From contig DASPZZ010000251.1 of the NCBI GenBank assembly GCA_035635995.1, positions 1,086 through 65,085 on the forward strand: a stretch of DNA of 64,000 bases, read 5' to 3'. Below are positions 1-64,000 of the stretch, piece after piece. The DNA comes from Candidatus Binatia bacterium. Lineage in GTDB: Bacteria > Methylomirabilota > Methylomirabilia > Rokubacteriales > CSP1-6. Position 1 is the stretch's first letter, and the number at the start of each line of letters is the position of its first letter. The translations under genes and the position numbers were made by a program. The notes below the pieces were generated by a model. The model was not told where the DNA came from. It saw only the letters and a list, made by a program, of their open reading frames with translations, and did no database searches.

Positions 1-170
1 TAGTTCTCGAGGCCGGCGAAGCGCGACACGCTGAAGATCGGGATCCGGTGCTGGAGCGAGAGCCAGAGCACCCAGACGCCCGGATAAATCGTGAGGGCGC
101 CCAGCGCCAGGACCGTCGGCGCCACGCACAGAAGCGCCCGCCGCCGGTCGTCGGCCTGGCGGCGGGTCAT
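1..170 (-). CDS. ABC sugar transporter permease, N-terminal part only (gene runs off the left edge)
   Basis: The reverse complement of 1-170 reads MTRRQADDRRRALLCVAPTVLALGALTIYPGVWVLWLSLQHRIPIFSVSRFAGLEN. This is the typical N-terminus and first TM of MalF/UgpA-type permeases. Its ATG (170-168) overlaps the TGA of the upstream binding-protein gene (ATGA). Confidence 0.7.
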   Translation of the reverse strand, partial: MTRRQADDRRRALLCVAPTVLALGALTIYPGVWVLWLSLQHRIPIFSVSRFAGLEN

Positions 171-1456
171 CGGACCGCCCCGAGGAAATAGTCGAGCCGG
201 GCGCGGGCGTCGGCGATGGCTCGCTCGGGCGGCTTCACCCCGACGAGCGCCGCCGAGAACTCCGGCTGGACCGTCGCCGAGAGCAAGAGGTAGTAGGGCG
301 TCACGGGGCGCGGGCGCCCCGCGAGCGCGAGCGCCTCGAGACGCGGCATCGCCGGGTGATCCCGCACGAGCGCCGGATCGCGGTAGAGGGCCTGACGCGT
401 CGGAGAGAGCGCGGCGCCGCGCGCGATCGCCCGCTGCGCGGGCTCGCTCGTGAGGTGTCGCGCCAGGGCCACCGCGAGCTCGGGATGACGACTTCCGAGG
501 GACACACCCAGGTGCGCGCCCCCGGTCGAGCCAACGCCGCGCGCGCCGCGCGCGCGACCGGGCAGCGGCGCGAACGCCACCTTGCCGCGCACCGCCGAGT
601 CTTTCCCCTCGAACAGATCCATGGCGTACGGCCAGTTGCGCAGGAAGATCGCGTGCCCGTCCCCGAACGCCCGCCGGCTCAGCTCCTCGTCGGCGGCGGT
701 CGTCCAGGCCGGGCTCACACCCGTCTCGATCAGGCCGCGGAGGAACCGCAGGGCGTCGGCGGCGCGCGCGGGCTCGGGAAAGACCGCGCCGTCCTCCGCG
801 AGCAGCCTGGCGCCGTTCGCCCAGAACGCTTCCAACACGTTGACGACCAGTCCTTCGTACTGCTTGCCCTGCCAGAGGTAACCGTCGAGCGCCGGATCGC
901 GCTCACCGGCACGGATGCGGCGGACCTGCTCGACGAGCTCCTCGTACGTCTCGGGTGGGCGGAGCCCGTACTTGGCCAGAAGATCGGCGCGGTAGTAGAG
1001 GAGGCCGACGTTGAAGTTCCAGGGCAGCGCCCACACGCGGCCGCCGTACGTCGCCGCGGCCACCGTGCTCGCGAAGAACGGAGCGAGCTCGTCCGGCCGG
1101 AGGTGCGTCGTGAGGTCGAGCAGCCATCCCGCGCGGGCGAACTCGGGTACCCAGATGCAGTCGAGCATCATGACGTCGAACCCGGGGCTGCGACCCTCGA
1201 GGTTGATGACGTAGAACTGGTGCTGATCGTCCGACGTCCACGGCAGCGCCTCGCCCTTGACGCGCACTCCGGGATGCGCCGCTTCGAACGCGCGCAGAAG
1301 CTCCGGCAGCGGGTCGGCGTTCCCGAGGATGCGCGCGTACTTGAACACGAGGGTGACGGGCCCGCGCTCCGGCTGACCCCCGGCGCAGCCGCCGAGCGCC
1401 AGGAGCCCGGCCATCAGCAGGGACCGCAGCGCTCGGTACCCGAGCCCGGGCGTCAC
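167..1456 (-). CDS. ABC transporter extracellular solute-binding protein (family 1, sugar type), probable lipoprotein
   Basis: 429-aa ORF with a signal/lipobox-like LLALGGCAGG. The body looks like MalE/ThuE-type sugar binders (DCIWVPEFARAGWLLDL, ALPWNFNVGLLYYR). The GTG start overlaps the mak stop (GTGA at 1453-1456). Confidence 0.85.
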   Translation of the reverse strand: MTPGLGYRALRSLLMAGLLALGGCAGGQPERGPVTLVFKYARILGNADPLPELLRAFEAAHPGVRVKGEALPWTSDDQHQFYVINLEGRSPGFDVMMLDCIWVPEFARAGWLLDLTTHLRPDELAPFFASTVAAATYGGRVWALPWNFNVGLLYYRADLLAKYGLRPPETYEELVEQVRRIRAGERDPALDGYLWQGKQYEGLVVNVLEAFWANGARLLAEDGAVFPEPARAADALRFLRGLIETGVSPAWTTAADEELSRRAFGDGHAIFLRNWPYAMDLFEGKDSAVRGKVAFAPLPGRARGARGVGSTGGAHLGVSLGSRHPELAVALARHLTSEPAQRAIARGAALSPTRQALYRDPALVRDHPAMPRLEALALAGRPRPVTPYYLLLSATVQPEFSAALVGVKPPERAIADARARLDYFLGAVR

Positions 1457-2953
1457 GTGGCGCGCTCGCGTGCCAGGAGCCGAGCCAGTCCGCGCAATGG
1501 AATGCCGAGCCAGGTCGGCCGGTTGTCCAGCTCGTAGCGGACTTCGTACAGGGCTCGGTCGAGCTCGAAGACCGACAGCGCGCGGGCGAAGCCGGAAGGC
1601 GACGCCGGCAGGAGTCGTGCGGGCGCCCGGGCGATCTCCTCGAGGTATCCCTCGAGGAACGAGGCCGTGGCGCGACGGACCCAGCGCTCACCCCCGAGCG
1701 GCGGTACGCCCGTCGGCCCCAGCGCCGCGTGGACGGCGTAGTCGAGCGAGCGGAGCATGCCGGCCACGTCCACCAGGGCGCACTGCTTGCGCCGCCGCTC
1801 GGCGACGGGTCGGGCGGGCTCGCCCTCGAAGTCGAGAATGACGAAGCCCGTGTCGATGCGGAGCGTCTGGCCGAGGTGATAGTCGCCGTGGATGCGGATC
1901 TTCGCGCACTGCTCGGCGCCGAGAGCCCCGAGGTCGCGCGTACGCGCCACCAGCGCTCGCTCGCTGGCGAGCAGTGCCCGCGCGTCGCCCTCGAGCTCGC
2001 GCGGGAGCGCGGCCAGGCGGGAGCGGACGACGCCGCACGTGCGGCGGACGTCCTCCGCGACGCGCTCACCCCACGCCGCCGCGTCCCCCGGCGTGAGCGG
2101 CTCGGGCGCGAACGCGGCATCACGCGCGTCGGAGGCGAGCGCGCCGTGCAGGGCGGCCGTCACGACACCCAGACGGGAGAGCTCGTGGAAGACGTGCTCG
2201 GACGGCTCGTCGCTCTGCGCCGGCTCGAGCTGCCCGAGCTGACCGACGACCCAGCTCCATCCGTCGCCGTGGCTCGGGACGTATCGCTGGAGCGTCCCCA
2301 GCGTCGTCACCTCGCCGGCCGCCGGGACGTATTCGATCGCTCCCGCCAGCGGCGGCACGTGCGGGAACCGGGCGCGGAAGGTCAGGAAGGCGCCGACTTC
2401 GTAGTCGAGGGTGGGCCCGGGCTCGACCCGTCTCAGGCCCTTCACGACGAGGAGGTCCCCGTAGACCACGCAGGTGTTGGACTGCTCGCCGGTCAGCCGG
2501 CGCGGAGTGATCGAGGCCGCGCGCGCGAGCCGCGGAAAGCGCTCGGTGCGGGCGAAACGGACCGTCCCGCCGTGGACGGTCGGCAGGGTCGCCTCCCGCT
2601 CGCACGCGGTCAGGAGCTCGAGGCAAAAGCCCGGATCGTCGAAGGCGTCGCCCGCTCGCGCGGGCGTCCCATCGAGGTCGAGCGTCAGCGACAGCGCGCC
2701 CGGCGCTCCCCCGTCGCCGCCGAGGACGAGCGGGACCGCGTACGTCTCGTCCGGTCCCTGGGCGAACGTCACGTCGACGAGGGTGAGCCACGCGCGATCC
2801 CCGAGCGCGCCGCAGTCCCGCAGACGGGCGCCCGTGATCGCGCGCCCTTTGGCGCCGAACCACCGCTGCCGCGGGAGCGCCGGCGGCAGCTCGCCCGCGA
2901 CCGCCCGCTCGAGCGCGGCGGCGATCCGGGCGGGATCCCCGCGGCGCTCCCCG

Positions 2954-2979
<26 letters not shown>
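1453..2979 (-). CDS. mak: maltokinase (maltose-1-phosphate forming, Mak/Pep2)
   Basis: 508-aa ORF with the N-terminal cap motif [11 protein letters not shown] and a kinase core ([19 protein letters not shown]). It sits directly downstream of treS, as in GlgE-pathway loci. The first codon is TTG at 2979, 26 nt inside treS. Confidence 0.85.
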
Positions 2980-4635
<1,656 letters not shown>

Positions 4636-4639
<4 letters not shown>

Positions 4640-5895
4640 CGCCAGCGGTCCACCAGGTAGTGCTTCTCGCGCTCGAACGCGCCGGCCACCGCCGCGAGCG
4701 CGCCCTCGACCGCCGCCGCGTCGCGCCGGCGCGTCGCCAGCACGAAGGCCGCGGTGCGACCCAGATAGAGCGGGACGAGCGAGCGCAGCAGGTGGTCGCG
4801 GTACACGACGTTGTAGTGATGGCCCAGCGCGAAGTCGTAGACCACCCGCGCCCAGAGCTCGTCCGGGAAGTGGAACCGCTCGAAGTCGTCCGGCTCGAGG
4901 CTCAGCACGTCGCCCAGCGTCTCGGGCGCCAGGACGTGCTCCCAGATCGTGCCGAGGTCGCGCAGGCCCCGGCCGAAGGCGCCCACCATGCGCTCGACGT
5001 CGATCTGCACGGGCTCGTCCGACGGAGGCACCGGCGGGCCCTCCGCCGGCACCGGGACCCCGGCCGCCGTGTCCAGCCACAGGTCCTCGTAGTCGTCCAT
5101 CACCGCGAAGACAGCCCCCAGCGTCTGCGCGACCATCGTGGGCAGATCGGCGGTGCGCGTGCTCGACTCGACCCGCCATCGGCCGAGCCGCGCCTCGTGG
5201 ACCGCGAAGCCGTCCGCGATGACGGTGCCTTCGATCCACAGATCGGCCATGCTCCGCCCCGGCACCGGCCACCGCGGGTCGGCCATCAGGCGCTCGAGGG
5301 TTCGCGCCGAGAACGCCCGCGCGCCCGCGAGGGGCTGATGCAGCCGCCGGCCGTACAGCGCGCCGACGAGCGGGGCCAGCACGAGGTTCGTGATCGTGCC
5401 GTCGTACCGGTGGCGCGCATGCACGGGCAGCACGAGGTCGGCGCCCTGATCGAGCACGGGACGAACGAGGCGCTCGAGCCATTCGTCGCTGATCGACGTG
5501 ACGTCGGCCTCCAGCACGACGAGCGCGCGGGCACCGAGCCGGCGCGCGACCCCGATCGCCAGCCGGAGCGCGGCGCCGCGGCCGGGCACCCCGTGGAAGG
5601 GCACCGCGCCGAGCTGCGCCGCCGGCGCCTCGTGGAGCGCGCGGACCAGCGGCAGGCCGCCGTCGGCGAGCCGCTCCGCGGTGGCGTCCGACGAGCCGGC
5701 GTCGGCGTTGACCAGGACGGCCGTCATGCCGGTGAAGTGCTTCTCGAGGCCGCTGCGGACGGCATCCACCACCGCGGGCACCGTGGCGGCGTTGTTGTAG
5801 GTCAGCACGCTCACCGCCAGCTCCGCGGGCGGCAGGCCGTCGAGCTGCCGCTCGACGTCGGGTGGGAGCGCCGGGCCGGCCGCGACGGAGCTCAT
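4636..5895 (-). CDS. GT-A fold (family 2-like) glycosyltransferase with a C-terminal domain of unknown function, TreT-associated
   Basis: 419 aa from ATG 5895. The N-terminal half has the GT2-type pattern [19 protein letters not shown]...[13 protein letters not shown]...VVLEADV. The C-terminal ~190 aa have no motif I recognise. ATGA overlaps occur at both ends (5892-5895, 4636-4639). Confidence 0.75.
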
Positions 5896-7082
5896 CGGGT
5901 CAGGTGGATCACGAGCGCCAGGTCGTCCACGAGCTCGCGCGTGACCAGGAAGGAGCGCCGCACGTGCTCGCGTCCCGCGGCGCCCATGCGCGGGATCAGC
6001 TCCGGGTTGTTGAGGAGGTGGCGGATCCGGAAGGCGGCGCCTTCCACGGAGTGGACGGTGTACCCGGTCACGTTCGGGAGGATCTGCTGCGCGAGCCCGC
6101 CCGCGTAGCCGCCGACGACGGGCTTGCCCTTCCACATCGCCTCCGCCGGGCCGAGGTCGAACCCGGCGCGCACCGACTTCTGCAGCACGATCGTGGCGGC
6201 GCGCTGGAGCGCGTTGACCTGACGGTGCGCCTCGGCCGGGAGCTCGAGCACGACCACGTCGGGGTCCTCGTGGGCGACCTCCTGGAGCTGGGACAGGAGC
6301 TCGAGCCGCTCCGGCTCGCCGTCGGCCGTTCCCGCCAGCACCAGCCGCACGTCGTGGTGCTTCTTGACGAGCCGATACGCGTTCACGACCCCCAGCGGGT
6401 CGTGCGCGCGCGCGAACGGGCCGACCTGTACGAGCAAGGGCTTGTCGCGAGCGACGCCGAGCGCCCCGAGGATCTCCGCGACTTCGCGCGGCGTGAGATC
6501 GCGGTTCCGCTCCGAGAGCGGGTCGATCGACGGGGGCACGACGTACATCGGGATCCCGAGCCGGCCCTCGAACCCCGGCAGCTCGAACACCGCGGCGTCG
6601 TACTGGTCGGCGAACCGCCGAAAGAAGGCCCACGGTCCGGCCTGCGCCGACGAGCAGTCGAAGTGACACCGCCAGACCCACCGCCCGGCGGTCCGGGCGC
6701 TCACGAGGCTGGCCGGCTGGCTGTCGTGCACGAGGGTCAGGTCCGCGTCCAGGTCGAGCTTCTTCGCGTTGAGCCCGTTCATGTCGACCCAGCGCGCGAG
6801 CCCCTCCTCGCTGAGCACGCGCTCGGCGCCCTCCAGCGTGGCCTGCAGCGTGCGCGCGGTCGCGTAGTACGCGGAATCGCCGCCGGTGATCTCCCAGCGC
6901 GCGTCGATGCCCAGCTCGCTCAGGATCGGCACTTCGGCGCGCAGGGTCTCGGCCGCGCCGCCGCCGAGGCGTCCACCCGTCACGTGCAGGAACCGCCGTC
7001 CCTTCACCTGCTCGGCGAGCTTCAGGATGAAGTCCACCGCGCCCGGGCTGGCGACCCGTCGGTAGTCGTCGATCCGGCTCAT
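5892..7082 (-). CDS. treT: trehalose glycosyltransferring synthase (TreT-type, GT4)
   Basis: 396 aa from ATG 7082. It is collinear with characterised TreT enzymes: [81 protein letters not shown]. Confidence 0.88.
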
Positions 7083-7741
7083 CCGCGCGCCTCGTCGAGC
7101 GTCGCGTCGACGAGCCCGAGCAGGCGCGCGCGGATCCGCTCGAGCGTCGTCAGGTACGGATCGATCCGCTCGAACCGCTCGGCCAGCGCGGGCAGCCCGA
7201 GCGCGTCCCGCAGCCACTCGGCGAAGGCCTCGGCGCGGCGCTCGCGGGCCCGCGTCTCGACCGTGTGCAGGTAGATCGCGCTCTCGTCCACGCTCGCGAG
7301 GCCGGCGCGGAACTCGACCAGGGTCGAGGCGGCGAGCCCGAGCGGGACCTCGACGACGTGCGACTGCTGGAAGTGAAACCCGCGGTCGAACTCGACGCGG
7401 CTGTCGGCTTCGCGGCCCCGGAGATGATCCTGGACGATCGTCACCAGATGCTCGCGCAGCGCCTCGAGGGTCGGGAACGCGAACGGGTCGACGACGGCGA
7501 GGCGCTCGGCGAGGGCGCGATCGCCGATCTCGAGGGCGGCCCACCGCGCGAAGTCGTTGCCGTAGGCGGTGGTGAAGGACCGGTGCCGGAGGAAGTAGCC
7601 GAACGTGTGGAAGAAGATCGAGTCGGCCGGCACCTCCGCGAGCCGGTGCATCAGCTCGCGCTCGTCCAGCGCGTGCACGTCGAGCGTCTGGCGCAGCTCG
7701 ACGCAGCCGGAGAACGTGAACGGCTTCTCCGCCCGGCGCAT
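7079..7741 (-). CDS. conserved hypothetical protein, TreT-associated (from memory resembles the DUF5752 family; unverified)
   Basis: 220 aa from ATG 7741 (MRRAEKPFTFSGCVELRQTLDVHALDERELMHRL...). It has coding-like composition and is locked into the operon by overlaps at both ends (TGATG at 7739-7743, ATGA at 7079-7082). Confidence 0.65.
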   Translation of the reverse strand: MRRAEKPFTFSGCVELRQTLDVHALDERELMHRLAEVPADSIFFHTFGYFLRHRSFTTAYGNDFARWAALEIGDRALAERLAVVDPFAFPTLEALREHLVTIVQDHLRGREADSRVEFDRGFHFQQSHVVEVPLGLAASTLVEFRAGLASVDESAIYLHTVETRARERRAEAFAEWLRDALGLPALAERFERIDPYLTTLERIRARLLGLVDATLDEARG

Positions 7742-8148
7742 CAGTCCTCCCGCACCAGGAGCGCCACGGGGAAGCTGGCGCGGGCGTTGCGATTGCCCGA
7801 GATGCCCATGTGATTCGGCACCACGTCGATGATCACGCCCATCTGCCGGGCACGCAGCTCGGCGACGAGCGCGCGGTAGTCCGGTTCGTTTCCGAGCGCC
7901 GGATTGAAGCGGTTGTGGTCGGCGATGTCGTCGTCGTGCGATCCGGAGGAGCTCGGCTCGAAGAACGGCGACAGATAGTAGTCCGTGATGCCCAGGGTGT
8001 CGAGGTAGGGAGCGGCATCGCGCGCGTCCCTGAAGGTGAAGCTGCAGTCCAGCTGCAGACGGTAGGTCGCCACCGGCACCCGCCGGAGGGCCCGGGGCTC
8101 GCGCTCGAGGAGCTGGAAGATTTGCTCGGGAGCCATCATTGCCGTCAC
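7741..8148 (-). CDS. truncated malto-oligosyltrehalose synthase (TreY) N-terminal fragment, 135 aa
   Basis: It matches the first ~120 aa of the TreY/GH13 N-terminus: ATYRLQL..FTF.DA...PYL..LGI...YLSP, then NPALG, then IIDVVPNHMG. It stops after 135 aa, whereas full TreY is 700-950 aa. The canonical GS.HGYD is HDDD here. Confidence 0.6.
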   Translation of the reverse strand: MTAMMAPEQIFQLLEREPRALRRVPVATYRLQLDCSFTFRDARDAAPYLDTLGITDYYLSPFFEPSSSGSHDDDIADHNRFNPALGNEPDYRALVAELRARQMGVIIDVVPNHMGISGNRNARASFPVALLVRED

Positions 8149-8279
8149 TCACTCAGATAGTACGCCGTGAACCACCCGGCGACACGACCGCCCGAGCACG
8201 CCGGTCCGCGCGTGCGGCACCTCGACGCGAGCCCAGCCGTCGGCGTCCCGCTCGGTGGGGATGGGCCGGCCGTCGTCGC

Positions 8280-9047
8280 TCAGCCGACTTTGCGCACGAG
8301 CCATCTCAGCAGGCCGTGCAGCTGCGCGACGCCGTCCACTCCGTATTCCGCGGCGCCGCGGCGGGGCCCGACCCGCACCGTCACGCCATGATCTCGGAGC
8401 GCTTCGAATGCCGCCTCGTCCGTGGCGTCGTCGCCCGCGTAGAGGACGACCGTGCGCCCCGGCGGGAGAGTTTGTCGTTCGTGGCGCTCGATCATACGGA
8501 CCGCTTCCCCTTTGCTCCAGCCGACTCGCGGGATGAAATCGAACACCTTGCGGCCGCCGATGAGCGTGAGATCGGGCGCGCCGCGGGCGACGTGGGCGAC
8601 CAGCCGATCGACGTCCCCGCGGCGCGAGGCCGCCACGTGCCGATAGTGCACGCTCACGCAGAGCCGCTTGAACTCGACGTGGGCGCCCGGGATCGCGGCC
8701 GCGCCCACTCTGAGCGCCCGTCCGACCGCCGCGATGCGGATCGGGCGCACTCGCGGATGCCGGAAGCGAAGACCGCATCCCTCGATCTCGAGCCCGTGGC
8801 AGCCGCCGTAGACGACGGATGCGAGGCCGACCCGGCGCCGCACGTCCGCCAGCGCGCGGCCCGACAGGATCGCGAGCCGTGCCCGGTCGCTGCGCGCGAG
8901 TCGCGAGAGCGTCGCGCGGACCGATGGCGCCAGGACCGCCGCGTCTGGCGACGAGGCGATCGGCGCCAGGGTCCCATCGAAGTCGAGGATCGCCATCAGG
9001 CGGGCGTCGGTGCCCAGCTCCTCGTCGAGACGGCCCAGAAGGCGCAC
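8280..9047 (-). CDS. otsB: trehalose-6-phosphate phosphatase (HAD superfamily)
   Basis: HAD motif I ILDFDGTL, later YAGDDATDE. This is only the C-terminal part of the 720-aa track ORF. I chose the GTG start at 9047; an ATG at 8996 is the alternative. It lies just downstream of otsA. Confidence 0.8.
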   Translation of the reverse strand: MRLLGRLDEELGTDARLMAILDFDGTLAPIASSPDAAVLAPSVRATLSRLARSDRARLAILSGRALADVRRRVGLASVVYGGCHGLEIEGCGLRFRHPRVRPIRIAAVGRALRVGAAAIPGAHVEFKRLCVSVHYRHVAASRRGDVDRLVAHVARGAPDLTLIGGRKVFDFIPRVGWSKGEAVRMIERHERQTLPPGRTVVLYAGDDATDEAAFEALRDHGVTVRVGPRRGAAEYGVDGVAQLHGLLRWLVRKVG

Positions 9048-9055
9048 CGGGAGAC

Positions 9056-11293
9056 TCAGGACGCCTTGGCGCCCGCGGTTTCGACGGGAATCCGCGCCAG
9101 CTCGCTCAGCAAGAGCCCGGCCCACCGGTAGATGTTGTGGTCGATGACGGAGTGGCGCATCCGGATCATCCGCCCGCGCCGATCCTCGGGCGACATCTCG
9201 AGCGCCGTGCGGATCGACTCGGCCATGCCCGCGAGGTCGTAGGGGTTCACGATCAACGCGTCGAGGAGCTCGTGTGAGGCCCCGGCGAACTGGCTCAGGA
9301 TGAGCACGCCGTCCTCGTCGTCGCGCACCGAGACGAACTCCTTGGCCACGAGGTTCATGCCGTCGTGGAGCGAGGTCACCATGCAGAAGTCCGCGTGCCG
9401 GTAGTACGCCCAGATGTCGCGGTGCTCGTGGTGGGCCTTGAGGTAGAGGATGGGCCGCCAGGACTTCGTCTGGAACGCCTGGTTCAGCTCCCGGACCCGC
9501 TCCTCGACCTCGCGCTGGATCTCCTGATAGCGATCGATCGTGCCGCGGCTGGGCGCGGCGAGCTGCACGAAGACGAGACGCTCGCGGTATTCGGGGTAGG
9601 TCTCGAAGAAGAAGCGCAGCGCCCGGATCCGCTCGGGCAGGCCCTTGGTGTAGTCGATCCGCTCGACGCCGACCCCGATGAACTCGGCCGAGATGCCCAG
9701 CCGGCGCAGCAGCTCCGCGCGGGAGACGCGCGGCGGATCGTCCACGAACTCGGGCGCGACGCTGATCGGGAACGGCTTGACGGACGTCGTGTGGTCGCCA
9801 CGCGTCACCGCGAAGCGCTCCCAGTCGGTGCGCGCCTCGAGCGCCCGGTCGACCGTTTCCAGAAAGTTGTTGCAGTAGTACTGGGTGTGGAAGCCGATCA
9901 GGTCGGCGCCGAGCATGCCGAGCAGCAGCTCCCGCTGCCAGGGGCAGATCCCGAAGGCCTCGAAGTTCGGCCACGGGATGTGCCAGAAGATGGCCACGCG
10001 CGCGTCGGGACGCTCCGCTTTGATGAGCGCCGACAACGGGGCGAAGTGGTAGTCCTGGATGAGGACGAGCGGCGACTCGGCGTCCTTGATCTGGTCCAGC
10101 ACCGTGTCGGCGAACTTCTGGTTCACCTCGAGGTAGTACGACCAGTCGTCGGGCCGGAACACCGGGCGCGTGTGCACGATGTGGCAGAGCGGCCAGAGCC
10201 CCTCGTTGGAGAAGCCGGAGTAGTACCCCTGCTCCTCCTCCTTCGAGAGCCACACCCGCCGCAGCGTGTAGCGCGGATCGTCCGCCGGCACGCCGAGCCG
10301 GCCGCGCCCGTCCGCGGTCTCCCGGTCGGCGTCGCCGCTGGCGTGCGCGACCCAGACGCCCCCGCACGCGCGCATCACCGGATCCATCGCCGTCACGAGA
10401 CCGCTGGCCGGGGCCTGGGCGTGCACCTGGCCGCCCCGCCACACGTGGCTCACCGGCTCGCGGTTGGACACGACGACCAGCAGCCGGCCGTTGAGCTGCA
10501 TGTGGATGTACTGCTTGAGGCGCTCCTCGGTCCAGACGCTCTCGCCCGCCAGGCGCAGCGCGGCTTCCTGCTCAGCGGCGGCCTGGGCCCGCTGCATGCT
10601 GCGCGCCAGGCGCGAGACCTCGAGCGCGAGCGGGCCGAACATATTGGCGTCGACGACGTTGCGCGGCGGCGGGACCGGGCGGCCGCTCCTGAGCGCGCGT
10701 GTCCACTCGGAGATCTCCTCCATCGGCCGGGTGATGCTGACTTTCACCACCAGCGCCGCGATGACCGAGATGACCAGGGCCAGCACGAGGAACCGCACGG
10801 CGTTGTAGCTCCAGCGGTCCCATTCCACCCGCTCCAGGTGCGAAGCGTCCTGGAGCACGGCGATCGCGCCCGTGACCTGGTCGTCGGCGAGGAGCGGCGT
10901 GACGTAAATGTAGCGGGTGCGGTCGCCGACGATCCTGAACCCCTGGGTCGCGACGTTTCGGGAGATCGCGTCGGTCACCTCGGGCAAGGACGGCGGCAAG
11001 CCCGACGCGATGTCGGGGGTGGCGACTCGCAGCGTGGCGAAGCGGTCGTAGACGGCGATCCCGCGCTGCGTCTGCCCGAACTTCTTGACGATCCGCTCGA
11101 TGGCCGCGGGCGATTGCTTGCTGCCCCCCGCCTCGATCGCGTCGCTCAGCCCTTCGGCGACCAGCACCGCCCGCCGCTGCAGATCGCCGACGAGACGCGC
11201 CCGCTCCTCGCGGATCTGCATGTACGCGAAGACCCCGATGACCAGCATCACCGAGAGCCAGATCGCGCTGACGAGACGCAGAGTGAATTTCAT
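9056..11293 (-). CDS. otsA: trehalose-6-phosphate synthase (GT20) fused to an N-terminal two-TM sensor plus HAMP-like module
   Basis: 745 aa. From about aa 270 on it has GT20 hallmarks: [56 protein letters not shown]. Residues 1-269 comprise TM1 (aa 5-24), a ~140-aa extracytoplasmic segment, TM2 (aa 164-185), and a HAMP-like stretch ([13 protein letters not shown]...[19 protein letters not shown]). Confidence 0.9.
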
Positions 11294-11399
11294 GCGCGCT
11301 CGACCATGCGTTCGACCGTGCTCGGCATGACGATTGTCCCAGTGTACCGTATGCCCGTCGCCCCCGCAGGCAGCGCCTGGCCGGCGGCGCGCGGGCGGC

Positions 11400-12538
11400 C
11401 TACAGCCGGTGGATCGGGAAGATGGTCCGGCGGATCGCCTCGACCTGGTGCTGGGCGTACTCCTGCGCGCGCAGGCGCCGGTGGTCGGGGAGCGGCTCGG
11501 CCGGGTCCCAGAGCGAAGCGGTCAGGAACTCGTAGCGCCGCGCATCGGCGGTGAACGACGCCGGGAGCGTGGCGGGCAGCTCGACGCCGTTCAGCACGGC
11601 CCATGCGGCGGTCCACGCGCGCGCGACGTTCGGCAGATCGTAGCCGCCGCCGCCCAGGCACACGAGCTTGGGCGAGAGCTCCGCGATGCGGGCCACCGCG
11701 CGCGCGAAGCCCTGGACGTCGAGCGCCAGATGGGTCAATGGGTCGGTGCGGTGCGAGTCGATGCCGAGCTGCGCGACGACGACGTCTGGCCTGAACGCTC
11801 CGAAGAGCGGCGGGACGATCTTCTCGAACGCGGGCAGGTAGACCGACGAGTCGGTGAACGGCTCGAGGGGAAGGTTGACCGAGTAGCCGACGCCGGCACC
11901 CGTCCCCGCCTCGTCGACGAAGCCGGTGCCCGGGAAGAGATAGTCACCGCGCTCGTGGGTCGAGATCGTCAGGACGGCCGGATCGCCGTAGAACGCGTGC
12001 TGCACGCCGTCGCCGTGGTGCGCGTCGATGTCGACGTAGAGCACGCGGAGCCCTCGCTCACGGAGCCGCAGGATGGCCAGCACGGCGTCGTTGACGTAGC
12101 AGAAGCCGGATGCCCGCGAGGGCATCGCGTGGTGCAGCCCTCCGGCGAAGTGGAAGACGCGATCCGCCTGGCCGCTCAGTATGAGGTCGGCGGCCAGGAG
12201 CGAGCCGGCGGCGCAGAGGCGGGCGGCGTCCCAGAGCCCGGGGAACACGGGGTTGTCGCCCGGTCCGAGACCGAAGCGCTCGGCGAGCTTCGGCGCCTGG
12301 CCGCCGTTCGCGGCCTTGAGCGCCTGGAGGTACTCGGCCCCGTGGTAGACCGCGAGCGCGCTCTCGGGCGCGGCCTCGGGCGCGCGCACGGTGGCGCCCG
12401 GCAGCGTCGTGAGGCCGTAGGCCTGCATGAGGCGCCACGTGAGCCCGAGGCGCTCCATCCGCAGCGGATGCTGCGGCCCGTAGTCGAAGCGCGTCCACGC
12501 CTCGGAATGGATCAGCGCCGTGTTTATTGTAGCTGCGC

Positions 12539-12554
<16 letters not shown>
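11400..12554 (-). CDS. histone deacetylase-family protein (AcuC / acetoin utilisation-type deacetylase)
   Basis: 384 aa with the Zn-deacetylase core GGLHHAMPSRASGFCYVNDAV and YVDIDAHHGDGVQ. Confidence 0.88.
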
Positions 12555-12973
<419 letters not shown>

Positions 12974-13038
12974 GCGGGCATCGCCCTTCGGCGAGAGGTG
13001 CGAGAGACCGCGAAATGACCTTGACGGCCGAGCGTTCG

Positions 13039-13266
13039 TCAGGCGGTGACGCCGGATCGAGCCTGCCGGATGATCGCCTCCATCCGGTCCTTGGCCATCA
13101 ACTTCAGCTTTTTCAGCTCGCTGATACGCCACTGCCGGTCCGCCGAGATCGGGGCCGTTCCCTTGAGCGTCTCCAGCTCTTGATCGTGGGCGCGATGCTC
13201 AACCCGGAGACGCCGGAACTCCTCGTTCTCGGCCGTCAGTCGTTCGATGAGGGACTCCTGATCCAT
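13039..13266 (-). CDS. small coiled-coil protein, DUF465/YdcH-like
   Basis: 75 aa (MDQESLIERLTAENEEFRRLRVEHRAHDQELETL...ISELKKLKLMAKDRME). A strong RBS AAGGAGG precedes the ATG, with a near-consensus promoter upstream. Confidence 0.75.
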   Translation of the reverse strand: MDQESLIERLTAENEEFRRLRVEHRAHDQELETLKGTAPISADRQWRISELKKLKLMAKDRMEAIIRQARSGVTA

Positions 13267-13319
13267 GCGAGGCCTCCTTGTGCGGCGGAGGAACCGTCAC
13301 CACTCGATGTAGACGCTTC

Positions 13320-13349
13320 CTTATAGCTCCGAGCCCCCCGGGGTGTCAA
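13320..13349 (-). promoter_or_regulatory. near-consensus sigma70-type promoter for the DUF465-moaC-deacetylase genes
   Basis: The minus strand reads TTGACA (13349-13344), an 18-nt spacer, then TATAAG (13325-13320). This lies ~55 nt upstream of the AAGGAGG RBS and ATG at 13266. Confidence 0.5.
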
Positions 13350-13350
13350 G

Positions 13351-14643
13351 CTACCCGCCGTCGAGCAGTCGCTCGACGATCACGCAGTCGCGCCACTCTC
13401 CCTCGAGCTTGCCGTGGCGTCGATAGACGCCGACCACCCGGAAGCCGCACCGCTCGTGGACGGCCAGGCTCGCGGTGTTTTCCGGAAAAATGCGGGACAC
13501 GATCTTCCAGAAGCCGCGCTCGGCGTAGGCCCGGCACAGCGCCTCCAGGGCCGCGCGCCCGGCGCCGGTGCTCCGGGCCGCGCGGGCGACGTACACCGAA
13601 TGCTCGACGACCCCCGCATAGGCCGGCCGGGCTCGATATGGTCCGGCCGCCGCCCAGCCCACGACCCGGCCGGCGCGCTCGACGACGACGGTGGGATAGC
13701 GGTCGCCCTTCTCGGCGAGGAGCGCGGCGATCTGCTCGGCCGTCCGGGGCGCCGTCTCGAACGTGGCCATGCGATCGGCGATGCCTTCGTTGTAAATCGC
13801 CGCGATGGACGGGGCATCCGCGGCCGTGGCGAGCCGGCTCGTGATGCCGCCGGCCACGGGCTCGGCCCCCGCGTCGCCGCGCCCGTCGCCTCGTCGCCCG
13901 GGGGTCGGCACGAGCCAGCGGAACAGCAGCGTGGCGGCGACGCCACCCACGATCTGCGCCATGACGAAGCCGGGCACGTCGGCCGGGCGGATTCCGGCGA
14001 ACGTATCGCTCGCCGAGCGCGCGAGGGTCACGGTGGGGTTCGCGAACGACGTCGACGCGGTGAACCAGTAGGCCGCCGTGATGTAGGCCGCCACGGCGAA
14101 CGGCACCGCGGCCGCCCGCAGCCTGGCGCATCCCCATATGACGGCCAGCAGGCCGAAGGTGGCCACGAACTCGCTGAACATCTGCGCCGCGCCGTGCCGC
14201 ACGCGGCTCGACGCGAAGAAGATCGGCAGCCCGAACATCAGGTTCGCGGCCGCGACACCCGCGAACGCTCCGGCCGCCTGCGCGGCCACGTAGCCCGGCA
14301 CCTCGCGCCACGCGATCCCCCCCTGGGACGCGTCCGCCAGGGTCACGACCGGATTGAAGTGCGCCCCCGAGATCGGCCCGAAGGTCAGGATCAGCGCGAC
14401 GAGCGCCGCGCCGGTCGCCAGCGTGTTGGCGAGCAGCGCGACCGCGGCGTTGCCGCCCGCGAGGCGCTCGGCCATGATGCCCGACCCCACGACCGCGGCG
14501 AGGAGGAACGCCGAGCCGGCGGCCTCGGCGGTGAGCCTGCGACCGAGCGCGAAGTCCCGGGGCGCCCCGCTCACGCCGCGTTTCTCACGCTCACCCGCTC
14601 CTCTCGTCACGCGTCCCGGTCGGCAAGCCACGTGCGCAGGCAC
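13351..14643 (-). CDS. fusion protein: MIP-family channel (aquaglyceroporin-like) plus C-terminal PAT/ArsN-type GNAT N-acetyltransferase
   Basis: A single 430-aa ORF. Residues ~35-245 form a six-TM MIP channel with variant NPA boxes (SGAHFNPVVT, FANPTVT). Residues ~267-430 form a phosphinothricin/arsinothricin acetyltransferase-like GNAT (IAAIYNEGI...ATFET, VEHSVYV, FPENTASLAVHERCGF). The start is uncertain (GTG 14643 or GTG 14574). Confidence 0.8.
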   Translation of the reverse strand: MPAHVACRPGRVTRGAGEREKRGVSGAPRDFALGRRLTAEAAGSAFLLAAVVGSGIMAERLAGGNAAVALLANTLATGAALVALILTFGPISGAHFNPVVTLADASQGGIAWREVPGYVAAQAAGAFAGVAAANLMFGLPIFFASSRVRHGAAQMFSEFVATFGLLAVIWGCARLRAAAVPFAVAAYITAAYWFTASTSFANPTVTLARSASDTFAGIRPADVPGFVMAQIVGGVAATLLFRWLVPTPGRRGDGRGDAGAEPVAGGITSRLATAADAPSIAAIYNEGIADRMATFETAPRTAEQIAALLAEKGDRYPTVVVERAGRVVGWAAAGPYRARPAYAGVVEHSVYVARAARSTGAGRAALEALCRAYAERGFWKIVSRIFPENTASLAVHERCGFRVVGVYRRHGKLEGEWRDCVIVERLLDGG

Positions 14644-14710
14644 GCCGCGATGGCGTCGCGCACGCGTCGAAAGACGGCGACGCGCTCCTCCTCCGTGCCG
14701 AGGGCCGCCG

Positions 14711-15172
14711 CTAGGAGCTCGTCGAACAGCACGAGGGGGCGCAGCACGACGCGTCCGTCACGACCGGAAGAGTCGCCGCGCCGGCCACACGCGTGTCCTC
14801 CTCGAGGTCGAAGTTGAGGTGGTACACCTCCCACTCGACCCCATCCGGGTCCTGCACCCAGAACTTGTCCTGATTCGCGTGGCAGCAGTCGACGCCCATC
14901 TCCTCGCGCACGGCAAGCCCGCTCGCCTTCACGCGCGCCAGATGCTCGACGACACCCGACGGCGAGTCCAGCTGGACGCCCACGTGATCCACCACACCTC
15001 CCCCGGTCGCCCGACCGGTCGACAGGGCCAGGTTGACCGGCGCCCAGCCCGGAAGGAACTTGACGTACCCGGCCTTCTCCTTGACCGGCGCGGCCCCGAA
15101 GAACCGCGCGTAGAAGTCCCGGCTCTTTCCCAGATCCGCCGCGTGCACGTGAAGATGAACTCGAGCGCTCAT
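14711..15172 (-). CDS. arsI: ArsI/CadI-family C-As lyase (VOC/glyoxalase fold dioxygenase)
   Basis: 153 aa. It carries the vicinal Cys pair in VDCCHANQDKFWVQDPDGVEWEVY and a Cys-rich tail (ASCCAPSCCSTSS), as in characterised ArsI. An AGGAGGG RBS lies upstream. Confidence 0.8.
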   Translation of the reverse strand: MSARVHLHVHAADLGKSRDFYARFFGAAPVKEKAGYVKFLPGWAPVNLALSTGRATGGGVVDHVGVQLDSPSGVVEHLARVKASGLAVREEMGVDCCHANQDKFWVQDPDGVEWEVYHLNFDLEEDTRVAGAATLPVVTDASCCAPSCCSTSS

Positions 15173-15184
15173 GGCACCCTCCTG

Positions 15185-15216
15185 TTCTATATTTCGAAGA
15201 TTATCGAAATATAGAA
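15185..15216. promoter_or_regulatory. perfect 13-6-13 inverted repeat operator (ArsR/SmtB-type candidate) overlapping the arsI promoter
   Basis: TTCTATATTTCGA-AGATTA-TCGAAATATAGAA. It is AT-rich in a 70% GC background and lies 13 nt upstream of the arsI ATG. Confidence 0.6.
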
Positions 15217-15227
15217 CCTGATGTCAA
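15200..15227 (-). promoter_or_regulatory. sigma70-type promoter of arsI
   Basis: The minus strand reads TTGACA (15227-15222), a 16-nt spacer, then GATAAT (15205-15200), followed by AGGAGGG and the ATG at 15172. The operator arms bracket the -10 element. Confidence 0.55.
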
Positions 15228-15254
15228 GCCCCAGCTCTCGGCCGCGCGGGGACC

Positions 15255-16349
15255 CTACCCCGGCCCGATCAGGTGCGCGGCGCTCGCCTTGAACGCGGCG
15301 ACGATCGGCGTGCCCTCGGCCAGGCCCAGATCGGCGACGGAGCGCGCCGTCACGGTGGCGACGAGCGGGAAGCCGACGTCGACGACGACGCGGGTCGCCG
15401 GCGTCGACGGCGTGACGCGCACGATCGTCCCGGCCAGATAGTTGCGGGCGCTCGACAACGGCGCGACCTCGGTCGGGAGCAGGAGCGTGATGTCCTCGGG
15501 CCGGAGGCCGAGCCGCACGCGCTCGCCGACCCGCGCGGCCGCGGCGATCTCGACCTTGCGGCCCGCCACCTCGACGACGGTGACCCCGGCCTCGCGCGCG
15601 ATCACCTGCCCCGTCACCAGCGTCTCGACGCCGACGAAGCGCGCGACCGCCTCGGACGCGGGCGCGTGGAAGACGCCCGCGGTCGCGTCGAGCTGCACGA
15701 TCCGTCCCCCCATCAGCACCGCGACCCGGTCGGCGAGCGCCTGCGCCTCTGCACGGTCGTGGGTGACCAGGATCGTCGTGACGCGGTCCTGGCGCAGGAT
15801 GGCCCCCACGTCGGGCAGCAGCTCGGCCTGCGACGGCGCGTCGAGCCCCGAAAACGGCTCGTCGAGCAGCAGCACCTCGGGCTCGAGGACGAGCGCCCGC
15901 GCCAGCGCGACGCGCTGCGCCTGGCCCCTCGAGAGCGTCCGGGCCCGCTGAGCGCGGAGCGGCGCGATGTTGAGGCGCTCGAGCCATCGCTCGACGCGGG
16001 TCCCGTTCGCGTCGAGTCCGGCGCCGCGGAACCGGAGGCCAAGCGCGACGTTGTCGGCGACGGCCATGTCGGCCAGGAGCGGATGCTGGAACACCGTCGC
16101 CATGCGCCGCCGCTCCGCCAGCGAGTGCTTCGCGTCCACCCGACGGCCGTGGAATCGGACGGTGCCCTGCGTCGGACGCTCGAGCAGTGCGAGGACGCGC
16201 AGGAGCGTCGACTTGCCGCTGCCGTTGGGGCCGACGACGGCCAGGATCTCGCCCGGCCGCACGCCGAGCGCCGGCACGTCGAGCACGGTGGCGCCGACGT
16301 AGGTGACCTGGACGCCGGTCAGCTCGACGACATCGGCCGGCGGGGTCAC
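15255..16349 (-). CDS. ABC transporter ATP-binding protein with C-terminal TOBE/Mop domain (ModC/TupC-like), copy 2
   Basis: 364 aa from GTG 16349 (GTGA overlap with the upstream ATPase). Walker A GPNGSGKST, signature LSRGQAQRV, Walker B LLLDEPFSGLD. The C-terminal TOBE-like stretch is NYLAGTIVRV...VATVTARS. Confidence 0.85.
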   Translation of the reverse strand: MTPPADVVELTGVQVTYVGATVLDVPALGVRPGEILAVVGPNGSGKSTLLRVLALLERPTQGTVRFHGRRVDAKHSLAERRRMATVFQHPLLADMAVADNVALGLRFRGAGLDANGTRVERWLERLNIAPLRAQRARTLSRGQAQRVALARALVLEPEVLLLDEPFSGLDAPSQAELLPDVGAILRQDRVTTILVTHDRAEAQALADRVAVLMGGRIVQLDATAGVFHAPASEAVARFVGVETLVTGQVIAREAGVTVVEVAGRKVEIAAAARVGERVRLGLRPEDITLLLPTEVAPLSSARNYLAGTIVRVTPSTPATRVVVDVGFPLVATVTARSVADLGLAEGTPIVAAFKASAAHLIGPG

Positions 16350-17473
16350 GTCGGTAGGACGTGGATCGAGCCGCGGTGGATCGAGAACTCCCACCGGCGG
16401 TCGCGCTCGATCTCGAGGATCTCGTAGACGAGGTGCGGCACCTCGACCTCGAGGTCGAAGTCGTCCTGCGCCGGCGTGCCCGGCGTGTCGAGCCGCAGGC
16501 GCAACGACCACACCGTGCCGAAATCGGCCTCGCCCACGATGCGCCCGCGCATCAGGTTCATGTGGTGGGCGACGTCCGGCGCGCCGCGGTCCTTGCGGAT
16601 CAGCCGCACGTACTCCGGCCGGATGAAGAAGGCGATGGGGCTCTCGGGCGGCGGCAGGTACGAGCGGGTCGGCGAGTTCACCGCCTCGAGCGTGTGGCCG
16701 CGCCAGGCGATCTGGATGCGATCGGGCATCGCCTTCACGACGGTCCCGCGCAGCACGTTGGAGAGCCCCATGATGCGGGCCACGGATTCCGAGGCCGGCT
16801 GCCAGAGCAGCTCCGACCGCGGGGCCGACTGGATGACCCGTCCATGCTCGTAGACGACGATCCGGTCGGCGAGCCGGTACGCCTCGGTGAAGTCGTGCGT
16901 GACGACGACGGCGGCGGTCCCAATCCCGCTCAAGATCTCGCGGAGCTCATCGCGTAGCGCCCGACGCAGCGGCGCGTCCAGCGCCGACAAGGGCTCGTCG
17001 AGCAGCAGGAGGGCCGGGTCGATCGCGAGCGCCCGACCGAGCGCCACCCGCTGGCGCTGACCTCCGGAGAGCTCATGCGGATAGCGCTGCTCCAGGCCGC
17101 GCAGCCCGAGTCGCTCGATCACCTCCGCGGTGCGCCGTGCGCGGTCATCGCGCGGGCGCCCCTGAAGACCGAACGCGAGGTTCCTTGCAACGGTCAGATG
17201 CGGGAAGAGCGCGTAGCCCTGGAACACGTAGCCGATGCGGCGTTGCCGCGGTGAGAGATCGATGCCCGCCACCGCGTCGAAGAAGACCCGCTCGCCGACC
17301 GCGATCCGCCCACCGTCCGGCCGGACGAGCCCGGCCAGGCACTGGAGCGTCAGCGTCTTGCCCGCGCCGGAGGGACCGAACAGACCGAGGACCGATCGCT
17401 CCGCCTCCCAGCTCACGTCCAGCGTGAAGCCGGGGAGGGATTTCGTGATCGCCACCGACACCCCGCCGCTCAT
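16346..17473 (-). CDS. ABC transporter ATP-binding protein with C-terminal TOBE-like domain (ModC-like), copy 1
   Basis: 375 aa from ATG 17473. Walker A GPSGAGKT, signature LSGGQRQRV, Walker B LLLDEPLSALD. Confidence 0.85.
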   Translation of the reverse strand: MSGGVSVAITKSLPGFTLDVSWEAERSVLGLFGPSGAGKTLTLQCLAGLVRPDGGRIAVGERVFFDAVAGIDLSPRQRRIGYVFQGYALFPHLTVARNLAFGLQGRPRDDRARRTAEVIERLGLRGLEQRYPHELSGGQRQRVALGRALAIDPALLLLDEPLSALDAPLRRALRDELREILSGIGTAAVVVTHDFTEAYRLADRIVVYEHGRVIQSAPRSELLWQPASESVARIMGLSNVLRGTVVKAMPDRIQIAWRGHTLEAVNSPTRSYLPPPESPIAFFIRPEYVRLIRKDRGAPDVAHHMNLMRGRIVGEADFGTVWSLRLRLDTPGTPAQDDFDLEVEVPHLVYEILEIERDRRWEFSIHRGSIHVLPT

Positions 17474-17475
17474 GG

Positions 17476-18129
17476 CTAGTACCGCAGCCGCGCGAGTCGA
17501 CTCAGGCCGAAGAGCAGCACGACGACGATACCGACGGCGACCAGCGCGAGGGCGTTCGCTTCGCCCATCTGGTTGGCCTGGACCCGATCGTAGATCGCCA
17601 GCGGCAGCGTCTGCGTGCGGCCTGGAATGTTCCCGGCCACCATGAGGGTGATCCCGAACTCCCCCAGCGCACGGCAGAATGCCAGGACCGTCCCGGCGAG
17701 CACCGAGCGCCAGGCGAGCGGGAGCGTGACGCTCCAGAACACGCTCCACTCCGAGCGCCCGAGGGTCCGCGCGGCCTGCTCGAGCTGCGCGTCCACGGAT
17801 TCGAAGCCCGCCTGCGCGGATTTGATGACGAGCGCGATCGATCCGACGCAGGCGGCAAGCACCGCGGCTCCCGGGGTGAAGGCGAGCTCGAGCCCGATCG
17901 ACGCAAGCGCACGACCGACGGGGCCTCGGTACCCGATGGCGACGAGGAGGTAGTAGCCGAGCACTGTGGGCGGCAGCACTAACGGAAGGACGACGACCGC
18001 CTCGAGCGCGTTGCGCCCAAGGAACCGCTTGCGGGCGAGAACCCAGGCGATCGGGACGCCCGTGAGCAGCGTCAGCGCCGTGGCGCTGAGCGCGACGCGC
18101 AGCGAAAGCCAGATAGGGAAGAAGTCCAC
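17476..18129 (-). CDS. modB: molybdate ABC transporter permease
   Basis: 217 aa. ModB/CysT-type permease with the EAA loop ([22 protein letters not shown]) and [14 protein letters not shown]. Confidence 0.85.
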
Positions 18130-18136
18130 GGCCGGT

Positions 18137-18910
18137 TCAGAATTCCCCGGGCAACAGGAACCCGTAGCGCTTCATGATGGGGCGCCCCTCCGGCCCGTTG
18201 ACGAACTGGATGAATGCCAGGCCCAGCTCTGGTCGCGCGCTGCGGCGTACGACGACGGCGGCCTGGTCGAGCGGGGCGTGCATCGCGGCGTCGATGGGGA
18301 CCCAGTCGACTTCCGGGACGTCGGTGACGGAGCGCGCGACGATCCCGGCCTCCACCGCGCCCGTCTGGACGAACTGCAGCGCGTGCCGGATGTTTTCGCC
18401 GAACACGAGCTTCGGGCGGAGCGCCTCCCAGAGCCCGGCCTTCCTCAGCGCCTGCTCCGCCGCCCGCCCGTACGGCGCGTGCGCAGGGTTCGCGATCGCG
18501 ATATGCCGAACCCGCGGGTCCAGGAGACCGCGCAGCTCGGTGAGCTTCGCTCCGAACGCCCTCGCGGTGACGAGGACGATCCGGCCTTGCGCGTACAGCG
18601 TTCGCGTCTCGCGGAGCGCGACGCCTTCGGCGATCAAGGCATCGACGAACGACTGATCGGCGGCGAAGAAGACGTCGGCCGGGCCCCCCTGGCGGATCTG
18701 GTGAGCGAAGTTCCCGGTGGAGCCGAATACCAGCGTGACGCGCGCGCCCGTCGCCTTCTCGAAGTGCGGGGCGATCTCCTTGAGGGCGAAGGTGAGGTCC
18801 GACGCTGCGAACACGGTCAACGGCGCCGGATCAGCGGCGCCGGTCGAGCCGGCTCCGAGGGCGAAGCCGCACACGAGCGCGAGGCCGAGCGACAGGGAAT
18901 GACGCATCAT
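18137..18910 (-). CDS. modA: molybdate ABC transporter substrate-binding protein
   Basis: 257 aa from ATG 18910, with a signal peptide and the ModA pattern (LTVFAASDL...[26 protein letters not shown]). RBS GGGAGGGG upstream. Confidence 0.85.
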
Positions 18911-18936
18911 CCCCTCCCATTCTATAGGGCGCGCTC

Positions 18937-19632
18937 TCAACGCGCGCCGCGTTGCTGGATCGCCGTCAGCGCCCAGTTCACGAGGAAGATCAGCACGAGG
19001 AGCAGCAGCGCCAGCGCGATGGCGACGTCGAAGTTCCCCTTGCCGGTCTCGAGCACCATCGCCGTCGTCAGCGTGCGCGTCTGCCCTTTGATGTTGCCGC
19101 CGACCATCATCGAGGCGCCGATCTCCGAGATGATCCCGCCGAACCCGGCCATGACCGCGGCGAGCATGGGCAGGCGCGCCTCGCGCAGCACCATCCACAC
19201 CATCTGGGCCCGCGAGGCGCCCAGCGCCAGGAGCTGGAGCCGGAACTCGCGGGGCACCTGCCCGACGGCGGCGAGCGTGATGCCGGTCACGATCGGCGAG
19301 GCGATGACGGCCTGCGCGATCACGATGGCGGCAGGGGTGTACAGGATCTCCCACCCGCCAAGCGGGCCGCTGCGCCACAGGAGAAGCGTCACGAAGAGCC
19401 CGACCACGACCGGGGGGAGGCCCATCCCGGTGTTCACCACGCTCACGACGAGCCCGCGCCCGGGAAAGCGCGCGAGCGCCAGCGCCGCGCCGGCCGGGAT
19501 GCCCAGGGCCAGCGAGATCAGCGTGGCGCTCCCCGAGACCTGGAGCGACAGCCCGAGAATCCCCCAGATCTCACGGTCGGCGCCGACGATGAGATCGATC
19601 GCCTGCCGGACGCCGCTCCACAGAAGGTCCAT
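18937..19632 (-). CDS. ABC transporter permease, TupB-like (tungstate/oxyanion type)
   Basis: 231 aa. Its permease core is distinct from ModB (GASRAQMVWMVLREARLPMLAAVMAGFGGIISEIGASMMVGGNIKGQTRTLT). Confidence 0.8.
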   Translation of the reverse strand: MDLLWSGVRQAIDLIVGADREIWGILGLSLQVSGSATLISLALGIPAGAALALARFPGRGLVVSVVNTGMGLPPVVVGLFVTLLLWRSGPLGGWEILYTPAAIVIAQAVIASPIVTGITLAAVGQVPREFRLQLLALGASRAQMVWMVLREARLPMLAAVMAGFGGIISEIGASMMVGGNIKGQTRTLTTAMVLETGKGNFDVAIALALLLLVLIFLVNWALTAIQQRGAR

Positions 19633-19672
19633 CGGGCGACGAGTGTACTAGAATCCCCTCAGGAGGATACCC

Positions 19673-20203
19673 ATGGCCGACGAACGAAAAGGCGCTGTCA
19701 CGCTCCGCGGCAACCCCATCACGCTCGGTGGGCCCGAGCTCAAGCCCGGCCAGAGCGCGCCCGACTTCACCGCGCTCGACAACGGGCTCAAGCCGGTCAA
19801 GCTGAGCGAGGCGACGGGCAAGGTGATCATCCTGAGCTCGGTGCCGTCGCTCGACACCCCTACCTGCGACACCGAGACGCGACGCTTCAACCAGGAAGCG
19901 GCGAAGCTCGGCGCCGGCGTCGAGATCTGGACGATCAGCCGCGACCTGCCGTTCGCCCAGAAGCGCTGGTGCGGCGCCGCCGGAGTCTCGGCCGTCAAGA
20001 CGTTGTCGGACTTCCGCGAGCGCGCGTTTGGTCCCGCCTACGGCGTCGAGATCAAGGACGGACCGATCGCCGGCCTCACCGCGCGCGCGGTCTTCGTGGT
20101 CGGCAAGGACGGCAAAGTGAAGCATGTCGAGTACGTCAAGGAGATCGGGTCCGAGCCGAACTACGACGCGGCGCTGGCGGCGGCGAAGTCGGCCGCGAGC
20201 TGA
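19673..20203 (+). CDS. tpx: thiol peroxidase (atypical 2-Cys peroxiredoxin)
   Basis: 176 aa with PDFTAL..., SVPSLDTPTCDTE (peroxidatic Cys) and a later RWCGA. AGGAGGA RBS upstream. Confidence 0.9.
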   Translation: MADERKGAVTLRGNPITLGGPELKPGQSAPDFTALDNGLKPVKLSEATGKVIILSSVPSLDTPTCDTETRRFNQEAAKLGAGVEIWTISRDLPFAQKRWCGAAGVSAVKTLSDFRERAFGPAYGVEIKDGPIAGLTARAVFVVGKDGKVKHVEYVKEIGSEPNYDAALAAAKSAAS

Positions 20204-20209
20204 GCGGCC

Positions 20210-21163
20210 TCAGGTCCCGGGCGCCCGCTCGAAGACGACGGTCACCGGCTTCGCGAAGCGCCCTTTGGCGGACGCCATCACCGGCATGGCCGCGGGCCCG
20301 ATCCTCAGGGTGACGGTGTGCGCGGTGTCCGGCAGGGTCACGCTGGCGCCGTAGTGGAAGCCCTGGCCGCCGACCATCGGTGAGAGCTTCACCGCGCGCG
20401 CGGGCTTGCCCGAAGCGCGAATCGTCGCCGTCACCGGAAGATATGGGACCGGCTCGCCGGTCGCGCGGTCGCTGACGAAGACCATCAGGTGGCCGGGCGC
20501 GGCGGACGGCGCGGCGTGCCCGGCGTGCCCGCCGTGGCCGGCGCCACCCCGGTAGTCGAGGCGGATCGCGTAGTCACCCGCCGTCCTTTCCACGGGCGCC
20601 GCGCCGTGCTCGTGCCCGCCGCCCGTGAGGCCCTTGAGGAACGCGACGAGATCGACGAGCTGCGTGACACTCAGGCTGTCGGCGTAGCTCGGCATGATCG
20701 ACTTCCCGTCCGGACCGGTGTAGCCGGAACCCTCCAGGATCACCGCGTTCGGCGACAGGATCGACTCGGCGAAATACTCGGCCGGGTGCATGCCGCCCAT
20801 CCCCGTCAGCTCAGGACCAACGTTCTTCGCGTCCCCGCCCGCCCGCGGGAAGCTCTCACCCTGGATCGCGTGGCACTTGTAGCACTCGAGATCGGCGAAG
20901 ACCTGCTTCCCCTTCGCCGGATCCCCAGCCGGTAGCGCGAACTTCCATCCCCGCGGCACGCCGCCCGCCTGGTGCAGCTCCTCCATCGTGATCTTCCGCG
21001 CCCCCACCGCCCCCGGGGTCGCAGCACTCGGCGCCGACGCAGCGGGCGACATCGTATGTCCCTGGTGCTGTCCAGAAACCCCAGACACCGCCACCGCGAG
21101 CGCAGCGAGACCAAGACATGCCCCGCCGACCACTGCCCTCGCCCTACCTAACATGCTGGTCAT
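20210..21163 (-). CDS. secreted mono-haem c-type cytochrome fused to a His-rich linker and a C-terminal beta-sandwich-like domain
   Basis: 317 aa with a signal peptide and the haem motif CYKCH with a distal IMPSY. The linker is GGGHEHG...GGAGHGGHAGHAAP. The C-terminal stretch (HLMVFVSDRATGEPVPYLPVTATI...SPMVGGQGFHYGASVTL) resembles periplasmic metal-binding (P19/FTP- or YtkA-like) domains. Confidence 0.75.
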   Translation of the reverse strand: MTSMLGRARAVVGGACLGLAALAVAVSGVSGQHQGHTMSPAASAPSAATPGAVGARKITMEELHQAGGVPRGWKFALPAGDPAKGKQVFADLECYKCHAIQGESFPRAGGDAKNVGPELTGMGGMHPAEYFAESILSPNAVILEGSGYTGPDGKSIMPSYADSLSVTQLVDLVAFLKGLTGGGHEHGAAPVERTAGDYAIRLDYRGGAGHGGHAGHAAPSAAPGHLMVFVSDRATGEPVPYLPVTATIRASGKPARAVKLSPMVGGQGFHYGASVTLPDTAHTVTLRIGPAAMPVMASAKGRFAKPVTVVFERAPGT

Positions 21164-21239
21164 GAGTCACCTCGATCGCGAACCCGCCTGACGCACCCCG
21201 TAACCGGCTGCCCCGGCGTCCGCCGCCCGGCCCCCGCCT

Positions 21240-22685
21240 CTACGAGAGATCGACCCAGACGGTTTTGGTCTCAGTGTAGTGCTCGAGCCCAGCCGACCCC
21301 AGCTCACGCCCAAACCCCGACTCCTTGAACCCCCCAAACGGCAGCGCCGCGTCGAAGAGGTTGTAGGCGTTGACCCACACCGTGCCCGCCCGGATCGCGC
21401 GGGCCGCCTTGAGCGCCTTGGCGACGTCGCGGGTCCACACGGCGGCCGCCAGCCCGTAGGTCGTCGCGTTGCCCTCGGCGATCCCGTCCTCGATCGACTT
21501 GAACGGAATGACGGACAGGACGGGCCCGAAGATCTCCTCGCGGGCGATCTTCATCTGGTTGGTGACGCCGTCGAAGATCGTCGGCTCGACGAAGTAGCCC
21601 TTGCCCGAGCCGACGTTGGCGCGGCCGCCGCCGGCGACGAGTCGCGCGCCCTCCTTCTTACCCGCCTCGATGTAGCTGAGCACGGTCTCCATCTGTTGCC
21701 TGGACACGACCGGCCCCATGCGCGTCGCCTTGTCCATGGGATCGCCCACCTTGAGGGTCTTGACGCGGTCGGTGAGCTTGCCCATGAAGTCATCGTGGAT
21801 CTTGTCCTCGAGGAAGAGGCGCGAGCCGGCGGCGCAGACTTCGCCCTTGTTGTAGAAGATGCCGGTCAAGGCACCTTTCACGGCCGCTTCCATGTCGGCG
21901 TCGGCGAAGACGATGTTCGGCGACTTGCCCCCGAGCTCGAGCGAGATCCGCTTGAGGGTCCCCGCGGCCTCGCGCATGATCCCCTTGCCCACCTCGGTCG
22001 AGCCGGTGAAGGCGATCTTGTCCACGCGCGGGTCGCGCACCATCGCCATCCCGACCTGCCCGCCGGGCCCGGTGACGACGTTGAACACGCCCTCGGGCAG
22101 GCCCGCTTCCTGGCAGAGCTCGGCGAACCGCAGCGCGGTCAGCGGCGTCAGCGACGCCGGCTTGAGCACCACGGTGTTGCCGGCCGCGAGCGCCGGCGCG
22201 ATCTTCCACGAGGAGAGCAGGAACGGGAAGTTCCAGGGCACGATCGCGCCGATCACGCCGAGCGGCTGCCGGAGCGTGAAGGTGAACGCCGTCTCGCGCA
22301 GGGCGAGCGTCTCGCCGTGGATCTTGGTGGCCCAGCCCGCGTAGTACCGGAAGACCTCGGCCGCGAACGGGATCTCGACTTTTCCGGAGTCGAAGAGCGT
22401 CTTGCCCGTGTTGAGGCTTTCGAGCCGGGCCATCTCGTCGACGTTCTGCATGATGAGGTCGCCGAGCTTCCACACGATCCGCCCGCGCTCGGCCGCGCTC
22501 ATCCGCGGCCACGGTCCCGCGTCGAACGCCTTGCGGGCCGCGGCGACGGCGAGCTCGACGTCCCGCTCGTCGCCCCGCCCCACCTGCGCGCTCGTCTCCT
22601 CGGTCGCGGGGTTGATCGTGGCGTAGGTCGCGCCGGAGACCGGCGGACGCCAGCTGCCTGCGATGAAAAGCTGTCCCGTGTTCAT
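21240..22685 (-). CDS. NAD(P)-dependent aldehyde dehydrogenase
   Basis: 481 aa. ALDH signatures are present: FTGSTEVGK, ELGGKSP, EVCAAGSR (catalytic Cys), EEIFGPV. Confidence 0.92.
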   Translation of the reverse strand: MNTGQLFIAGSWRPPVSGATYATINPATEETSAQVGRGDERDVELAVAAARKAFDAGPWPRMSAAERGRIVWKLGDLIMQNVDEMARLESLNTGKTLFDSGKVEIPFAAEVFRYYAGWATKIHGETLALRETAFTFTLRQPLGVIGAIVPWNFPFLLSSWKIAPALAAGNTVVLKPASLTPLTALRFAELCQEAGLPEGVFNVVTGPGGQVGMAMVRDPRVDKIAFTGSTEVGKGIMREAAGTLKRISLELGGKSPNIVFADADMEAAVKGALTGIFYNKGEVCAAGSRLFLEDKIHDDFMGKLTDRVKTLKVGDPMDKATRMGPVVSRQQMETVLSYIEAGKKEGARLVAGGGRANVGSGKGYFVEPTIFDGVTNQMKIAREEIFGPVLSVIPFKSIEDGIAEGNATTYGLAAAVWTRDVAKALKAARAIRAGTVWVNAYNLFDAALPFGGFKESGFGRELGSAGLEHYTETKTVWVDLS

Positions 22686-22704
22686 GGCGTGACTCCCTCG
22701 GAGG

Positions 22705-24321
22705 CTACGGACGGTTCGGTGCGGTGGCGCGGTAGCCGACGACGGCGATCGGACGCAGGGCCAGGCGGTCGTGCATCAGGACGGTGAAGCCATCGCCGGC
22801 CTGCAGCGTCGTGAGCGCGCGGTCGGTGACGATGGCGACGGCGGGGGTGGCCCCGCCCACGACGTCGCGGAGGTTGCCGGCGGTCCCGGCCGGGACGACG
22901 GGTCGACGGAGATAGAACGCCAGCGGCATGTCGGCCAGGCCCAGGGTCGCGACGACCGGCGACTCGCGAAGGAGCGGCTTCATCCGCTCGCGGAGGCCGG
23001 GATAGTCGTAGGCGGCGTTCCGCCGCTCGAGCTCCCAGTGGTAGCCCCCCATGACCAGCACCGCGCAGCCGACCCACGCCGCCGCGAACGCGCGCGGCAG
23101 CCGCCGGTCGCGCGTCCCCGCGAGCAACGCGGCGGCCACCGCGCCCACCGTCGCGACGAGCACGAGCGTCTGGGCGACGTAGGCCGGCCAGACGATCGCG
23201 AGCTCGCTGAGCGCATTCCGCCGGAAGAACGCCCCGGCCACGCCGGCCGCCACGAGGAGGACGCCGACCGCCGCGCACACCCGCCATGGGACCCTCAGGG
23301 CGAAGCGCCGAGCGACGGCGTTCGACGCCCACCACCCGACCAGCAGGGCGACCGGCGCCACGAGCGGCAGGTAGTAGCGGAAGCGCTGCTGCTGCGAGAG
23401 CGCGATGGCGACCCACATCGTCGCGGACGATACGACGAGGAAGAAGACCGCGTCCCGCTCGACGCCGCGCTGGCGGAGGAACCGGACCGCCTCGACGAGC
23501 ACGATCGGCACCACGAACACCCACGGAAAGAGGATCCCGAAGGCGTTCTGCACGGGCTCGGCCACCATGCCCGGGCGTACGTCGTGCGGAAGGTACCAGA
23601 AGAGCTGGTTGTGGACGACCGCCTGGCGGAGACCTTCGGCGTGCCGGACGAGCCGGATCAGCGGCCAGGGCGCGACGATCGCGGCCAGGAGCGGCAGCCC
23701 GAGCGGCAAGCTCAGCGCGCGCCACCGCCCGGGACTGCGACCGACGGCCGCCCAGGCAAGCGCCACGATGAGCGGCATGAAGCCCCCCGGGCCTTTGGCC
23801 CAGAACGCGAGGCCGACGAACACGTAGAAGCCGAGCCACGCCCGGGGCGCGCCGCGCGCCATCCGCCAGAGCATCCAGAGGCTCGCGGTGATGAACACCG
23901 TCATGAGCATGTCGGGCATCGGCAGCCGCCCGTGGAGGAAGAACCCCTGCGTGGTGATCGCGGTCAGCGCCGCGTACTTCCCCGCCGCAGCACCGAACAT
24001 CTCGCGGCCGAGGCCGAAGATCAGGAGCGCGGTGGCGAACGCGGCCAGCGCCGAGGGGATCACGGCGGTGAACTGCGTCACGTAGCCGAGCGGCCAGGAC
24101 GCCAGCGCGATGAGCCACGCCAGGAGGAGCGGCTTGTTGTGGTAGACGGCCCCGTTGAGGGTCGGGAAGAGCCAGTCGCTTCGCGTGAGGATGTCCTGCG
24201 CCAGAAGCGGGAACCGCGCCTCGTCGTTGCTCGTGAGGATGCGGCGTCCCACATCCACCCCGACCATCACCGCCGCGCCCCCGATCACCCAGAGCAGCGC
24301 GCGCCAGTCACGCCCGATCAC
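22705..24321 (-). CDS. ArnT/PMT-like membrane glycosyltransferase (GT39/GT83 type)
   Basis: 538-aa polytopic membrane protein. The N-terminal loop motif is NDEARFPLLAQDIL...YHNKPLLLAWLIAL, typical of lipid-linked-sugar transferases. Confidence 0.75.
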   Translation of the reverse strand: MIGRDWRALLWVIGGAAVMVGVDVGRRILTSNDEARFPLLAQDILTRSDWLFPTLNGAVYHNKPLLLAWLIALASWPLGYVTQFTAVIPSALAAFATALLIFGLGREMFGAAAGKYAALTAITTQGFFLHGRLPMPDMLMTVFITASLWMLWRMARGAPRAWLGFYVFVGLAFWAKGPGGFMPLIVALAWAAVGRSPGRWRALSLPLGLPLLAAIVAPWPLIRLVRHAEGLRQAVVHNQLFWYLPHDVRPGMVAEPVQNAFGILFPWVFVVPIVLVEAVRFLRQRGVERDAVFFLVVSSATMWVAIALSQQQRFRYYLPLVAPVALLVGWWASNAVARRFALRVPWRVCAAVGVLLVAAGVAGAFFRRNALSELAIVWPAYVAQTLVLVATVGAVAAALLAGTRDRRLPRAFAAAWVGCAVLVMGGYHWELERRNAAYDYPGLRERMKPLLRESPVVATLGLADMPLAFYLRRPVVPAGTAGNLRDVVGGATPAVAIVTDRALTTLQAGDGFTVLMHDRLALRPIAVVGYRATAPNRP

Positions 24322-25916
24322 GGCGTGAGGACGCGCCCCGTGCCGGAGGGCTTCATGCGGCCGCCGTCCACGACCACGGCGCCGTTGACGACCACGTAGG
24401 GGATGCCCGTCGGGTAGCGGTGGGGATCAGCGAAGGTGGACTCGTCCTTGACGGTGCGGGGATCGAAGATCGCGAGGTCGGCGGCGTTGCCCTCACGCAC
24501 GAGTCCCCGGTCCCGCAGGCGAAGCCGCGCGGCGCACATCCCGGTCATCTTATGGACGGCCGTCTCCAGCGGGAACAGCTTTTGCTCGCGGGCGTACTCG
24601 CCGAGCACGCGCGGGAATGTGCCGTACGTGCGCGGGTGGGGCTTGCCCGGGCGGTCGCCGTCGCCCGCGTAGAGCGGGATCGAGTCGGAGCCGATCATGA
24701 GCAGGGGATGCGCGAGCACCTTGGCCACGTTCTCGATGCTCTGCGAGAAGCTGATCATGCCGACCGTGCACTTCTCCTCCAGGAGCAGGTTCATCAGCGT
24801 CTCGGCGGGCGCCATACCCGACTGGCGCGCGATCTGGGCGAGGCTCAGGCCTTCCACCTCACGCCGGCGGCAGGTGGCGATGAAGACCTGGTCGAATCCG
24901 ATCCCGCCCTGCGAGACCGTGCCCCAGCGCTCGCCGTCGATCAGGCACTCCTCGACAATGCGGCGCCGCATCGCGCGGTCGGCGAGCCGCTCGAGCAGCT
25001 TCGCGATGCCCCCGTCGTGAGCCCAGGTCGGCATCATGTTGTCGAGCTTCGTGCTGCCCGCGTTGTAGGGATACACGTCGCCGAGGACATCCACGCCGCG
25101 CGCCCGCGCCGTCTCGAACAGGCGCAGCGCGGCGTCGATCTTCGTCCAGTTCTCCCGGCCGGAGGCCTTCACGTGCGAGACCTGCACGCCGACACCCGCC
25201 TCCTCGCCGATGCGAATCGCCTCGTTGATGGAGTCGAGGAGCATCGAGGACTCGCCGCGGATATGAGAAAAGTAGTAGCCGCCCCGCGGAGCCATCGCCT
25301 TGGCCAGGGCGATCAGCTCGGTGGTGTCGGAATAGGCGCTGGGCGCATAGACGAGACCCGTCGAGAAGCCGAACGCGCCGGCGTCCATCGCCTCGCCGAG
25401 CAGTCGCTGCATCCCTTCGAGGTCGTCGGCGCCGGCCGGCCGCGCCTCGAACCCCATGGCCGCGATGCGCAGGGCGCCGTGACCGACGAAATGCGCGATG
25501 TTCACGGCGGGACGGAGCGCGCGCAGCGCGTCGAGGTACTGCGCGAAGGACTCCCAGCGAAGGTCGAGGCCGGCGCCGATGCCGCCCGCCCAGCCCTGCA
25601 CGATCTCGCGCTGGTCGGGACGCAGCGGCGCCTGCGAGAAGGAGCACATCCCGACGACTTCGGTCGTCACGCCCTGCCGCACCTTCGACTCCGCCGACGG
25701 ACAGGCGAAGTAGAAGAGGTCGGAATGCGAGTGCATGTCGATGAAGCCCGGCGCCACCGCGTACCCGGCGGCGTCGATGACGCGCGTGGCCTCACCAACG
25801 AGCCGCGGCGCGACGGCGACGATCCGGTCGCCCTCGACGGCGACGTCCGCCGGCCGCGCGGGCGCGCCGGTGCCGTCGATCAGCGAGCCGTTCCGGACGA
25901 GGAGCGACCAGGCCAC
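24318..25916 (-). CDS. D-aminoacylase / N-acyl-D-amino-acid deacylase family amidohydrolase
   Basis: 532 aa. The metal motif is PGFIDMHSHSD, and the overall pattern is that of the D-aminoacylase family. ATGA overlap with the next gene. Confidence 0.8.
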   Translation of the reverse strand: MAWSLLVRNGSLIDGTGAPARPADVAVEGDRIVAVAPRLVGEATRVIDAAGYAVAPGFIDMHSHSDLFYFACPSAESKVRQGVTTEVVGMCSFSQAPLRPDQREIVQGWAGGIGAGLDLRWESFAQYLDALRALRPAVNIAHFVGHGALRIAAMGFEARPAGADDLEGMQRLLGEAMDAGAFGFSTGLVYAPSAYSDTTELIALAKAMAPRGGYYFSHIRGESSMLLDSINEAIRIGEEAGVGVQVSHVKASGRENWTKIDAALRLFETARARGVDVLGDVYPYNAGSTKLDNMMPTWAHDGGIAKLLERLADRAMRRRIVEECLIDGERWGTVSQGGIGFDQVFIATCRRREVEGLSLAQIARQSGMAPAETLMNLLLEEKCTVGMISFSQSIENVAKVLAHPLLMIGSDSIPLYAGDGDRPGKPHPRTYGTFPRVLGEYAREQKLFPLETAVHKMTGMCAARLRLRDRGLVREGNAADLAIFDPRTVKDESTFADPHRYPTGIPYVVVNGAVVVDGGRMKPSGTGRVLTP

Positions 25917-25919
25917 CCG

Positions 25920-26390
25920 CTATTCCTCCGTGATCGTGACCGACGTCATCCGGTCTCCCTGCTTGATGCGGTCGACGTGCTCCATGCCCGACACCACGCG
26001 TCCGAACACCGTGTACTGGCCGTCGAGGTGCGCCGTCGGCCCGTAGCAGATGTAGAACTGGCTACCGGCCGAGTCCGGGTCCTGGCTGCGCGCCATCGCC
26101 AGCGTTCCCCGCAGGTGCTTCTGCTTGTTGAACTCCGCCTTGACCTGGTAGCCGGGACCGCCCGTGCCGTTCCCCTTCGGGCAGCCGCCCTGCACGACGA
26201 AGTCGGGGACGACCCGGTGGAAGTTGAGCCCGTTGTAGAAGCCCTTCTTCGCCAGCGTGACGAAGTTTTCGACGGTCTTCGGCGCGTCCTCCGGGTAGAA
26301 CTCCAGCCGGATCTCGCCGCCCTTCTCGAGCGTGATGACTGCGGTCTGTTTCACCAAGGTCTCGCTTTCTGAGTCGCGGTCGGGGGGCAT
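25920..26390 (-). CDS. peptidyl-prolyl cis-trans isomerase, cyclophilin type (cytoplasmic)
   Basis: 156 aa with FHRVVPDFVVQGG and SQFYICY, and no signal peptide. Confidence 0.9.
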   Translation of the reverse strand: MPPDRDSESETLVKQTAVITLEKGGEIRLEFYPEDAPKTVENFVTLAKKGFYNGLNFHRVVPDFVVQGGCPKGNGTGGPGYQVKAEFNKQKHLRGTLAMARSQDPDSAGSQFYICYGPTAHLDGQYTVFGRVVSGMEHVDRIKQGDRMTSVTITEE

Positions 26391-26418
26391 CCGCGCCCGA
26401 CGTTCGGCGAGTCAACCC

Positions 26419-26955
26419 TCATGGGCTAACACTCTTGATCGACTTCACGCGGTCGCCGACCTTGATCTTGTCGACGACCTCCATGCCGCTGACCACCCGG
26501 CCGAACGCGGTGTACTGGCCGTTGAGATGGCCGGCGGGACCGAGCATGATGTAGAACTGGCTGCCCGCCGAGTCGGGTTCGTTCTTTCGGGCCATCCCGA
26601 GCATGCCGCGGTCGAACTTACGGTTGTTGAACTCGGCCTTGATCGTGTACCCGGGCCCGCCGGTCCCCATGGCCGGATGATCCATCGCGAGCGTCTTCGA
26701 CTGCGGGTCGCCGAGCTGGACCACGAACCCCGGCTCGACGCGATGAAACCGCTGGCCGTCGTAGAACCCCGCCCGCGCCAGCTTGAGGAAGTTCTCGACG
26801 TGCTTCGGCGCGTCGGCCGGGAAGAACTCCAGCGTGATCTCGCCGCCATTTTCGAGCGTGACCACGGCCGTCGGCGGCTTGACGACCGGCCTGTCCTGGG
26901 CCAGCGCCGGCGCGGTGACGAGGACCGCCACGACGAGGGCGAGCAGACGATTCAT
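26419..26955 (-). CDS. peptidyl-prolyl cis-trans isomerase, cyclophilin type (secreted)
   Basis: 178 aa. It has a signal peptide (MNRLLALVVAVLVTAPALA) and the cyclophilin core (FHRVEPGFVVQLG, SQFYIML). Confidence 0.9.
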   Translation of the reverse strand: MNRLLALVVAVLVTAPALAQDRPVVKPPTAVVTLENGGEITLEFFPADAPKHVENFLKLARAGFYDGQRFHRVEPGFVVQLGDPQSKTLAMDHPAMGTGGPGYTIKAEFNNRKFDRGMLGMARKNEPDSAGSQFYIMLGPAGHLNGQYTAFGRVVSGMEVVDKIKVGDRVKSIKSVSP

Positions 26956-27104
26956 GCGGACGACCTCCAGCGGCGGTGCGGGCTGCAGGCCGTCGCGGGG
27001 CTGGGGCCCCGCCGGCCGAGGCGCGCCTCTAAGTTATCGATGAGAGCGTCATTATACATGCTCGGTCGGCCGGGACGGTCACTCCGGCGTGATAGGATGG
27101 AGCG

Positions 27105-28904
<1,800 letters not shown>

Positions 28905-28932
28905 CTTTTCTCTGTCGTGAAGCCGGTCGGCT

Positions 28933-28969
28933 GGAGGCGGACGGCCCCCGGCGCCACCCGTCCGACTCC
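28933..28969 (+). terminator. possible stem-loop terminator downstream of typA
   Basis: GGAGGCGGACGG (28933-28944) pairs with CCGTCCGACTCC (28958-28969) at 11/12 bp, with a 13-nt loop. There is no U tract, so the call is weak. Confidence 0.3.
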
Positions 28970-29028
28970 GCTGCTCGCGCATTCCAGTGATCAAGGCTAG
29001 AAGCGCCGTCGGTTCCGCGCGGGCGTAG

Positions 29029-30615
29029 ATGCTGCTGAGCAACGGGCGGATCTACACGATGGACCCTCGCAATCCGATCGTCGATACGCTGGTCGTGCGC
29101 GACGCGCGGGTTGCGTTTGCGGGGCGCCGGAGCGAAGTGAATGTTCCTGCGGCGGAGGCGGTGGTCGATCTCGAGGGCCGCGCGGTGCTGCCGGGGCTCG
29201 TCGATGCTCACGGACACCTGATGCACCTGGCGCGGGGGCGGCTGACGCTTGATGTGGGAGGGGCGGGTTCCGAGGCGGAGGTTGCGGAGCGGGTGGCGGC
29301 GCGGGCGGCGGCGACGCCGCGGGGCGAGTGGCTGGGCGGGCGCGGATGGGATCAGAACCGATGGAGCGATCGGCAGTGGCCGGCGAAGGCCTCGCTCGAC
29401 CGGGCGGCGCCCTACCATCCAGTCGCGCTCACGCGGATCGACGGCCACGCGACGTGGGCGAACTCTCCGGCGCTGACCGCCGCCGGGATCGACCGCGCGA
29501 CGCCCGAGCCGAGCGGGGGCCGGATCCTGAAGGACGCGCGCGGCGAGCCGACGGGCGTGCTGGTCGACACGGCCCAGCGTCTGATCCAGCGCACCGAGCC
29601 GCGGCCCTCCCCGGAGCGCTTCGACCGGGCGGTGGGCGAGGCGATCGACGAGTGTCTGGCGGCGGGCCTGACGGGCATCCACGAGATGGGCGTCGAGCTT
29701 TACGCCCTCGCCTCGTACCGCCGGCTCGTCGAGCGCGGTCGCTTTCCGTTTCGGAACTACGCCGCGGTCGCCGCGCGCTCGGAGACGACGTGGGCCCATT
29801 ACCGCGAGCGCGGCCCCGAGACGATCGGCGACGGGCGCGTCGCGGTGCGCGCGCTCAAGCTGATGGCCGACGGCGCGCTCGGCTCTCGGGGTGCCGCGCT
29901 CCACGATTCGTACTGCGACGACCCGGGCAACACGGGGCTCGTGCTGATCCCGCCCGATGAGATCCAGCACCTGACGCTCGAGGCGGCCGCGCTGGGCTTC
30001 CAGGTCTGCGTCCACGCCATCGGCGACCGCGCGAACACGCTGACGCTCGACGCGCTCGAGGCGACGCTCGCCCGGGGCCCATGGCCCGACCACCGCTTTC
30101 GCGTCGAGCACGCCCAGATCCTGACCGAGCGCGACATTCCGCGCTTCCGCCGGCTCGGCGCCTTGCCGAGCATGCAGGCGACCCACTGCACCTCCGACAT
30201 GGAGTGGGCGGCCGAGCGGCTCGGCCCGGAGCGGATCCGGGGTGCCTACGCCTGGCGCTCGCTGCTCGCCACCGGCGTCATCATCGCGGGCGGCTCGGAT
30301 TTCCCCGTTGAAAGCCCGAGCCCGTTTCACGGCATCTACGCCGCGGTCGCACGGCGCCCGCGCAGCGGCGACGATCGCGGCTGGCAGCCGGAGCAGCGGA
30401 TGACGCGCGAGGAGGCGGTGCGCTCGTTCACCGTGTGGAACGCGTACGCGTCCCGCCAGGAAGCGGAGCTCGGCTCGCTCGAGCCCGGCAAGCGCGCCGA
30501 TCTCGTCGTCCTCTCGGACGACGTGTTCACCTGTCCGGAGGCGCGCATCAAAGACGTCACGCCCGTCCTGACGCTCATCGACGGCCAGGTCGTTTTCCAG
30601 CAGTCGCCCGCGTAG
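29029..30615 (+). CDS. amidohydrolase-family metal hydrolase (YtcJ-like, amidohydrolase 3)
   Basis: 528 aa with PGLVDAHGHL at the N-terminus, VCVHAIGD, and GSDFPVE near the C-terminus. Confidence 0.8.
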   Translation: MLLSNGRIYTMDPRNPIVDTLVVRDARVAFAGRRSEVNVPAAEAVVDLEGRAVLPGLVDAHGHLMHLARGRLTLDVGGAGSEAEVAERVAARAAATPRGEWLGGRGWDQNRWSDRQWPAKASLDRAAPYHPVALTRIDGHATWANSPALTAAGIDRATPEPSGGRILKDARGEPTGVLVDTAQRLIQRTEPRPSPERFDRAVGEAIDECLAAGLTGIHEMGVELYALASYRRLVERGRFPFRNYAAVAARSETTWAHYRERGPETIGDGRVAVRALKLMADGALGSRGAALHDSYCDDPGNTGLVLIPPDEIQHLTLEAAALGFQVCVHAIGDRANTLTLDALEATLARGPWPDHRFRVEHAQILTERDIPRFRRLGALPSMQATHCTSDMEWAAERLGPERIRGAYAWRSLLATGVIIAGGSDFPVESPSPFHGIYAAVARRPRSGDDRGWQPEQRMTREEAVRSFTVWNAYASRQEAELGSLEPGKRADLVVLSDDVFTCPEARIKDVTPVLTLIDGQVVFQQSPA

Positions 30616-30794
30616 GGTTCGGCCGGGTCCGCACGGGCAGGCAGGCGGGCAGGGTCGCGAGGACCACGCGGCACGCGTGCGGTGCTCCTCGGCGGCTGGG
30701 CTCCATCCAGGCGCGCGACGCCCGCCGCCGCGTTACGGGAACGGGTCCCTGCGACCCTGCCCACCTGCCTGCCCGTGCGGACCCGGCCGAACCC
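30615..30794. repeat. 180-bp GC-rich inverted-repeat element filling a convergent intergenic gap
   Basis: Arms 30615-30658 and 30751-30794 are complementary at 43/44 positions, plus 5 further bp after a 2-nt internal loop. The ~80-nt centre contains the 10-bp palindrome GCACGCGTGC. The element starts at the G of the upstream TAG and ends 3 nt before the EamA stop. Confidence 0.9.
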
Positions 30795-30797
30795 GTT

Positions 30798-31733
30798 TCA
30801 GAGCTGGAGGACGGCGATGCCGGCGATGGTGATGGCGATGCCGAGGAGGGCGTGGGGGGTCAGCCGCTCGCCGAGGAAGATCACGGCCAGGGGGATCGCG
30901 AACATTGGGGCTGTGGACGAGAGGACTGAGGCGACGGCGACACCGGCGTGCTTGACGCCGGCGACGAACATGACCGAGCTCACCGAGGTGAGCGCGCCCA
31001 GCACGACGATGCGGACCCGCGCGCCCCGGCTGCTGAGCGCGAGCGCCCGCGGCGCCGAGCGCGCCCACGGTGTCAGCCAGAGCGCCGCCGAGGCGAGCGG
31101 CAGCCGGATCGCCTGCGCGGTGACCGCGTCCGTCTCGGCGAGCGCCGGCTTGAGGAGGACGGTCGAGACCGCCCAGGCGAGCGAGGCGATCGCCGCCGTC
31201 CCCACGCCGAACCAGAAGCGCTCTTCCGGCGCGCGCTCGGCCCACGGCGCGACGATGAGGACCAGACCGGCCAGCGTGACGAGCGCTCCGACGGCGATGG
31301 GGAGGGTGACCGGCTCGCCGAGGAAGACGGCGGCGATCGCGGCGGCCCCGAGCGGATAGGTCGTCGAGATCGTCATCGCGCGGGCGAGGCCGAGGGCGCG
31401 CGTGCTCTCGAAGAACACCGTGTCGCCGAGCGCGATCGCCATGACGATCGAGAGCGCCAGAAGAACCCACGCGGTCGTCGAGATCGCCGTGAACGCCCCG
31501 GCGCCGGCCGTCGCGAGCACCCAGACGACGAGGAGCGCGCCCCCGATCGTCGAGCGGATGGCGTTGACGGCCACCGAGCCGAGCTCGGGCATCAGGGAGC
31601 GCGCCAGAAGGCTCGTCACCGCCCACGCCATCGCCGCGCCGAGCGAGGCGAGGGCACCGAGTGTCGTCTCGGCGATCACCTCGGGGGAGTATCCGCTCGA
31701 CAACCCGGGCGGCGCACGGCGAAGATCATACAC
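30798..31733 (-). CDS. EamA/DMT-family transporter
   Basis: A ten-TM-like hydrophobic protein with duplicated EamA halves. The start is uncertain: the GTG at 31733 abuts the divergent gene, and the GTG at 31679 is an alternative. Confidence 0.75.
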   Translation of the reverse strand: MYDLRRAPPGLSSGYSPEVIAETTLGALASLGAAMAWAVTSLLARSLMPELGSVAVNAIRSTIGGALLVVWVLATAGAGAFTAISTTAWVLLALSIVMAIALGDTVFFESTRALGLARAMTISTTYPLGAAAIAAVFLGEPVTLPIAVGALVTLAGLVLIVAPWAERAPEERFWFGVGTAAIASLAWAVSTVLLKPALAETDAVTAQAIRLPLASAALWLTPWARSAPRALALSSRGARVRIVVLGALTSVSSVMFVAGVKHAGVAVASVLSSTAPMFAIPLAVIFLGERLTPHALLGIAITIAGIAVLQL

Positions 31734-31734
31734 C

Positions 31735-32577
31735 GTGAAGTTCGTCGTCTACGCCGCGGTCCTCGCCGGTGCATTCGTGCTGCTGAGCCTCGGGAGCTTC
31801 TGGCTCGCCGTCCGCCCGCCGCGCGTCACCATTCCTCTCGGGCCCGAGGACTTCCGGCTGACCGTCGAAGCGGTGACGATCACGGCCGACGACGGCGTCA
31901 GGCTGGCCGCGTGGCTGCTGCCCCGCGCGGGCGCGCCGGCGGTCGTGCTGCTCCACGGCTATCCCGCCGAGAAGGCCGACCTGCTGCCGATCGCCGCGGC
32001 GCTGGCCCCGCGATTCACCGTCCTCCTCCTCGACCAGCGGTATTTCGGGAAGAGCGGCGGCCACGCGACCACGATCGGATTCCGCGAGCGCGCCGATCTG
32101 CGGCGGGCGATCGACTTCCTCGCCGCGCGGGGCGTTCGAGAGGTCGGCGTCTTCGGCTTCTCGCTGGGCGGCGCCGTCGCGCTGCTGACCGCCGCCGAGG
32201 ACCCGCGGATCCGCGCCGTCGCGGCGTACGCTCCGTTCGCGGATCTCCGGACGCTCGGCTACGAGCTGTACGGCTGGCTCTGGGTGCTCAAGTACCCTTT
32301 TGTCGGGCTCCTGCGCGGCTGGTCGTGGCTGTTCCTCGGCCACGACATCACCGCGGTCTCGCCGGAGCGCGCCGCCGCGGCGCTCTCGATTCCGGTCCTG
32401 CTCGTCGCGAGCCGCGAGGACGAGCAGATTCCCTTCGCCCACGCCGAGCGGCTGCGCCGGGCGCTCGCCGGCAACGCGCGGACCGAAGTCGTGTTCATGG
32501 AGCGGGGCCGTCACGGCGAGCTGCCGCCGGGGTTCGACGCGCGCCTCGCGCAGTTTTTCCTGTTATACCTGAGGTGA
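31735..32577 (+). CDS. membrane-anchored alpha/beta hydrolase
   Basis: 280 aa from GTG 31735. It has an N-terminal TM (VKFVVYAAVLAGAFVLLSLGSFWLAV), the nucleophile elbow GFSLGG and the HG box VLLHG. Confidence 0.75.
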   Translation: MKFVVYAAVLAGAFVLLSLGSFWLAVRPPRVTIPLGPEDFRLTVEAVTITADDGVRLAAWLLPRAGAPAVVLLHGYPAEKADLLPIAAALAPRFTVLLLDQRYFGKSGGHATTIGFRERADLRRAIDFLAARGVREVGVFGFSLGGAVALLTAAEDPRIRAVAAYAPFADLRTLGYELYGWLWVLKYPFVGLLRGWSWLFLGHDITAVSPERAAAALSIPVLLVASREDEQIPFAHAERLRRALAGNARTEVVFMERGRHGELPPGFDARLAQFFLLYLR

Positions 32578-32586
32578 CCCAAAGCC

Positions 32587-33486
32587 ATGGACCACGCCTA
32601 CGCCGAGGTCAACGGGATCCGGCTGCACTACGTGACGGAGGGCCGGGGTCCGCTCGTCCTGTTCGTCCACGGCTTCCCCGAGTTCTGGTACGCGTGGCGG
32701 AGCCAGCTCCGCGAGTTCGGCCGCGACCACCAGGCCGTCGCGCTGGACATGCGCGGCTACAATCTCTCCGCCAAGCCGGCCGATCTTGCCCAGTATCGGG
32801 TCCCGCACCTGGTCGAGGACCTCCGCGGCCTGGCCGCGCATCTCGGCCACGAGCGGTTCGTCCTCGTCGGCCACGACTGGGGTGGGGTCGTCGCGTGGGC
32901 GGTCGCCATCGCGCACCCCGAGCGTCTCCAGAGGCTGGTCATCATCAACGCGCCCCACCCCGCGATCTTCGACCGCGAGATCCGCGAGAATCCGGCCCAG
33001 CAGACCGCCAGTCGCTACATGCTGACCTTCCGCAGCGCCGAGGCCGAGGCGATCCTCGCCGCGAACGACTGCGCGCGCTTGGTCGAGATCCTGGGCCGCG
33101 ACCTCGGCGATCGCTTCACCGCCGCCGACCGCGCGGCGTACCTCGAGGCGTGGTCGCAGCCGGGGGCGTTGACCGGCGGGCTCAACTACTACCGCGCGGC
33201 CGGCGTGGGTCCACCGGCGGGCGACGGCGCTCCGGCGCGGAGCTTCGGCGGTGACGTCGCGCGCATGACCGTGCGCGTGCCGACGCTCGTGATCTGGGGC
33301 GAGCAGGACCGGGCGCTCCTCACCGGCAACCTCGACGGGCTCGAGCGCTTCGTCCCCGACCTGACGATCGAGCGGATCCCCGACGGCTCGCACTGGGTGG
33401 TGCACCAGCACCCGGAGCGCGTCAATCGCCTGATCCGCGACTTCCTCGGCCCACGCCGGGCGCCCGTCACGAAGGAGGCCCAATGA
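32587..33486 (+). CDS. alpha/beta hydrolase, epoxide hydrolase/haloalkane dehalogenase-like
   Basis: 299 aa with HGFPEFWYAWRSQ, GHDWGG and C-terminal GSHWV. Confidence 0.85.
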   Translation: MDHAYAEVNGIRLHYVTEGRGPLVLFVHGFPEFWYAWRSQLREFGRDHQAVALDMRGYNLSAKPADLAQYRVPHLVEDLRGLAAHLGHERFVLVGHDWGGVVAWAVAIAHPERLQRLVIINAPHPAIFDREIRENPAQQTASRYMLTFRSAEAEAILAANDCARLVEILGRDLGDRFTAADRAAYLEAWSQPGALTGGLNYYRAAGVGPPAGDGAPARSFGGDVARMTVRVPTLVIWGEQDRALLTGNLDGLERFVPDLTIERIPDGSHWVVHQHPERVNRLIRDFLGPRRAPVTKEAQ

Positions 33487-34595
33487 TCATCGGGGTTCCT
33501 CGCGAGATCAAGCCGGGCGAGCAGCGCGTGGCGCTGACCCCGGCCGGCGCGCGCGCCCTGGTCGAGGCCGCGCACGGCGTGCTGGTCGAGCGCGGCGCCG
33601 GCGGCGGCAGCGGGATCCGCGACGACGAGTACGCCGCGGTGGGCGCCGAGCTCGTCGCGGGCGACGACGTCTGGCGGCGCGCCGAGCTCGTGCTCAAGGT
33701 GAAGGAGCCGCTGGCCCCCGAGGTCGCGCGCCTCCGGGCCGGTCAGATCCTCTTCACGTACCTCCACCTGGCGCCGGCACCCGAGCTGACGCGCGCGCTC
33801 CGCGACACGGGCGCCATCGCGATCGCCTACGAGACGGTCCAGCGCACCGACGGGAGCCTGCCGCTCCTCACGCCGATGAGCGAGGTCGCGGGACGGCTCT
33901 CGGTTCAGGAGGGCGCCTACTATCTCGGCCGCGCGCACGGCGGCCGGGGCATCCTGCTCTCGGGCGTTCCGGGCGTGCCACCCGGCAACGTCGTGATCCT
34001 CGGCGCGGGCAGCGCGGGGCTCAACGCCGTCAAGACCGCCGTCGGGCTCGGCGCCGACGTGTCGATCCTCGACGTGAACCTCGACCGGCTGCGACACGTC
34101 GACGATCTCTTCCGCGGCCAGGTGGTCACGCTCACGTCGAACAGCTTCAACATCGACCAGGTCGTGCGACGGGCCGACCTGCTCATCGGCGCCGTGCTGG
34201 TCGCCGGAGCGCGGGCGCCGGTCCTCGTCACCAAGGAAATGGTGGCGCAGATGAAGGAGGGCTCGGTCATCGTCGACATCGCGGTCGACCAGGGCGGGTG
34301 CGTCGCGACCATTCACCCGACGACCCTGCTCGATCCCGTCTACCTCGTCGGCGGCGTCGTCCACTACGGCGTCGCCAACATGCCCGCGCTGGTCCCGCGC
34401 ACCTCGACCTTCGCGCTCACGAACGCGACGCTCCCGTACGCCCTCGACCTGGCCACGCGCGGTGTGGTGGCGGCGGTGCGCGCGAACCTTGCACTGGCCA
34501 AGGGCGTCAACGTCTGGGGCGGGAAGATCGTGCATCCGGCGGTCGCCGAGGCGCTCGGCGAGGCGCCCACGCCGCTCGAGGCCGTCCTGCGTTGA
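33483..34595 (+). CDS. ald: alanine dehydrogenase
   Basis: 370 aa with MIIGVPREIKPGEQRVALTP, KVKEP and the Rossmann stretch VVILGAGSAGLNA. Confidence 0.92.
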   Translation: MIIGVPREIKPGEQRVALTPAGARALVEAAHGVLVERGAGGGSGIRDDEYAAVGAELVAGDDVWRRAELVLKVKEPLAPEVARLRAGQILFTYLHLAPAPELTRALRDTGAIAIAYETVQRTDGSLPLLTPMSEVAGRLSVQEGAYYLGRAHGGRGILLSGVPGVPPGNVVILGAGSAGLNAVKTAVGLGADVSILDVNLDRLRHVDDLFRGQVVTLTSNSFNIDQVVRRADLLIGAVLVAGARAPVLVTKEMVAQMKEGSVIVDIAVDQGGCVATIHPTTLLDPVYLVGGVVHYGVANMPALVPRTSTFALTNATLPYALDLATRGVVAAVRANLALAKGVNVWGGKIVHPAVAEALGEAPTPLEAVLR

Positions 34596-35296
34596 AGATC
34601 CACGTCGGGACATCCGGGTACAACTACCCGGAGTGGCGGGCGACGTTCTACCCCGCCAAGCTGCCGGCGGCGAAGATGCTGGCGTACTACGTGGAGCGCT
34701 TCTCCACGGTCGAGATCAACGCGACGTTCTATCGGATGCCGAACGCGAAGACCGTCGCGGGCTGGGGGGCGACCGCGCCCGCCGGCTTCACCTACGTCCT
34801 GAAAGCGCCGCAGCGGATCACGCACTTCGCCCGGCTGCGCGGCGTCGACGAGCCGCTCCGCTACTTCTGTGACACCGCCGGCGCGCTCGGCGACAAGCTC
34901 GGCCCGCTGCTCTTCCAGCTCCCCCCGAACTTCAAAAAGGCGGCGGACCGCCTCGGTGAGCTGCTCGCGACGCTGCCCGGAGGGCTTCGTGTCGCCTTCG
35001 AGTTCCGCCACGAGAGCTGGTTCGACGAGGAGGTCTACGCGCTGCTCCGGACGCGGAACGCGGCGCTCTGCATCGCGGACACCGAGGAGGGCTCGACGCC
35101 CGCCGTCGCGACGGCCGACTTTGGCTACCTCCGGCTGCGCGCCGTTGAGTACACCGGCGACGACTTGCGGCGCTGGATCGAGACGATCGAGCGTGTCGGA
35201 GCCGGCTGGCGCGACGCCTTCGTCTTCTTCAAGCACGAGGCGGACGCCCCCCGCCTCGCCGGCGCCTTTCAAAAGCAAATCCTTACACACGCGTAG
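34592..35296 (+). CDS. DUF72 (YecE-like) family protein
   Basis: 234 aa from TTG 34592, which overlaps the ald stop. Motifs are IHVGTSGYNYPEWRATFYP, STVEINATFYRMP and FEFRHESW. Confidence 0.8.
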   Translation: MKIHVGTSGYNYPEWRATFYPAKLPAAKMLAYYVERFSTVEINATFYRMPNAKTVAGWGATAPAGFTYVLKAPQRITHFARLRGVDEPLRYFCDTAGALGDKLGPLLFQLPPNFKKAADRLGELLATLPGGLRVAFEFRHESWFDEEVYALLRTRNAALCIADTEEGSTPAVATADFGYLRLRAVEYTGDDLRRWIETIERVGAGWRDAFVFFKHEADAPRLAGAFQKQILTHA

Positions 35297-35555
35297 CCCG
35301 CCTCGCTGTCCGCGTTCTGCTGGTGTTCAGGGACGTGACGTTCGCGGCCCGTCGCTGGGGGCGATAGGTGTCAGCGGCCGCCAGGGCGCTCCGCTGGTCT
35401 TCATGGCTGGTGATGTCATACCGCTTGCAGGCGAGCGGCGATCGCCGGGCGCCGGGCGGGGTTCTGACCAGGGGTTTTCCGGTAGCCTCCTCACGCATTC
35501 ACCCGATGGTCTCGCCCGACGAGACGGCCTAGCGTGGTCTCCAGGGGGGTCCCGG

Positions 35556-36182
35556 ATGACGACATGGATCGGAATCGCGATCTCGGTGGCGTGGCTGGTC
35601 GTGGCCGAGACCGCGGTGGCCTCGCCGGCCGTGGGACCGCGTGAGGCCGTCGAAGCCGCGGTCGGGCGCGCCCAGGGCATCGTCAAGAACGGCCAGGCCG
35701 ACGGCGCTCCCGTGGCCGACCGGTCGGGGGAGATCCGGCGGATCGTCCGGGAGATGTTCGACTTCGACGAGATCTCGCGGCGCGCGCTCTCCCGGCATTG
35801 GCAGGCGCTGCTTCCGAAGGAACGGGCGGAGTTCGTGACGCTCTTCCGGGACCTCCTGGAGCGCTCCTACATGGCGCAGATCGAGGCGTGCGGCGACGAG
35901 AAGATCACATTCGTCGGCGAGTCGATCGACGGCGACTCCGCCACCGTGCGCTCGAAGGTGGTGACCCGCCAGGGCACGGAGATCCCGCTCGACTACCGCC
36001 TGCACGTGCGCGACGGACGCTGGCGGATCTACGACGTGGTGGTCCGCGGGATAAGCGTCGTCGCGAGCTACCGCACGCAGTTCGACCGCGTAGTCCGCAC
36101 GGAGTCCTACAGCGCGCTGCGCGACCGGCTGCAGAACAAGATCCTGGACACCGCGACGGCGCAGCGCCGGCCGGAGTCCTAG
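35556..36182 (+). CDS. MlaC/Ttg2D-like periplasmic lipid-binding protein
   Basis: 208 aa from ATG 35556. It has a signal peptide and the toluene-tolerance Ttg2D pattern (FDFDEISRRALSRHWQALLPKERAEF...LLERSY...WRIYDVVVRGISVVASYR). Confidence 0.75.
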   Translation: MTTWIGIAISVAWLVVAETAVASPAVGPREAVEAAVGRAQGIVKNGQADGAPVADRSGEIRRIVREMFDFDEISRRALSRHWQALLPKERAEFVTLFRDLLERSYMAQIEACGDEKITFVGESIDGDSATVRSKVVTRQGTEIPLDYRLHVRDGRWRIYDVVVRGISVVASYRTQFDRVVRTESYSALRDRLQNKILDTATAQRRPES

Positions 36183-36288
36183 CGCGCATTATTCACGAAC
36201 CGCACTGCGCCGTCGGACGGATGGCACCAGGGTGCCAGGCCCCGTCCGGCTCGCGGCGCCGTCTTCGTGAATAATGCGGGCTAGCGCG
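36179..36288. repeat. 110-bp hairpin element flanked by direct CTAGCGCG repeats (family A, full copy)
   Basis: CTAGCGCG (36179-36186) and CTAGCGCG (36281-36288) flank a 15-bp perfect stem: CGCATTATTCACGAA (36185-36199) pairs with TTCGTGAATAATGCG (36264-36278). Inner imperfect stems and an apical GGCACC-AGG-GTGCC hairpin follow. The left CTAG supplies the TAG stop of the MlaC-like gene. Confidence 0.8.
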
Positions 36289-36289
36289 T

Positions 36290-36691
36290 TTACCGCCCGC
36301 GCACTGATGAGCGATTCAGCAGCCAGTCGATGACGGCCCGAGGATCGTCCGCGTCCTTCGGCTGCCGCTCTGCGGCGGTCGCCGGAGCTTGGAGCGCCTG
36401 CGGCTGCTCTTGAGGCTCGACCCTCAGTGGGGACGCAGCCGACGCGGCGGCCGCTGCAGGCATAACCGGCGTGACCGTGAGCGCCGGGCGCGTCTCGGTA
36501 GCCGGAGCGCTCGCCGCTGTGGGCACACTTGCCGGCACCGACTCAGGGGCGGGTGGCTGTACCACCGTCGAAGGCGGCTTGGCTGCGAGCGCCCGGCGCA
36601 TCTCGGCGACCAGAGCGCATGCCGTCGTCACGGTCAGCAATCCGGCGACAAGTAGACCCAACATGATTCGATCGGTTCTCACCGAGCCCAT
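36290..36691 (-). CDS. hypothetical membrane-anchored/secreted Pro/Ala-rich protein
   Basis: 133 aa from ATG 36691, with an AGAGG RBS 9-13 nt upstream. One N-terminal hydrophobic helix is followed by a low-complexity Pro/Ala tract. No family recognised. Confidence 0.45.
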   Translation of the reverse strand: MGSVRTDRIMLGLLVAGLLTVTTACALVAEMRRALAAKPPSTVVQPPAPESVPASVPTAASAPATETRPALTVTPVMPAAAAASAASPLRVEPQEQPQALQAPATAAERQPKDADDPRAVIDWLLNRSSVRGR

Positions 36692-36881
36692 GGTTGGCAC
36701 CTCTGTCCGCTACCTCGCCTTCCGCTCTACCCCTCCCTCCGTTGACAAGCAACCCGGGCACCTCAACTGAGGACGGCAGTTGGGTCGCGTATACAGGAAC
36801 TACCCCGACGCTGTCAAACACCGGAGAAAGCGCGGCGTCCCGAGTTGCTGAGGACGCCCCATGAGGCGACTGCGAAGGACG

Positions 36882-37136
36882 TCAGGACTCCGCCGAGGTA
36901 CCCTCCGCTCCTCGACCTTCGGTCGCCGTGGTGGGGAGGCTCGAGCTCCGATACGCGAGCTTGTAGAGATCGGCCTCACGATGGGTAGTCACTTTGCCCT
37001 GCATCGAGGGCCGGGTGATCCATTGGACCGTGATGAAGTACCCGTCGTTGCTCAGAACGACGCCCTTTGTAATGTCCGGCGACGTTAGGAGCGAGACGAC
37101 ATCGCCGGGGCTGAGAGCCATGGCGCATCCAATCAT
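36882..37136 (-). CDS. hypothetical small protein
   Basis: 84 aa from ATG 37136 (MIGCAMALSPGDVVSLLTSPDITKGVVLSNDGYFITVQWITRPSMQGKV...). It is non-repetitive and globular-looking, and lies in a locally lower-GC patch. No family recognised. Confidence 0.35.
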   Translation of the reverse strand: MIGCAMALSPGDVVSLLTSPDITKGVVLSNDGYFITVQWITRPSMQGKVTTHREADLYKLAYRSSSLPTTATEGRGAEGTSAES

Positions 37137-37181
37137 ACCGTAGCCCCGGATAGGCACCAGCGCGGGCCGAAGGGCCTGGCG

Positions 37182-38078
37182 CTACGCGAGCGATCGACGC
37201 AGGTCGTCGAGCGTCGCGAGGAAGGCGTCGAGCACCGGCGTCCGCGGCTTGTCCCGACGGAGCACGATCCCGATCTGGCGGAAGAGGGGCGGGTCGAGCC
37301 GCGCTGCGCTGAGCCGTCGCGCCCGCACGTCGGCCTTGGCCGCGAACCACGAGGTCACCGACAGGCCGAGCCCCGATTCGACGAGCTTCTTGATCGCCTC
37401 GGTGTTGCCGAGCTCCATCGGCAGGGCCGGCGCGGCGCCGCCGCGCTGGAACCAGTCGTCGATCACGCGCCGGAGCGTCGCGCCCCGCTCGAACAGGATC
37501 AGCGGCTCGCGCGCGAGCTCCGTCGCCTTCGCGCGCCGGCCGCGCGGCCAGCGCCGGCCCGGCGGCCCGATCGCGACGAGCTCGTCGCGGTGGAACGAGG
37601 TCACCGCCAGCTCGCGCTCGCGGACCGGTAGGCTCACGATCCCGACGTCGAGCTCGTTCGCCACCACCGCGCGCGCGATCTCCGGGGCATTGCCCGTGAC
37701 GACGACGAGCTCGGTCCGCGGGTAGCGCGCCCGGAACCGGCGCAGGGCGGATGGCAGCAGGTAGATGCTGAACGACGCGCTGGTGCCGAGCCGGATCCGC
37801 CCGGCGACGATCCCCCGGAGCTGCTGCACGACCTCGAGGCCCCGCTCGAGCTCCCGCACGGCGCGGCCGGCGTGGGCCAGGAGCAGCTCGCCCGCCTTGG
37901 TGGTGTACGTCCTCTTGCCGACGCGCTCGAGCAGCGGCAGCCCGAGCTCCCGTTCGAGCAGGCGCACTTGCATGCTCACGGCCGGCTGCGTGAGCCGAAG
38001 CTCGCGCGCCGCCCGCGAGAAGCTCCCGTGGCGGGCCACCGCCGCGAGCGTCTGAAGGTGCGCGAGCTGGACGTTCAA
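37182..38078 (-). CDS. LysR-family transcriptional regulator
   Basis: The HTH is LNVQLAHLQTLAAVARHGSFSRAARELRLTQPAVSMQVRLLE. I prefer the TTG at 38078 as start because it gives the canonical LysR N-terminus. It also leaves the palindrome TGATCGTAACGATCA in the divergent promoter region. The ATG at 38114 is the alternative. Confidence 0.85.
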   Translation of the reverse strand: MNVQLAHLQTLAAVARHGSFSRAARELRLTQPAVSMQVRLLERELGLPLLERVGKRTYTTKAGELLLAHAGRAVRELERGLEVVQQLRGIVAGRIRLGTSASFSIYLLPSALRRFRARYPRTELVVVTGNAPEIARAVVANELDVGIVSLPVRERELAVTSFHRDELVAIGPPGRRWPRGRRAKATELAREPLILFERGATLRRVIDDWFQRGGAAPALPMELGNTEAIKKLVESGLGLSVTSWFAAKADVRARRLSAARLDPPLFRQIGIVLRRDKPRTPVLDAFLATLDDLRRSLA

Positions 38079-38098
38079 AGTGGAACTCAAAAAATAGC

Positions 38099-38113
38099 TG
38101 ATCGTAACGATCA
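38099..38113. promoter_or_regulatory. candidate LysR-type binding palindrome in the divergent promoter region
   Basis: TGATCG-TAA-CGATCA is a perfect dyad. It sits in a short AT-richer stretch between the LysR gene (TTG 38078) and the uORF/GNAT operon (38159). Confidence 0.45.
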
Positions 38114-38158
38114 TGACAATTGATTTCCCTGATGATCCGGCCCGGGCGATCATGCGCC

Positions 38159-38278
38159 ATGGACACGAACCCATACGCGCTGGAGGCTCTCGCGCACGAC
38201 CGACTCGACCGGGCCCGCGCCGACGCCGCGCGCCGGAGGCTGCTTCGCGGCGCTGAGGCAGAGCCCGCGCTCACGTAA
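38159..38278 (+). CDS. 39-aa upstream ORF (MDTNPYALEALAHDRLDRARADAARRRLLRGAEAEPALT), hypothetical
   Basis: ATG 38159 to TAA 38276-38278. It overlaps, in another frame, the open frame that continues into the GNAT gene. No family assignment. Confidence 0.3.
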   Translation: MDTNPYALEALAHDRLDRARADAARRRLLRGAEAEPALT

Positions 38279-38279
38279 C

Positions 38280-38798
38280 GGCCGCGTCGCCCTCGTCGGG
38301 CACGTCGAGCTCCGCGACGCCCGCGAGGCGGACCTCGATCAGATCGCCGCGATCTGGAACCACGAGGTCCTCTACACCGACGCCACCACCGACACCGAGC
38401 CCAGGGACCCGACCGCCCAGCGCGAATGGCTGGCGCGGCACACGGAGCCCTACCCCGTCCTCGTCGCCGCGGTCGCCGAGGATGTGCTGGCGTACGGCGC
38501 CCTCTCGGCGTACCGGCCGAAGCCGGCCTTCGCCCGAACGGTCGAGGATTCCGTGTACGTCAGGCGCGGCCAGCGGGGTGCCGGTCTCGGGGGCCTGGTC
38601 CTCGCCGAGCTGATTCGGCGCGCCGCAGCGCTGGGACACCACTCGATTCTGGCGCGCATCACGGCGCAGAACGTCCCGTCCCTGCGCCTGCACGAACGCC
38701 ACGGCTTCCACCGGGTCGGCGTCGAGCACGAGTCCGCATTCAAGCTCGGCCGCTGGCACGACGTCACCACCATGCAGCGCCGTATCGACGCGGTCTGA
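38280..38798 (+). CDS. PAT-like GNAT N-acetyltransferase (phosphinothricin/MSO acetyltransferase family) with unresolved start codon
   Basis: The in-frame translation from 38280 gives a complete 172-aa PAT-type domain: [22 protein letters not shown]...ATTDTEP...REWL...PVLVA...[24 protein letters not shown]...GAGLGG...[13 protein letters not shown]...KLGRWHDV. The first ATG/GTG/TTG in this frame is the GTG at 38484, halfway through the domain. Confidence 0.6.
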
Positions 38799-38847
38799 AC
38801 AGAGCCGAACCCTTCAACGGTTCGATGGTGAGCGGGAGGACAGCACG

Positions 38848-40008
38848 ATGGATGCGCAGCTCGATCCGATCATGAAAGTCGCGGAACGGCCGTCGCCCGT
38901 CATGGTCAGAGGGGCGGGGTCCTGGCTCTGGGATCGCGACGGCAAGTGCTATCTCGACTTCGTCCAGGGGTGGGCCGTGAACTCGCTCGGCCACTCCCCG
39001 CGGGTGGTGCTCGACGCCCTGGCGGCGCAAGGGGCCCGGCTGATCAACTGCAGCCCCGCGTACTACAACGAGCCGATGGCCAGGCTCGCGGCCCTCCTGG
39101 CCGAGGCGTCGGGGCTCGACCAGGTGTTCCTCTGCAACAGTGGCGCCGAGGCCAACGAAGGCGCCATCAAGCTGGCGCGCAAGTGGGGCACTCTCCGTCG
39201 CGATGGCGCCTTCGAGATCATCACCATGCACGGGAGCTTTCACGGGCGCACGCTGGCGACGATGGCCGCCTCGGGCAAACCGGGCTGGGACGAGCTGTTC
39301 GCGCCGAAGGTGCCCGGCTTTCGGAAGGTCCCCCTGGGCGATCTCAGCGCCGTCTCGGACGCGATCGGCCCCCGCACGGTGGCGGTGATGCTCGAGCCGA
39401 TCCAGGGTGAAGCGGGTGTCTTCGTGGCCGCCGACGACTATCTGCGTGGGCTGCGGGCGCTGACGAAGGAACGCGGAGTCTTGTTGATCCTCGACGAGAT
39501 CCAGACGGGCATCGGTCGGACCGGCGGCGCCTTCGGCTACCAGCACGCGGGGATCGCGCCGGACATCGTGACGCTCGGCAAGGGGCTCGGCGGCGGGGTC
39601 CCGCTCGCGGCGCTGGTGGCCGCCGGCCGTGTCAGCTGCTTCGAGTACGGTGACCAGGGCGGCACCTTCAACGGAAACCCACTCATGGCCGCCGTCGGCT
39701 GCGCCGTGGTCACGACGGTGACGCAGCCGGAGTTTCTTCACGCGGTCGTCGCGAACGGCACCTACCTCACGGACCGTCTGAGGGCCCTCGCGGCCGAACT
39801 CGGCCACGGCGAAGTACGCGGCCGCGGGCTGCTGCTGGCGCTCGCGCTGAGGACGCCCGACGCGAAAAAGGTCGCGGCGACGGCGCTCGACCACGGACTT
39901 CTGATCAACGCCCCGCGCCCGGACACGCTCCGGTTCATGCCGGCGCTCACCGTGTCCCGTGTCGAGATCGACGAGATGATCGCCCGCCTCACGGCGAGCC
40001 TCTCCTAG
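38848..40008 (+). CDS. class III PLP aminotransferase (acetylornithine aminotransferase-like)
   Basis: 386 aa with [30 protein letters not shown] and TLGKGLGGG (PLP lysine). Confidence 0.88.
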
Positions 40009-40074
40009 CGCGGATTACTCATGAACGACACCCCGACGAACGGGCGGGTGGCGCCGATCGTTCGCCCTAGCGCT
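40005..40074. repeat. 70-bp related element flanked by CTAGCGCG / CTAGCGCT (family A, short copy)
   Basis: The left end is CTAGCGCGGATTACTCATGAACGACAC, against CTAGCGCGCATTATTCACGAACCGCAC in the full copy (22/27 identical). The left CTAG supplies the TAG stop of the aminotransferase gene. The internal GAACGA / CGAACG segments can pair with CGATCGTTCG. Confidence 0.6.
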
Positions 40075-40144
40075 GGCCGACCACGACGATCACCATCTCG
40101 CCCGGCTCGCACGGGCGCTCGTCGGGCAGCCTGACGGTCCGTGC

Positions 40145-42877
40145 TCAGCGATCCGGCGCGGTACGGCGTTCGAGCTTCCGGAGAGTGCCCGCGACGTCGA
40201 CGTGCCCGGTGAGCACCGGGGCCAGCGGGTCGCCGAGCTTCTCGAAGCGCGCCGGCGCGGTCTTGATCGTGAAGCGCGCGGGGTCGAGCTTGGCGGTGAC
40301 TTCCTCCCAGCGCAGCGGGCACGAGACCGGCGCGCCGGGCAGCGGGCGCACCGAGAACGGCGCCACGATGGTCTGCCCTCGGCCGTTCTGCCCGAAGTCG
40401 ATGTAGACCTTGCCGCCGCGCGAGCGCAGCGGCCGCGCAATCGTCGAGATCGCCGGCTCGGCCTCGACGCCCATCACCGCGAGGAGCCGCGCGAAGGTCC
40501 GCGTCACCTCGTAGTCGTAACGGGCGCCGAGCGGCAGGAGGATGTGGAGCCCCGTCGCCCCGGAGGTCTTCACGTAGCTCGGCAACGCGAGATCGTCCAG
40601 GATCCGGTGGAGCGCGCGCGCGACCTTGACCACGTCGGTGAACGGCGCGCCTTTCGGATCGAGGTCGAGCACGAGCCAGTCCGGGTGATCGAGCGACGGC
40701 AGCCGCGAGCTCCAGAGGTGCAGGGGGATCGTCCCCAGGTTCGCGACGTACCGCAGACTCTCGCGATCGTCCACGACGAAGTAGTCGATGTCGCGTCCCA
40801 CGTCGTCCGAGTGGATGCGCGCGGTCCTGATCCAGGACGGAATCCACTCGGGCGCGTCCTTCTGAAAGAAAGACTTCCCCTTGATCCCATCCGGATACCG
40901 CGTGAGCACAAGCGGCCGATCCTTCAAGTACGGCAGGAGCCACGGCGACACCGCATCGTAGTACTCGATCAAGTCCGACTTCGTATACCCCTCATCAGGC
41001 CAAAACACCTTCCCCGGATTCGTAATGCTCACGCGCCGCTCATCCGCCCCGCCCGGCTCAGGAGCCGCGGCCGAAGAACGTCCAGAAGCCCGCCCCCGAC
41101 CGCCAACGCTACCCCGTGAGGACGGGGCCGGAGGGGAGGGAGACGGGGCCGGGGCGGGGCCCACGCGCCCGGCGGAGTGGGACCCCCGAGTCCCGCCCGC
41201 CGCTCGAAGAGCTGCGGAGCGCGGGCGAGTGGGTGACGCAGCCGGGCGCGTGGGCCCCGCCCCGGCCCCGGCTCCCTCCCCTCCGGCCCCGTCCTCACGC
41301 GCCGCCACGGCAGCCTCGCGCACGCAGTCTTCCGGACGCTTGTCGTCCCGCAACCCGAGGAATGCCGGGTGCCGGATCCCCCCGTCGCGTGTCCATTCAG
41401 TGAAGCGAACCTCGCACACGAGCTTGGGCTCGACCCAGTGGTGTCCCCGCCCGCCGGGCGTGCCGCGGGCGAAGGGCGAGGTCGCGCGCGCCAGCGGGCG
41501 GAGCTTCTCGCTGACGAGCTCGAGGGTCCGTTCGTCGAAGCCGGTCCCGACCTTGGAGACGTAGACCAGCTGGCCGTCCTCGTAGAGGCCCAGGTGCAGC
41601 GCACCGAAGAAGGCGCGCGTGCCCTGGGGCGCCGTGTAGCCGCCGATGACGAACTCCTGCCGGAGCTGACACTTGATCTTGAGCCAGTCCTTCGAGCGCC
41701 GGGAGACGTACGCGCTGTCGGGCCGCTTGGCGATCACGCCCTCCAGGCGCTGCTCGCAGGCGGCGGCGAGGAACTCGGCGCCGTGGCCGACGACGTGGTC
41801 GCCGTAGGAGACGACACCGCGTGCCGGCAGGAGAAGCTTCAAGCACTCCTTGCGTGCCTCGAGCGGGATCCGGCGCAGGTCGCGGCCGTCGAGACCGAGC
41901 GCGTCGAAGAAGACCGCGCTGACCGGGACCTCGGCCCGAACCCGCTCGACATCGGCCGGCCGCGTGAGTCCCATCCGTTCCTGGAGCCGCTGAAAGCTCG
42001 AGCGGCCCGCGTCGTCGAACGCGACGATCTCGCCGTCGAGCATGAAGTGCGCGAGCGGCAGCGCGCGCAGGGCCCCCGCGACCTCGGGGTATCGCGTCGT
42101 GACGACCTGGCCGCTCCGTCCGCGGAGCTCGACGTGGTCGCCGGCGCGAGAGGCGAGGACGCGGACCCCGTCGTACTTGATCTCGTAAAGCCACGCCGGA
42201 TCGGCGGGAACCTCCTCGGCGAGCGTGGCGAGCATCAGAAGCTCCGCCCGGGGTGCCAACTCGGCCCGCGGCGCCCCGAGCTCGGCCAGGCGCTTGCGCA
42301 AGGTCTCGATCCGTCGCGGGCCGTCGCGGAGCTCCTCGACCGTCAAGCCCGAGAGCACCGACTCGGGGAACCGCTCGGTCGGCTCCGTCTCGCCCGCGTA
42401 GCCGTCGTTCTTCTTCAGCAGGAGCCACTCGCGATCCTTGCCGCTCATGCGGGCCAGGGTCCACCGTCCGCGAAGCTTGAAGCCGAACAGCTCGAACTCG
42501 AGCTTCCCTCGCTCGAGCTGCTCGCGCGCCGGCTCCGGCTTCACGAGCTGGAACCGGCCGGCGTCCCACACGATCGACGGGCCCGCGCCGTAGTTACCCT
42601 CGGGGATCACGCCCTCGAAGTCGCCGTACTCGACGGGATGGTCCTCGACGTGCACGGCGAGCCGCTTCTCGTGGGAGCGCATCGACGGTCCCTTGGGCAC
42701 GGCCCAGCTCTTCAACACGCCGTCGATCTCCAGGCGCAGATCGTAGTGGAGCCGTCGCGCCGAATGCTTGTGCACGACGAACCGGCTGCCGCCGGCCCGA
42801 GCGGAGGCGCCGAACGGCTCCGGCGTCGCCGCCGGATCGCGCTTCCGTCGATACTCCTGCAGATCGCGGCTAGCCAC
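40145..42877 (-). CDS. ligD: multidomain ATP-dependent DNA ligase LigD (phosphoesterase - ligase - polymerase/primase)
   Basis: 910 aa. PE domain: RFVVHKHSARRLHYDLRLE...KSWAVPKGPS. Ligase: LYEIKYDGVR plus the OB end FLGLRDDKRPEDC. Pol domain: ITNPGKVFWPDEGYTKSDLIEYY...KTSGATGLHI. Confidence 0.93.
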   Translation of the reverse strand: MASRDLQEYRRKRDPAATPEPFGASARAGGSRFVVHKHSARRLHYDLRLEIDGVLKSWAVPKGPSMRSHEKRLAVHVEDHPVEYGDFEGVIPEGNYGAGPSIVWDAGRFQLVKPEPAREQLERGKLEFELFGFKLRGRWTLARMSGKDREWLLLKKNDGYAGETEPTERFPESVLSGLTVEELRDGPRRIETLRKRLAELGAPRAELAPRAELLMLATLAEEVPADPAWLYEIKYDGVRVLASRAGDHVELRGRSGQVVTTRYPEVAGALRALPLAHFMLDGEIVAFDDAGRSSFQRLQERMGLTRPADVERVRAEVPVSAVFFDALGLDGRDLRRIPLEARKECLKLLLPARGVVSYGDHVVGHGAEFLAAACEQRLEGVIAKRPDSAYVSRRSKDWLKIKCQLRQEFVIGGYTAPQGTRAFFGALHLGLYEDGQLVYVSKVGTGFDERTLELVSEKLRPLARATSPFARGTPGGRGHHWVEPKLVCEVRFTEWTRDGGIRHPAFLGLRDDKRPEDCVREAAVAAREDGAGGEGAGAGAGPTRPAASPTRPRSAALRAAGGTRGSHSAGRVGPAPAPSPSPPAPSSRGSVGGRGRASGRSSAAAPEPGGADERRVSITNPGKVFWPDEGYTKSDLIEYYDAVSPWLLPYLKDRPLVLTRYPDGIKGKSFFQKDAPEWIPSWIRTARIHSDDVGRDIDYFVVDDRESLRYVANLGTIPLHLWSSRLPSLDHPDWLVLDLDPKGAPFTDVVKVARALHRILDDLALPSYVKTSGATGLHILLPLGARYDYEVTRTFARLLAVMGVEAEPAISTIARPLRSRGGKVYIDFGQNGRGQTIVAPFSVRPLPGAPVSCPLRWEEVTAKLDPARFTIKTAPARFEKLGDPLAPVLTGHVDVAGTLRKLERRTAPDR
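41114..41298. repeat. 185-bp GC-rich inverted-repeat element embedded in the ligD reading frame
   Basis: Arms 41114-41172 and 41240-41298 are complementary at 58/59 positions (mismatch 41142/41270), with a 67-nt centre. The element lies between the ligase-OB end (FLGLRDDKRPEDC) and the polymerase-domain start (ITNPGKVFWP). Confidence 0.9.
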
Positions 42878-44345
42878 GCAGCGCCAGGATGACGGAGAGC
42901 GACGCCATGAGATTGTCGGCCGCGTGCGACGCCATCGACGGGAGGAGGCTGCCCGTCCGCTGGTAGGCCCACGCCCACAGGAGCCCGCTCCAGAAGACGG
43001 CGGCGAAGCCGAGGACGCCGTAGCCGTGGGCGACGGCGAAGATCGCCGCGCTCAGCAGGGCCGCCGCGCCCACGCCGAACCGCCGGCGCAGGGTCGCGAA
43101 CAGCAGCCCGCGAAACACGATCTCCTCGAACACCGGCGTGAGGATGACCGTGTCGAACAGCGTCAGCCCGACCACGACCCGAGACCCCCAGACCAGGTCG
43201 CGATCGAACCACTCGGTCCAGTGGGCGGAGAGCCCGAGCCACCGTCCCGCGATGTCCATGACGCCCTCGCCGAGCTGACCGACGGCCAGTAGCGTGAGGA
43301 CAACGAGCGCCAGCTTCCGGACTCCGCCGGGCACGGGCACCAGGCCGAAGCTCTCGCCGAAGCGCAGCCCCGAGGGCCGGAGCAGGCGGCGATGGGCGAG
43401 GACGAGGAGCGGGACGAAGGACAGGTTGGTCGCGGCGCCGATCAGCACCCGGGTGAACGGGCGCTCGGGGCCGAGGGAAGACAGGAGATAGAGGGCGCCG
43501 AGCGTGAGGACGCCGAGCGCCCCACCGCGAACCAGGACGACGACGCCCTCTCGTCCCCGCCAGGGCGGCGGGAGGACGCCGACACCGACTCGCTCGAGGG
43601 CGCCGCGCCGCCAGGCCAGGCGGACGAGCACGAAGAGCCCCACGCCGACCAGCGCCAGCTCGAGTGCCAGCATCGCGCGCATGCGGGCCAGCAGCGGGCC
43701 GGACCTGGCGGCCTGCGCCTCCGTCGCCACGGCCAGCAGCCGGAGGTCGCCGACGCGCGCCGCCAGGCGCGCGGCGATCCGGTCCCTGAACCAGCCCGGC
43801 TCGAGCGCTTCCGCGAGCGCCTCGTCCAGGACCGGCCCGACCTCCGCGTCCACCTCTTCGCCGAGATAGGCGGCGCCGACGAGGCGCGCGAACGCGGGCA
43901 GCGGGTCGGGGCGGCGATCCCACTCCTCCGTCCGGCGCCGCACGTCGTCCAGTCGCCCGGCCTCGGCCTCGAGGATCGCCAGGTGCAGATCGACGGTGGG
44001 ATCGAACGAGGCGCCGGCGAGCTCCGCGAACCACCGGAGCGCCTCCTCGAGATCCTCCGCGGGCTCGGTCGACATCACGCGGTAGACGAACCGCTCCCAC
44101 GCCGGCGCGCGCGCGACCGCCTCGTCGATGTCCATGGTCCGCCCCACGATCAAGGCGAGCGCCCGCTCGGGCTCCTCGACCCCGTCCACGCGCGATCCGC
44201 TGTACTGGAGCCAGGCCATCAGCGCCAGGAAGGCGACGAGGACGAGCGCCGCCAGGGCGGTCAGGACCCCGACATGTTGCCGCTCGACGGGCGCTTGAAC
44301 GCTATCCATGGGAGAGATCAGGCCTTCGCGCATCATAGGGACCAT
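42870..44345 (-). CDS. CPBP-family intramembrane glutamic endopeptidase (CAAX protease/Abi-like) with a long N-terminal domain
   Basis: The C-terminal motifs are FEEIVFRGLLF, AIFAVAHGY and HAADNL. The stop overlaps the ligD start by 8 nt. The start is uncertain: ATG at 44345, 44336 or 44309; the track start at 44375 would overlap ku. Confidence 0.75.
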   Translation of the reverse strand: MVPMMREGLISPMDSVQAPVERQHVGVLTALAALVLVAFLALMAWLQYSGSRVDGVEEPERALALIVGRTMDIDEAVARAPAWERFVYRVMSTEPAEDLEEALRWFAELAGASFDPTVDLHLAILEAEAGRLDDVRRRTEEWDRRPDPLPAFARLVGAAYLGEEVDAEVGPVLDEALAEALEPGWFRDRIAARLAARVGDLRLLAVATEAQAARSGPLLARMRAMLALELALVGVGLFVLVRLAWRRGALERVGVGVLPPPWRGREGVVVLVRGGALGVLTLGALYLLSSLGPERPFTRVLIGAATNLSFVPLLVLAHRRLLRPSGLRFGESFGLVPVPGGVRKLALVVLTLLAVGQLGEGVMDIAGRWLGLSAHWTEWFDRDLVWGSRVVVGLTLFDTVILTPVFEEIVFRGLLFATLRRRFGVGAAALLSAAIFAVAHGYGVLGFAAVFWSGLLWAWAYQRTGSLLPSMASHAADNLMASLSVILALRG

Positions 44346-44363
44346 CGTGCTATCGTGCAAACC

Positions 44364-45227
44364 ATGGCGCCGCACCCGCTCGGCTCCGGGACCATCTCCT
44401 TCGGGCTGGTCTCCATCCCCGTGCGGCTCTACACCGCCGCGTCATCGGCGAGCGTGTCCTTCAACCTCCTGCACGCGAAGTGCGGCTCACGCATCAAGCA
44501 GCAGACGTTCTGTCCGGTGTGCAACGAGGTCGTCGACCGCGCGTCCCTCGTTCGCGGCTACGAGTTCGCGAAGGACCAGTACGTGCGGGTCGCCGACGAC
44601 GAGCTCAAGGCGCTCGAGGGCGAGGCCTCGAAGGTCATCGACATCGCCGAGTTCGTGCCGCTCCAGTCGGTCGATCCGATCTACTTCGAGAAAACCTATT
44701 ACCTCGGACCCGACAAGGGCGGCGACAAGGCGTACCGGCTCCTGGCCGACGCCATGGAAAAGTACGGGCGCGTCGCCCTCGCGAAGTTCGTCATGCGCGG
44801 CAAGGAGAGCCTCGTGCTCATCCGGCCGGCGCAGGGGGGCCTCATGCTCCACACGATGTACTTCGCCGACGAGGTGCGCGACTTCGGCGAGATCGACCGC
44901 GGGCAGTCGGCGAAGATCAAGCCGGGCGAGCTCGAGCTGGCCGGGCAGCTCATCGACGGCCTGTCGAGCGACGAGTTCAACCCGGAGCAATATCAGGACG
45001 AGTACCGCCACCGCGTCCTCGACCTGGTCAACCAGAAGGTCGAGGGCAAGGAGGTTACGGCCGTCGGGCCCCAGGTCCAGCGCGCCCAGGTGATCGACCT
45101 CATGGAGGCGCTCAAGGAAAGCCTCGCCAAGCGGGTCGCCGCCGGCGAGAAGAAGCCCCTGGCCAAGGCCAAGCGGGCCGAGCCCGCCGCCGCGCCCCCG
45201 AAGCGAGCCCAGGCCTCGAAGAAGTAG
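44364..45227 (+). CDS. ku: NHEJ protein Ku
   Basis: 287 aa from ATG 44364, with GTISFGLVSIPVRLYTA, YYLGPDKGG and a Lys-rich tail. Confidence 0.92.
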   Translation: MAPHPLGSGTISFGLVSIPVRLYTAASSASVSFNLLHAKCGSRIKQQTFCPVCNEVVDRASLVRGYEFAKDQYVRVADDELKALEGEASKVIDIAEFVPLQSVDPIYFEKTYYLGPDKGGDKAYRLLADAMEKYGRVALAKFVMRGKESLVLIRPAQGGLMLHTMYFADEVRDFGEIDRGQSAKIKPGELELAGQLIDGLSSDEFNPEQYQDEYRHRVLDLVNQKVEGKEVTAVGPQVQRAQVIDLMEALKESLAKRVAAGEKKPLAKAKRAEPAAAPPKRAQASKK

Positions 45228-45267
45228 CGTTCCGGGGTCAGGGGGTTAGAATGGGTTTTGGGCCGCC

Positions 45268-46404
45268 ATGCCCAGAATCGCCCTCGAACCTCGGTTCCAG
45301 GTCGAATACCTGTCGATCCTCGACAGCGACGGAAACCTCGACACCGCGCTCGAGCCCAAGCTTGCCGACAAAGACCTGAGGTCGCTCTACCGCGCGATGC
45401 TGCTCGGGCGCCTCCTCGACGAGCGCATGGTGCGGCTCCAGCGCCAGGGACGCATCGGGACCTTCGCGCCGACCAAGGGCCAGGAGGCTTCCCAGCTGGG
45501 GAGCGCCTTCACCCTGCGGCCGAGCGACTGGATGGTGCCGTCGTTTCGCGAGACGGCGGCGATGATCTGGCGCGGCTGGCCGATCGAGAAGCTCCTGCTC
45601 TTCTTCGCGGGCCATCTCGAGGGGGGCCAGCCGGCGCCCGAGCAGCACGATCTGCCGATCACGATCCCGGTGGCGACCCAGCTCCCCCACGCGGTGGGCC
45701 TCGCCTACGCGGTTCAGTACCGGGGCGACGACGTGGTCGTCATGGCGTACTTCGGCGACGGCGCGACCTCCGAGGGCGACTTCCACGAGGCCCTGAACTT
45801 CGCGGGCGTCTGGCACGTCCCCATCGTCTTCGTCTGCCAGAACAACCAGTGGGCGATCTCGGTGCCGCTGAAGAAGCAGACGCACTCGCGCACGATCGCC
45901 CAGAAGGCGCTGGCGTACGGGCTGCCCGGCATCCAGGTGGACGGCAACGACGTCCTCGCCGTCTACGCCGCGTCGCGCGAGGCCGTCGATCGGGCGCGCG
46001 CCGGCGACGGCCCGACCCTGATCGAGTGCGTGACGTATCGCCTCGGGGTTCACACCACCGCCGACGACCCCACGAAGTACCGGACGGATGAAGAAGTCGC
46101 GATGTGGGAGCGGAAAGATCCCCTGACCCGCTTCCGGGCCTACCTGGAGAAGCGCAATTTGCTCGAGGAGGGTCTCGAGAAGGCGGTCGACGACGAGATC
46201 GCCGAGGCGGTGCGTCGCTTCGAGGCGACGCCGCCCACCGATCCGCTGACGATGTTCGACCACGTCTACGCCGAGCTCCCGCCGGACCTCCAAGCGCAGC
46301 GCGACGAGATGGCCGCTCGCGGGCAGACGCCTCCGGCGCAGCCCGACGCGACGCCGACGACGGGCGCCACGCCGATGCGCGGCCAGCGACTGACGCGGCG
46401 CTGA
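45268..46404 (+). CDS. 2-oxoacid dehydrogenase E1 component alpha subunit (pyruvate/branched-chain type, TPP-dependent)
   Basis: 378 aa with the TPP motif YFGDGATSEGDFHEALNFA...NNQWAIS, then YRLGVHTTADDP. Confidence 0.9.
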   Translation: MPRIALEPRFQVEYLSILDSDGNLDTALEPKLADKDLRSLYRAMLLGRLLDERMVRLQRQGRIGTFAPTKGQEASQLGSAFTLRPSDWMVPSFRETAAMIWRGWPIEKLLLFFAGHLEGGQPAPEQHDLPITIPVATQLPHAVGLAYAVQYRGDDVVVMAYFGDGATSEGDFHEALNFAGVWHVPIVFVCQNNQWAISVPLKKQTHSRTIAQKALAYGLPGIQVDGNDVLAVYAASREAVDRARAGDGPTLIECVTYRLGVHTTADDPTKYRTDEEVAMWERKDPLTRFRAYLEKRNLLEEGLEKAVDDEIAEAVRRFEATPPTDPLTMFDHVYAELPPDLQAQRDEMAARGQTPPAQPDATPTTGATPMRGQRLTRR

Positions 46405-46408
46405 CGCC

Positions 46409-47389
46409 ATGGCCAAGCTGAACATGGTCAAGGCGCTCAACCTGGCGCTCTTCCAGGAGATGGAGCGCGACGGTGACGTGCTCGTCCTGGGCGAGGACGT
46501 CGGCGTGGATGGCGGCGTCTTCCGCGTGACCGACGACCTGCAGCGGAAGTACGGCTCCCAGCGCGTCATCGACAGCCCGCTCGCCGAGGCGGCCATCATC
46601 GGCACCGCCGTCGGCATGGCGCTCTACGGCCTCAAGCCCGTTTGCGAGATCCAGTTCTCCGGCTTCGCCTTCCAGTGCTTCCACCAGATCGAGAACCACT
46701 GCGCGCGCTACCGGATGCGCTCGCAGGGACGCTTCCACGTCCCGATGGTGATTCGCATGCCGTACGGGGGAGGCGTTCGAGCCCTCGAGCACCATTCGGA
46801 ATCCGAGGAACAGTTCTACGCCCACATTCCCGGGCTGAAGATGGTCGTCCCGTCGGGCCCGCGCAATGCGCGCGCGCTGCTCGCGGCCGCCATCCGCGAT
46901 CCCGACCCCGTGATCTTCTTCGAGGCGAAGTCGCTCTATCACGCCGCCAAGGAAGAGGTCCCCGACGAGAGCGAGACCCTGCCGATCGGGCGGGCGCAGG
47001 TGGCGCGCGAGGGTGACGCCCTCACGCTGATCGCCTACGGCGCGATGCTCCGCGTGGCACTCGAGGCCGCCGACGTCCTCCGCGCCGAGGACGGGGTCGC
47101 GGTCGAGGTGATCGACCTGCTCACGGTCTCGCCGCTCGATCGCGAGACGCTCGTGACATCGGTCGGGAAGACGGGCCGGGCGGTCGTGGTCCACGAAGCG
47201 CCGCGGAGCTTCGGTCCGGGCGCCGAGATCGCCGCCTCGATCATGGACGGCGCGTTCCTCTCGCTCGAGGCGCCGGTGCGGCGCGTGGCCGCGCACGACG
47301 TGCCGTTCGTCGGCTTCGCCCGCGAGAAGGCGAACGTCCCGGACGTGCCGCGCGTCGTCGCCGCGGCCCGCGAGACCCTCGCGTTCTGA
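46409..47389 (+). CDS. 2-oxoacid dehydrogenase E1 component beta subunit
   Basis: 326 aa with VLGEDVGVDGGVFRVT, VIDSPLAEAAI and a transketolase-like C-terminal domain. Confidence 0.92.
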   Translation: MAKLNMVKALNLALFQEMERDGDVLVLGEDVGVDGGVFRVTDDLQRKYGSQRVIDSPLAEAAIIGTAVGMALYGLKPVCEIQFSGFAFQCFHQIENHCARYRMRSQGRFHVPMVIRMPYGGGVRALEHHSESEEQFYAHIPGLKMVVPSGPRNARALLAAAIRDPDPVIFFEAKSLYHAAKEEVPDESETLPIGRAQVAREGDALTLIAYGAMLRVALEAADVLRAEDGVAVEVIDLLTVSPLDRETLVTSVGKTGRAVVVHEAPRSFGPGAEIAASIMDGAFLSLEAPVRRVAAHDVPFVGFAREKANVPDVPRVVAAARETLAF

Positions 47390-47436
47390 GCGCGTGATGG
47401 CAGCGCGGGCCGCGGGCGAGGCGAGCGAGTAGCAGG

Positions 47437-48864
47437 ATGTCCCGGCCGTTCGCGCTTCCCGATCTGGGCGAGGGGCTCACCGAGGCCGAGATCGTCAAGG
47501 TGCTCGTCAATGAGGGCGACGTCCTTGCCGAGGACGCGCCGCTGCTCGAGGTCGAGACCGACAAGGCCACGGTCGAGATTCCATCGCCGTTCGCTGGGCG
47601 CGTGGCTCGCGTCCACGTCCAGCCCGGTCAGACCGTCAAGGTCGGTGATGTTCTGGTCACGTTCGATGACGCGGGAGCCCAGGCAGCGTCGGGGAAGGGG
47701 GGCGGGGGAGCGGGGGGCAGGCCTGCCCTCCGCTCCCCCGCCCCCCTTCCCCGACGGGAGTCTGAACTGCGGCCCGTCGGCGTGAGCCAGGCCTCGACCG
47801 GGTCCGCGGCTTCCCCTTCCACGCGAGGCGACGGGCCGGTGCCGGTACAGGCGAGGGCTCCAGCCGACGCGAGCAAAGGATCGGTAGCGGCGACGGCTTC
47901 CGGCGTGCGGGTGGGGCCGGTGCCGGCGACGCCGGCGACGCGGCGGCTTGCGCGGGAGCTCGGCGTGGACCTGGCGAGCGTGCGGGGGACGGGGCCGGGC
48001 GGGCGCGTGACGGACGATGATGTGCGCGCGGCGGGCGGCGGGACTCGGTCGAGCGCGCCGCCGGTGGTGGAGGAGCGTCAGGCTTCGGGGCGCGCGCCCG
48101 TCGCCAAGCCGCTGGCGCCGGTCGGCGTGGAGCCGCCGGCGCTCCCGCGGTTCGAGCAGTGGGGGCCGGTGGAGCGGCAGCCCCTGTCGCACCTGCGTCG
48201 CACCATCGCCGAGCGCATGACGCTGTCCGCCATGCTCATCCCCCACGTGACGCACTTCGATCGCGCCGACGTCACCGAGCTCGACGCGATCATCCGGCGT
48301 AACGTGGAGCCCGCGCGGGAGCGCGGGCTGACGCTCACCCTGACGAGCTTCCTCCTGAAGGCGGCCGCCCTCGCGCTCCGGGAGCATCCGCAGTTCAACG
48401 CGAGCCTCGACCCCGCGGCGGGCGAGCTGATCCTCAAGCGGTACCACCACCTGGGCGTGGCGGTGGCGACCGAGCGCGGCCTGATCGTCCCGGTCATTCG
48501 TGACGTGGACCGCAAGCCGCTCGTCGAGCTCCAGCGCGAGCTGGCGGCGCTGGCGCTGCGCGTCCGCGACGGCAAGGCGACGCTCGACGATCTGCGGGGC
48601 GGCACGTTCACGATCACCAACATCGGCGCGCTCGGCGGCACCGGCGCAATTCCGATCATCAACTACCCCGAGGTCGCCATCCTCGGTGTGGCCCGCGCGC
48701 GGGAGGAGCCCGTCGTGCACGAGGGGCAGATCGTGCCGCGCACGCTCCTGCCGATCTCGCTCACGTTCGACCACCGCGTCGCCGACGGCGCCGATGGCGC
48801 CCGCTTCGCCGCCGCGATCGTCCGGAGGCTCGAGCGCCCGGAGCAGCTGCTGCTAGAGTGGTAA
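47437..48864 (+). CDS. dihydrolipoamide acyltransferase E2 component
   Basis: 475 aa. It has a lipoyl domain (VETDKATVEIPSP), a long linker, the E3-binding domain (ATPATRRLARELGVDL) and a catalytic domain (LSLTFDHRVADGA). Confidence 0.92.
   Translation: MSRPFALPDLGEGLTEAEIVKVLVNEGDVLAEDAPLLEVETDKATVEIPSPFAGRVARVHVQPGQTVKVGDVLVTFDDAGAQAASGKGGGGAGGRPALRSPAPLPRRESELRPVGVSQASTGSAASPSTRGDGPVPVQARAPADASKGSVAATASGVRVGPVPATPATRRLARELGVDLASVRGTGPGGRVTDDDVRAAGGGTRSSAPPVVEERQASGRAPVAKPLAPVGVEPPALPRFEQWGPVERQPLSHLRRTIAERMTLSAMLIPHVTHFDRADVTELDAIIRRNVEPARERGLTLTLTSFLLKAAALALREHPQFNASLDPAAGELILKRYHHLGVAVATERGLIVPVIRDVDRKPLVELQRELAALALRVRDGKATLDDLRGGTFTITNIGALGGTGAIPIINYPEVAILGVARAREEPVVHEGQIVPRTLLPISLTFDHRVADGADGARFAAAIVRRLERPEQLLLEW
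47687..47756. repeat. 70-bp spacer-less near-perfect palindrome embedded in the E2 reading frame
   Basis: Positions i and 95443-i are complementary for all 35 pairs except 47714/47729 (G-T). The centre is CAGG|CCTG at 47721/47722. It encodes ...SGKGGGGAGGRPALRSPAPLPRR... in the lipoyl-to-PSBD linker. Confidence 0.92.
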
Positions 48865-48888
48865 TGCAGCCGCGAGGAGGAGGTCAAC

Positions 48889-49686
48889 ATGCCCGAGCGT
48901 AAAGACACCTGGTCGAGCGGCGACGACTACGAGCCCTATGTGGGCCGCTGGAGCCGCCGGGTCGCCCGTGAGCTCATAGGCTGGCTCGACGTGCCCGCGG
49001 GCCTCCGTTGGCTCGACGTCGGATGCGGCACCGGCGCCTTGAGCGAGACCATCGTCGCGCGCTGCTCGCCGCACGCGGTCGTCGGCGTCGACCCGTCCGA
49101 GCAGTATCTGGAGTACGCCCGGGCGCGCGTGACCGACCCGCGGGTCAGCTTCCGTGTCGGCGACGCCCAGGCGCTGCCCGTCAAGGACGGCGACCACGAC
49201 GTCGCGGTCTCCGGGCTGGTGCTGAACTTCGTGCCGGACCAGCCGCAGGCGGTGGCCGAGATGAGGCGCTCGCTGGCGGCCGGCGGAACCATGGCGGCGT
49301 ACGTCTGGGACTACGCGGGCGAGATGCAGCTCATGCGCCGCTTCTGGGACGCGGCCGTCGCCCTCGATCCCGAGGCGCTCGAGCTCGACGAGGGGCGGCG
49401 GTTTCCGAGCGCCCGCCCCGCGCCGCTGGTCGAGCTCTTCGAGTCAGCCGGGCTGACGAACGTGCGCGTGCTCGCGATCGACGTTCCGACGGTCTTCAAG
49501 GACTTCGACGACTACTGGTCGCCCTTCCTCGGCGGTCAGGCGCCCGCACCCGGGTACTGCATGTCGCTCAGCGAGGAGCGGCGCGCCGCGCTCCGCGAGC
49601 GGATCCGGTCGACCATGCCGAGCCATCCCGACGGCAGCATTCACCTGATCGCCCGCGCCTGGGCGGTCCGCGGCCTGGTCGAATGA
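48889..49686 (+). CDS. class I SAM-dependent methyltransferase
   Basis: 265 aa. SAM motif I is WLDVGCGTGAL and the post-I motif is VVGVDPS. A strong RBS GAGGAGGAGG lies upstream. Confidence 0.85.
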   Translation: MPERKDTWSSGDDYEPYVGRWSRRVARELIGWLDVPAGLRWLDVGCGTGALSETIVARCSPHAVVGVDPSEQYLEYARARVTDPRVSFRVGDAQALPVKDGDHDVAVSGLVLNFVPDQPQAVAEMRRSLAAGGTMAAYVWDYAGEMQLMRRFWDAAVALDPEALELDEGRRFPSARPAPLVELFESAGLTNVRVLAIDVPTVFKDFDDYWSPFLGGQAPAPGYCMSLSEERRAALRERIRSTMPSHPDGSIHLIARAWAVRGLVE

Positions 49687-49700
49687 GGGGCTGATCGGCC

Positions 49701-51095
49701 GTGGTGATGGGCGACCTCCTCGTCGAGGTGGACGTGGCCGTCGTGGGTGGCGGCCCAGGCGGCTACTCGGCCGCATTCCGCTGCGCCGAGCTGGGGCTCG
49801 AGACGGTCGTCGTGGACGCCGGCAAGCGGCTCGGCGGCGCCTGCCTCTGGGAGGGCTGCATCCCGTCGAAGGCGCTGCTCCACGTCGCCGCGCTGATCGA
49901 GGACGCCGAGCGCGCTCGCGAGCTCGGCGTCGACTTCGGCGAGCCGCGCGTGTCGCTCGACCCGTTGCGCAAGTGGAAGGCCGAGCGGGTCGTCGGCCGG
50001 CTCGCGCGGGGTCTCGCGGCCGTCGCGAAGGCCAAGGGGGTCGAGGTGATCGGCGGCCGCGCGGTCTTCGAGAGCTCGCGCGAGCTGCGCGTCGAGGGTG
50101 ACGAGCCGCAGAAGGTGCGCTTCAAGCACGCGATCATCGCGACGGGCTCGGCGCCGGCCGGCCTGCCCGGCCTTGCGCTCTCGAGCGATCGCGTCATCGA
50201 CTCGACGGCGGCGCTCGAGCTCGGCGAGGTGCCGGAGCGGCTCCTCGTGATCGGCGGCGGCTACATCGGCCTCGAGCTGGGTCAGGTCTACGCCGCGCTG
50301 GGCAGTGAGATCACCCTCGCCGAGATGACCGATGGGCTCCTGCCGGGCGTGGACCGAGCGCTCGTCCAGCCGCTCGCCCGCCGATGCGAGAAGCTCTTCA
50401 CGAAGATTCGGCTGGGCACGAAGGTGACGTCGCTCCTCGAGAAAGGCTCGGCGATCGAGACGCGCTTCGACGGTAACGACGTCGCCCTCTTCGACCGCGT
50501 GCTGGTCGCGGTCGGCCGGCGTCCGGCGAGCGCCGGACTGGGCCTGGAGCACACGCGCGTGAGCGCCGACGCGCGCGGCTTCGTCTCCGTGGACGACCGC
50601 TGCCGGACGGCCGACCCCTCGATCTACGCCGTCGGCGACGTCACCGGCGAGCCGATGCTCGCCCACCGCGCGATGCGCCAGGGTAAGGTCGCCGCCGAGG
50701 TGATCGCGGGGCGCCCGGCGGCATTCGACAATGTCGTCGTCCCGGCGGTCGTGTTCACCGACCCCGAGGTCGCCTGGTGCGGGCTCACCGAGGCCGAGGC
50801 GGCGCGCGAGGGTCGCAAGGTCACGATCGCCAGGCGGGAGTGGGCCGCCTCGGGCCGCGCCCTGACGCTCGGGCGCAGCGACGGCCTGACGAAGCTCGTC
50901 GCGGACCCGGACTCCGGCCGCGTCCTCGGCGTCGGCATCGTGGGCCCTGGCGCCGGCGAGCTCATCGCCGAAGGGGCGCTCGCCATCGAGACCGCGCTCA
51001 CCGTCGAGGATCTCGCGGCGACGATCCACACCCACCCCACCCTCTCGGAGACGCTGATGGAGGCCGCCGAGTCGCTTCTGCGATCGGCTGGCTGA
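49701..51095 (+). CDS. lpdA: dihydrolipoyl dehydrogenase (E3)
   Basis: 464 aa with VVGGGPGGY, the redox-active GGACLWEGCIPSK and C-terminal HTHPTLSE. Confidence 0.92.
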   Translation: MVMGDLLVEVDVAVVGGGPGGYSAAFRCAELGLETVVVDAGKRLGGACLWEGCIPSKALLHVAALIEDAERARELGVDFGEPRVSLDPLRKWKAERVVGRLARGLAAVAKAKGVEVIGGRAVFESSRELRVEGDEPQKVRFKHAIIATGSAPAGLPGLALSSDRVIDSTAALELGEVPERLLVIGGGYIGLELGQVYAALGSEITLAEMTDGLLPGVDRALVQPLARRCEKLFTKIRLGTKVTSLLEKGSAIETRFDGNDVALFDRVLVAVGRRPASAGLGLEHTRVSADARGFVSVDDRCRTADPSIYAVGDVTGEPMLAHRAMRQGKVAAEVIAGRPAAFDNVVVPAVVFTDPEVAWCGLTEAEAAREGRKVTIARREWAASGRALTLGRSDGLTKLVADPDSGRVLGVGIVGPGAGELIAEGALAIETALTVEDLAATIHTHPTLSETLMEAAESLLRSAG

Positions 51096-51101
51096 GAAGG
51101 C

Positions 51102-51920
51102 CTACCGGACCACCTTACTGCCATCGGCGAAGAGATACGGCCCGTCGAAGTCGCCGATGTAGCTCGTGTGACTGACGAGGCCCGTGTCGGGGCGCCAGAC
51201 GTGGAGCTGGCACGCCGGCGGCTCCATGATGAACGTCAGGGGGTTGTCGTCCTCGAGGTCGAGCGCGACCTGGTGCGCGGTGCTCGGCGCCGTGCTCGCG
51301 AGCGTCCCGCCCACCCGCACCTGGATCGGACGGTGCAGGTGGCCGCACACGACGCGCTCGACCTGCGGATGCCGGCGCACGACCTCGGCGAACTCGCCGG
51401 CGTTCGCCAGACCGTGGCTGTCCATGTGCGCGATCCCCGTCACGAACGGCGGATGATGCATGAAGATGACGGTCGGACGCGTGGGAGCTTCGCTCAGGCG
51501 CGACGCGAGCCAGCCCAGACGCTCCGCGCAGAGCAGGCCGCCGACCTGGCCGGGCACGAGCGTGTCGAGCGCCACGAGCCTCACCGGATGATCCTCGACG
51601 ACGTACTGCATGAATCGACCGGCGCGCGGGAGGTACGCATGGTCGGTGAACGCGGCCGCGAGCGCGTCGCGATTGTCGTGGTTGCCCGGGATGAGGTAGA
51701 CCGGCATGGGGAGCGGCGCCAGCAAGTCGTGCAGGCGGCGGTACTCCCCGGGGCTTCCCGCATCGACGAGATCGCCGGTCGCCAGCACGACGTCGGGGCG
51801 CGGCCTCAACCCGAGCAGATGCGCGACGGCGCGCGCGAGGTAGGGCGCCGTGTCCACGCGCCCGTACGCGAGGACGCCTTCGGGCCTGATGTGCATGTCG
51901 GTGATCTGGGCGATGATCAT
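51102..51920 (-). CDS. metallophosphoesterase, GpdQ/CpdA-like phosphodiesterase
   Basis: 272 aa with ITDMH, TGDLVD, GNHD, MHHPP and GHLH. Confidence 0.85.
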   Translation of the reverse strand: MIIAQITDMHIRPEGVLAYGRVDTAPYLARAVAHLLGLRPRPDVVLATGDLVDAGSPGEYRRLHDLLAPLPMPVYLIPGNHDNRDALAAAFTDHAYLPRAGRFMQYVVEDHPVRLVALDTLVPGQVGGLLCAERLGWLASRLSEAPTRPTVIFMHHPPFVTGIAHMDSHGLANAGEFAEVVRRHPQVERVVCGHLHRPIQVRVGGTLASTAPSTAHQVALDLEDDNPLTFIMEPPACQLHVWRPDTGLVSHTSYIGDFDGPYLFADGSKVVR

Positions 51921-51970
51921 GGCATCAGGATAGCCCCTGGCGCGCCCGGAGGGGAGAGGATCGCGAGCCC

Positions 51971-53161
51971 GTGACGTCGCGGTGGCCGATCCTCACGCTC
52001 GTGACGCTCGCCCACGCCCTCGGCGCGCTCACCGCCCTGGCGGTGGCCCCGCTGGCGCCGTTTCTCCTCGAGTCGCTCGCGCTCTCCCGCGTGCAGGTCG
52101 GGCTCTTCCTGCCGGCGGTCTATCTGGGTGGCGTGCTGATGGCGCTCCCGGCGGGCTGGCTCACCGACCGCCTGGGCGTCCGTCTCACGCTGGCGCTCGG
52201 CCAGCTCATCGTCGGCGCCATGATCACGCTGGCGGCCGCGAGCCCGAGCCTCGCCGTGCTCCTCACGCTGCTGGTCCTCGGCGGATTCGGCTTCAGCGTG
52301 TTGAATCCCGCGACCGGCCGGGCCGTGGTGGAGTGGTTTCCGCCGCGCGAGCGCGGCATGGCGATGGGGATCAAGCAGACCGGGCTCACGCTCGGCGGGC
52401 TCGCCGCCGCGCTGGTGCTGCCCCCGATCGCTCTGGCCTGGAGCTGGCGACAGGCACTCGTCGTTGCGGGCACACTCTCGCTCGTCTCGGCGGCGCTCGT
52501 CGCGGTCCTCTATCGCCGCAGTCCCACCGTGTCGATCACGCCCGCCGTCGACGGGCCGCGGCTCTCGGAGCTCGGCGTGTTCCTCAGGCGCCGGCCGATT
52601 CTCGTCGTCTTCGGCTGCGGGCTCGCGCTCTCGATCGCCCAGTCCTCGCTCCTGGCCTATCTCGTCCTCTACGCCAAGGACACTTTCGACGTCTCCGCGG
52701 TGCGGGCGGCGCAGTTCCTCGCCCTGGCGCAGATCGGCGGCACGGTCAGCCGCGTGCTGTGGGGGGTGGCCTCGGACCGCTCCTTCGGCGGCCGGCGCCG
52801 ACCGGGCGTCGTCGCGAGCGCGGCGATCGGCGCCGTCTCGTACGCCACGCTCGCCGTCGGCACCCTGCTACCGGCATGGCTCATGGTTCCCCTCGCCCTG
52901 GTCGCCGGCGCCGGGGCCTTCGGCTGGGTCGGGCTCTACTTCGCTCTCGTGGCCGAGATCGGCGGGCCGCGCTACGCCGGCCTCCTCACCGGCGCCGCCA
53001 CCGCCTGCTCGTGGAGCGGCACCCTCATCGGCCCGCCGATATTCGGCGTCGTGCTCGAAGTCACCGGCGACTACACGGTACCGTGGCTCATCCTGACCGC
53101 GGTCGCGCTGGTGGTCGTGATCGCGCTCCCGCGCCTCTCCCCGCTCGTGCAGCGTGGCTGA
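51971..53161 (+). CDS. MFS transporter
   Basis: 396-aa, 12-TM-like protein with the loop 2-3 motif GWLTDRLGVR. Confidence 0.85.
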   Translation: MTSRWPILTLVTLAHALGALTALAVAPLAPFLLESLALSRVQVGLFLPAVYLGGVLMALPAGWLTDRLGVRLTLALGQLIVGAMITLAAASPSLAVLLTLLVLGGFGFSVLNPATGRAVVEWFPPRERGMAMGIKQTGLTLGGLAAALVLPPIALAWSWRQALVVAGTLSLVSAALVAVLYRRSPTVSITPAVDGPRLSELGVFLRRRPILVVFGCGLALSIAQSSLLAYLVLYAKDTFDVSAVRAAQFLALAQIGGTVSRVLWGVASDRSFGGRRRPGVVASAAIGAVSYATLAVGTLLPAWLMVPLALVAGAGAFGWVGLYFALVAEIGGPRYAGLLTGAATACSWSGTLIGPPIFGVVLEVTGDYTVPWLILTAVALVVVIALPRLSPLVQRG

Positions 53162-53199
53162 GCCGCACTGTGGCAAACTGAGTACTCGAGAGAACCCAC

Positions 53200-53844
53200 G
53201 TGCCGGAAGATCGCGTCATCCTCGTGACCGGGTTCGAGCCGTTCGGGGCTCACACCGTCAATCCCTCCGAGGGGCTCGCCAAGGCCGTCGACGGACGCCG
53301 CGTCGGCGCCTTCGGCATCGTCGGCACGGTGCTGCCCGTTCATCACGCCGACGCCGCCCGGCGACTCACCGCGATGCTCGCGGAGACGAGGCCTGCGTCC
53401 GTGGTCCACCTCGGCCTCGCAGGGGGGCGGGCGCGTGTCGCGCTCGAGCGCGTCGCGGTGAACGTCATGGACTACGAGCTGCCGGACAACGCGGGTTTTC
53501 GGGCGAGCGGAGAGTCGTGCGTCCCCGGCGGGCCGGCGGCGTACTTCTCGACCCTGCCGCTCGCCGCGATGCTGAAGGGGCTCGTCGACGAAGGCGTTCC
53601 GGCGTACGCGTCGAACACCGCCGGGACCTATCTCTGCAATCAGACTCTCTACTGGACGCTCCACGCCGTGCGCGACCAGGCTCGCCCGCCCAGGGTCGGC
53701 TTTATTCACTTTCCGCTCCTTCCGTCGATGGTCGCCGCCTCGGGGCTGGAGCAGCCCAGCATGGATTTTCCGCTCATGCTCCGCGCGGTGGAGACGGTGC
53801 TGGGCGTGATCGCGCGCGCGAATGACCAGGCAGTCCGGGTCTAA
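53200..53844 (+). CDS. pcp: pyroglutamyl-peptidase I
   Basis: 214 aa with ILVTGFEPFG, and SNTAGTYLCN containing the catalytic Cys. GTG start. Confidence 0.88.
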   Translation: MPEDRVILVTGFEPFGAHTVNPSEGLAKAVDGRRVGAFGIVGTVLPVHHADAARRLTAMLAETRPASVVHLGLAGGRARVALERVAVNVMDYELPDNAGFRASGESCVPGGPAAYFSTLPLAAMLKGLVDEGVPAYASNTAGTYLCNQTLYWTLHAVRDQARPPRVGFIHFPLLPSMVAASGLEQPSMDFPLMLRAVETVLGVIARANDQAVRV

Positions 53845-54181
53845 AAAGTCCGGGTCCAAAAACACCCGGTATCTCTACCTGACGACGACGGGACGGCGTA
53901 CGGGCCAGCCGCGCGAGATCGAGATCTGGTTCACCCGCCACGACGGCCGCTTCTATCTGGTCGCCGAGCATCGCGAGCGGGCGCAGTGGGTACGGAATCT
54001 CCGGGCTCTCCCACACGTCGGGGTCCGCGTGGGCACGCGGAGGTTCTCAGCGCAGGCGCGGGTGATCGACGCGAGGGCCGAGCCCAAGCTCGCTCGGGCG
54101 GTGAGGGCGCTCTCGGAGAAGAAGTATGGATGGGGCAACGGCCTCGCGGTCGAGCTGACCCCGGCGGCGATGAACGCGTGA
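53822..54181 (+). CDS. nitroreductase/deazaflavin-dependent (DUF385, Ddn-like) family protein
   Basis: 119 aa with LTTTGRRTGQPREIEIWF and AQWVRNLRALPHVGVRV. Confidence 0.75.
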   Translation: MTRQSGSKKSGSKNTRYLYLTTTGRRTGQPREIEIWFTRHDGRFYLVAEHRERAQWVRNLRALPHVGVRVGTRRFSAQARVIDARAEPKLARAVRALSEKKYGWGNGLAVELTPAAMNA

Positions 54182-54891
54182 AGGCGCTCCTGTTCGACCT
54201 CGACGACACGCTGCTCGACTACTCCGGAGGCGTGAACCGGAGCTGGACGGAGGCGTGCACCGCGTGCTGCGCTCCCGCCAGCTTCGATGCCGCCGCGCTC
54301 GTCGCCGCCATCGCCGACACCCGGCGATGGTTCTGGGACGATCCGGAGCGCCACCGCCGGGAGCGCGTGAACATGCTCGGCGCCTGGCAGCACATCGTGG
54401 AGTTCGCCCTCGAGCGCCTCGGCCAGCCCGTCGCGGGCCTCGCGGCGACCGTCGCCCGCGACTACGCCGCGCGACGGCAGGCCGCGATGCGCCTGTTCCC
54501 CGACGCCCTCGCCTGCCTGGCGGAGCTCCGGCGGCGCGGCATACCGCTGGCGCTCGTCACGAACGGCGACGCCACCCAGCAGCGCGACAAGATCGAGCGT
54601 CACGACCTCGCGCGCTTCTTCGATGCGATCCTGATCGAGGGCGAGTTCGGGGTGGGCAAGCCGGACGAGGCGGTGTACCGGCACGCCCTACGGGCGCTCG
54701 GCACGGCCCCGGGCCAGGCGTCGATGGTCGGCGATCATCTCGAGTGGGACGTGGGCGCGCCGCAGCGCCTCGGGCTCACGGGCGTGTGGATGGATCGCGG
54801 TGGGCTCGGGCTGCCGCAGGACAGCGCGGTACGCCCGCACCGGATCATCCGCTCGCTCGACGAGCTAACGGCGCCCGGGGGCGGCGGCTAG
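54178..54891 (+). CDS. HAD-family hydrolase
   Basis: 237 aa from GTG 54178 (GTGA overlap with the upstream stop). Motif I is LLFDLDDTLL, motif II is LVTNG, and the later motif is GKPD...MVGD. Confidence 0.85.
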   Translation: MKALLFDLDDTLLDYSGGVNRSWTEACTACCAPASFDAAALVAAIADTRRWFWDDPERHRRERVNMLGAWQHIVEFALERLGQPVAGLAATVARDYAARRQAAMRLFPDALACLAELRRRGIPLALVTNGDATQQRDKIERHDLARFFDAILIEGEFGVGKPDEAVYRHALRALGTAPGQASMVGDHLEWDVGAPQRLGLTGVWMDRGGLGLPQDSAVRPHRIIRSLDELTAPGGGG

Positions 54892-55124
54892 CGGCGGCCG
54901 TGGACGATGTCGCACCAGCGCCGGTTGTCGTCGCCGCCGGCCTCGGCGCTTCCCGAGAGGTACGCGGATGCGGTCACCACTTCGTCGTCGGCGCCGTCTC
55001 GCGCCGGAGAGTGGGATTCGCACCAGCGCACGTCGAGAATCTCCTGGCTCGGGTCGGCATCGGGCTCACAACCAGGACAGTAGGCGCGGGCGACACACGG
55101 GGTGTCCGGAAGGTAGTCCGTCAC
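54888..55124 (-). CDS. hypothetical small acidic Cys-containing protein
   Basis: 78 aa (C10, C16-x2-C19, C35, C71; CPGCEPD, RWCESH, RWCDIVH). The GTG start overlaps the stop of a 10-codon leader ORF. A sigma70-like promoter lies upstream. No family recognised. Confidence 0.4.
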   Translation of the reverse strand: MTDYLPDTPCVARAYCPGCEPDADPSQEILDVRWCESHSPARDGADDEVVTASAYLSGSAEAGGDDNRRWCDIVHGRR

Positions 55125-55164
55125 CGGTTTATGGCGAGAATCTGCATCGCCATTCCTTTCTCAT

Positions 55165-55194
55165 ATTAGAGTAGCCACCCCCCCACCCTTGCAA
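55165..55194 (-). promoter_or_regulatory. candidate sigma70-type promoter for the leader ORF and the small Cys-containing gene
   Basis: The minus strand reads TTGCAA (55194-55189), an 18-nt spacer, then TCTAAT (55170-55165). These are followed by GAAAGGAA and ATG 55153 of a 10-codon ORF (MAMQILAINR) whose TGA overlaps the GTG at 55124. Confidence 0.4.
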
Positions 55195-55446
55195 TATTTA
55201 AACCGCCTGGCGCGCCGCGGGATCCCGGCGACGATCCGTGCCGAGGCAAGCGATTTCAGGCTGATGCACACGGGCAGGAAGTCCTGGAAAAGTCCTTACC
55301 GCAATGAAAGCCTTACATGGTGCGCCGAAATCGGGCCTTCCGGACCGGGGGCATGACGGAAATGTCAGCAGGCATGGGACTGCCTGACATTGAGTGGCTT
55401 GGGCCGCGGCGTTTAACGTAGACTCCTCCTTGCGACGCCTGGGACG

Positions 55447-56751
55447 ATGCCTTCCAAGGATTCGACGGCCGGCGACCATTTCGTAATCGAGGGTGGGCAC
55501 CCGATCGGCGGAGACGTGACGCCGAGCGGGAACAAGAACGAGGCCCTGCCCCTCCTGGCCGCATCACTCCTCGCCTCGGGGAGCGTCGTGATCGAGAACG
55601 TGCCCCGCATCCGCGACGTCACGACGCTGATCGACCTCGTTCGCGGCCTCGGCGTCTCGGTCGACTGGTCAGGGGAGCACGCGGTCACGCTCGACGCCGG
55701 GAGGCTTCGCGAGTCGCGCCCGGACGCGGCGCTGGCCTCCGAGATCCGGGCCTCGTTCCTCCTCGCCGCGCCCCTCCTCGCGCGCACCGGGCTCGCGGTG
55801 CTGCCGCGGCCGGGTGGAGACAAGATCGGCCGGCGGCGGCTCGACACCCATCTCCTCGCCCTGCGGGAGCTCGGCGCCCGGATCACCCTCGACGACGCCT
55901 ACTACCACCTCGAGCTCACCGGACGCTTCCGGGGCGCCGAGGTGTTCCTCGACGAGGCCAGCGTCACCGGGACGGAGACCGCGGTCATGGCGGCCGCGAC
56001 GGCCGAGGGGAGCACCCGGCTGCTGAACGCGGCCTCGGAGCCTCACGTGCAAGGGCTGTGTCATGCCCTGAACGCGATGGGCGCCCGGATCACCGGGATC
56101 GGCAGCAACGTCCTCGAGATCGCCGGGGTCGGCGCGCTGCACCCGGCCCGGCACCGCGTCGGGCCGGATCACATCGAGGTCGGTTCCTTCGTCGCCGTCG
56201 CCGCGATGACCGGCGGCGAGCTTCGCGTGCGAGAGGTGGCGCCGGACCACCTGCGGATGATCCGCCTGGTGTTCGCCCGGCTCGGCGTGGAAACCTTGAT
56301 CGAGGGCACCACGCTGCAGGTCCCCGCGGCGCAGAAGCGGGCCATCGTCTCGGACGTCGATGGCGGAATCGCGAAGGTCGATGATGCCCCGTGGCCCGGC
56401 TTCCCGGCCGATCTCACGCCGCTGGCTTTGGTGCTCGCGACCCAGTGCGACGGGACGGTGCTCATCCACGAGAAGCTGTTCGAGAGCCGCCTGTTCTTCG
56501 TCGACAGCCTGATCGCGATGGGCGCCCGGATCGTCCTCAGCGATCCCCACCGGGCGCTCGTGATCGGCCCGAGCCGTCTTCACGGCGCGACCATCGTCTC
56601 GCCCGACATCCGCGCCGGGATGGCCCTGATCGCCGCGGCGCTCGCGGCTCACGGCCGCTCCGTCATCCGCAACGTCCAGCAGGTGGACCGCGGGTACGAG
56701 CGCATCGACGCGCGCCTGCAACGCCTCGGCGCCCGGCTCGTGCGCGAGTGA
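55447..56751 (+). CDS. murA: UDP-N-acetylglucosamine 1-carboxyvinyltransferase with Asp at the catalytic Cys position
   Basis: 434 aa, collinear with MurA ([48 protein letters not shown]). The active-site loop reads [17 protein letters not shown] where E. coli has LPGGCTIGARPVDLH. Confidence 0.85.
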
Positions 56752-56797
56752 CCGGAAGCCAATCTTTCACCCACGAGCACTGACAAGGAGTCCATGC

Positions 56798-58123
56798 ATG
56801 CGTGGCATCAAGCTTCGCGGAGGGTGCTTCGGAACGATCATCGGCGTCCTGGCTCTCGCCGTCGTCGGGGCGCTTCCGGCCGGCGCCGACGAGACGTGCA
56901 ACTCGCCCTACATGGGCAACCTGATCAAGGGGCAAGAGGACTACCTGTACGTGTGGGTGCTCGGAGTGAAAGGGATGGGCGACGGCTCCGACAAGCTCGT
57001 CACGCTCGACGTGAACCCGGCGTCGAGTCGCTACGGCAAGGTGATCCACAAAGTGTCGGTGCGTGGCCGCGGCGAGGCCCATCACATGGGCTTCACCGAC
57101 GACCGGCGCCATCTCTGGGCCGGCGGCCTCGACAGCAGCCGCATCTCGGTCTTCGACGTCGGCAGCGACCCCGCGCGCCCCAAGCTCGTGCAGACGATCG
57201 CCGACATGCCGATCAAGACCGGCTACGTCGGCCCGCACACGTTCTACGCCATGCCCGGTCGGATGCTCGTCCAGGGTCTGTCCAACACCAAGGATGGGGG
57301 CGGGGCGACGGGGATGGCGCTCTACAGCAACAAGGGTGAGCTGATCGCCACCTATCCGATGCCCGCCACGGCCGGCGGCGACGGCTACGGCTACGACGTC
57401 GCGATCAATCCCCAGAAGAACGTACTGCTGACGTCGAGCTTCACCGGACGCAAGAACTACATGCGCGCGCTCGGCGACCTGGTGAAGGACGCCGAGGCCA
57501 TGAAGCGCTTCGGCAACACGATGGTGGTCTGGGACCTCAAGGCGATGAAGTCCAAGAAGGTCCTGAGCGTGCCCGGCGCGCCGCTCGAGATCCGCTGGTC
57601 GCTCAAGGACGGCGACAGCTGGGCGATCACCGCCACGGCCCTCACCTCGAAGCTCTGGCTCGTCAAGCCGGACGCCTCCGGCGAGTGGCAGGCGAAGGAG
57701 GTCGGCGTCATCGGCGACCCGGCCAAGATCCTCCTGCCGGTGGACATCAGCATCAACAAGGACGGGAGCGGGCTCTGGGTCAACACGTTCATGGACGGAA
57801 AGACCCGCTACTTCGACCTGTCCAACCCGGAGCAGCCGCGGCAGACCTACGAGCGAGTCACCGGCAAGCAGGTCAACATGATCTCGCAGAGCTGGGACGG
57901 GACGCGCGTCTACATCGCCTCCTCGCTCCTGGCGAACTGGGACAAGGGCGGCGCGGACGACGAGCAGTTCGTCCGGGGCTTCGGGTGGGACGGCAAGGAG
58001 CTCAAGCCCGCCTTCGAGATCGACTTCTACAAGGAGAAGCTCGGCCGCGCGCACCACATGAAGCTCGGCTCGAAGGCGATGAAGGCCGCGTATGGACTCG
58101 AGCGCACCGCCACGCTCCGCTGA
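56798..58123 (+). CDS. selenium-binding protein 56 (SBP56) family protein, methanethiol oxidase-like, secreted
   Basis: 441 aa with an N-terminal signal sequence. The SBP56 pattern holds throughout (YLYVW...KLVTLDV, GEAHHMGF, GPHTFYA, GYGYDVAINP, VVWDL, ISQSWDG). AAGGAG RBS upstream. Confidence 0.8.
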   Translation: MRGIKLRGGCFGTIIGVLALAVVGALPAGADETCNSPYMGNLIKGQEDYLYVWVLGVKGMGDGSDKLVTLDVNPASSRYGKVIHKVSVRGRGEAHHMGFTDDRRHLWAGGLDSSRISVFDVGSDPARPKLVQTIADMPIKTGYVGPHTFYAMPGRMLVQGLSNTKDGGGATGMALYSNKGELIATYPMPATAGGDGYGYDVAINPQKNVLLTSSFTGRKNYMRALGDLVKDAEAMKRFGNTMVVWDLKAMKSKKVLSVPGAPLEIRWSLKDGDSWAITATALTSKLWLVKPDASGEWQAKEVGVIGDPAKILLPVDISINKDGSGLWVNTFMDGKTRYFDLSNPEQPRQTYERVTGKQVNMISQSWDGTRVYIASSLLANWDKGGADDEQFVRGFGWDGKELKPAFEIDFYKEKLGRAHHMKLGSKAMKAAYGLERTATLR

Positions 58124-58835
58124 GCCGCGGCTCGGACGGATCATCGCTCTTCTCGCGGCGGTCGCGGCGCTCGTGACCGCCGCCGGGACCGGACCCGTCG
58201 AGGCTCACGAGCCCGACGACCGCCTGCCGGCGGCGGTCACGATGGACTTCGTGCCGCCGCTCCCCGGAAGTTACCCGCTGCACGCGATCATGCGGGCGCC
58301 GGATGGGCCGGTGCTCGATCTCGACGGCCGGCGCCTGCCGCTGTCGCGTTTCACCGCGGGGAAGATCACGCTTCTGGGCTTCATCTACACGTCGTGCGCC
58401 GATGCCCGGGGCTGTCCCCTCGCCTACCAGGTCTTCCACACGGTGCGGCATCGCGTGTCGGAGGACCCCGAGCTCCGCCACCGCGTCCGCCTGGTGTCGC
58501 TCAGCTTCGATCCGGCCCGGGACACCCCGGCGGTGATGCGCCACTACGCGGCGGCCGCCCCGCGAAACGGCGTGGAGTGGGCCTTCCTCACCACCGAGAT
58601 GCCCCGGACGCTGGTGCCGATTCTCGACGGCTTCGGCCAGGACGTGCGCGTCGAGCTCGACTCGCGCGCTCGGCCGGCGGGCCCGCTCGCGCACGTGCTC
58701 AAGGTCTTCCTGCTCGACGAGCGGGCGATCGTCCGCGAGATCTACACCACCGCGTACCTTTTTCCCGAGGTCATCCTGAACGACATCAAGACGCTTCGGC
58801 TCTTGGACGGGGGCCAGCGGAGGGTCATCCCGTGA
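58092..58835 (+). CDS. SCO1/SenC-family thioredoxin-fold (copper chaperone-like) protein
   Basis: 247 aa with a TM/signal segment, LLGFIYTSCADARGCPL (a C-x5-C instead of the usual CxxxC), SLSFDPARDTP and HVLKVFLLD. The ATG lies 32 nt inside the preceding gene. Confidence 0.75.
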   Translation: MDSSAPPRSAEPRLGRIIALLAAVAALVTAAGTGPVEAHEPDDRLPAAVTMDFVPPLPGSYPLHAIMRAPDGPVLDLDGRRLPLSRFTAGKITLLGFIYTSCADARGCPLAYQVFHTVRHRVSEDPELRHRVRLVSLSFDPARDTPAVMRHYAAAAPRNGVEWAFLTTEMPRTLVPILDGFGQDVRVELDSRARPAGPLAHVLKVFLLDERAIVREIYTTAYLFPEVILNDIKTLRLLDGGQRRVIP

Positions 58836-59692
58836 GCCCCGCCGCTCGAGCGCCGCTGACTTCGCCCCTGGTCACCGCCGAGTGGCTCGCCCAGAACCTG
58901 GGGCGGCGAAACGTCCGGGTGGTCGACGGCTCCTGGCACATGCCCCAGCTCGAGCGCGACGCGCGCGCCGAGTTCGCGGCGGCGCACGTCCCGGGCGCCG
59001 TGTTCTTCGACATCGACGCGATCGCCGACCCGCACACGCCGCTCCCGCACATGCTGCCGCGCGCCGCGGAATTCGCGCGGAGCGTCGGGGGCCTCGGGAT
59101 CGGCCACCGCGACCGCGTGATCGTCTACGACACGCGCGGCGTCGTGAGCGCCGCCCGCGTGTGGTGGACCTTCCGCGCCTTCGGCCACGACGCGGTCGCC
59201 GTCCTCGACGGCGGCCTCCCGCGGTGGCGCGCCGAGGGGCGTCCGCTCGAGGCGGGCACGCCGGCGCCGAAGCCTCGCCGCTTCACCGCGCGCCTGCGCC
59301 GGAGCCTCGTCCGCGACCTCACGGGCCTGCGCGAGAATCTCGCGACGCGCCGGGCGCAGGTGCTCGACGCCCGCTCGCGCGGTCGCTTCGCCGGCACCGA
59401 GCCGGAGCCTCGCGCGAGTCTCCGTCCAGGGCACATCCCCGGGAGCCTGAACCTTCCGTACGACGAGCTCTATCAGCAAGACGGCACGCTCTTGCCGGCT
59501 GACGCCCTCCGGCGGAAATTCGAGGCGGCGGGGCTCGACCTCGACAAGCCCGTGGTCACCTCGTGCGGATCGGGCGTCACCGCGTCCGTGCTGGCCCTCG
59601 GGCTCTGTGTGGTCGGCCGGCCCGGGGTCGCGGTCTACGACGGGTCCTGGACGGAATGGGGCGGCCGTGACGATACACCGGTAGAGAAATAG
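58832..59692 (+). CDS. sseA: 3-mercaptopyruvate/thiosulfate sulfurtransferase (tandem rhodanese)
   Basis: 286 aa from GTG 58832 (GTGA overlap). Motifs are HVPGAVFFD and GHIPGSLNLP, with the active-site loop TSCGSGVTA. Confidence 0.88.
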   Translation: MSPAARAPLTSPLVTAEWLAQNLGRRNVRVVDGSWHMPQLERDARAEFAAAHVPGAVFFDIDAIADPHTPLPHMLPRAAEFARSVGGLGIGHRDRVIVYDTRGVVSAARVWWTFRAFGHDAVAVLDGGLPRWRAEGRPLEAGTPAPKPRRFTARLRRSLVRDLTGLRENLATRRAQVLDARSRGRFAGTEPEPRASLRPGHIPGSLNLPYDELYQQDGTLLPADALRRKFEAAGLDLDKPVVTSCGSGVTASVLALGLCVVGRPGVAVYDGSWTEWGGRDDTPVEK

Positions 59693-59703
59693 GAGATCCC
59701 CAC

Positions 59704-60123
59704 ATGCCGCTCAAGCTCTCGGACGACATCAAGGCGCTCGTGCGCGGCGCGAACTTCGCCCATCTGGCGACCCTCATGCGCGACGGGTCGCCGCAGGTGG
59801 CGCCGGTATGGGTGGATCTCGAGGGGGACTCCATCCTCGTGAGCACCGGCGAGGGGTCGCTCAAGGCGAAGAACACCCGGCGCGACGCGCGGGTCGGGCT
59901 CTCGGTCATCGCCATGGACAACCCGTACCGGGAAGCGCAGCTCCGAGGGCGAGTCGCCGAGCGGCGGCCCGACGCCGATTTCAGAATGATGGACCGGATC
60001 TCGCACAAGTACACGGGCAAGCCGTTTCCGTTCCGCGACAACCCCGCCCAGCGAGTCGTCCTCGTGATCGAGGTCGAGCGGGCCCGCTACGCCGTTTTGC
60101 CGTTCGTGCACGCGCCCGCGTAG
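59704..60123 (+). CDS. PPOX-class (pyridoxamine 5-phosphate oxidase-like) probable F420-dependent enzyme
   Basis: 139 aa with NFAHLATLMRDGSPQVAPVWV and KAKNTRRDARV. AGGAG RBS upstream. Confidence 0.78.
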   Translation: MPLKLSDDIKALVRGANFAHLATLMRDGSPQVAPVWVDLEGDSILVSTGEGSLKAKNTRRDARVGLSVIAMDNPYREAQLRGRVAERRPDADFRMMDRISHKYTGKPFPFRDNPAQRVVLVIEVERARYAVLPFVHAPA

Positions 60124-60156
60124 CCGAGTGGCATTCACGCTCCCCTTCGCTGTGAG

Positions 60157-61107
60157 TCAAGCGAGCTTCGGCCACACCTCGTCGGCGAGGCGCTCCATGG
60201 TCTCCAGCACCTCGGCCTGGGAGCCGGAGCGACAGTCGAAGATGGCGTGCGTGGGGCCGAGATCGACGATCGGCTTGAGCTGCTCGATCACCTGCGCCGC
60301 GGTCCCGACGAAGACGCGCCCCGGCTCTTCCGGTTCCCGCCGCGCCGCGTCCCCGCGTGGCCCCACGACGCGCGCCCCGTACCTCACGGAGAGCCCACAG
60401 GCGCCGTCGGGCCGGCCGCTGGCGCCGACCTGGGCGCGCAAGTACTCGCGGCGCGCTCGTAGCTCGTCCACGGGCATCCGGAACGCGTGCCAGCTCTGGC
60501 CGTACCTCGCCGCCCGGCGGATGGCCGGGTCGCTGTTGCCGCCGACGAAGATCGGAGGGTGAGGTTTCTGCACGGGCTTCGGGAAGCAGCCGATGTCTCG
60601 CACCTGGTAGAACTGACCATCGAAGACCGGGTTCTCCTCGGTCCACAGCTTGACGAAGAGCTGGAGCCATTCGTCCGTGACGGCGCCCCGCGCCCCGAAC
60701 GGCGGGCTGCCCAACACGGCGAACTCCTCGGCCAGCCAGCCGACGCCCACGCCCACGAAGAGCCGTCCGCCCGAGAGCACATCGATCGTCGCCAGCATCT
60801 TGGCCGTGAGCACCGGATTACGGTACGGCAGCACGAGGACGCTCGGACCGAAGCGAATACGGGTCGTGGCGCCCGCGAGAAAGGACAGCATGGAGAGCGG
60901 CTCGAGATAGTCGGCGTCGGGCGGCACGAAGATGCGGCCGGTCGCGTTATAGGGATAGCGCGACTCGATGCGCCGCGGGATCACCACGTGATCGGTGACC
61001 ACGATCGCCTCGTAGGCGAGCGTCTCGGCGCGGCGCGCAGCCTCGACGACGTTCTCCCGAGTCGCAAGCGGCCCGGCGTTCAGAATCTGGAAGCCCAGCT
61101 TGGTCAT
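60157..61107 (-). CDS. LLM-class (luciferase-like) probable F420-dependent oxidoreductase
   Basis: 316 aa from ATG 61107. It has the TIM-barrel LLM pattern (VVTDHVV, LSGGRLFVGVGVGW, PPIFVGG). Confidence 0.82.
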   Translation of the reverse strand: MTKLGFQILNAGPLATRENVVEAARRAETLAYEAIVVTDHVVIPRRIESRYPYNATGRIFVPPDADYLEPLSMLSFLAGATTRIRFGPSVLVLPYRNPVLTAKMLATIDVLSGGRLFVGVGVGWLAEEFAVLGSPPFGARGAVTDEWLQLFVKLWTEENPVFDGQFYQVRDIGCFPKPVQKPHPPIFVGGNSDPAIRRAARYGQSWHAFRMPVDELRARREYLRAQVGASGRPDGACGLSVRYGARVVGPRGDAARREPEEPGRVFVGTAAQVIEQLKPIVDLGPTHAIFDCRSGSQAEVLETMERLADEVWPKLA

Positions 61108-61159
61108 CGTCACTTCTCTCCAGCGCGCGGCGAGAAGCTCGGCGCGCGGCGCCGACCGG

Positions 61160-61507
61160 TCAGTCGCAGTAGAGCTCGACCGTGTAGCCGTTCGGGTCTT
61201 CGATGTAAATCGCGGTGCCGGCGCGGCGGCCACGGATCGGCACGCCGGCCTTCTTGACGCGCGCGCAGACCTTTTTCCATTGGGCGCGCGGGAAGTGGAG
61301 GCCGAAGTGGTCGAACCCTCCGGCGTCCGGGTCGAATCGGGCCCGCGTCCCGACGAAGTTGAGGAGATCCCGGCCGCCCGGCGTCTCGAGGAAGATCATC
61401 CCCTCGTGGGGGAAGGCCGGCTTGAGCCCGAGGACGTCGATGTAGAAGCGCTCGGTGGCGGCGAGATCGCGTGTCTTCAGGGCCAGGTGCCGGAGCCCGC
61501 GGCTCAT
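61160..61507 (-). CDS. VOC (glyoxalase/bleomycin resistance/dioxygenase) family protein
   Basis: 115 aa from ATG 61507 with LRHLALKTRDLAATERFYIDVLG, FDHFGLH and YIEDPNGYTVEL. Confidence 0.82.
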   Translation of the reverse strand: MSRGLRHLALKTRDLAATERFYIDVLGLKPAFPHEGMIFLETPGGRDLLNFVGTRARFDPDAGGFDHFGLHFPRAQWKKVCARVKKAGVPIRGRRAGTAIYIEDPNGYTVELYCD

Positions 61508-61544
61508 ATGGCGCGATTGTCCCGGAGGGCCATGATGTCCAGCG

Positions 61545-62666
61545 TCACGGCTCCGCCGGGCCGACGCCCTTGAACACGAACTTCTGGGCGCGCTTGCCCG
61601 AGTCCACCTCGGCCGTGTAGACGTTGCCCTTCGAGTCCACGGCAAGATTGTGCACCCAGTGGAGCTGGCCGGCCTGGCGACCGCTCCGGCCGAACCGGCC
61701 GACGACCAGGCCGTTGTCGCGCAGGAGCGTCCACACGTGGTTGTTCTCGCCGTCGGCGTTGTAGAGCCAGGTCTGCGGCGCGTCGTGGGAGACGTCGAGG
61801 TCCCAGACCGACCCGTTGCCGCGCGTCGCGGGCGCGACGACGAACTCCTTCACGAACGTCCCGTCCTTCCGGAACACCTGGATACGGTTGTTCATCCGGT
61901 CGCACACGTAGAGGAGCCCGTCCTTTGCGAGCCGCACGCAGTGCACCGGATTGCCGAAGGGCTTCACGCCCGGCTCGCCGGGCGGCCGGCCGTTGGCGCC
62001 CCAGTGCCGCTTGTAGGCGCCGGTCTGCGCGTCGAAGACGATCACGCGATGGTTCTTGTAGCCGTCGGCGACGAACAGATCGTTCGTCGCCGGGTCCACG
62101 TTCATGTTCGCGGGCCGCCCGAGGTGCGCCGTGTCGTTGTCGCCGCCGGTCACGTCGTGCTTGCCGATCTGGAGCAGGAACTTGCCGTCGCGGGTGAACT
62201 TGAGCACCTGGTGATCCTTCTGGTCGTTGCCGCCGATCCACACGTTGTCCCGGTGGTCGACGAAGATCCCGTGCTCGTTCAGCGGCCATTCGTAGCCGGC
62301 GCCCGGGCCGCCCCACGAACGCACGAGCAGCCCGTCGGCGTCGAACTCGAGCACCGGAGGCGCCGGTGCGCAGCAGAGCGAGCGCGGCGGGTTCAGGGTG
62401 GCGCCCCGCTCGTCCTCGGTCAGCGTGCGTGGGCGCTGGATGACCCACACGTGGTCGTGACGGTCCACCGCCACACCCGCGGCCTGGCCCATCAGCCAGT
62501 TGTTCGGCAAGGGCTTCGGCCACCACGGGTCTACCTGGAATCGCGGCGCGGTCCCGTCCGCCGGACGCTGGGCCGTCACCGGGCGTGTGAGCACGAGCGT
62601 CAGAAGGGCGAGCGCGCCGATCGTGAGTGCGGCGGCGAGCAGGCGGAGACGACGGCGCGTGGTCAT
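61545..62666 (-). CDS. secreted NHL-repeat beta-propeller protein (peptidylglycine alpha-amidating lyase-like)
   Basis: 373 aa with a signal/TM anchor and repeated NHL-like blades (VAVDRHDHVWV, IFVDHRDNVWI, LFVADGYKNHRVIVFD, LYVCDRMNNRIQVF, VYTAEVDSGKRAQKF). Confidence 0.75.
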   Translation of the reverse strand: MTTRRRLRLLAAALTIGALALLTLVLTRPVTAQRPADGTAPRFQVDPWWPKPLPNNWLMGQAAGVAVDRHDHVWVIQRPRTLTEDERGATLNPPRSLCCAPAPPVLEFDADGLLVRSWGGPGAGYEWPLNEHGIFVDHRDNVWIGGNDQKDHQVLKFTRDGKFLLQIGKHDVTGGDNDTAHLGRPANMNVDPATNDLFVADGYKNHRVIVFDAQTGAYKRHWGANGRPPGEPGVKPFGNPVHCVRLAKDGLLYVCDRMNNRIQVFRKDGTFVKEFVVAPATRGNGSVWDLDVSHDAPQTWLYNADGENNHVWTLLRDNGLVVGRFGRSGRQAGQLHWVHNLAVDSKGNVYTAEVDSGKRAQKFVFKGVGPAEP

Positions 62667-63670
62667 GGGGTGGCCTCTTCGAGCTCAAAGACCCGGGCCA
62701 GGAGCTCGTAGGAACGGCGCCGCGCCTTGGGGTCGTGGGTGATCGTGACGATGACCAGCTCGTCGGCTTCGTACTCGGCCGCGAGCGCCTCGAGCCGCGC
62801 GCGTACCTGCTCGGGCGCGCCCGCCACGGTGCGCCCGCGCGCGTGGTGGAGGATCGCGAGCTCGCGCTCCGTGTACGGATACGACTCGGCCTCTTCGATC
62901 GACGGGTAGCGCTCGGGGCGTCCCGTGTACAGCCGGACGATGAAGAGCTCGCGGCTCTTGGCCAGCCGCTGCGCCTCGGCCTCGGTGTCCGCGCAGACCA
63001 CGAACACCGCGGCACTCGCGAGGGGTGCCGCGAGCCAGGCGGACGGGCGGAACTGCCGCCGATAGGCGCGCGTCGCCTCGGCGCCGCCCTCCTGGTTGAT
63101 GAAGTGGGCGAACGAGAACCCGGTGCCGAAGTGCGCGGCGACCGCCGCGCTTTGGTCGCTCGAGCCGAGGAGCCACACCTCCGGCGCCGTGGGCCCGGTC
63201 GGCATCGCGAGGATCCGCGCGAAGGGGTGGCCCTCCGGCAGGGCGCCGTGAAGGAATCCGACCACGTCGGCGACCTGCTGGGGGAAGTGTTCGGGGCTCC
63301 CGTCGTCCCGGAGCGCCCGCGCCGTCAGCTGGTCGCTCCCGGGCGCGCGGCCGATGCCGAGATCGATGCGGCCGGGAAAGAGCGTCTCCAGCACGCGGAA
63401 GCTCTCGGCGACCTTCAGCGGGCTGTAGTGCTGGAGCATGACGCCGCCCGAGCCCACGCGGATCCGCGAGGTGCGGGCGGCGACCTGGCCGATCAGCACC
63501 TCGGGGCTCGAGCCCGCCAGCCCGGGCGTCGAGTGGTGCTCGGCGAGCCAGTAGCGATGGTAGCCCAGCCGGTCGCACGCCTCGGCGAGATCGAGGGTCT
63601 CGTGGATGGCGTCCGCGACGGCGCCGCCGCTTCGAACCGGCGATTGGTCGAGCACGCCCAGCCGGAGCAT
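62663..63670 (-). CDS. LLM-class flavin-dependent oxidoreductase (YhbW-like)
   Basis: 335 aa with LGVLDQSPV, YHRYWLAEHH and VMLQHYSPLKVAE. Confidence 0.85.
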   Translation of the reverse strand: MLRLGVLDQSPVRSGGAVADAIHETLDLAEACDRLGYHRYWLAEHHSTPGLAGSSPEVLIGQVAARTSRIRVGSGGVMLQHYSPLKVAESFRVLETLFPGRIDLGIGRAPGSDQLTARALRDDGSPEHFPQQVADVVGFLHGALPEGHPFARILAMPTGPTAPEVWLLGSSDQSAAVAAHFGTGFSFAHFINQEGGAEATRAYRRQFRPSAWLAAPLASAAVFVVCADTEAEAQRLAKSRELFIVRLYTGRPERYPSIEEAESYPYTERELAILHHARGRTVAGAPEQVRARLEALAAEYEADELVIVTITHDPKARRRSYELLARVFELEEATP

Positions 63671-64000
63671 CTAGTTGATCCGCTTCTCCTTGCCCTTCCA
63701 TTCTTTCTCGCGCAGGACGAACTTTTGCACCTTCCCCGTCGACGTCTTCGGCAGGTCGCCGAACTCCACCGCCGCCGGGCACTTGAAGTGCGCGATGTGC
63801 TGCCGGCAGAACTCGACGATCTCCGGCGCGGTTGCCTGCTGCCCCGGCTTGAGCGTGACGAACGCCTTGGGCCGCTCGCCCCACGTGTCGTCGGGGATCG
63901 CGACGACCGCGCACTCGAGCACGGCCGGGTGCCGGGCGACGCACTGCTCGACCTCGATCGTCGAGATGTTCTCGCCGCCCGAGATGATGATGTCCTTCTT
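63671..64000 (-). CDS. AMP-dependent acyl-CoA synthetase/ligase, C-terminal part only (gene runs off the right edge)
   Basis: The reverse complement reads KKDIIISGGENISTIEVEQCVARHPAVLECAVVAIPDDTWGERPKAFV...LPKTSTGKVQKFVLRE. This is the canonical ANL C-terminal domain. Confidence 0.85.
   Translation of the reverse strand, partial: KKDIIISGGENISTIEVEQCVARHPAVLECAVVAIPDDTWGERPKAFVTLKPGQQATAPEIVEFCRQHIAHFKCPAAVEFGDLPKTSTGKVQKFVLREKEWKGKEKRIN

Follow-up and report, generated by a model that had tools for sequence, protein, structure and literature searches.

A trehalose-6-phosphate synthase fused to a histidine kinase-type Cache-HAMP input module in Rokubacteriales and other bacterial phyla

The fused otsA gene and its locus

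The window examined here is a 64,000-nucleotide stretch of contig DASPZZ010000251.1 from a Candidatus Binatia bacterium (order Rokubacteriales; assembly GCA_035635995.1). Its minus strand carries a single unbroken reading frame (9056..11293) encoding a protein of 745 aa, whose parts read in order as a TM-Cache-TM-HAMP-GT20 trehalose-6-phosphate synthase. The stop codon occupies 9056-9058, and the interval 10489-11293 corresponds to the first 268 codons. According to the junction sequence, the gene for trehalose-6-phosphate phosphatase, otsB (8280..9047, minus strand; Pfam Trehalose_PPase, E 2.5e-33), starts 8 nt past this stop. An otsB homolog flanks 46 of 80 related loci, lying directly downstream on the same strand in 43. 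Positions 8000-13000 gave no Rfam match at E ≤ 1; neither a riboswitch nor any other regulatory RNA precedes the window gene.

One other GT20 match was found in the same genome: a contig of 3.3 kb (C59) carries a second copy, likewise 745 aa long and 93% identical. This second copy most likely comes from a co-binned strain, because contamination of the metagenome-assembled genome (MAG) is 9%. Soluble GT20 is absent from the genome, leaving the fused form as its sole OtsA type.

The frame could be spurious, produced by misassembly, by a lost stop codon or by over-extension of an ORF whose real start lies near residue 265; such an internal start had been named in the original prediction as one finding that would overturn it. 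The 70% GC genome contains many long spurious frames, there is an in-frame ATG at codon 265, and the 9% contamination also points this way. Comparative data refute this explanation, to which we assign next to no probability. The ATG has no usable Shine-Dalgarno sequence at the right distance, and the Met is not conserved among homologs. The same one-frame architecture occurs in hundreds of independent assemblies from eight phyla; more than 100 homologs have lengths of 744-745 aa and are 81-88% identical in the N-terminal part, and 71 of 73 cases examined were uninterrupted ORFs of 710-815 aa. Substitutions in the N-terminal half are biased by codon position: comparison of codons 1-270 with the C59 copy counts 52 synonymous against 36 non-synonymous changes, and third positions are in excess (56 vs. 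28 and 21). The N-terminal half is thus translated and under purifying selection. Its fold is also predicted confidently, and the AF2 model of the full-length protein has pLDDT 84.5. The observation of a fused architecture is confirmed as real.

The GT20 enzyme half

The catalytic domain occupies residues 271-745 (9059..10483, minus strand), in agreement with the predicted start near residue 270. Pfam Glyco_transf_20 (PF00982) matched residues 273-733 with 395 bits (E 6e-118; cut-off 32.5 bits), covering profile positions 4-472 of 473. Among solved structures its best relative is OtsA of Mycolicibacterium thermoresistibile (5jij, E 1e-75), with which the motifs SNR.P, GLV(T)A, Y..FSN..LWPL.H, QDY(H/Q), HIP(W/F)P, GV(E/D)R.DYTKG and DGMNLVAKE are held in common. 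Columns of the GT20 catalytic and substrate motifs are invariant across 53 family members, and Foldseek comparison of the domain with OtsA/Tps1 structures gave TM values of 0.86-0.92. Scores for the OtsA equivalog models fall below their cut-offs (TIGR02400, 422.5 vs. 564.85 bits; PRK14501, 477.5 vs. 634), and the fused enzyme represents a distinct GT20 subfamily. Its substrate identity is therefore read from the motifs and the adjacent otsB, which together predict trehalose-6-phosphate formation.

Just before the catalytic domain is a helix at residues 254-270 (10484..10534, minus strand), with W254, T255 and L259 invariant, and also E257 and R258. The corresponding W[TN]xERL helix likewise opens soluble GT20 genes in three genomes (G001, G050 and G063), and the stretch W254-L267 is part of the GT20 subfamily, not of the sensor.

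The sensor half

In Kyte-Doolittle analysis with 19-residue windows, hydrophobicity peaks only twice, at residues ~5-25 and ~164-188, matching the two TM segments originally proposed. TM1 (11219..11281, minus strand) has a hydropathy peak of 1.7-2.3, lies within helix 2-55 of both AF2 models and aligns with TM1 of histidine kinases; K2 and R6 nearby place the N-terminus inside. TM2 (10730..10804, minus strand), with hydropathy up to 2.85, lies inside a continuous AF2 helix (151-202).

The segment between them, residues ~26-163 (10805..11218, minus strand), is an extracytoplasmic single Cache/PDC domain of WalK type, as judged by profile and Foldseek matches. The window protein alone matched no Pfam Cache model at E 10, its sensor part giving only a weak match to GAF_3 (E 0.17); sCache_3_2 was matched by 9 of 53 family members, and the family profile matched the extracellular domain of WalK (5is1, 4ywz and 7dud) at E 3e-5 to 4e-4. 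The residues D37, L38, R41, G78, Y82, P133, D149, A150 and W161 hardly vary across the family. The AF2 model of the N-terminal part (pLDDT 85.3) consists of a long helix, an alpha/beta PDC fold, another long helix, a loop and a helix. The whole inter-TM segment is filled in the manner of a Cache/PDC domain: the long N-terminal helix (2-55) is followed by helix 62-75 and by a sheet with strands 79-83, 88-91, 116-122, 125-136 and 139-149, and then by the TM2 helix. Both AF2 models are of monomers, and their confidence is lowest in the connector and linker (pLDDT 58-68). Foldseek search gave the same three WalK structures (E 3e-7 to 7e-7, TM 0.69-0.73), then DctB, DcuS, Mlp24 and KinD. Alignment to the full-length WalK model 9a5d_A extended over 260 columns (E 3.8e-11, TMq 0.73).

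HAMP, linker and kinase homology

A putative divergent HAMP domain occupies residues ~189-236 (10586..10729, minus strand). The HAMP-like stretch of the original prediction stands by homology and by fold; by Pfam score it does not, reaching 13.8 bits on PF00672 (E 0.077, residues 186-239) against a gathering score of 25. HAMP matches at E ≤ 0.01 occurred in 3 of 53 relatives (best 2e-4), and Af1503 HAMP chains aligned to residues 188-237 at E~0.2. In hhalign comparison, the module 1-268 matched TM-Cache-TM-HAMP kinases of the same phylum with probability 99.0% (E 3.8e-18, 266 columns), and the HAMP stretch aligned column for column with that of a Methylomirabilota kinase (L088) scoring 62.5 bits on PF00672. 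The layout is that of a HAMP domain, about 50 residues following TM2: AS1 at 189-204 (P190, W197, R202, G204), a connector at 205-219 and AS2 at 220-236 (P221, E225, A236), with P190 and G204 nearly invariant. The AF2 models have a helix to 202, a loop at 203-216/219 and a helix from 217/220. By analogy with the kinases, the domain should form a parallel four-helix bundle in a dimer.

AS2 continues into a predicted output coiled-coil helix, residues 237-253 (10535..10585, minus strand), which is conserved at A240, E243, A244, L246 and R247 (family motif AAxEEARLR) and aligns with the start of the kinase DHp. The short coiled coil said to precede the enzyme is retained for these residues and given up for the last helix, assigned above to GT20. 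The kinase alignment stops as the DHp helix begins, GT20 following in its place, and Pfam gave no HisKA or HATPase match in the fused protein. The protein is not a kinase and has only its input half in common with kinases. Kinase homology, the WalK matches in sequence and fold, and a complete GT20 domain together bear out the view that histidine kinase or chemoreceptor input has been joined to OtsA.

The top structural match of the N-terminal module is a model of the WalK-YycH complex, and some genomes have, within a few kb, paralogous kinases whose sensor is the same (for example 3.8 kb upstream on contig C72 of genome G029). Both would suit a protein that is mainly a regulator, its GT20 domain reporting cytoplasmic sugar-phosphate, or its Cache-TM part binding a partner as WalK binds YycH/YycI. 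We consider this role improbable given that the catalytic motifs are fully conserved and otsB is translationally adjacent. Moreover, the fused protein is the only GT20 in most carrier genomes, and so must supply trehalose-6-phosphate wherever the pathway is used.

Distribution and evolution

How widespread the fusion is had been posed as a question for survey; we found it in eight phyla and at least 105 species genomes. Every one of these genomes is a MAG, and no isolate carrier was among the named matches of the genome scan and protein searches. Related loci were gathered with a 7-sequence alignment; GT20 comes immediately after the N-terminal module in 78 of 80 species loci. Of 44 cluster representatives with a match to the N-terminal module and a length of 300 aa or more, 35 run on into GT20 at ~272. 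Most sampled genomes of the phylum (Rokubacteria-type) have only the ~745-830-aa form of OtsA. The GT20 domains of the fused proteins group on one side of a branch, a pattern consistent with one origin and later lateral transfer of the fusion. Distances calculated for one half co-vary with those for the other (r 0.78-0.88; Mantel 0 of 999), although shared descent alone would also give such co-variation.

All six Elusimicrobia loci tested carry an nhaA-I Li+/Na+ riboswitch (RF03057) immediately upstream, either of the fused gene itself or of a gene preceding it; one of two Verrucomicrobia loci tested has it likewise placed. Its presence connects the fused gene with salt and speaks for an osmotic or ionic cue.

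Conservation is uneven along the protein. GT20 scores 0.75 and the sensor part, the least conserved region, 0.49; the linker 237-270 (0.69) is the best-conserved stretch of the N-terminal half, its best-conserved parts being this linker and the HAMP landmark residues. These values bear on the main rival to signaling, that a kinase sensor which no longer senses has been kept as a membrane tether and dimerization handle, holding a constitutive OtsA dimer at the inner membrane face, so that for example trehalose is made where the membrane needs protection or beside an exporter. Low sensor conservation is compatible with this, as are a HAMP domain degenerate by the Pfam measure and a Cache part in whose sequence no ligand-binding motif or cue could be identified; transcriptional or riboswitch control, which exists in some lineages, could suffice alone. 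However, simple anchoring would require no folded Cache domain of 140 aa and no HAMP. Both have nevertheless persisted in eight phyla, with identities of 26-38% and invariant polar and landmark residues, and conservation of the linker nearly matches that of the enzyme. There is also a 913-aa variant with two tandem Cache modules; duplication of this kind is common as sensors evolve and would serve no purpose in a mere anchor. We therefore regard the tether as possible but rather unlikely.

Proposed mechanism

We favor, with a probability of roughly 0.6, a receptor and enzyme in one polypeptide, its synthesis of trehalose-6-phosphate being modulated by a cue from the periplasm or the membrane that is probably osmotic or ionic. 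Both termini of this transmembrane protein would be cytoplasmic, with the WalK-like Cache domain facing the periplasm, and by analogy with the homologous histidine kinases a dimer is expected. The cue, most likely osmotic, ionic or envelope stress, would act on the Cache domain or within the membrane and move TM2; through the HAMP four-helix bundle this motion would become a change in the output coiled coil. The coiled coil would be joined through a hinge of 5-6 residues to the N-terminal helix of the enzyme (W254-L267), and its change could shift how that helix packs against the GT20 N-lobe, or how the two GT20 protomers sit relative to each other. In either case the GT-B fold would open and close differently, and trehalose-6-phosphate would be made from NDP-glucose and glucose-6-phosphate at a different rate; OtsB made from the same mRNA would complete the pathway to trehalose. 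Within this scheme we infer dimerization, the direction of signaling, the nature of the cue, and activation as against inhibition of the fused enzyme. Post-translational gating by an outside or membrane signal, with no two-component relay, as originally suggested, is a reasonable inference. The step coupling HAMP to GT-B is speculative, because we found no precedent for HAMP controlling a GT-B glycosyltransferase.

Comparison with known systems

Through the output helix the order of parts is that of WalK (YycG)-type TM-Cache-TM-HAMP kinases, and also of PDC sensors of the DcuS/CitA/DctB type. Unlike WalK-type kinases, the fused protein has no phospho-accepting His of DHp, no HATPase and no cognate response regulator; GT20 stands in their place, and the output would be a metabolite rather than phosphoryl transfer. 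The enzyme half has the GT-B GT20 fold and motifs of soluble OtsA/Tps1 (Escherichia coli 1gz5, 1uqt and 1uqu; M. thermoresistibile 5jij; Candida albicans 5hut). These solved enzymes are soluble proteins of ~455-500 aa without membrane or signaling parts, whereas the fused protein has 270 additional N-terminal residues and two TM helices. The known regulators of soluble OtsA/Tps1 are ions or metabolites that act on the catalytic domain; no receptor module is known to take part. Post-translational response to salt is known for two members of the same family of compatible-solute synthases, the cyanobacterial glucosylglycerol-phosphate synthase GgpS (GT20) and the K+-stimulated OtsA of E. coli; in both the response is attributed to direct ionic effects on a soluble enzyme that has no receptor module.

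HAMP-coupled receptor enzymes include mycobacterial HAMP adenylyl cyclases such as Rv3645, HAMP-GGDEF/EAL proteins and methyl-accepting chemotaxis proteins. They likewise combine transmembrane sensor, HAMP and effector in one polypeptide with no phosphorelay, but their outputs are second messengers or other signaling, in contrast to the primary-metabolism enzyme found here. A 2016 census, which sampled only proteins with signaling outputs, states that Cache domains were until then known from such proteins alone (PMC4822843). In the full-text literature searched, which leaves most subscription journals outside, we found no description of a sensor-trehalose-6-phosphate synthase fusion. The odds are slightly in favor of this being the first Cache-HAMP transmembrane receptor with a primary-metabolism GT-B output, in which a cue (probably osmotic, ionic or desiccation-related) directly sets the rate of compatible-solute synthesis.

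Trehalose is a main drought and salt protectant of soil bacteria, and how its synthesis is quickly switched on is understood in no more than a few cultured model organisms. If the sensor gates the enzyme, a HAMP relay can drive a metabolic glycosyltransferase besides signaling domains, which would add a new output class for HAMP signaling, and dominant soil phyla (Rokubacteria, Acidobacteriota, Elusimicrobiota and others) would have a fast response to drought or salt that is relay-free and independent of transcription. The fused family could also offer a simple sugar-phosphate readout for the study of transmembrane signaling and for finding the ligand of WalK-like Cache domains. In databases the fused protein is named only 'trehalose-6-phosphate synthase', sometimes with the addition '/HAMP domain-containing protein'.

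A histidine kinase input module fused to OtsA

The fused otsA gene of the window (9056-11293, -) is a single open frame of 745 codons. In its product, residues 273-733 make up a complete Pfam Glyco_transf_20 (GT20) domain (395 bits, E 6e-118), and the protein matches the NCBIfam OtsA equivalogs strongly, yet under their trusted cut-offs; residues 13-244 weakly match the N-terminal half of the NCBIfam WalK histidine kinase model (E 1e-7). A hydropathy scan found exactly two membrane-spanning candidates, at approximately 5-25 and 164-188. Lys2 and Arg6 stand before the first of these, placing both termini, and hence the nucleotide-sugar-using enzyme, in the cytoplasm. The coordinates and residue ranges of the original prediction were accurate.

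Residues 1-270 (the module) retrieved over 100 proteins, 744-745 aa long and 81-88% identical; some of these bear the name Candidatus Rokuibacteriota, and JGI labels some 'trehalose-6-phosphate synthase/HAMP domain-containing protein'. HMMER, run exhaustively on 1.84 billion cluster representatives, gave 642 matches at E<=1e-3, 292 of them at E<=1e-10; among those listed with a length of 300 aa or more, GT20 directly continues the module at residue ~272 in 35 of 44, the other nine being mostly fragments. An internal start near residue 265 was rejected: the in-frame ATG at codon 265 is without a suitably placed ribosome-binding site and its Met is not kept among homologues, leaving the module as real protein. 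At related loci 71 of the 73 ORFs examined are uninterrupted frames of 710-815 aa. Sensor and GT20 lie in separate or interrupted frames at three loci from long-read MAGs (L015, L019, L057), which are probably homopolymer errors, not true split genes.

A second 745-aa copy, 93% identical, occupies positions 485-2722 (-) of locus L002, on the 3.3-kb contig C59 of the window's own MAG (4.09 Mb, 99% complete). It is most likely from a co-binned strain rather than a paralogue, because the MAG is 9.2% contaminated. Between the copies, codons 1-270 carry 52 synonymous and 36 non-synonymous changes, with third positions in excess, and the GT20 part carries 92 and 22, indicating purifying selection on the N-terminal half, though less strong than in the GT20 part.

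Distant members (26-58% identity) share a fixed plan for the module when aligned. TM1 is followed by a helix with DLxRRAxxLAESL, sensor strands carrying GxAxYD, YxYxxPL and GAL..DAsYI, and W161 at the membrane edge. After TM2 comes a helix containing Pro (P190, W197, R202, G204), joined by a variable connector to a second helix (P221, E225, A236) that runs on into AAxEEARLR; a short hinge then leads to the motif ESxWTxERL. AlphaFold2 models (pLDDT 84.5 at full length, 85.3 for residues 1-270) have a PDC/Cache fold flanked by two long helices, then a helix-loop-helix. In Foldseek the N-terminal model matches the integrative model of full-length WalK (E 3.8e-11 and TMq 0.73 across 260 columns), crystal structures of the WalK sensor (E ~1e-7, TM 0.69-0.73), and the DctB, DcuS, Mlp24 and KinD sensors. 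The module profile likewise matches the crystal structure of the S. aureus WalK extracellular domain at E 3e-5, and Af1503 HAMP aligns marginally to residues 188-237.

Family-level profiles detect these domains sparsely, with Pfam HAMP at E<=0.01 in just 3 and sCache_3_2 in 9 of 53 aligned fused relatives. Same-phylum genomes have open frames of ~520 aa that match the module profile at E 1e-25 to 1e-31, and the two we fetched encode TM-Cache-TM-HAMP-HisKA-HATPase kinases with HAMP scores of 62 and 52 bits. One aligns with the OtsA module across 266 columns in hhalign (E 3.8e-18, probability 99.0%), and the match stops where the kinase DHp helix with its His starts; hence the module is a histidine kinase's input half, and GT20 takes the place of the kinase core. 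This bears out the histidine-kinase input architecture originally proposed for this OtsA. The HAMP-like stretch proposed with it fell under the Pfam threshold (13.8 bits) and stands by the kinase homology.

In some genomes a kinase with homologous TM-Cache-TM-HAMP input is encoded a few kb away from the fusion, as on contig C72 of genome G029 (kinase at ~50.5-52.8 kb, fused otsA at 46.0-48.2 kb) and on G135:C325 and G077:C60; the window has none. Such proximity hints that one cue elicits a transcriptional and an enzymatic response in parallel.

Thousands of such fused sequences are in databases under generic enzyme names, and our full-text literature searches turned up no description of a sensor-OtsA fusion. 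The 2016 Cache census sampled only proteins with signaling output domains, and states that Cache domains had by then been identified in no other kind of protein (PMC4822843). Both the input module and the enzyme of the fused OtsA are known; what is new is the output class of their combination.

Enzyme half, fusion joint and trehalose locus

The closest solved relative of the GT20 half is M. thermoresistibile OtsA (E 1e-75), with which it has the hallmark motifs in common; these are invariant in the 53 family members, and the GT20 model superposes on OtsA/Tps1 structures at TM 0.86-0.92. The window's genome has no other GT20 gene save the C59 copy. In a sample comprising this genome and 60 others of the phylum at least 90% complete, GT20 is present in 49 of 61, mostly as a sole copy within a frame of ~745-830 aa; a few lineages have a soluble GT20 of ~495 aa instead of, or besides, the long form. 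Sole-copy status makes the fused protein the working trehalose-6-phosphate (T6P) synthase of these organisms, not an accessory paralogue.

Soluble GT20 proteins from three genomes (G001, G050, G063) open with a W[TN]xERL...VVSN helix, the same one that in fused proteins comes after the HAMP output helix, and profile search found no sensor-module match anywhere in G001 or G063. Invariant W254, T255 and L259 thus belong to the N-terminal helix of this GT20 subfamily, which puts the fusion joint in the 5-6-residue hinge ahead of W254. The soluble genes may be either the ancestral form that received the sensor graft or secondary truncations. Conservation in the linker (237-270) is 0.69, the highest of the N-terminal half; the sensor has 0.49 and the enzyme 0.75.

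otsB (Trehalose_PPase, E 2.5e-33) starts 8 nt past the otsA stop on the same strand (-). Downstream of otsB on this strand are a TreY-like stub of 135 aa (7741-8148) whose match to the alpha-amylase catalytic domain is limited to the first ~90 positions of the profile, a DUF5752 protein gene (7079-7720), a TreT-like GT4 glycosyltransferase gene after it (within 5892-7544), and, further downstream, TreS-like amylase and maltokinase-like genes. This content, from otsB to the maltokinase-like gene, identifies a trehalose metabolism block. The DUF5752 and TreT-like genes (5892-7720) possibly provide a second pathway within it, leading to trehalose or to a related glucoside. The TreY-like ORF, which ends at the start of the DUF5752 gene, represents a remnant or else a small protein that has been retained.

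Spread and origin

Scanning a single genome for each species gave at least 105 confirmed carriers, every one a MAG, and 80 of these were retained. The carriers belong to Acidobacteriota (Terriglobia, Bryobacterales, Solibacteraceae, Acidiferrales), Elusimicrobiota, Verrucomicrobiota, Methylomirabilota, Bacteroidota, Ignavibacteriota, Chloroflexota (Limnocylindrales) and Eremiobacterota (Baltobacteraceae). GT20 immediately follows the module at 78 of the 80 loci, and an otsB homologue is in the flanks of 46 (directly downstream on the same strand in 43). Identity to the window protein is 56-64% in the enzyme and 27-38% in the module. Within the window's phylum the module profile matched 179 of 201 genomes.

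Pairwise distances of the two halves correlate (r 0.88 overall, 0.78 without close relatives; Mantel 0/999). In a quick maximum-likelihood GT20 tree a branch with SH-aLRT 100 separates the 53 fused sequences from seven soluble genes of the same phylum; these seven are a small sample, and the root is insecure. Sequences from Methylomirabilis and Limnocylindrales are nested among those of Acidobacteria and Elusimicrobia. This pattern fits a single fusion event followed by lateral spread.

Proposed mechanism

The fused OtsA is expected by homology to be a dimer. A Cache- or membrane-borne cue would shift TM2 and the HAMP bundle, and via the hinge the output coiled coil would act either on the N-terminal helix of the enzyme itself or on how the two GT20 protomers are arranged, altering the domain closure needed for GT-B catalysis. 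Our best guess at the cue is osmotic or ionic stress, because trehalose is a compatible solute and some loci have an nhaA-I Li+/Na+ riboswitch (RF03057). This lies directly upstream of fused otsA or of the preceding gene of a short operon in 6/6 Elusimicrobia and 1/2 Verrucomicrobia loci tested (L011 2915-2971, L021 2763-2820, L065 2734-2795, L073 2801-2855, L078 2828-2874, L077 1855-1903, L037 839-892), and was found in 0/12 loci from other phyla and not in the window.

The main alternative to a sensory role is that the module tethers the enzyme to the membrane without sensing. Against a mere tether stand the folded Cache domain, the HAMP landmarks and the highly conserved linker, kept across eight phyla, as does P0138, a 913-aa protein from a Logan assembly with two tandem Cache modules before TM2-HAMP-GT20.

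Follow-up and report, generated by a model that had tools for sequence, protein, structure and literature searches.

A near-perfect palindrome in the linker of an E2 gene

The locus described here raises the question of how a 70-bp palindrome with no spacer came to lie within the coding sequence of a metabolic gene, and how it has been kept there. The palindrome occupies positions 47687-47756 of a 64-kb stretch of DNA (the window, by which we mean the whole stretch analyzed), inside a gene for an E2 dihydrolipoamide acyltransferase (Table 1). A preliminary description of this DNA had given these coordinates and had called the sequence self-complementary except for one G-T pair, and our analysis agrees on both points: the arms are 35 nt each and 97% complementary, with 0 nt between them (34/35 pairs). 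The palindrome corresponds to codons 84-107 of E2, and the peptide reported for it, SGKGGGGAGGRPALRSPAPLPRR, matches the translation of the open reading frame. Its in-frame placement, after the lipoyl domain and before the E3-binding domain, also holds, as Pfam domain borders flank the palindrome.

Table 1. Positions of the palindrome, its host gene, and the neighboring genes within the window
Feature	Position	Strand	Basis
E1 alpha gene, same operon	45268..46404	+	Pfam E1_dh
E1 beta gene	46409..47389	+	Pfam Transket_pyr, Transketolase_C
E2 dihydrolipoamide acyltransferase gene, 475 aa, hosts the palindrome	47437..48864	+	ORF, Pfam
Lipoyl domain (Biotin_lipoyl, aa 5-75)	47449..47661	+	Pfam PF00364, E = 2.4e-20
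Interdomain linker, aa 77-161	47665..47919	+	Orthologue alignment, linker extraction
Left, G-rich palindrome arm, encodes SGKGGGGAGGR	47687..47721	+	Inverted-repeat search
G of the sole mismatched pair (partner T47729)	47714	+	Pairing read across window, L001, and L002
Dyad center; junction of the symmetric 33-nt central deletion relative to L001	47721..47722	+	Alignment, arm and loop sizes
Right, C-rich palindrome arm, encodes PALRSPAPLPRR	47722..47756	+	Inverted-repeat search
T of the sole mismatched pair (partner G47714)	47729	+	Pairing read across window, L001, and L002
CCC CGA CGG GAG (PRRE), right-arm base plus conserved 3' flank	47751..47762	+	Orthologue alignments
E3-binding (PSBD) domain (E3_binding, aa 162-197)	47920..48027	+	Pfam PF02817
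Catalytic acyltransferase domain (2-oxoacid_dh, aa 245-473)	48169..48855	+	Pfam PF00198
SAM-dependent methyltransferase gene, between E2 and E3	48889..49686	+	Pfam Methyltransf_11/25
E3 dihydrolipoamide dehydrogenase gene	49701..51095	+	Pfam Pyr_redox_2, Pyr_redox_dim

The linker that hosts the palindrome is rich in Gly, Pro, Ala, Ser, and Arg and is hypervariable among orthologues, and the palindrome site is the part of E2 in which nearly any Gly/Pro/Ala/Arg-rich peptide is tolerated. The E2 reading frame runs uninterrupted across the hairpin in the window and in most relatives, and the window protein is 100% identical to P0001. We infer that the stem is near-neutral for the protein. A PRRE/QP motif at the base of the right arm and its 3' flank is common to hairpin-bearing and many hairpin-less orthologues. 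When the hairpin-encoded peptide was used in a protein-database search, meant to pick up the element in other genes, no candidate with words in common was found; the peptide is probably too low in complexity. Programmed frameshifting or bypass was considered and rejected: no conserved slippery sequence was found 5' of the stem in the sequences of relatives, and the frame of the hairpin is open in nearly all of them.

Nothing else in the window approaches this inverted repeat, the runners-up being either 16-18 nt at 88-100% or longer at 70-78%. A 23-nt piece of the arm has two copies in the 64 kb, both of them the palindrome arms, where 0 were expected; it found matches in 0 of 100 shuffles. 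By our estimate, a spacer-less 34/35 palindrome would arise by chance in 64 kb at 71% G+C with a probability of ~1e-12. Folded as RNA, the palindrome has a predicted energy of -92.2 kcal/mol (z = -9.3, equaled by 0 of 200 shuffles), in keeping with the extreme stability first proposed for the hairpin, and as DNA the predicted energy is -51.7 kcal/mol.

We also compared the hairpin with common structured elements. The sequence 3' of the stem, GGGAGTCTGAAC, contains no T/U run, and neither a promoter nor, in the region searched for terminators (47300-48100), a terminator-like site was found; an intrinsic terminator was rejected on these grounds, the hairpin being G+C rich with no such run. A permissive Rfam search of the window and of relatives that keep the loop returned no family at its gathering threshold. 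The sub-threshold matches were solely miRNA-precursor look-alikes (22-45 bits, against thresholds of 58-168), and a known RNA family was likewise rejected.

The palindrome recurs in independent assemblies

The preliminary description had raised the concern that the palindrome might collapse or be absent in independent assemblies, as would an artefact, and this concern proved unfounded. A 20,386-bp contig from another assembly in ENA (L191) matches the window at every position over 3,428 bp, a span that takes in the palindrome, and two JGI soil-metagenome contigs, 99.0-99.7% identical to the window over ~5.5-6.5 kb, have the site in variant form. Versions of the hairpin that are specific to a lineage, with compensated differences, occur on more than 20 independent contigs from different projects. 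At 70 bp, the palindrome is well under the sizes that cannot be propagated in E. coli. Judged by these comparisons, it is evidently genuine and not an artefact.

The hairpin belongs to one clade and one locus

All of the E2 loci that bear the hairpin form a single Rokubacteria/Methylomirabilota clade in neighbor-joining trees, which were built without bootstraps from metagenome contigs. Across this clade, the hairpins occupy the same linker position, with stems of 18-44 bp and loops of 10-23 nt; the stem sequences differ, and the arms match. The hairpin persists across lineages whose E2 genes are 20-30% divergent and is lost or truncated in approximately one-third of clade lineages. The preliminary description had suggested that E2 orthologues might reveal an empty site, but the comparison reversed this expectation: the hairpin apparently goes back to the ancestor of the clade, and sites that are empty or short arose by secondary loss. 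Neighbor-joining trees of the same kind, drawn separately from the upstream (lipoyl) and downstream (catalytic) segments, agreed in their broad topology and thus give no clear evidence of recombination at the hairpin.

To look beyond the E2 gene, we scanned larger amounts of DNA for comparable hairpins. The 619 kb of Rokubacteria DNA yielded 14 hairpins of 18 bp or more, 9 of them at the E2-linker site; in ~320 kb from the hairpin clade itself, all hairpins that reach 19 bp are in the E2 linker, which argues that this is not a dispersed repeat. No further copies of the arm or the loop were found in the 64-kb window, the 320 kb of clade DNA, or 162 loci. The loop has 28 matches in viral contigs, with unrelated flanks and no flanking stem, and their number does not exceed our estimate for chance. 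On the basis of these arm and loop searches and hairpin scans, a dispersed repeat or mobile element was rejected. Taken together, the distribution is that of what is best described as a vertically inherited, locus-specific DNA inverted repeat. Full-text literature searches turned up no description of a hairpin or palindrome from E2 linkers or from Rokubacteria.

The window copy lacks the center of a longer hairpin

Relatives indicate that the hairpin before trimming was a near-perfect structure of 80-100 bases. The hairpin of the sister contig L001 measures 103 nt, and in alignment with it the window copy lacks 33 nt centrally, which amount to 6 bp off the top of each arm plus a 21-nt center. 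The window palindrome is thus most readily understood as a trimmed derivative of the longer hairpin of the clade, and the window copy has lost the loop portion of the element. That the spacer-less form is apparently derived, by deletion of the center, from a looped hairpin inherited clade-wide had been overlooked in the initial account.

Several relatives have been altered at the same site. Like the window, L002 has lost 33 nt; ~60 nt are lost from the hairpin of L089 and one arm from that of L087. Only remnants are present in L005 and L010, and P0011, P0013, and P0018 are without a hairpin. L129 and L143 have frameshifting deletions at the hairpin, which could be errors. The instability anticipated for such palindromes is therefore visible here, as the site is a deletion hotspot in relatives (central, one-arm, and complete).

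The two arms change in step

Across 19 distinct hairpins, 585 of 598 pairs are Watson-Crick, with 2 G·T, 9 A·C, and 2 other pairs, and several stems are 100% perfect. Type A hairpins have 95% of cells paired, and 15 of their 41 pairs have changed on both sides, a degree of covariation that was reached in 0 of 500 shuffles; slid controls gave 0-4. In type B hairpins, 12 of 39 pairs covary.

Partner positions also change together over very short distances. L085 and L086 share 99.4% identity across 7.4 kb, yet differ at the partner positions 3257 (G/A) and 3326 (C/T). The window, L001, and L002 are 99.0-99.7% identical, and at the pair 47714/47729 the window has G·T where L001 has G-C and L002 has A-T. 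Overall, paired double substitutions were seen at 0.3-0.6% divergence. A selected RNA helix is expected to tolerate G·U above A·C, and this was not seen (2 versus 9, both small numbers). Rapid correction at the DNA level could hide such tolerance.

Mirrored changes in the arms, coupled changes at short divergence, and inversion of the spacer, three features of quasipalindrome correction, were all found. Double substitutions at <1% divergence, the inverted spacer, and the near-absence of G·T point to template switching at the DNA level, which we infer to be the mechanism. Template switching has been reported to homogenize the arms of inverted repeats, invert spacers, expand repeats, and create or maintain hairpins (PMC8604942, PMC5941160, PMC8794818, PMC7202029).

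An invariant loop and a lasting mismatch

The stems vary, and the 15-nt apical loop TTCGGAACCCCACTC is invariant in 11 distinct relatives, where it occurs in three different coding contexts. In L001 the loop is GAGTGGGGTTCCGAA, which matches the type A loop exactly once reverse-complemented. The invariant run at the loop extends for 18 nt versus a longest run of 10 nt in the lipoyl domain, in which only 25% of synonymous third positions are invariant. This conservation shows real purifying selection on the loop. Invariance across three coding contexts implies a function at the nucleic-acid level, and the intact element probably has a sequence-specific role of this kind, most simply in the operon mRNA.

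Two further features accompany the loop. Among 120 cluster representatives, its orientation and frame are skewed 20 : 1 : 1. In seven type A lineages, a mismatch located 8 bp below the loop (C·A or C·C) has been kept while many other positions of type A stems changed with compensation. When complements of the loop were sought within the operon, the only recurrent one was the 7-mer AGTGGGG in EQWGP codons ~500 nt downstream; it was rejected as a long-range partner, as it is most likely a coincidence of the conserved protein motif EQWGP.

A proposed history and its alternatives

The explanation that we favor, and consider probable, is that of an inherited inverted repeat whose arms are kept complementary mainly by template switching and which is repeatedly trimmed, the window copy being a center-deleted derivative. 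An ancestor of one Rokubacteria/Methylomirabilota clade would have gained a hairpin-forming inverted repeat just 3' of the lipoyl domain. Template switching between the arms at replication (quasipalindrome correction) would then copy a change in one arm onto the other, and could also invert the spacer and lengthen the arms, while slippage or hairpin processing would repeatedly trim or remove the hairpin. In the window lineage, the spacer may have been inverted first, as in L001, after which a symmetric 33-nt central deletion would have left the loop-less 35-bp stem.

Two observations stand as counterpoints to this explanation. With free correction by template switching, the mismatch that persists 8 bp below the loop would not be expected, and the 20 : 1 : 1 orientation skew is easier to reconcile with a constraint on one strand than with free flipping. 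The element as a whole is also unlikely to be neutral, given its survival at 20-30% E2 divergence despite deletion pressure and given the purifying selection on the loop. We therefore put forward a further proposal, tentatively and without expecting it to hold in full, that the hairpin may be an undescribed cis-acting element composed of a ~41-bp stem, a fixed mismatch, and the loop TTCGGAACCCCACTC. The loop would be read by a putative factor (protein or RNA) on the operon mRNA or on extruded DNA, controlling processing, stability, or translation of the E1-E2-E3 transcript; the stem would be kept perfect by template switching, and the window would represent a natural loss-of-loop allele.

The stem could instead be a selected mRNA structure, in the window as well as elsewhere, with selection at the RNA level maintaining its pairing: a putative RNase III site, a block to 3' exonucleases that fixes the E1:E2:E3 ratio, or a ribosome pause. 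Fixed position, covarying stems, a loop invariant in three coding contexts and strongly one-stranded in orientation, and a predicted RNA energy of -92 kcal/mol all suit such a structure, as does the compensated pair that the window lineage has even after losing the loop. We nevertheless regard it as rather doubtful. G·U is no better tolerated than A·C (2 versus 9 in 598 pairs), and a lone mismatch in a 41-bp stem is implausibly visible to selection, yet several stems are 100% perfect. Double changes at 0.3-0.6% divergence come too quickly for independent mutation and selection, approximately one-third of clade lineages are without the full hairpin, and there is no terminator-like tail, promoter, or Rfam match. 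Strictly Watson-Crick pairing would suit a DNA-level cis site, in which a cruciform or single-stranded hairpin exposes the loop to a putative DNA-binding or DNA-processing protein and the linker is merely a permissive home. The loop sequence remains intact after inversion in L001 and is conserved whatever the reading frame, both in line with such a site; a strand-symmetric DNA site, however, does not require the 20 : 1 : 1 bias, no candidate protein or known site type matches, and there is one copy per locus with no link to neighboring genes seen. On balance, a DNA-level site seems improbable.

The remaining explanations concern how the palindrome arose. An in-frame palindromic insert that is absent from some orthologues and falls within the length range of REPINs and MITEs might suggest a mobile palindromic element of the MITE, REPIN, or Rickettsia-palindromic-element type. 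Such an origin is very improbable, as no second copy of the arm or loop turned up in the DNA searched, all carriers belong to one clade and one site, and the viral loop matches neither bring a stem nor exceed estimated chance; moreover, variable stems around a constant loop are the reverse of a transposon with conserved terminal repeats. Even less credible is an artefact of assembly, amplification, or sequencing. Fold-back chimeras can yield perfect palindromes, and the frameshifting deletions of L129 and L143 at the hairpin could be errors, but here the inversion covers only 35 nt, the reading frame is preserved, and the flanking sequence aligns collinearly with orthologues, in addition to the identical second assembly and the compensated versions on more than 20 independent contigs. 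Finally, GGN and CCN codons are complementary, and the left arm does have a run of Gly codons and the right arm a Pro-rich stretch, so that the pairing might be a by-product of coding. We give this idea practically no credence: 33-41 consecutive pairs involve every codon position and include synonymous and non-Gly/Pro codons, complementarity is regained after substitutions, and composition-preserving shuffles never match the observed pairing.

Comparison with known palindromes and significance

Arm homogenization, coupled changes, spacer inversion, and arm expansion are shared with template-switched quasipalindromes, as described for E. coli hotspots and in yeast and proteobacterial studies (PMC7202029, PMC5941160, PMC8604942, PMC8794818). 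The arms in those cases are mostly ~5-15 bp, whereas those of the E2 hairpin are 33-44 bp, lie inside a coding gene, and are inherited clade-wide; its invariant spacer and lasting internal mismatch are also unexplained by template switching alone. Long palindromes that are fragile, deletion-prone, and cleaved by SbcCD in E. coli (reviewed in PMC7999016) resemble it in their long arms of like sequence, short or absent spacer, and recurrent central or one-arm deletions. The difference is that the E2 hairpin has been naturally retained over long evolutionary time. At 70-103 bp, the element is shorter than palindromes that are inviable in E. coli.

Rickettsia palindromic elements and MITEs inserted in genes also place a palindromic segment that is translated in frame and tolerated in a surface or linker region of the protein. 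They are multicopy mobile families with a conserved sequence. The E2 hairpin, likewise translated in frame within its host protein, differs in having a single locus and variable stems. With REP/REPIN sequences (PMC3333891, PMC3479197) it shares a hairpin unit of ~70-100 nt and a G+C-rich stem. REPs, however, lie outside genes, number in the tens to hundreds, and are tied to RAYT transposases (PMC3333891, PMC3479197), and none of these traits holds for the E2 hairpin, which is intragenic and in frame, with no dispersed copies found. Cis-regulatory RNAs of the kind collected in Rfam are alike in their covarying stem, invariant apical loop, and fixed place in the operon mRNA. Compared with these, the E2 stem is far longer and more perfect than the usual functional helix, G·U is nearly absent, and no Rfam match exceeds its threshold; the element also lies within coding sequence, and many lineages can dispense with it.

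The E2 linker brings together, within one coding gene of one clade, arm homogenization, spacer inversion, probable arm growth, and both central and one-arm deletions, and it thus offers a comparative series for how long palindromes persist in bacteria. It also carries a caution, as strong covariation is usually taken as proof of a selected RNA helix. Here, covariation goes together with strict Watson-Crick pairing and paired changes at <1% divergence, a combination for which copying from arm to arm at the DNA level is the better explanation. The frame-independent invariance of the loop suggests that the coding linkers of multidomain enzymes can harbor functional nucleic-acid elements. If true, the 2-oxoacid dehydrogenase operons of a soil phylum that is abundant and uncultured would have a new regulatory feature.

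The palindrome and its closest relatives

A 70-bp spacer-less palindrome had been reported within the linker of the dihydrolipoamide acyltransferase (E2) gene. Our analysis confirms this inverted repeat and its location: the arms are 35 nt long and complementary at 34 of 35 positions, the sole exception being G47714 opposite T47729. As RNA, the palindrome has a predicted folding energy of -92 kcal/mol, and as DNA one of -52 kcal/mol, each approximately 9 SD beyond shuffled sequences. All other inverted repeats in the window are much weaker, and even with up to 3 mismatches allowed, a 23-nt arm fragment has no further match in the 64 kb (0 expected).

The palindrome is not an artefact: a second contig, from another assembly, encodes the same E2 protein and matches the window without a difference across 3,428 bp that include the palindrome, and altered forms occupy the same site in two JGI soil-metagenome contigs (L001 and L002) that are 99.0-99.7% identical to the window. 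The L002 site has 33-nt arms with 100% complementarity and a 4-nt centre, and the L001 site has 44-nt arms (98% complementary) and a 15-nt loop, spanning 103 nt overall. Exactly the central 33 nt of L001 are absent from the window, comprising the 6-bp top of each arm and the 21-nt centre, so the window's deletion is symmetric about the dyad. The window copy is best viewed as a decayed allele of a hairpin found across its clade. An inverted spacer was seen in only one lineage (that of L001), to which the window copy belongs; this copy has since lost both the spacer and the stem top. Its 35-bp stem is retained, and complementarity is still being maintained. Whatever role the loop has in relatives, the window copy cannot perform it.

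Features of the window and of the E2 linker site in related E2-locus contigs (L) and homologous E2 proteins (P)
Feature	Location	Description
Ku gene (PF02735)	window 43392-45227	E1 alpha follows 40 nt after its end; same layout in L001 and L002
E2 ORF	window 47437-48864 (+)	475 aa
Lipoyl domain	aa 5-75 of E2 ORF	Pfam
E3-binding domain	aa 162-197 of E2 ORF	Pfam
2-oxoacid dehydrogenase catalytic domain	aa 245-473 of E2 ORF	Pfam
Palindrome	window 47687-47756	linker codons 84-107 of E2 ORF
SAM-dependent methyltransferase gene	window 48889-49686	between E2 and E3
E3 gene palindrome	window 49902-49931	14 bp (GACGCCGAGCGCGC), 2-nt centre, coding DAERARELGV
Second-best window hairpin	window 58171-58242	16-18 bp perfect inverted repeat, 36-40-nt spacer
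Type A hairpin	L135, L004, L196, L088, L090, L146, L194, L192, L193, L195; imperfect in L093	41-bp stem, 15-nt loop TTCGGAACCCCACTC
Type B hairpin	L085, L086, L141, L003, L091, L007	33-40 bp stem, 10-nt loop AGAAC[G/T]ACGA
Type C hairpin	L006, L097, L009, L113	18-21 bp stem, 23-nt loop related to type A loop
L012 hairpin	L012	23-bp stem
E2 with type B hairpin	L141:1400-2100	internal deletions in lipoyl and PSBD regions
Hairpin after lipoyl domain	L050:274-366	32 bp, 5 mismatches, 29-nt loop
Hairpin upstream of E2	L015:3099-3181; L026:7796-7879	25-bp perfect stem (GGGGTCAGGTCTTGCAATCACACAT), 33-34-nt loop
Central deletion	window, L002	33 nt
Central deletion	L089	~60 nt, from L135-like hairpin
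Right arm and loop lost	L087	
Short remnants	L005, L010	
Hairpin entirely gone	P0011, P0013, P0018, P0044	
Out-of-frame deletions at hairpin	L129, L143 (3229-3300 in each)	two related metagenome contigs

The E2 gene is flanked by genes for E1 alpha, E1 beta, a methyltransferase and E3. The position of the methyltransferase gene is conserved across related loci, at least 8 of which also have the palindrome within the E3 gene at the corresponding place. That Ku, an NHEJ factor, is encoded close to a break-prone palindrome may well be coincidental. A protein identical to the window E2 carries the NCBI label Candidatus Binatia; because E2 and its neighbors nest among Rokubacteria/Methylomirabilota sequences, this label of the bin may be wrong.

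Distribution and locus specificity of the linker hairpins

In an alignment of the nearest homologous proteins, both arm peptides (left, ASG[KR]GGG; right, PxPRRE/QP) are present in many orthologues with a variable centre between them, and the entire segment is missing from others. Scanning E2-locus DNA from GTDB genomes and JGI metagenomes identified long hairpins at the equivalent linker position in many Rokubacteria/Methylomirabilota contigs, classed by stem and loop as types A, B and C, besides the hairpin of L012. Stem sequences vary by lineage, with pairing kept. The E2 of L141 may be a misassembled or degenerate copy.

All hairpin-bearing loci fall in a single clade in unbootstrapped neighbor-joining trees, built from the catalytic-domain protein and from the nucleotides of the lipoyl and catalytic domains, with type C and L012 basal, the long-stem types forming the crown group, and type B at two non-sister positions. 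Hairpin-less or remnant members (L005, L010, L087, L092, L095, L096 and L111/L115) are dispersed within this clade, a pattern that fits one origin followed by vertical inheritance and repeated loss. Stems are shorter and loops longer in basal members and the reverse in crown members, which is consistent with arms having grown at the loop's expense.

A scan of 619 kb from Rokubacteria gave 14 hairpins of at least 18 bp with at most 1 mismatch, 9 of them at the E2 linker site; in 320 kb of hairpin-clade DNA, this site holds every hairpin of at least 19 bp. Wherever the type A loop motif was found (9 of 162 loci), it lay at this site; its 28 viral-contig matches lie in unrelated contexts without a flanking stem and, by a rough estimate, are no more than expected by chance. 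Both copy number and location set the hairpin apart from REP/REPIN and MITE/RPE elements. No terminator-like or promoter-like site was found at the palindrome region, and the hairpin is distinct from intrinsic terminators. It also falls outside every Rfam family, with only sub-threshold miRNA-like matches. A full-text search of the open-access literature found no report of an E2-linker or Rokubacteria palindrome or hairpin.

Hairpins of other kinds were also seen near E2. L015 and L026, from a Rokubacteria clade without the linker hairpin, share one located ~2.2-2.5 kb upstream of the gene. In a Planctomycetia MAG (L050; JANNQE010000033), a distant E2 (43% identity) bears an imperfect and unrelated hairpin immediately past the lipoyl domain, which may be an independent instance of a palindrome lodged in an E2 linker.

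Maintenance of arm complementarity

Pairing holds in 95% of cells of the type A alignment, and both sides have changed in 15 of its 41 pairs, a level of covariation reached by 0 of 500 shuffles; slid-partner controls gave 0-4 such pairs. Type B hairpins covary at 12 of 39 pairs. Covariation of this kind might reflect either selection on an RNA helix or copying between the arms as DNA. Pairing is strictly Watson-Crick, and wobble pairs are not favored (598 pairs from 19 distinct hairpins: 585 Watson-Crick, 2 G·T, 9 A·C, 2 other). Of the 46 substitutions that separate L085 from L086 over 7,422 nt, two fall on base-pair partners (3257 G/A and 3326 C/T). A paired double substitution likewise separates the window, L001 and L002, where G·T at 47714/47729 in the window corresponds to G-C in L001 and to A-T in L002; the probability of each such coincidence is roughly estimated at ~1e-3. 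In addition, reverse-complementing the type A spacer gives exactly the spacer of L001. Strict Watson-Crick pairing, paired changes at very low divergence and the spacer inversion point to DNA-level copying, rather than selection on an RNA helix, as the probable source of complementarity.

Template switching between inverted repeats during replication leaves footprints of arm homogenisation, spacer inversion and arm expansion (PMC8604942, PMC5941160, PMC8794818, PMC7202029). Since these match the features of the E2 linker, switching between the arms would be the proximate mechanism of their complementarity. The hairpins resemble template-switch-maintained quasipalindromes in mode of maintenance, but their arms are several times longer than usually described, and they are intragenic and clade-wide with a selected spacer.

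Deletions at the site

The linker hairpin site is a deletion hotspot across relatives, and the stem is dispensable in many of them. Palindromes are less stable with longer, more similar arms and shorter spacers (PMC7999016), and the deletions seen here agree with this rule. The preliminary interpretation is supported in part: instability is borne out, and the spacer-less form is that of a decayed copy. Its suggestion that the bare stem acts on translation or mRNA processing is a conjecture. The deletions in L129 and L143 may mark pseudogenes or minority variants, or may be assembly errors at a hard-to-sequence structure; that of L129 is a 41-nt left-arm loss between TCGG repeats.

An invariant loop

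In 11 distinct type A sequences, no nucleotide varies over an 18-nt stretch made up of the loop and its adjoining closing positions; the adjacent lipoyl domain, although highly conserved as protein, has no invariant run longer than 10 nt. Only 15 of the lipoyl domain's 61 synonymous third positions show no variation, which puts the chance of all five loop-codon third positions remaining invariant at ~9e-4. Two loop codons (GGA and CCA) end in A despite the 71% G+C genome. Because the same 15 nt are read as FGTPL in most lineages, SEPHS in L093/L094 and, inverted, EWGSE in L001, the constraint is on nucleotides, not peptide. Of the loop signatures in 120 protein-cluster representatives, 20 are in the usual frame, one is in a different frame and one is inverted, a skew suggesting that the constraint is strand-specific. 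In seven type A lineages, the stem keeps a C·A or C·C mismatch 8 bp below the loop (e.g., L004:3014 with 3044), although other stem positions have changed with compensation.

At all loci examined, the loop 7-mer CCCCACT has a complement, AGTGGGG, within the same gene's conserved EQWGP codons, ~440-570 nt downstream of the type A hairpin start. This was the only recurrent loop complement found in a search of the operon, and is probably a coincidence of the conserved protein motif. We regard the invariance of the loop, its independence of reading frame, the skewed orientation and the persistent mismatch as evidence that the intact element is more than neutral DNA; there is a real, though less than even, chance that it acts in cis, as RNA or DNA, as an element not described before. 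The E2 linker hairpins provide a natural series of long-palindrome evolution, and their strong covariation was probably produced by DNA mechanics.
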